Below are positions 1 through 16,423 of a stretch of 16,423 nucleotides of DNA, piece by piece (position 1 is the stretch's first letter; each line of letters begins with the position of its first letter). The stretch comes from Bdellovibrionota bacterium (lineage in GTDB: Bacteria > Bdellovibrionota > UBA1018 > UBA923): assembly GCA_040754655.1 (NCBI GenBank), contig JBFMCE010000087.1, positions 1 to 16,423 of the forward strand. The letters run 5' to 3'. The notes under the pieces were generated by a model. It saw only the letters and a program-made list of their open reading frames with translations. It was not told the origin of the DNA and searched no databases. The position numbers and the translations under genes were made by a program.

Positions 1-47
1 AAAACGGGTCTCTATTCATTCTAAGACTTCAAGAACGGAGGCTCTAA

Positions 48-767
48 ATGGGAGCGCAATGGAAACATGCGGGCCGGGTGCAGAATGCCGCCAAACGCGG
101 CGCTTTGTTTGGAAAGCTTGCGAAAGAGATCATTGTCGCCGCGAAAACTGGTGATCCTAACCCGGACAATAATCATCGGTTGAGAGCCGCCGTGGAAGCT
201 GCCCGTAAAGCTTCCGTTCCGCGAGACACTATTGAACGGGCGATCAAGAAAGGTGCGGGCCTTTTAGAACCCGTGAATTATGAGCTTGTGACCTACGAAG
301 GTTTTGCTCCTCACAAAGTGCCGGTCATTGTTGAATGTTTGACCGAGAACAAGAACAGGACTGCTTCCGAAGTGCGTATGTTGTTCCGCAAGGGCATGCT
401 GGGTTCGATCGGGAGTGTCGCCTGGATGTTTGACCGCCTGGGGGTAGTGGAAGCCACTCATCCCGACAAGACCCTAGATATTGAAGGCGCTGCAATTGAA
501 GCTGGTGCGCAGAACGTCGAACCTTTGGAAAAGGAAGATATTCCCGAGGGTCAAATTGGAGCTCGTTTCCTGTGCAATCCGACGGATCTCGATGTTGTGA
601 GCAAATTCTTGGTATCATCTCAGTGGACGGTGACGACCTCTGAACTCAGTTATGTCGCAAAAAACAATGCCGAGTTGTCGGAAGAGCAGAAAAAAGAGGT
701 CTCTGAATTCTTGGGTGCCATCGATGACAATGATGATGTGCACCGAATTTACGCCGCGCTGAAATGA
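48..767 (+). CDS. yebC: YebC/PmpR/TACO1 family protein
   Basis: 239 aa. Family motifs GDPNPDNNHRLRAAV, IERAIKKG, YEGFAPHKVPVIVECLTENKNRTASEVR, GSVAWMF and C-terminal DDNDDVHRIY. SD GGAGG at 37-41. Confidence 0.95.
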   Translation: MGAQWKHAGRVQNAAKRGALFGKLAKEIIVAAKTGDPNPDNNHRLRAAVEAARKASVPRDTIERAIKKGAGLLEPVNYELVTYEGFAPHKVPVIVECLTENKNRTASEVRMLFRKGMLGSIGSVAWMFDRLGVVEATHPDKTLDIEGAAIEAGAQNVEPLEKEDIPEGQIGARFLCNPTDLDVVSKFLVSSQWTVTTSELSYVAKNNAELSEEQKKEVSEFLGAIDDNDDVHRIYAALK

Positions 768-789
768 TCAGCGGGCCGACACTCATTCT

Positions 790-1695
790 TCAAGTAAAAT
801 ACCTGGAAAGTTTCTTTAGGCCAAAGTCTATGAATGCCCTTACCTTGGGGCTGGTTTCTCTTTGACCTGGCCATACGAAGTGAATCGGATCTGGCAGTGT
901 TTCATAGGGCTTCAGTACCCGCTTCAACGTACCTTCTTGCAAAGCCTCAATGCATAAAAACTCGGGAATGAGGGCGACTCCTTGGTCCGCCAGTGCGAGA
1001 TCCAAGAGTATTTTTGGATTATTGGCTCGGCAATGCGCTTGAAACCTGACTTTCTCTTCTTTTCTTCCATTCGTCGTCAACAGCCAGTGAGTACCGTGGC
1101 TATCAGGGATGAATACGAGCGCAGGATGGTGCGCTAAGTCTGAAAGAGAGCTGATTTTCGGCGCACTTTTCAGGTAACCGGGGCTTGCAATCAGTATGGA
1201 GGCAGTATGGCCGATTGTTCTCGCCTTGAAGCCCGTATCTTCAAGCTCTCCAATTCGTATGGTGAGGTCAATAGCCTCTTTTACGAGATCAATGATGTCG
1301 TTTGAAAGGTAGACTTCAGTCGAAACTTTCGGATGCAATGCCTTGAAATCAGCGATGAGAGGCCCTAACAGAAGCGACCCCATATCTTCAGCCGCAGAAA
1401 TCCTTAAAATTCCAGACACTTCATTTGAGCCTTCTTTAAGGGAAGCAGCGGCAGCTTCGAGTTCATACACTTGTAGCCGACACGCCTGATAAAGTGCGCG
1501 GCCCGCCTCTGTGGGGTTGAACTGACGAGTTGTGCGATAGAGGAGGGGTTGCCCTAGTTCTTTTTCGAGGGCCGCGATGTTTCTGCTTACGCGAGATTTG
1601 GGTTGGCGTAAAAACTTGGCGGCCTTTGTAATGCTGCCGTGATCGACGACTCTTACGAAGATGGCAAGTTTGTTAAAATCGACAGCATTGCTCAT
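790..1695 (-). CDS. LysR-family transcriptional regulator (CrgA/DmlR-like)
   Basis: 301 aa. N-terminal LysR HTH (FVRVVDHGSITKAA...SRVSRNIAALEKELGQPLLYRTTRQFNPTEAG), effector domain (DLVKEAIDLTIRIG) and C-terminal PKVRAFIDF. Divergent from yceI. Confidence 0.95.
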   Translation of the reverse strand: MSNAVDFNKLAIFVRVVDHGSITKAAKFLRQPKSRVSRNIAALEKELGQPLLYRTTRQFNPTEAGRALYQACRLQVYELEAAAASLKEGSNEVSGILRISAAEDMGSLLLGPLIADFKALHPKVSTEVYLSNDIIDLVKEAIDLTIRIGELEDTGFKARTIGHTASILIASPGYLKSAPKISSLSDLAHHPALVFIPDSHGTHWLLTTNGRKEEKVRFQAHCRANNPKILLDLALADQGVALIPEFLCIEALQEGTLKRVLKPYETLPDPIHFVWPGQRETSPKVRAFIDFGLKKLSRYFT

Positions 1696-1746
1696 TGTTC
1701 TGTTTTTAGAACATTAAGTCTTGATTGTGTCTACTATCGAAACAAT
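1696..1746. promoter_or_regulatory. Putative LysR binding sites in the divergent promoter
   Basis: Inverted repeat TGTTCT-N6-AGAACA (1696-1713), which contains a T-N11-A, and a second dyad ATTGT...ACAAT (1724-1746). Both lie directly upstream of the LysR start, the usual arrangement for LysR autoregulation. Confidence 0.55.
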
Positions 1747-1815
1747 TAGCGTTGTCAGATACTTTCGTTACAGGCAGCCAGAAATAACCTGGCGCAAACA
1801 TCGAAAGGATTGATC

Positions 1816-2421
1816 ATGAAACTTTTATTGACCGTAATCACAACGCTCGTTTCGATTTCAGCTTTTTCGGGAACGAGCTATACACCGGGCAGTTATCAGA
1901 TCGACCCCATGCATTCAAAGGTGGGATTTGAAGTTCCTCATTTGGTGATTTCAAGTGTGGAGGGGCGATTTAACGATTATCAAGGCGAGATAATGTTGGC
2001 AGACAAGATCGAGGAGTCAAAAGTAGAGGTGACGATAAATGCGAATTCAATCGATACTGGAATCAAGAAAAGAGACGATCATCTCAGGAGCGCTGATTTT
2101 TTTGAAACCTCAAAGTATCCAAAAATAACTTTTAAAAGCAAACGCGTTGCCGGTGCTGCAGAGAACCTCAAAATCACGGGCGACCTGACGATAAAGGGGG
2201 TCACGAAAGAAGTCATGCTCGATGGCAAGTATCTGGGACTGGCTAAAGATGGGTATGGCAACCTCAAAGCCGCCTTTCAGGCTGAGACGGAAATCAGTCG
2301 GAAAGATTATGGCCTGACGTGGAACAATGCCGTTGAGGCGGGCCCGGTAGTAGGCGACGAAATTAAAATTTCACTCAAGGTGCAAGGCGCTAAACCAGAG
2401 AAAAAACAGGCAGCCAGGTAA
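1816..2421 (+). CDS. yceI: YceI-family exported lipid/polyisoprenoid-binding protein
   Basis: Signal peptide MKLLLTVITTLVSISAFS. Motifs YQIDPMHSKVGF, SIDTGIKKRDDHLRSADFF, GDLTIKGVTKEV and ISRKDYGLTWN. ATG at 1816 with SD AAAGGA at 1804-1809 is preferred over TTG 1810. Confidence 0.93.
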   Translation: MKLLLTVITTLVSISAFSGTSYTPGSYQIDPMHSKVGFEVPHLVISSVEGRFNDYQGEIMLADKIEESKVEVTINANSIDTGIKKRDDHLRSADFFETSKYPKITFKSKRVAGAAENLKITGDLTIKGVTKEVMLDGKYLGLAKDGYGNLKAAFQAETEISRKDYGLTWNNAVEAGPVVGDEIKISLKVQGAKPEKKQAAR

Positions 2422-2427
2422 TCTAGA

Positions 2428-3234
2428 ATGAGCACACTACAACCTACTTCCTCAAAACGCATGCCAGTGGTTTTTGTGGGGCACGGAAGCCCCATGAACG
2501 CGATTGAGCAAAATTCGTTTACAGAGACGTTATCGCGGCTTGGAAAGGAAATCCCGAGACCAAAGGCTATTTTGTGCGTGTCGGCGCACTGGATGAGCGA
2601 GGGCAGTTGGGTCACGGAGATGGCACGACCCAAGACGATCCACGATTTTTATGGGTTTCCAAAAGAACTGTTTGACGTTCAATATCCGGCTCAAGGCAGC
2701 CCTGAGCTAGCCAAGCTGATCCAAGACGCTATCAAAGATCCAAAGATTAACCTCGATCACAAGATGTGGGGACTAGATCACGGTACTTGGTCGGTACTCA
2801 AACACATGTATCCCAATGCTGATGTACCTGTGCTGCAACTGAGTTTGTATATGGAGCAGCCTGCGGAATACCATTACAAGTTAGGACAAGAGCTGAAGCA
2901 TTTAAGGGATCAGGGTGTCCTCATTATCGGCAGCGGCAATATCGTGCACAACTTAAGGCGCATCCGTTGGGAAGAAGGCGCGGAACCCTTTGAATGGGCC
3001 TCCGAATTTGACGAGTGGGTCAAAGGTCGTATTGCCATGCGCGACTACCGGTCGTTGATTTATGAAGCCACAGAGTCTGTCGCAGGAAAACTGAGCATTC
3101 CCACGGCTGAGCACTGGTACCCTTTGTTTTATGTTTTGGGTGCCTCAGACAGCCAAGACGTGTTGAGGTTTGAATACGAAGGTATTGAGATGGGGTCGAT
3201 CTCGATGCGGTCTCTGAGTTTGGGTTTGACCTGA
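2428..3234 (+). CDS. ygiD: 4,5-DOPA extradiol dioxygenase-like (LigB family) ring-cleavage dioxygenase
   Basis: Motifs MPVVFVGHGSPMNA, ILCVSAHW, TIHDFYGFP, WGLDHGTWSVL, IIGSGNIVHNL and PTAEHWYPL. Starts 6 nt after the yceI stop. Confidence 0.93.
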   Translation: MSTLQPTSSKRMPVVFVGHGSPMNAIEQNSFTETLSRLGKEIPRPKAILCVSAHWMSEGSWVTEMARPKTIHDFYGFPKELFDVQYPAQGSPELAKLIQDAIKDPKINLDHKMWGLDHGTWSVLKHMYPNADVPVLQLSLYMEQPAEYHYKLGQELKHLRDQGVLIIGSGNIVHNLRRIRWEEGAEPFEWASEFDEWVKGRIAMRDYRSLIYEATESVAGKLSIPTAEHWYPLFYVLGASDSQDVLRFEYEGIEMGSISMRSLSLGLT

Positions 3235-3456
3235 TTGAGCAGGAATGTGAATTTGGAACAAGGAGTCGCTGGAAGTCAGCAAATTGATTTCTCAAGACCT
3301 CACAGCCGTTCTTACCCGGAGAAATTTCGCAAGAAAGTGGCCAAAACAAGTCAACAATGGGTCGATTGGTCTAGATCTAAACCGAGAACTTTTGCAATCG
3401 ACGCGTCTTCGCGCCAGCCTTCGCTACTTCAGCGCTCGCTAAACAAAGCATGTCTG

Positions 3457-3465
3457 TGGTAGCGT
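3457..3465 (+). promoter_or_regulatory. Putative extended -10 promoter (TGnTAnnnT) for a leaderless uORF-secDF transcript
   Basis: TG-G-TAGCGT at 3457-3465, followed by exactly 6 nt and then GTG 3472. No SD precedes this GTG. Confidence 0.5.
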
Positions 3466-3471
3466 ATCGCT

Positions 3472-3837
3472 GTGCTGAAAACGAGAACCATTCAGAGTAA
3501 AGGCTCGGTGAAGCTTTGGCTCTGGCAGATCTTGATCGCTTTTTTTCTCTATCCTATATGGGCCCCTCCCCAAAGTATTCAGGGAGCGGAGCCAACGGAT
3601 TCTTCTTCGGATGCGCATTACAATCGGGGGGCCGACGGTTATTCTGCCGATGCTCCGAGGCCAGCCGCTCAGATCAAGAAGTATCCGCGCGCTTTTTTCG
3701 TGCTTACGAGCCTCGCATTGATTCCGTTGGCAAGCGGCGTCCAATGGGGTTCGGACGGTTTTGAAGGCATTGTTGGCGGAGACCAATATTTTCAACCCTC
3801 GTTTGCTCGAGGCCCGCCCCGAAGTATTTTCGTCTGA
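3472..3837 (+). CDS. Putative translation-arrest leader peptide (RGPP-type monitoring substrate) upstream of secDF
   Basis: 121 aa. Basic N-terminus, hydrophobic segment at aa 15-31 (LWLWQILIAFFLYPIWA), polar linker, second hydrophobic patch at aa 74-90, and R113-G-P-P116 five residues before the stop. It ends 83 nt upstream of the secD ATG. GTG 3508 is an alternative start. Confidence 0.75.
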   Translation: MLKTRTIQSKGSVKLWLWQILIAFFLYPIWAPPQSIQGAEPTDSSSDAHYNRGADGYSADAPRPAAQIKKYPRAFFVLTSLALIPLASGVQWGSDGFEGIVGGDQYFQPSFARGPPRSIFV

Positions 3838-3870
3838 CGGTCTAAAATAAATCGAATTTTATGAACAACC

Positions 3871-3895
3871 CGCGGGCCTACACCTTCGGCCCGCG
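3871..3895 (+). promoter_or_regulatory. GC-rich RNA hairpin in the secD leader
   Basis: CGCGGGCC (3871-3878) pairs with GGCCCGCG (3888-3895): perfect 8-bp stem, 9-nt loop, no U-tract. Ends 13 nt before the secD SD GAGGA (3909-3913). Confidence 0.65.
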
Positions 3896-3920
3896 TCGAA
3901 TCGCTTATGAGGAATTGAAT

Positions 3921-5636
3921 ATGCCACGTAGCTGGTGGGCGAAGCTTGCGCTTCTGATCACGTTTTTAATTACTGCTGTCTTTTATGTAATACCGACTAT
4001 CGCCAATCTTGATCCGGAGAAGACGAATTTTCCGGTGAAAAAGAAGGTGAATCTCGGCCTTGATCTTCAAGGCGGCCTTTATATGGTGCTTGGGGTCGAT
4101 TTCAATAAGGTTTTCCACGAAGTCATTGACCGTCAAGTTTCAGGTTTAAGAGAAAACTTGAAGTCAAAGAACATCACGGTTCAAAAAGGTGTTGAGGTAT
4201 CTCAGAGCACTCCTGATGATCCAAAGCTTCCGATTTCATTTGATCCGGCGCAGAGGGATGAGATCCACAAGATCTTAAAACGGGATTATTGGACGTTGCG
4301 AATCACGAATGAAAGCGCTGGCAAAATGGAACTTGGCCTTTCTCGCGAGTATCGCACCGAGATCCGCCAAGGCACGTTAAGCCAGAGCATTGAAGTCATT
4401 CGCAATCGGGTTGACGAGTTTGGCGTCGCGGAACCCATCATTACGAGTCAAGGTGAAGATCGGATTGTCGTAGAGCTTCCCGGAATCCGTGAAGTCGAAC
4501 GCGCAAAAGAGCTGATCGGAAGAACCGCAAAGCTTGAATTCAAACTAGTTGCCGATAAGCAGCTGGATCAAAATCAGCTTTTTGCGATGGTCGCCGAGCT
4601 TGAGAAAAGCAACAATGTGGCTTACCGCGAGGGTCAGAAGTTTTCGGAGTATGTTCAGAAAATAAATGAGCTCGCCAAAGGAAAGATCCCGCCAGGCACG
4701 ATTATCGCTTTTGAACGATCGAAGGCAGCTGAACAAACAGTTTCCGGGGGCATTCCCTACCTGCTGAATGCTTCGGCGGATATCACGGGTCATGATCTGC
4801 AAGACGCGACGGTGCAAATCGATCCAGAGAGCCAAAGGCCGGCGGTTGGGTTTGAGTTGACGCCGCAGGCGGCTGAAACATTCGCAAAACTCACGGGCGA
4901 GCATATCGGTGAGCGCCTCGCGATCGTGCTCGACAATATCGTTCATTCCGCTCCTGTGATTCAGGGGCAGATTCCCGGCGGAAGGGGCCAGATTTCCTTG
5001 GGTTCAGGAGGGAGGGAAGGCTTGCTTGAAGAAGCGAAAGACCTTGCGATCGTTCTCAGGGCCGGTGCGTTGCCCGCTCAACTAGAATTCCAACAAGAGC
5101 GCGAAATCGGACCTTCCTTGGGGGAAGACTCCATCCAGAAAGGAGCGAAAGCCGGCATTATCGGGTGTCTGTTGGTCTTTGCATTCATCGTTTTTTATTA
5201 TCGCGTGAGCGGTGCCGTGGCGGTATTTTCCCTTACCCTCAATGCGCTTTTCATCTTGGCGATCCTTATCGGCATCGATGCGACGTTGACGCTTCCGGGT
5301 ATCGCGGGCATCGCGCTTACGATCGGAATGGCGGTAGACAGCAACGTCATCATCTTTGAGCGCATCCGGGATGAGTTGATGGAAGGAAAACCCACTCCGA
5401 TAGCGGTGGAGTCGGGGTTCGCAAAGGCGTTTAGTTGTATTTTCGATGCGAATATCACCCACGGGATAGTCGCCGTGATCCTTTTGATGTACGGAACCGG
5501 TCCGATCAAAGGTTTCGCGATCACTCTTCTTATCGGGATAGCAACCACACTTTTCTGTGCTGTAACGGTCTGCAAGCTGATCTTTGATGGTTATCTGGGA
5601 CTCAGCAAACAACCTGTTAAAAGCCTCAGCATATAA
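3921..5636 (+). CDS. secD: Protein translocase subunit SecD
   Basis: Motifs NLGLDLQGG, IRNRVDEFGVAEPII, RIVVELPG, LRAGALPA, IGPSLG, TLTLPGIAGIALTIGMAVDSNVIIFERIRDE and IFDANIT. ATG 3921 with SD GAGGA 7 nt upstream is preferred over the track's 3861. Confidence 0.97.
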   Translation: MPRSWWAKLALLITFLITAVFYVIPTIANLDPEKTNFPVKKKVNLGLDLQGGLYMVLGVDFNKVFHEVIDRQVSGLRENLKSKNITVQKGVEVSQSTPDDPKLPISFDPAQRDEIHKILKRDYWTLRITNESAGKMELGLSREYRTEIRQGTLSQSIEVIRNRVDEFGVAEPIITSQGEDRIVVELPGIREVERAKELIGRTAKLEFKLVADKQLDQNQLFAMVAELEKSNNVAYREGQKFSEYVQKINELAKGKIPPGTIIAFERSKAAEQTVSGGIPYLLNASADITGHDLQDATVQIDPESQRPAVGFELTPQAAETFAKLTGEHIGERLAIVLDNIVHSAPVIQGQIPGGRGQISLGSGGREGLLEEAKDLAIVLRAGALPAQLEFQQEREIGPSLGEDSIQKGAKAGIIGCLLVFAFIVFYYRVSGAVAVFSLTLNALFILAILIGIDATLTLPGIAGIALTIGMAVDSNVIIFERIRDELMEGKPTPIAVESGFAKAFSCIFDANITHGIVAVILLMYGTGPIKGFAITLLIGIATTLFCAVTVCKLIFDGYLGLSKQPVKSLSI

Positions 5637-5647
5637 GGATTCTATTT

Positions 5648-6580
5648 ATGATTCAGCTTATTCGTCCGAATGGTAATTTTGATTTCTTGGGAAAAAGCAA
5701 ACCGTTTATCGTTGCATCGACTCTGGCGGCGATTTTGAGCACGATCGGCCTTTTTACGAAGGGCCTGAATTTCGGCATCGACTTCACCGGAGGCGCGGAA
5801 GTTCAACTCAAGGCGCCTCAGGGATGGAATATCGGCAAGGTACGTTCTGAACTCGAGTCGGGAGGATTGAAAGATCCCGTGGTCGTGCAGATCGGGGCCA
5901 CGACCGATCGTGAGTTTTTAATCAAGGTTCAATCGTCTCCTGAGAAGCTGGCTGCGGTAGGCAGCGATGTGAAAAGGATCATCGGCGAGAAAAGCGGGTC
6001 GAAAGACTTCGAAGTGGTCAGGGTTGACGTCGTAGGGCCTCAGGCGGGCGCGAATCTAAGATCAGCCGCGATTCTCTCGATTTTCTACGCGGCTCTGGCG
6101 ATTCTCATCTACATCACCTTTCGATTCGACGTGAGGTACGCTCCCGGGGTCGTTCGCGCCCTTGGAGTTGACGTTATCATTACGCTGGGAATCTGGGTTC
6201 TGCTTCAAAAAGAATTCAACCTTACCGTATTAGCGTCGCTGCTCACGATCGCGGGTTATTCGTGTAATGACACGATCGTCATTTATGACAGGATCCGCGA
6301 CTATACGAAGACGTATCCGTCATGGGGAATTGAGCAGGCGGTGAATCGTTCGATCAATCAGAACTTGGGTCGAACTCTGTTGACCACCATCTGTACATTA
6401 TTCGTGGTCGTGACTTTGTGGATCATGGGTGGACCGGTGCTGCAGGATTTTGCTTTGCCATTGCTGATCGGAATGGTCATCAGCGTTTTTTCAACCATCT
6501 TCGTGGCGAACCCGATGGTGGTTTACATGGAAAAACGGCGCTTGGCCCGGGCCAAGGCAACGCCTGCGCATGCTAAGTAG
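5648..6580 (+). CDS. secF: Protein translocase subunit SecF
   Basis: Motifs GLNFGIDFTGG, VVGPQAG, YITFRF, LLTIAGYSCNDTIVIYDRIR and SINQNLGRTLLT. Starts 11 nt after secD, with SD AAGGA. Confidence 0.96.
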   Translation: MIQLIRPNGNFDFLGKSKPFIVASTLAAILSTIGLFTKGLNFGIDFTGGAEVQLKAPQGWNIGKVRSELESGGLKDPVVVQIGATTDREFLIKVQSSPEKLAAVGSDVKRIIGEKSGSKDFEVVRVDVVGPQAGANLRSAAILSIFYAALAILIYITFRFDVRYAPGVVRALGVDVIITLGIWVLLQKEFNLTVLASLLTIAGYSCNDTIVIYDRIRDYTKTYPSWGIEQAVNRSINQNLGRTLLTTICTLFVVVTLWIMGGPVLQDFALPLLIGMVISVFSTIFVANPMVVYMEKRRLARAKATPAHAK

Positions 6581-6600
6581 AACAAAGACATGGCGGTAAG

Positions 6601-8973
6601 ATGCTCTCAAAGCTGAAAAAGCTGCACTTCCAATATTGGTGGGTTGGCCTTTTCGTGGCCCTGGCGATTTCGATCCTGGGGGCGAACTACGGGCGAAAAG
6701 TGCCAATCCGCCTCTCATTAGCCGATCTGCTGCCTGAGAATCGGCAGAGCGTGCTTGATCTGAAGGAAGTCACTAAAGACGTGGGTGGAGTGGGATACTT
6801 CATTGTGCTCATAGGCCCAGTCAACGAGAAGCCTGAGCAGTATTTGACTTCGGTGAATGATGCGGTGAAAAAACTTCCTGACATCCGATACAGCTTTTAC
6901 GAGAAAGAATCTTACCTTCTTCGAAATGCAGCCCTCTTTCTCTTGCCGCCACAGAAGTTTGACGAGCTTTTGAAGAATGCCAAAGTCATTTTTACCGAGG
7001 GAAAAAAAGACGCTTTTGACCTTGGTTTAGACGACGAAGAAGAATCTGCTCAAAACAAGCTTGAGAATGCCAAGGCTTTCTTCAAAGATTTGGCGTCGAG
7101 CCCCGCGGCTAAAGAAACTGAGAGATATTTCCTCTCGCAAGATGGCAAATACGCCATGCTTCTCGCCAAACCTTCGTTTGATTCAGAAGACCTTGAGAAA
7201 TCAAAGGAGTTGGTCGCGAACGCTACGCTCGCCATAGGAAAAGCTCTTCCTGGTGGAGTGCCTTTCAAACTGGTCGGTCGCTATGTCGACAAGGTAAATG
7301 ACGTCGCTCAAATCGAAAGAGACATCACGAAAACAAGCGTATTCAGCCTTGTCGCGATATTTAGCGTTCTCATCGTCGGTTTAGGCACCGTGCGTGGCTC
7401 GCTGGCTACGGTTGCGGCGGTTACTCTTGCTTTGGGTTGGACCACGGGTTTCTCGTATTTTGCCGTGGGCCAGATCAATATCCTGACCGGGTTCTTGCTC
7501 GCTATCTTAGGAGGCCTAGGCGTCGAGTACGGAATTCATTTCATTCGCCGCTATTACCAAGAGAGAGATTCTGGCCTTGATCATGAACCGGCCCTTCATG
7601 CGACGTTTCACCATATGAGCCGTGCGTTGTTATCAGCCGCACTCACCTCGGCGGGCGCTTTTTTCATCCTCGTGTTCAGCGATTTTCGCGGGTTCTCTGA
7701 GCTTGGAAAGATCGCCGGTTTCGGGGTGCTCGCGATTTATTTGGTTTATGTTCTGTGCTTTCCGGCGATGGGGAAGGTTCTTCGAAGAAAACGGAGGGCT
7801 AAAAACCTTGCGCGCCTATTCGGGTATTTTCCTTTTGACTCGAAATGGAAAGTAGCGCTCGTGCCATTAGCGGTGGTTGTCGGCTTGGGTTTGATGAACG
7901 CGCGCTTTGAATACGATTTTGAACGCATGCATGATCTGTCGAAAGAAACCATGCGGCTCAACCACCTGGTGAACGAGCTTTTTGGCAGGTCCCTCACTCC
8001 GGCAGCCCTCCTTACTCAGAACAAAGTGCAAACCTCTGAGGTGACACGTTGGCTGAAAGACCCGAAACACTCTTCGATGGTGCAGGAGGTGATCTCGCTG
8101 CATTCTCTGATATCAGATGACATGCAATCAAGGTACGAAAGGCTTGAAAGATTTCGTGCTTCGATACGAAAAGCTTCTGATTCAGAATTGTCGTCTAAAG
8201 TGGGTCTTGACCCGAAGCTTGTGCGAGGCTGGGTTGAATCGAAACCCCAGGCTAAAGAAGACTTGCCTCCTCAATTGCGCGAAGCCTTTGGGGCGTCAGG
8301 GAATATCGTGTTGGTCTATCCGAAGGAAAATCTCGATCAAGCAGACGCCTTGCGTCGTTTCTCGAACCTTCTTGAAGAATCGAAACGCTCTTTCTCGGGC
8401 ACGCGAATCGGCAGTGATGCCAAGCTTTTCATAGAAATTTTTGACCATATCGTCGACGATGGCCGAATAGTGCTCGTGTTGTTCTTGATCGGAGCAATGG
8501 GGGTGCTTTGGTTGGATTTTCGGAATATCCGGGATGCGGTTTCATTGGTTGTCCAGTTGGTCTTGGGCATCGTCATGCTCGTCGCTTTGATGGGTGCCGT
8601 GGGGGTATCATTTTCAATCCTGAACGTGGCGATGATCCCCGCCGTATTGGCTGCGGGAATTGACATGGGCGTGCACGTGAGGCATCGAGAAAAGGAAGGA
8701 TTCTCCATCTTGAGCAGCGCAAGATTCGTCTCGCAGGCCGTGCATCTTTCGGTGCTCACGACCATTCTTGGTTTTGGATCCCTCTTTATCGCGCAAGCGG
8801 GCATCTTAAAAGGCATCGCTTGGGTTTCGGTGCTTGGCCAGCTCTCGATGTATATTGTTTGTATGTTCGCATGGCCAGTGCTCAAGCAGGAGTTCGCGCG
8901 ATTTGCGGAAGAAAAAGATTCTAGCTTCAAGGAATCGCATCCTTCCAGAGAAGCTACATTGGGGAGCGGATAA
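6601..8973 (+). CDS. MMPL-family (RND superfamily) multi-pass transporter
   Basis: 790 aa. Two repeats of one TM, a large extracytoplasmic loop and about five TMs. DLLP motif after TM1, GLGVEYGIHFIRRY, SAALTSAGAFFIL, FSDFRGFSELGKIAGFG, AGIDMGVH and LTTILGFGSL. Confidence 0.85.
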   Translation: MLSKLKKLHFQYWWVGLFVALAISILGANYGRKVPIRLSLADLLPENRQSVLDLKEVTKDVGGVGYFIVLIGPVNEKPEQYLTSVNDAVKKLPDIRYSFYEKESYLLRNAALFLLPPQKFDELLKNAKVIFTEGKKDAFDLGLDDEEESAQNKLENAKAFFKDLASSPAAKETERYFLSQDGKYAMLLAKPSFDSEDLEKSKELVANATLAIGKALPGGVPFKLVGRYVDKVNDVAQIERDITKTSVFSLVAIFSVLIVGLGTVRGSLATVAAVTLALGWTTGFSYFAVGQINILTGFLLAILGGLGVEYGIHFIRRYYQERDSGLDHEPALHATFHHMSRALLSAALTSAGAFFILVFSDFRGFSELGKIAGFGVLAIYLVYVLCFPAMGKVLRRKRRAKNLARLFGYFPFDSKWKVALVPLAVVVGLGLMNARFEYDFERMHDLSKETMRLNHLVNELFGRSLTPAALLTQNKVQTSEVTRWLKDPKHSSMVQEVISLHSLISDDMQSRYERLERFRASIRKASDSELSSKVGLDPKLVRGWVESKPQAKEDLPPQLREAFGASGNIVLVYPKENLDQADALRRFSNLLEESKRSFSGTRIGSDAKLFIEIFDHIVDDGRIVLVLFLIGAMGVLWLDFRNIRDAVSLVVQLVLGIVMLVALMGAVGVSFSILNVAMIPAVLAAGIDMGVHVRHREKEGFSILSSARFVSQAVHLSVLTTILGFGSLFIAQAGILKGIAWVSVLGQLSMYIVCMFAWPVLKQEFARFAEEKDSSFKESHPSREATLGSG

Positions 8974-8977
8974 AAAC

Positions 8978-9898
8978 ATGGGTCATTCTCATTCGCATTC
9001 TCATTCGCATGGCCACCACCATACCCATACCCATGCGCATGAAAACAAGAGCAAGCTTTTGTGGGTGCTCGTTTTGACCGGAGTTTTTCTCATCGTCGAA
9101 ATCATCGCGGGACTCAGCTCAAAAAGCTTAGCCTTGCTAGCTGATGCCGGCCATATGGTCACTGACTTCGGCGCCCTTGGGCTTGCATTGTTTGGCATCA
9201 AGATCGCCGAAAGACCGGCGAATCCGCAGCGCACCTACGGATATTATCGAGCTGAGATCTTAGCTGCGCTTGCCAACGCGATTCTACTAGTGGGAATCGG
9301 CGGTTATATTTTTTATGAGGCGTTCCAGCGTTTTAGGAATCCCATAGCTGTAGACAGTCATACCGTGCTTTGGGTGTCAGTCTTGGGGCTCGGCGTGAAT
9401 ATGGCTGGGATTTTTCTCTTGCGTCGCGGCGCGGAGCATAGTTTGAACTTGCGCGCCGCTTATCTTGAGGTTTTCTCGGACGCGATCGCGTCGTTAGGCG
9501 TCATTGTATCGGCGGCGATCGTGTATTTTACGGGATGGAGTTATGCGGATTCGATCGTCTCGTTGGGCATAGCTGTCTTTATTCTGCCTCGAACTTGGCG
9601 GCTGTTGTCAGAGACGGTTGGAGTTTTGCTTGAAGGCACCCCATCAGACGTCGATATCGGCGCTTTGAGGAGTTCGATCGCGACGCTTCCCGGAGTGGCT
9701 GGCGTCCATGACTTGCACGTTTGGGCGCTCTCATCAGGCATAAACGCAATGAGCGTTCACGTGGTTTTAAATCCTGGTGAAAATCATGATGAAATCCTCA
9801 AGAGGGTTCAAAAACACGTGGTGAGTTCGCATAAAATCAAGCATGCGACCGTTCAAGTAGAGTCGCTTGGTTGCGCGGAAGATGAAACCCATCTTTAG
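8978..9898 (+). CDS. czcD: Cation diffusion facilitator, CzcD/ZitB-like Zn/Co/Cd efflux transporter
   Basis: Motifs SLALLADAGHMVTD, RTYGYYRAEILAALAN, NLRAAYLEVFSD, LLEGTP, VHDLHVW and HATVQVE. The likely start is ATG 8978, 4 nt after the MMPL stop. The N-terminus has 11 His in the first 21 residues. Confidence 0.92.
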   Translation: MGHSHSHSHSHGHHHTHTHAHENKSKLLWVLVLTGVFLIVEIIAGLSSKSLALLADAGHMVTDFGALGLALFGIKIAERPANPQRTYGYYRAEILAALANAILLVGIGGYIFYEAFQRFRNPIAVDSHTVLWVSVLGLGVNMAGIFLLRRGAEHSLNLRAAYLEVFSDAIASLGVIVSAAIVYFTGWSYADSIVSLGIAVFILPRTWRLLSETVGVLLEGTPSDVDIGALRSSIATLPGVAGVHDLHVWALSSGINAMSVHVVLNPGENHDEILKRVQKHVVSSHKIKHATVQVESLGCAEDETHL

Positions 9899-9999
9899 GA
9901 TCGCACCGCGCCACCGCCGCGATAATTTTTTTTGATCGAACTTTTGGCATCCTCTTGCATCAAGAAGGTCTTTAGAACTTCGTTCAAGGGAGGTGGCTC

Positions 10000-10311
10000 A
10001 TGCCGAGAGGCGACAAGTCAAAATACACAGATAAACAGAAACGAAAGGCTCAGCACATCGAGGAAGGGTACGAAAAGCGAGGCTTATCAGAGGCTGAGGC
10101 GGAGAAGCGCGCTTGGGCCACCGTAAATAAAGAATCTGGGGGAGGAAACCTGGCAGGCTCGGGGCGAGGAATCAAAGATACGAATGTCTCATCGATTCGT
10201 GGGGGCAAAAAGGGTGGAAGAAGCGTTTCCAAAGCCAAACGCAGCCAAGGCGCGAAGAAGGCGGCAAGAACGCGAAAGCAACGTAGCATCCACCAGAGAA
10301 AAGCTGCTTAA
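10000..10311 (+). CDS. Small basic conserved protein (family often labelled 'plasmid stabilization protein'; ChaB-like AWATV motif)
   Basis: MPRGDKSKYTDKQKRKAQHIEEGYEKRG...AEKRAWATVNKESGGG with a Lys/Arg-rich tail. Strong SD GGAGGT upstream. Confidence 0.75.
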   Translation: MPRGDKSKYTDKQKRKAQHIEEGYEKRGLSEAEAEKRAWATVNKESGGGNLAGSGRGIKDTNVSSIRGGKKGGRSVSKAKRSQGAKKAARTRKQRSIHQRKAA

Positions 10312-10324
10312 CTGCAAGCAGCTT
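10294..10324 (-). terminator. Possible intrinsic terminator between convergent genes
   Basis: Perfect 9-bp inverted repeat AAGCTGCTT (10301-10309) / AAGCAGCTT (10316-10324) with a 6-nt loop. On the minus strand it runs into UUUUCUCU, downstream of the pirin gene. Confidence 0.4.
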
Positions 10325-10372
10325 CTAGCGCGTTTTCCATTGGTAGCGCTGCTTTTTCGATAATCTAATCTC

Positions 10373-11071
10373 TCATGGGAGGTCGAATACCAAAAACTCG
10401 GAATTTTGCCTTGCCCTCAGTTCGAGCGTTTTTTCCTCACTGATGGCAGCGCCATCGCCTTGTCTGAGTTCAATCCCATTGAGGTCGACCGCTCCTCGCG
10501 CAACCTGTATCCAAGCATGTCGGTCTGGATCGAGCTTTAATTGCACTTGTTTCCCCTCATCGAGGACCGAGGCGTAGACGGCTGCATTTTGATTCATTTT
10601 AAGCGATCCGTCTTTTCCTTCCGCTGAGACGATAAGCCTTAGTCGATTTTTCTTCTCTTCGGCCTGGAAGCGTTTTTCTTCATAACCTGGTTTGATCCCT
10701 TCTTTTGCGGGGGTGATCCATATTTGAAGAAGGTGCACGGGGTTTTCTTTTGAACCATTGAACTCGCTATGAGTGATCCCTGTTCCCGCGCTCATGCGTT
10801 GCACATCGCCGGGCCTCAAGACCGATCCGTTTCCCATGCTGTCTTTATGCTCAAGCTCGCCCTCCAAAACGTAAGTGATGATTTCCATGTCGCGATGGCC
10901 GTGTTTGCCAAATCCGGTACCGGCGGCGACGCGATCTTCATTGATCACGACGAGGTCGCGAAACCCCGTGTATTGAGGATCATAATAGTTAGCGAATGAG
11001 AAGGTATGATAAGTATCAAGCCAGCCATGGTTGGCGTGTCCTCTTTCATTTGATTTTCTGACGGTGATCAT
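10373..11071 (-). CDS. yhhW: Pirin-family (YhhW-like) bicupin protein
   Basis: Motifs RGHANHGWLDTYHTFSFANYYDP, GFGKHGHRDMEIITYVLEGELEHKDSMGN, VQRMSAGTGITHSEFN, LLQIWI and LVFDL. SD GAGGAG upstream. Confidence 0.95.
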   Translation of the reverse strand: MITVRKSNERGHANHGWLDTYHTFSFANYYDPQYTGFRDLVVINEDRVAAGTGFGKHGHRDMEIITYVLEGELEHKDSMGNGSVLRPGDVQRMSAGTGITHSEFNGSKENPVHLLQIWITPAKEGIKPGYEEKRFQAEEKKNRLRLIVSAEGKDGSLKMNQNAAVYASVLDEGKQVQLKLDPDRHAWIQVARGAVDLNGIELRQGDGAAISEEKTLELRARQNSEFLVFDLP

Positions 11072-11130
11072 AAGGTTCTCCTCATACCCCTATGTATTGC
11101 CTTTGCATCCAGAAGAAGTCGATCCTTCAT

Positions 11131-12408
11131 TTAGAAAAGTTGATGGGCTCTTGCGCTAAGGCCCTGAACGATAGAATGAAAGTTGTCGTATTGTTGAAGT
11201 TTTTCGACGCCAAACCGCGCTTCCAACGCTTTTCTTAGGACAGGTATCTTTGCCGTGCCCCCGGTGCAGCAAACAAGGTCGATTTGGCTGTATGAAAGCC
11301 CAGAGCTTTTCACGGTTTCGTCGAGCGCACGAACGATCTCATCCGTCTTTTCAGCGATCAAAGCCTCAAAACCCCGTCGCGTGAATTGTTCCTCGACTTC
11401 GATTCCTGGATAGTCGAAGAAGAACCTTGTTTTCTCAGATTCAGAAAGCCTTCTTTTCGACCGTTCGATCTCTTCAAAAACCTGAAACCCCAATTGGTCT
11501 TCGATCAGGCAGAAGAGCCGGTCCATTTTCTTTTGATCAGAGCTCCCTAAAGACCAGGTCTTTACATTCTTTAGAAACTCCATCGTGTCGCTTTCGCGCA
11601 AAAGAGAGACATCGGCGGGCGAGCAGATTTTTTCGATCAAATCGCGTGGCATCTTGAGTACATTCGAGCCAAAGGGCACTTTGTAAGAGACGTCGGAGCC
11701 AAAATGCCTTGCAATGCTCCCGCGCATTACCGCCCCGTCAAGCGCATCGCCCGCGATCGAAACGCCTCCGATCGAGAGAACGTCCGATTGATCATAGCCT
11801 TCGCGTCGAATGCGAATAACCGTGAAGTCCGAGGTGCCACCTCCGAAGTCGGCTACAAGCACTGTCTTGGCTTGAGTGAGTTGGCGGCGAAAGTCAAAGG
11901 CTGCCGCTAGCGGCTCAGGGCAAAATTCGATGTGGTTGAATCCGGCTGCGCGCGCGGCGCGTTCGAGCCGGCATTGCGCAAATGAGTCGTCTGCATCCTC
12001 TTTGGCGAATCGAGCGGGACGGCCTAATACGACACGATCGACGTCGGCATTGAAATGCCGATTTGCACGGCGTCGCATTTCGCCCAAGAAAGCCCCAATG
12101 ATGTCTTCGAGGCTCAAAGGTCGATTGCCGATATAGGTGCCGTTGAAGCTTCGAAGCGGAAGGTACTTCTTGATTGAACGCACGAGTCTGCCGGTCGTGT
12201 CTCGCCTGGAGAACTCATCGATAGCTGTTTTACCGTAGAAACATTCCTTCATGTTCGGAAAATAAAGGATGCTGCGCAAGATCGTCGGATCATCCGCTTG
12301 GTCGTCGAGCACGATTGGGGCGACTTGCCCAGCGGAGGTTGCGGCGGCTAGCAATGAGTTTGATGTGCCGAAATCGATCGCGTAGATCAACCGTGAAGAA
12401 GAAGTCAT
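11131..12408 (-). CDS. Hsp70-family (YegD-like) ATPase without the canonical substrate-binding domain
   Basis: Motifs AIDFGTSNS, VVLGRPARF, EPLAAA, VADFGGGTSDF, IAGDALD, IERSKRRLS and TGGTAKIP. 425 aa, nucleotide-binding domain only. Confidence 0.88.
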   Translation of the reverse strand: MTSSSRLIYAIDFGTSNSLLAAATSAGQVAPIVLDDQADDPTILRSILYFPNMKECFYGKTAIDEFSRRDTTGRLVRSIKKYLPLRSFNGTYIGNRPLSLEDIIGAFLGEMRRRANRHFNADVDRVVLGRPARFAKEDADDSFAQCRLERAARAAGFNHIEFCPEPLAAAFDFRRQLTQAKTVLVADFGGGTSDFTVIRIRREGYDQSDVLSIGGVSIAGDALDGAVMRGSIARHFGSDVSYKVPFGSNVLKMPRDLIEKICSPADVSLLRESDTMEFLKNVKTWSLGSSDQKKMDRLFCLIEDQLGFQVFEEIERSKRRLSESEKTRFFFDYPGIEVEEQFTRRGFEALIAEKTDEIVRALDETVKSSGLSYSQIDLVCCTGGTAKIPVLRKALEARFGVEKLQQYDNFHSIVQGLSARAHQLF

Positions 12409-12484
12409 GGATCAAGGATACCATAATGTGAATTGATTTAAATATTCGGCCTCAGTATAAGGCCTTACGAATACTTGCGTAAAA

Positions 12485-13513
12485 ATGATCCACGAATCGT
12501 CTGTTCCCTTCATTTCAAATAATGCGCCTGCGCTGGTGCTGGCTCCGATGGAAGGGGTCACGGATTTGCCTATGAGGGCCTTGATGACGGAGCGAGGCGG
12601 TTTTTCGTTTTGCGTTTCAGAGTTCGTTCGCATCAGTCAAGATGTGCCGTCAGTCAGGTCTTTCCGCGAAAACATTCCAGAGCTTCAAACTGGCGCGAGG
12701 ACTGCGGCTGGCACTCCAGTGCAGGTTCAACTTCTCGGGGGAGATCCGGGTAAGCTTGCGGATTCCGCAGTAAATGCCCATTTGGCTGGCGCGGCGGCGA
12801 TCGACCTGAATTTTGGTTGTCCCGCTCCGCTGGTGAACAAGCACGACGGGGGGGCATGTCTGCTCAGGCACCCAGATAGGATACACTCAATCGTATCGAG
12901 AGTGAGATCGGCGCTTCCGAAGCATGTTCCCCTTTCAGCGAAACTGCGATTGGGCTGGGAGAGCGTTGAAGATATTCATGAGAACGCCTATCAGGCCGCG
13001 CGTGCGGGAGCCTCTTGGATCACGATCCACGCAAGGACCAAAGCTCAAGGTTATCGTCCACCGGTGTATTGGAAGCATATCGGCGAAGTTCGCAATCATC
13101 TGGCGATTCCGGTAGTCGCCAACGGCGACATTTGGGCGGCTGAAGACCTCATGCGCTGCTACGAGGAGACGGGCTGCATTCACTTCATGCTTGGTCGTGG
13201 CGCGATGGCGAATCCTTCGCTTCCCATGCAAGGCGATTTTTTCCTGAAGAACGAGACTAAAGAAAACAAATACAATGCATTTATAAATTCGCCTGGAGAA
13301 TGGTTGCCATTGCTAGAGAGGTTCAGCGAACTTTGCGGGCCGCTGACCAAGAACCCAAACTACGTGGCCTGCAGAATCAAGCAGTGGTTGTCGATGGCCT
13401 CGTATAAAAACCAGATAGAATGGGTTTCACCCCTTAAGAGGGCCTCGAATTTAAGCGAGATCTTCTCGTTGTTGCGCGAAATGAGCGCAGTGCATGGTGG
13501 CGAAATTGCCTAG
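12485..13513 (+). CDS. dusC: tRNA-dihydrouridine synthase (DusC-like)
   Basis: Motifs LAPMEGVTD, VQLLGG, IDLNFGCP (catalytic Cys), SAKLRLGW, TIHARTK.GY.PP, PVVANGDIW and MLGRGA. Confidence 0.88.
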   Translation: MIHESSVPFISNNAPALVLAPMEGVTDLPMRALMTERGGFSFCVSEFVRISQDVPSVRSFRENIPELQTGARTAAGTPVQVQLLGGDPGKLADSAVNAHLAGAAAIDLNFGCPAPLVNKHDGGACLLRHPDRIHSIVSRVRSALPKHVPLSAKLRLGWESVEDIHENAYQAARAGASWITIHARTKAQGYRPPVYWKHIGEVRNHLAIPVVANGDIWAAEDLMRCYEETGCIHFMLGRGAMANPSLPMQGDFFLKNETKENKYNAFINSPGEWLPLLERFSELCGPLTKNPNYVACRIKQWLSMASYKNQIEWVSPLKRASNLSEIFSLLREMSAVHGGEIA

Positions 13514-13563
13514 TTCAGGGTTGCCCATCGAAATAGTAGGTCCAATATCGTTATACTAAAGAG

Positions 13564-13926
13564 ATGAAGATTGAAGGACTCTCTACCCTGCTTGAAACCC
13601 TCAAAGAAGAAATCGAACGCTGGGAGCTTGAACCAGGGCATCTCAGCCCCGAAGATATTCATTACGGGCTTTATTTGGTTTCGATGGATATCCTGTACGC
13701 TGAGACGATTCGGCCCGGGGGCTATGAATCCTATTCTCTTCTGCCCGATCGCGTGCTCCTTTCTTACGCAGACTACGAACCCATTCGCGCTCAACTTGCT
13801 CCCTTCATAACGTGGTTGCATAGCCTCATGTTGAAAAGCGGGCTTACGGCGCCGGAAGTTGGCGAAGAAATCTTGCTTATGAGCCGGCAATCCGACTTAG
13901 ATTCAAAGACCCCGCTAGAACCTTAA
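13564..13926 (+). CDS. Hypothetical acidic protein
   Basis: 120-aa ATG ORF filling the gap between dus and the esterase gene on the same strand. Protein-like composition, with TATACT 6 nt upstream of the ATG. No family recognised. Confidence 0.6.
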   Translation: MKIEGLSTLLETLKEEIERWELEPGHLSPEDIHYGLYLVSMDILYAETIRPGGYESYSLLPDRVLLSYADYEPIRAQLAPFITWLHSLMLKSGLTAPEVGEEILLMSRQSDLDSKTPLEP

Positions 13927-13984
13927 AGCCTGCCGTACAAACGGCTGAAGGCATTTGGCTTGAACCCTGCAAATCCCTTCTTCC

Positions 13985-15310
13985 GTGAAGGCCCACAACG
14001 AACAATCCGTAATTCGGGCTATCAAAGAGAGAGCAATCGCGCTTGACGATGCGCGTGACCTCAAACCGTTGATTGATCAAATCAGCGGCGCGCGCATCGT
14101 AATGCTTGGCGAATCGTCCCACGGCACCCATGAATTTTATGAGTGGCGAAGGATCATTTCAGAATGGCTCATCGATAAACACGGTTTTAACTTCATCGCC
14201 GTCGAGGGAGACTGGCCGCCTTGCTGGGAGTTGAATTCATTCATCCGTGGCAAGTCCGAAGGAAACGCACGCAGCGCGCTCAGGCACTTCAACCGGTGGC
14301 CCACTTGGATGTGGGCCAATGTCGATATGCTCAGACTTGTTAAAGCAATGCTTGTACGCAATGCGAATGTTTCGAATAAAGAACAAGCCGGGTTCTATGG
14401 CTTAGACGTCTATTCGCTTTTCGAATCGGTCGATGCCGTACTTGCGCAGGCAGAAGAAATCGATCCCTTCCTGGCTCGTCGTATTCGGGTTCGATATGCG
14501 TGTTTTGATCGTTTCGGCCGCGATGAAAGAGCCTACGCAAAATCACTCGTCGAATTTCCGGGAGGTTGCGAGCAACAGGTGCTCGAAAACCTTCAAGACC
14601 TCTTGAAGCTCAGGCTAGACGGGATCAAAGGTCATGGCGAGGCGCTTTTCAATGCTCAACAGAACGCTAGGATCATTGCGAATGCTGAGGGCTATTATCG
14701 GGCCATGATCCATGGCAACGAAGATTCATGGAACGTGCGCGATCGGCATATGATCGATACGCTAAGGCTTCTGCTCGAGCACTTTGGTCCAAGATCTAAA
14801 GCGATCGTCTGGGCGCATAACACTCATGTCGGAGATTATAGAGCGACGGACATGGCGCGTGACGGGCGGATCAATATTGGTGGGCTTGCAAGAGAGGCGT
14901 GGGGTCAAGACCGTGTGGCCCTCGTAGGGTTCGGCACTTACACTGGCGAGGTTGTCGCTTCTCATGCCTGGGACGGTCCGATCGAAACGATGCTTATTCC
15001 GCCCGGAAAGCCTGGATCTTATGAAGCCTTTTTTCACGAAGCGGCGCGATCTCTAGGGAAGGACTCGTTTTTCTTAACCAACCTTGGCGGCGCGACCGCT
15101 CGAAGCGGCGCTCTCTCTGAAACTTTTGGCCATCGGGCCATTGGTGTTGTTTACAATCCGGCGTACGAGCGCTTTGGCAACTACGTACCCACCTCTCTTG
15201 CAAGACGTTATGATGCTTTCATGTATTTTGACCAAACAAAAGGTTTAGAGCCGCTCATCCAAGACTTCGAATCGAAGGAAATCCCTGAAAGTTGGCCGAG
15301 CGGCCAGTAA
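13985..15310 (+). CDS. Erythromycin esterase-family (Ere-like) hydrolase
   Basis: Motifs IVMLGESSHGTHEFYEWR, FIAVEGDWP, RWPTWMWAN, FYGLDVYSL, SWNVRDRHM, IVWAHNTHVGD, RAIGVVY and PESWPSG. GTG start. Confidence 0.88.
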   Translation: MKAHNEQSVIRAIKERAIALDDARDLKPLIDQISGARIVMLGESSHGTHEFYEWRRIISEWLIDKHGFNFIAVEGDWPPCWELNSFIRGKSEGNARSALRHFNRWPTWMWANVDMLRLVKAMLVRNANVSNKEQAGFYGLDVYSLFESVDAVLAQAEEIDPFLARRIRVRYACFDRFGRDERAYAKSLVEFPGGCEQQVLENLQDLLKLRLDGIKGHGEALFNAQQNARIIANAEGYYRAMIHGNEDSWNVRDRHMIDTLRLLLEHFGPRSKAIVWAHNTHVGDYRATDMARDGRINIGGLAREAWGQDRVALVGFGTYTGEVVASHAWDGPIETMLIPPGKPGSYEAFFHEAARSLGKDSFFLTNLGGATARSGALSETFGHRAIGVVYNPAYERFGNYVPTSLARRYDAFMYFDQTKGLEPLIQDFESKEIPESWPSGQ

Positions 15311-15350
15311 GGAAACGCCGGCATCGAGCCTCAAAGAAAAACGAACTTGC

Positions 15351-15734
15351 CTAGGAGCGGCAGTGTTTTTCGATCAATCCAATGAGGTCATCGAGTTCGA
15401 TGGGTTTTCTGAGAAAACCTTCGGCAGGTTCCTGAAGCCTGGCGTCTCGAATTGCCGACATCACATACACTGGAACGCCTAAAAGAGCGGGATGATGGTT
15501 CCTCTCCCGCAAGAATTGCCATCCGTCCATCACGGGCATCATGATGTCGAGCAAGATAAGTTGGGGAAGCACCGAGAAAGAGTTTAGAAGATTCAATGCC
15601 GCCCGGCCATTTTCGGCGCACAAGACCCTGAGACCTTCCGCCTCTACCACTGACGCTAGGGACTGCCGGATATCGGTGTCATCTTCAACAACCATGATCG
15701 TGCCATGATTTTGAAAGGGGACAGCCAAAGTCAT
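15351..15734 (-). CDS. Single-domain response regulator (CheY-like receiver)
   Basis: Motifs IMVVEDD, AENGRAAL, LILLDIMMPVMDGWQFL (phospho-acceptor Asp), PVYVMSA and FLRKP. ATG 15734 with upstream GGAGG is preferred; the track starts at GTG 15767. Confidence 0.9.
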   Translation of the reverse strand: MTLAVPFQNHGTIMVVEDDTDIRQSLASVVEAEGLRVLCAENGRAALNLLNSFSVLPQLILLDIMMPVMDGWQFLRERNHHPALLGVPVYVMSAIRDARLQEPAEGFLRKPIELDDLIGLIEKHCRS

Positions 15735-15889
15735 TTTTCCATCTGCCTCCCTGAGCTTATGCTGCACACGGTAAGCCAGATAAGAGGCTAAATATTTGAT
15801 TTTTTGTCAGGCGCATGGCGTGCCGGCTTAAAAACGATGCAGTCCGAAAACAGCTAGTACGGGCTTTCAAAAGAGGCTAGTTTGCCCTC

Positions 15890-16423
15890 ATGACCAAGGA
15901 AGACATTTACTACGAAGCCATGCTAGCCCGTGATCACAGGTTCGATGGCAAGTTCTTCATCGGCGTCAAAACAACCGGAATTTACTGCAGGCCGATTTGT
16001 CCGGCCAAACCAAAACGGCGGAATGTAGAGTTTTTTCCGAATCACCTTGCTGCGGAACGAGCGGGATACAGACCTTGCCTTCGCTGCCGCCCCGAGAGCG
16101 CACCTCGGTCGCCTGCCTGGATCGGCAAGTCCGCAATCGTCCAGCGCGCGATCAAGATGATCCATGATTGTGAAGCGATCGAGTTTGATGAAGACCGTTT
16201 TGCAAGTCTGTTCGGCGTCACCGCCAGGCACTTACGAAGGGTCTTCGTTGAAGAGGTCGGAAAGACGCCAAAACAGCTTTCTTTTGAGAATAGGTTGAAT
16301 CTGGCCCGTAAACTTTTGATTGAGACGGCATTGCCGGTTACGCAGATCGCGTTCGCGTCGGGATTCAACTCCATCCGCCGGTTCAACGACGCTTTCAAAG
16401 ACCGATTCAAAAAAAGCCCGAGC
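15890..16423 (+). CDS. Ada-type protein (Zn-binding Ada domain plus AraC HTH; probably an AdaA-AlkA fusion), truncated by the window end
   Basis: Not in the ORF track because there is no stop in the window. Manual translation gives MTKEDIYYEAMLARDHRFDGKFFIGVKTTGIYCRPICPAKPKRRNVEFF...GYRPCLRCRPE (four Zn-binding Cys), then AraC HTH motifs RHLRRVF.EEVGKTP and IAFASGFNSIRRFNDAFK. Confidence 0.92.
   Translation, partial: MTKEDIYYEAMLARDHRFDGKFFIGVKTTGIYCRPICPAKPKRRNVEFFPNHLAAERAGYRPCLRCRPESAPRSPAWIGKSAIVQRAIKMIHDCEAIEFDEDRFASLFGVTARHLRRVFVEEVGKTPKQLSFENRLNLARKLLIETALPVTQIAFASGFNSIRRFNDAFKDRFKKSPS

Follow-up and report, generated by a model that had tools for sequence, protein, structure and literature searches.

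A putative RGPP-type, Sec-monitoring arrest peptide encoded ahead of an accessory secDF operon in a member of the Bdellovibrionota

The window considered here, the whole analysed stretch of 16,423 nucleotides from a Bdellovibrionota genome, carries a small upstream open reading frame (uORF; 3472-3837, + strand, GTG start, TGA stop) whose 121-aa product is probably a Sec-monitoring arrest peptide controlling an accessory secDF operon (secDF2), a reading that draws on analogy with characterised peptides of this kind. The original prediction of a 121-aa uORF before secD is confirmed, and the two genes that follow are identified by Pfam as SecD and SecF. The former (secD2; 3921-5636, +) matches SecDF_P1_head, SecD_1st and SecD_SecF_C, and the latter (secF2; 5648-6580, +) matches SecD_SecF_C at 3e-57 together with Sec_GG. 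That the uORF lies directly upstream of secD is borne out as far as strand and adjacency are concerned, but the distance between the two is probably 83 nt and not the 23 nt given by the longest secD ORF. This longest ORF opens in frame at ATG 3861, 23 nt past the uORF stop. As the SecD proteins of relatives, and the other SecD of the same genome (on contig C64, beginning MSRSWWAK), align only from residue 21 of this ORF, and as a Shine-Dalgarno sequence (SD), GAGGA (3909-3913), stands before ATG 3921, the latter is the likely start (SD and start, 3909-3923, +) and the larger gap is the more probable one.

The uORF product begins with a basic region (K3, R5, K10 and K14; net +4 over the first 14 aa), which is followed by the hydrophobic segment LWLWQILIAFFLYPIWA (aa 15-31; 3514-3564, +). 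On hydropathy this is a putative signal peptide or signal anchor, with a Kyte-Doolittle (KD) mean of 2.0 over aa 16-31 (11-aa window), and it corresponds to the signal- or TM-like segment first proposed for these residues. A second, moderately hydrophobic stretch spans aa 74-92 (KD 1.60 over 19 aa; 1.23 in the weaker counterpart of the homolog described below). At the other end of the protein, the codons CGA GGC CCG CCC (3808-3819) read as R113, G114, P115 and P116 and are followed by the five residues RSIFV and by TGA at 3835-3837, so that both the position of RGPP and its distance of five codons from the stop are as had been stated. The spacer, predicted at about 80 residues, measures 84 aa, counted from aa 31 up to P115, the residue predicted to occupy the P site. 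Within it lies a conserved central block, ADAPRPAAQIKKYPRAF (aa 59-75; 3646-3696, +), and RGPP itself closes a candidate arrest module, [DE]QYFQxxxARxPP, delineated from a two-sequence alignment (aa 105-116, here QYFQPSFARGPP; 3784-3819, +). In the stalled ribosomes of ApdA and ApdP, peptidyl-RAP-tRNA occupies the P site and an accommodated Pro-tRNA at the A site is unable to attack (PMC10951233). By this geometry the uORF stall is predicted with the P site holding the P115 codon CCG, and the A site the P116 codon CCC (3814-3819, +).

The features by which uORFs of this type are recognised in PMC10987492 are found at the locus: a small, unannotated uORF on the same strand as a sec gene, a conserved C-terminus, a spacer of >30 aa and, on hydropathy, an N-terminal localisation signal. 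RGPP is in addition a core of the R/Q/H-[AG]-P-P type that defines the RAPP-like (RQH) group. No convincing SD was found ahead of the uORF GTG, and searches with the protein returned no family from either Pfam (E<=0.01) or NCBIfam (E<=1). As the uORF starts with GTG and has neither an SD nor a known family, automated annotation would miss it or label its product hypothetical. The ESM Atlas model of the protein has a pLDDT of 0.51 and a pTM of 0.21, and given this low confidence no folded domain is evident; the nearest clusters in the same resource, which serve as a lead only, are unnamed hypothetical proteins of 108-133 aa (score 0.95).

One true homolog, P0002 (117 aa), was recovered at E 4.2e-12 by a HMMER search of 1,835,955,588 representative proteins. 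In a BLASTP comparison 43 of 103 residues are identical (42%; pairwise E 4e-21), with only 6 gap positions, and the two proteins share three parts, namely the hydrophobic N-terminus (aa 10-28 in P0002; KD 2.29 over 19 aa), the central block and the C-terminal module. Conservation is highest in the central block, AD.PRP.AQIKKYPRAF, with 15 of 17 residues identical. Towards the C-terminus Q105, Y106, F107, Q108, A112, R113, P115 and P116 are invariant in this alignment of two sequences, and exactly five residues separate R-x-P-P from the stop in both. The core is RGPP in the uORF and RPPP in P0002; an arrest at the latter was not met in the passages of the literature covered here. We regard the uORF as a genuine gene for a protein in which the position of R-x-P-P is under purifying selection. 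As P0002 is encoded on a single 576-bp contig, its gene neighbourhood is not visible.

The family comprises only these two members. A word-indexed protein search with the uORF returned the query itself and nothing else, and a two-sequence profile run against 5.77 billion clusters gave two hits and no third member. No homolog was found in a six-frame search of the order's 115 other genomes, where the best E was 0.019, or with the two-sequence profile in the phylum's 400 other genomes, where it was 0.0012. The phylum match at E 0.0012 was rejected, as it covers the hydrophobic segment only and lies inside a 539-aa frame, and P0003, a highly repetitive metagenomic protein of 1512 aa (E 1.2e-5), was set aside as a compositional match, since it aligns with aa 5-32 alone through 12 repeats. 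The absence of similarity to named arrest peptides (SecM, VemP, ApdA, ApdP and MifM), noted at the outset, thus holds: there is no Pfam or NCBIfam family and P0002 is the sole true match, the named peptides being assumed to be present in the libraries. The accompanying idea of an undescribed family survives in part. The sequence family is new and without a named relative, but its kind has already been described, RGPP and RAPP uORFs before secDF, orphans included, being reported in PMC10987492.

A C-terminal RGPP is a rare feature in this genome. Six-frame translation gives 26,338 ORFs with a length of 40-300 aa. R[AG]PP occurs within the last 15 residues of 10 of them, and the uORF is the only one of the ten to exceed 100 aa; the nine others are short (40-89 aa), and one example, C3:12819-12941(-), has a hydrophobic stretch. 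Motifs were also counted in a proxy proteome made up of 2,899 stop-to-stop ORFs, each with 200 codons or more. The counts gave no RGPP against 10.8 expected, two RAPP against 13.3, two RPPP against 6.9 and 19 AAPP against 17.9, and RAPP, RPPP and RAGP are 3- to 7-fold depleted in these long ORFs. The scarcity of RGPP fits a motif that is deleterious to the host ribosome. The depletion pattern also matches what PMC12992588 reports, in the parts covered, on under-representation and stalling strength: in many phyla no tetrapeptide is more under-represented than RGPP, and among RAPP-like cores it stalls most robustly, causing a context-tolerant arrest refractory to EF-P. A chance origin of the C-terminal RGPP in the uORF is unlikely, because ORFs ending with R[AG]PP are rare, because RGPP is depleted and because R-x-P-P is found in the same place in the homolog. 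The absence of the motif from long ORFs may offer a simple, genome-internal indicator of its activity on the host ribosome.

Judged from gene content and phylogeny, the secDF pair of the window is an accessory paralog, since the canonical tgt-yajC-secD-secF operon is located on contig C64 (secDF at G000:C64:16136-18730), since the window pair lacks yajC and since its SecD falls into a separate clade. In a maximum likelihood tree of SecD (32 rows) the C64 copy groups with the canonical copies of its family in a 100/100 clade. The window SecD is placed in the other 100/100 clade, inside a 100/100 subclade together with the canonical copies of families f3, f5 and f9, and pairs with a yajC-less copy from genome G005 at 91/90, which is under the star threshold of the tool. 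This suggests that secDF2 stems from an old duplication or from horizontal acquisition, possibly from another family of the same order.

Upstream of secD in 29 related loci, a YajC ORF with the motif RPQ[QN]K is found in 25, and two more (L003 and L022) have a YajC with a variant motif, bringing the yajC-secD loci to 27 of 29; among these related loci L009 has no yajC upstream of secD, and the assignment of L025 is uncertain. The original prediction had looked to a conserved uORF in those relatives that keep secDF. With yajC occupying this position in nearly all of the loci the expectation does not apply, and the search turned up no accessory locus that is orthologous and carries a uORF. Two SecD matches at E<=1e-60 occur in 11 of the 401 genomes of the phylum. 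These are the genome of the window (G000), six that were looked at (G005, G006, G063, G045, G259 and G283) and four that were left out (G061, G065, G075 and G083). The apparent second copies in G006, G063, G045 and G259 were rejected as single genes that are split or frameshifted. At the two other full-length, yajC-less second secD copies, G005:C1 (L009) and G283:C4 (L068), an RxPP uORF is absent; the G283 copy is preceded by an AT-rich spacer, and in G005 a 347-aa ORF ends 30 nt ahead of secD. A SecD search of genome contigs gave one locus, at a contig edge and devoid of upstream DNA, and metagenome contigs yielded no close relative of the SecD N-terminus, the 4 loci obtained there being 35-66% identical.

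The spacer RNA between the uORF and secD is predicted to fold into a perfect 8-bp G+C hairpin (CGCGGGCC, a 9-nt loop and GGCCCGCG; 3871-3895, +), which has pairing probabilities of 0.81-0.97 and is unique in the genome. It is not followed by a U-tract, was not called by the terminator scan and is too far downstream to be reached by a ribosome that has stalled at 3814-3819. A hypothetical long-range helix would pair GCCCGCC in the G-P-P codons (3812-3818) with GGUGGGC in secD codons 5-7 (3934-3940, +), thereby enclosing the SD and start of secD. Its probability varies from 0.05 to 0.92 across five folded segments, and it is present in the minimum-energy structures of two of three folded segments as well as in the first fold of 3780-3945. 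The fold of 3780-3945 is not better than those of shuffled sequences (z -1.17; 25 of 200 shuffles as stable), and when 3799-3831 is blocked in silico, the probability that the SD region is unpaired rises only from 0.28-0.40 to 0.43-0.46 (three folded segments). The RNA-folding model of a coupling between arrest and secD is thus a weak one, dependent on the segment chosen for folding.

Other features of the window were noted around the locus. Between the gene for a LigB-family dioxygenase and the uORF lies a 237-nt stretch (3235-3471) containing a weak terminator-like hairpin (3268-3280) with a minus-strand counterpart (3266-3282). The promoter scan found no sigma-70-like site in 3100-4000, and no Rfam family matches in 3000-4200. 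Downstream, a gene encoding an MMPL/RND transporter of 790 aa (6601-8973, +) begins 20 nt past secF and may belong to one operon with secDF2; its best NCBIfam matches, HpnN-like and HAE3, are all under the curated cut-offs. It is followed by a CDF-family cation efflux protein (8981-9898, +; TIGR01297 at 1.1e-86, with a ZitB-like match below cut-off) that has a His-rich N-terminus, HSHSHSHSHGHHHTHTH. The listed ORF for this protein starts further upstream, at TTG 8834, and its beginning overlaps the last part of the RND gene.

Every in silico check agrees with the arrest-peptide layout upstream of secDF that was originally put forward, R-x-P-P being kept in the only homolog and the secDF in question being an accessory paralog. 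From the analogy with SecM, VemP, ApdA/ApdP and uDF_RQH_Enterobacterales we infer that the ribosome stalls, that force releases the stall and that the arrest is coupled to secD. In such a scheme the nascent uORF chain, targeted to the Sec machinery, would stall its own ribosome at R113-G-P-P116. As long as export is efficient, the translocon would engage the N-terminal signal or anchor, which at 84 residues from the stall site would be well outside the exit tunnel, and the pull on the chain would quickly free the stall. When export is impaired the ribosome would stay on nt ~3800-3830, and its presence would remodel the uORF-secD mRNA so that the SD and start of secD (3909-3923) become more accessible, leading to induction of the accessory secDF2 operon. 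According to the folding model, the helix 3812-3818/3934-3940 would be opened by the stalled ribosome.

Three other explanations deserve consideration. In one of them the uORF is open by chance within a non-coding spacer of 625 nt, and its motif is a coincidence. Three overlapping frames are open at the locus (+ strand, 121 and 82 aa; - strand, 118 aa), the GTG start lacks an SD, no Pfam or NCBIfam family is recognised, and the codon-usage score of the uORF, 0.047, stands no higher than the 13th percentile of coding chunks, a level that 6.9% of shadow ORFs attain. The two overlapping ORFs score worse, however, at -0.126 and -0.093, and the density ratio of coding over shadow ORFs, 2.6, gives modest support to the uORF. 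Given P0002 in particular, a homolog of the same length at E 4.2e-12, consistent in frame over 103 residues and with the same C-terminal geometry, a chance ORF is extremely improbable and this explanation is largely refuted. A more serious alternative, though in our view unlikely, is that the uORF product is a small protein, exported or anchored in the membrane, that has its own function. It might for instance take the place of yajC as an accessory subunit of SecDF2, in which case R-x-P-P would have a structural or pausing role and secDF2 would merely be co-transcribed. The uORF does hold the position that yajC has in 27 of the 29 related loci, its product has a second, moderately hydrophobic stretch (aa 74-92), and its most conserved part is the central block. 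Such a block at aa 59-75 would not be expected in a peptide that does nothing but arrest, and it suggests some further function. It is the one feature that the known model leaves unexplained, and it speaks for a second regulatory module or for a role of the mature protein in its own right. Against this stand the lack of any similarity to YajC (no Pfam hit; hhalign probability 0.03%), the low confidence of the ESM Atlas model with no folded domain evident, and the hydrophobic stretch at aa 74-92 not being kept in P0002 (KD 1.23). Furthermore, RGPP is absent elsewhere in the long ORFs and is reported to stall in many contexts (PMC12992588), so that a 'silent' RGPP would be unusual.

It is also conceivable, if highly unlikely, that the uORF does arrest at RGPP while the output is something other than the unmasking of secD, that is, transcription (Rho or an attenuator involving the hairpin 3871-3895), mRNA stability, or termination-reinitiation at ATG 3861. 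The weakness of the SD-unmasking model would speak for this, as would the very stable and unique spacer hairpin, which is out of reach of the stalled ribosome, and the in-frame ATG 3861 located 23 nt downstream of the uORF stop. Yet the hairpin lacks a U-tract and was not called as a terminator, no SD precedes ATG 3861, none of the relatives has the 20 additional residues that this start would give SecD, and the characterised Sec/YidC monitoring substrates covered in PMC10987492 act by exposing an SD. We keep to the reading of the uORF product as a probable Sec-monitoring arrest peptide acting on secDF2. A more elaborate form of it, quite unlikely in all its parts together, holds that the uORF founds an undescribed family of the Oligoflexia composed of a signal or anchor, a mid-chain block and a [DE]QYFQxxxARxPP core, the mid-chain block acting as a second control point and the long-range helix as the readout. 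In the stalled complex 40-56 residues would then separate the block at aa 59-75 from the peptidyl-transferase centre, placing the block at the tunnel exit or immediately beyond it, where it might contact the ribosome surface, SecY or a chaperone and so gate the force-dependent release, and the stall would be read by the helix 3812-3818/3934-3940 instead of by a local SD-masking stem.

If confirmed, an arrest peptide at this locus would extend the RAPP-like Sec-monitoring arrest peptides to the Bdellovibrionota (class Oligoflexia), would represent another independent recruitment of an RGPP uORF to an accessory secDF paralog and would support the published idea of RxPP as a repeatedly arising evolutionary 'seed'. 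No arrest peptide from the Bdellovibrionota was found in the literature searched, including the accessible parts of PMC10987492 and PMC12992588. In the supplements of PMC10987492 that were searched, the phylum figures in the genome list only, the likely uDF table and the supplementary figures lying outside this search. The metagenome-assembled genome from which the window derives may be later than GTDB r202.

Among the systems with which the uORF can be compared, YajC has the same genomic position, a similar size and a hydrophobic N-terminal region, but its RPQQKK motif and its C-terminal domain are absent from the uORF protein. A diverged YajC was accordingly rejected, there being no Pfam hit and a single aligned column in the hhalign comparison (probability 0.03%) with the YajC proteins of 25 relatives. 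VemP of Vibrio has no sequence similarity to the uORF and is not known to have a RAPP-like core. What VemP shares with the candidate described here is its role as a Sec-monitoring substrate of an accessory secD2-secF2, the housekeeping secDF being located elsewhere, and a long spacer between signal and arrest site (PMC11470409, PMC10987492). ApdA and ApdP come nearer in their chemistry, with an R-x-P-P core, a stall between two prolines, an N-terminal signal and a location upstream of secDF, as well as a two-module logic in which an arrest core is combined with a 'regulator' segment in the tunnel (PMC10951233). Unlike the uORF, they carry RAPP and not RGPP as a core and precede the secDF of the organism and not a second paralog, and they are not homologous to it.

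The uORF also agrees with the definition of the 'orphan' RAPP/RGPP uORFs before secA or secDF, which carry a localisation signal, number <3 ORFs per bacterial order and are distributed over nine phyla (PMC10987492), as it is the only hit among 116 genomes of its order. The closest known case is uDF_RQH_Enterobacterales of Alteromonas naphthalenivorans, an arrest peptide of the RQH family encoded by a 131-aa uORF with R125GPP that precedes secDF2 and induces it by opening an SD-masking stem (PMC10987492). The two belong to different phyla, the present uORF being from the Bdellovibrionota, and have no detectable sequence similarity, and the masking of the SD by stem-loop 2 has been shown by mutation in Alteromonas, whereas a weak long-range helix and a spacer hairpin are predicted at the present locus. 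In their layout, on the other hand, both are small uORFs (131 and 121 aa), both have a localisation signal at the N-terminus, putative in the present uORF, and a spacer of considerable length after it, both carry RGPP close to the stop (R125GPP followed by three residues, R113GPP by five), and both stand directly upstream of an accessory secDF paralog.
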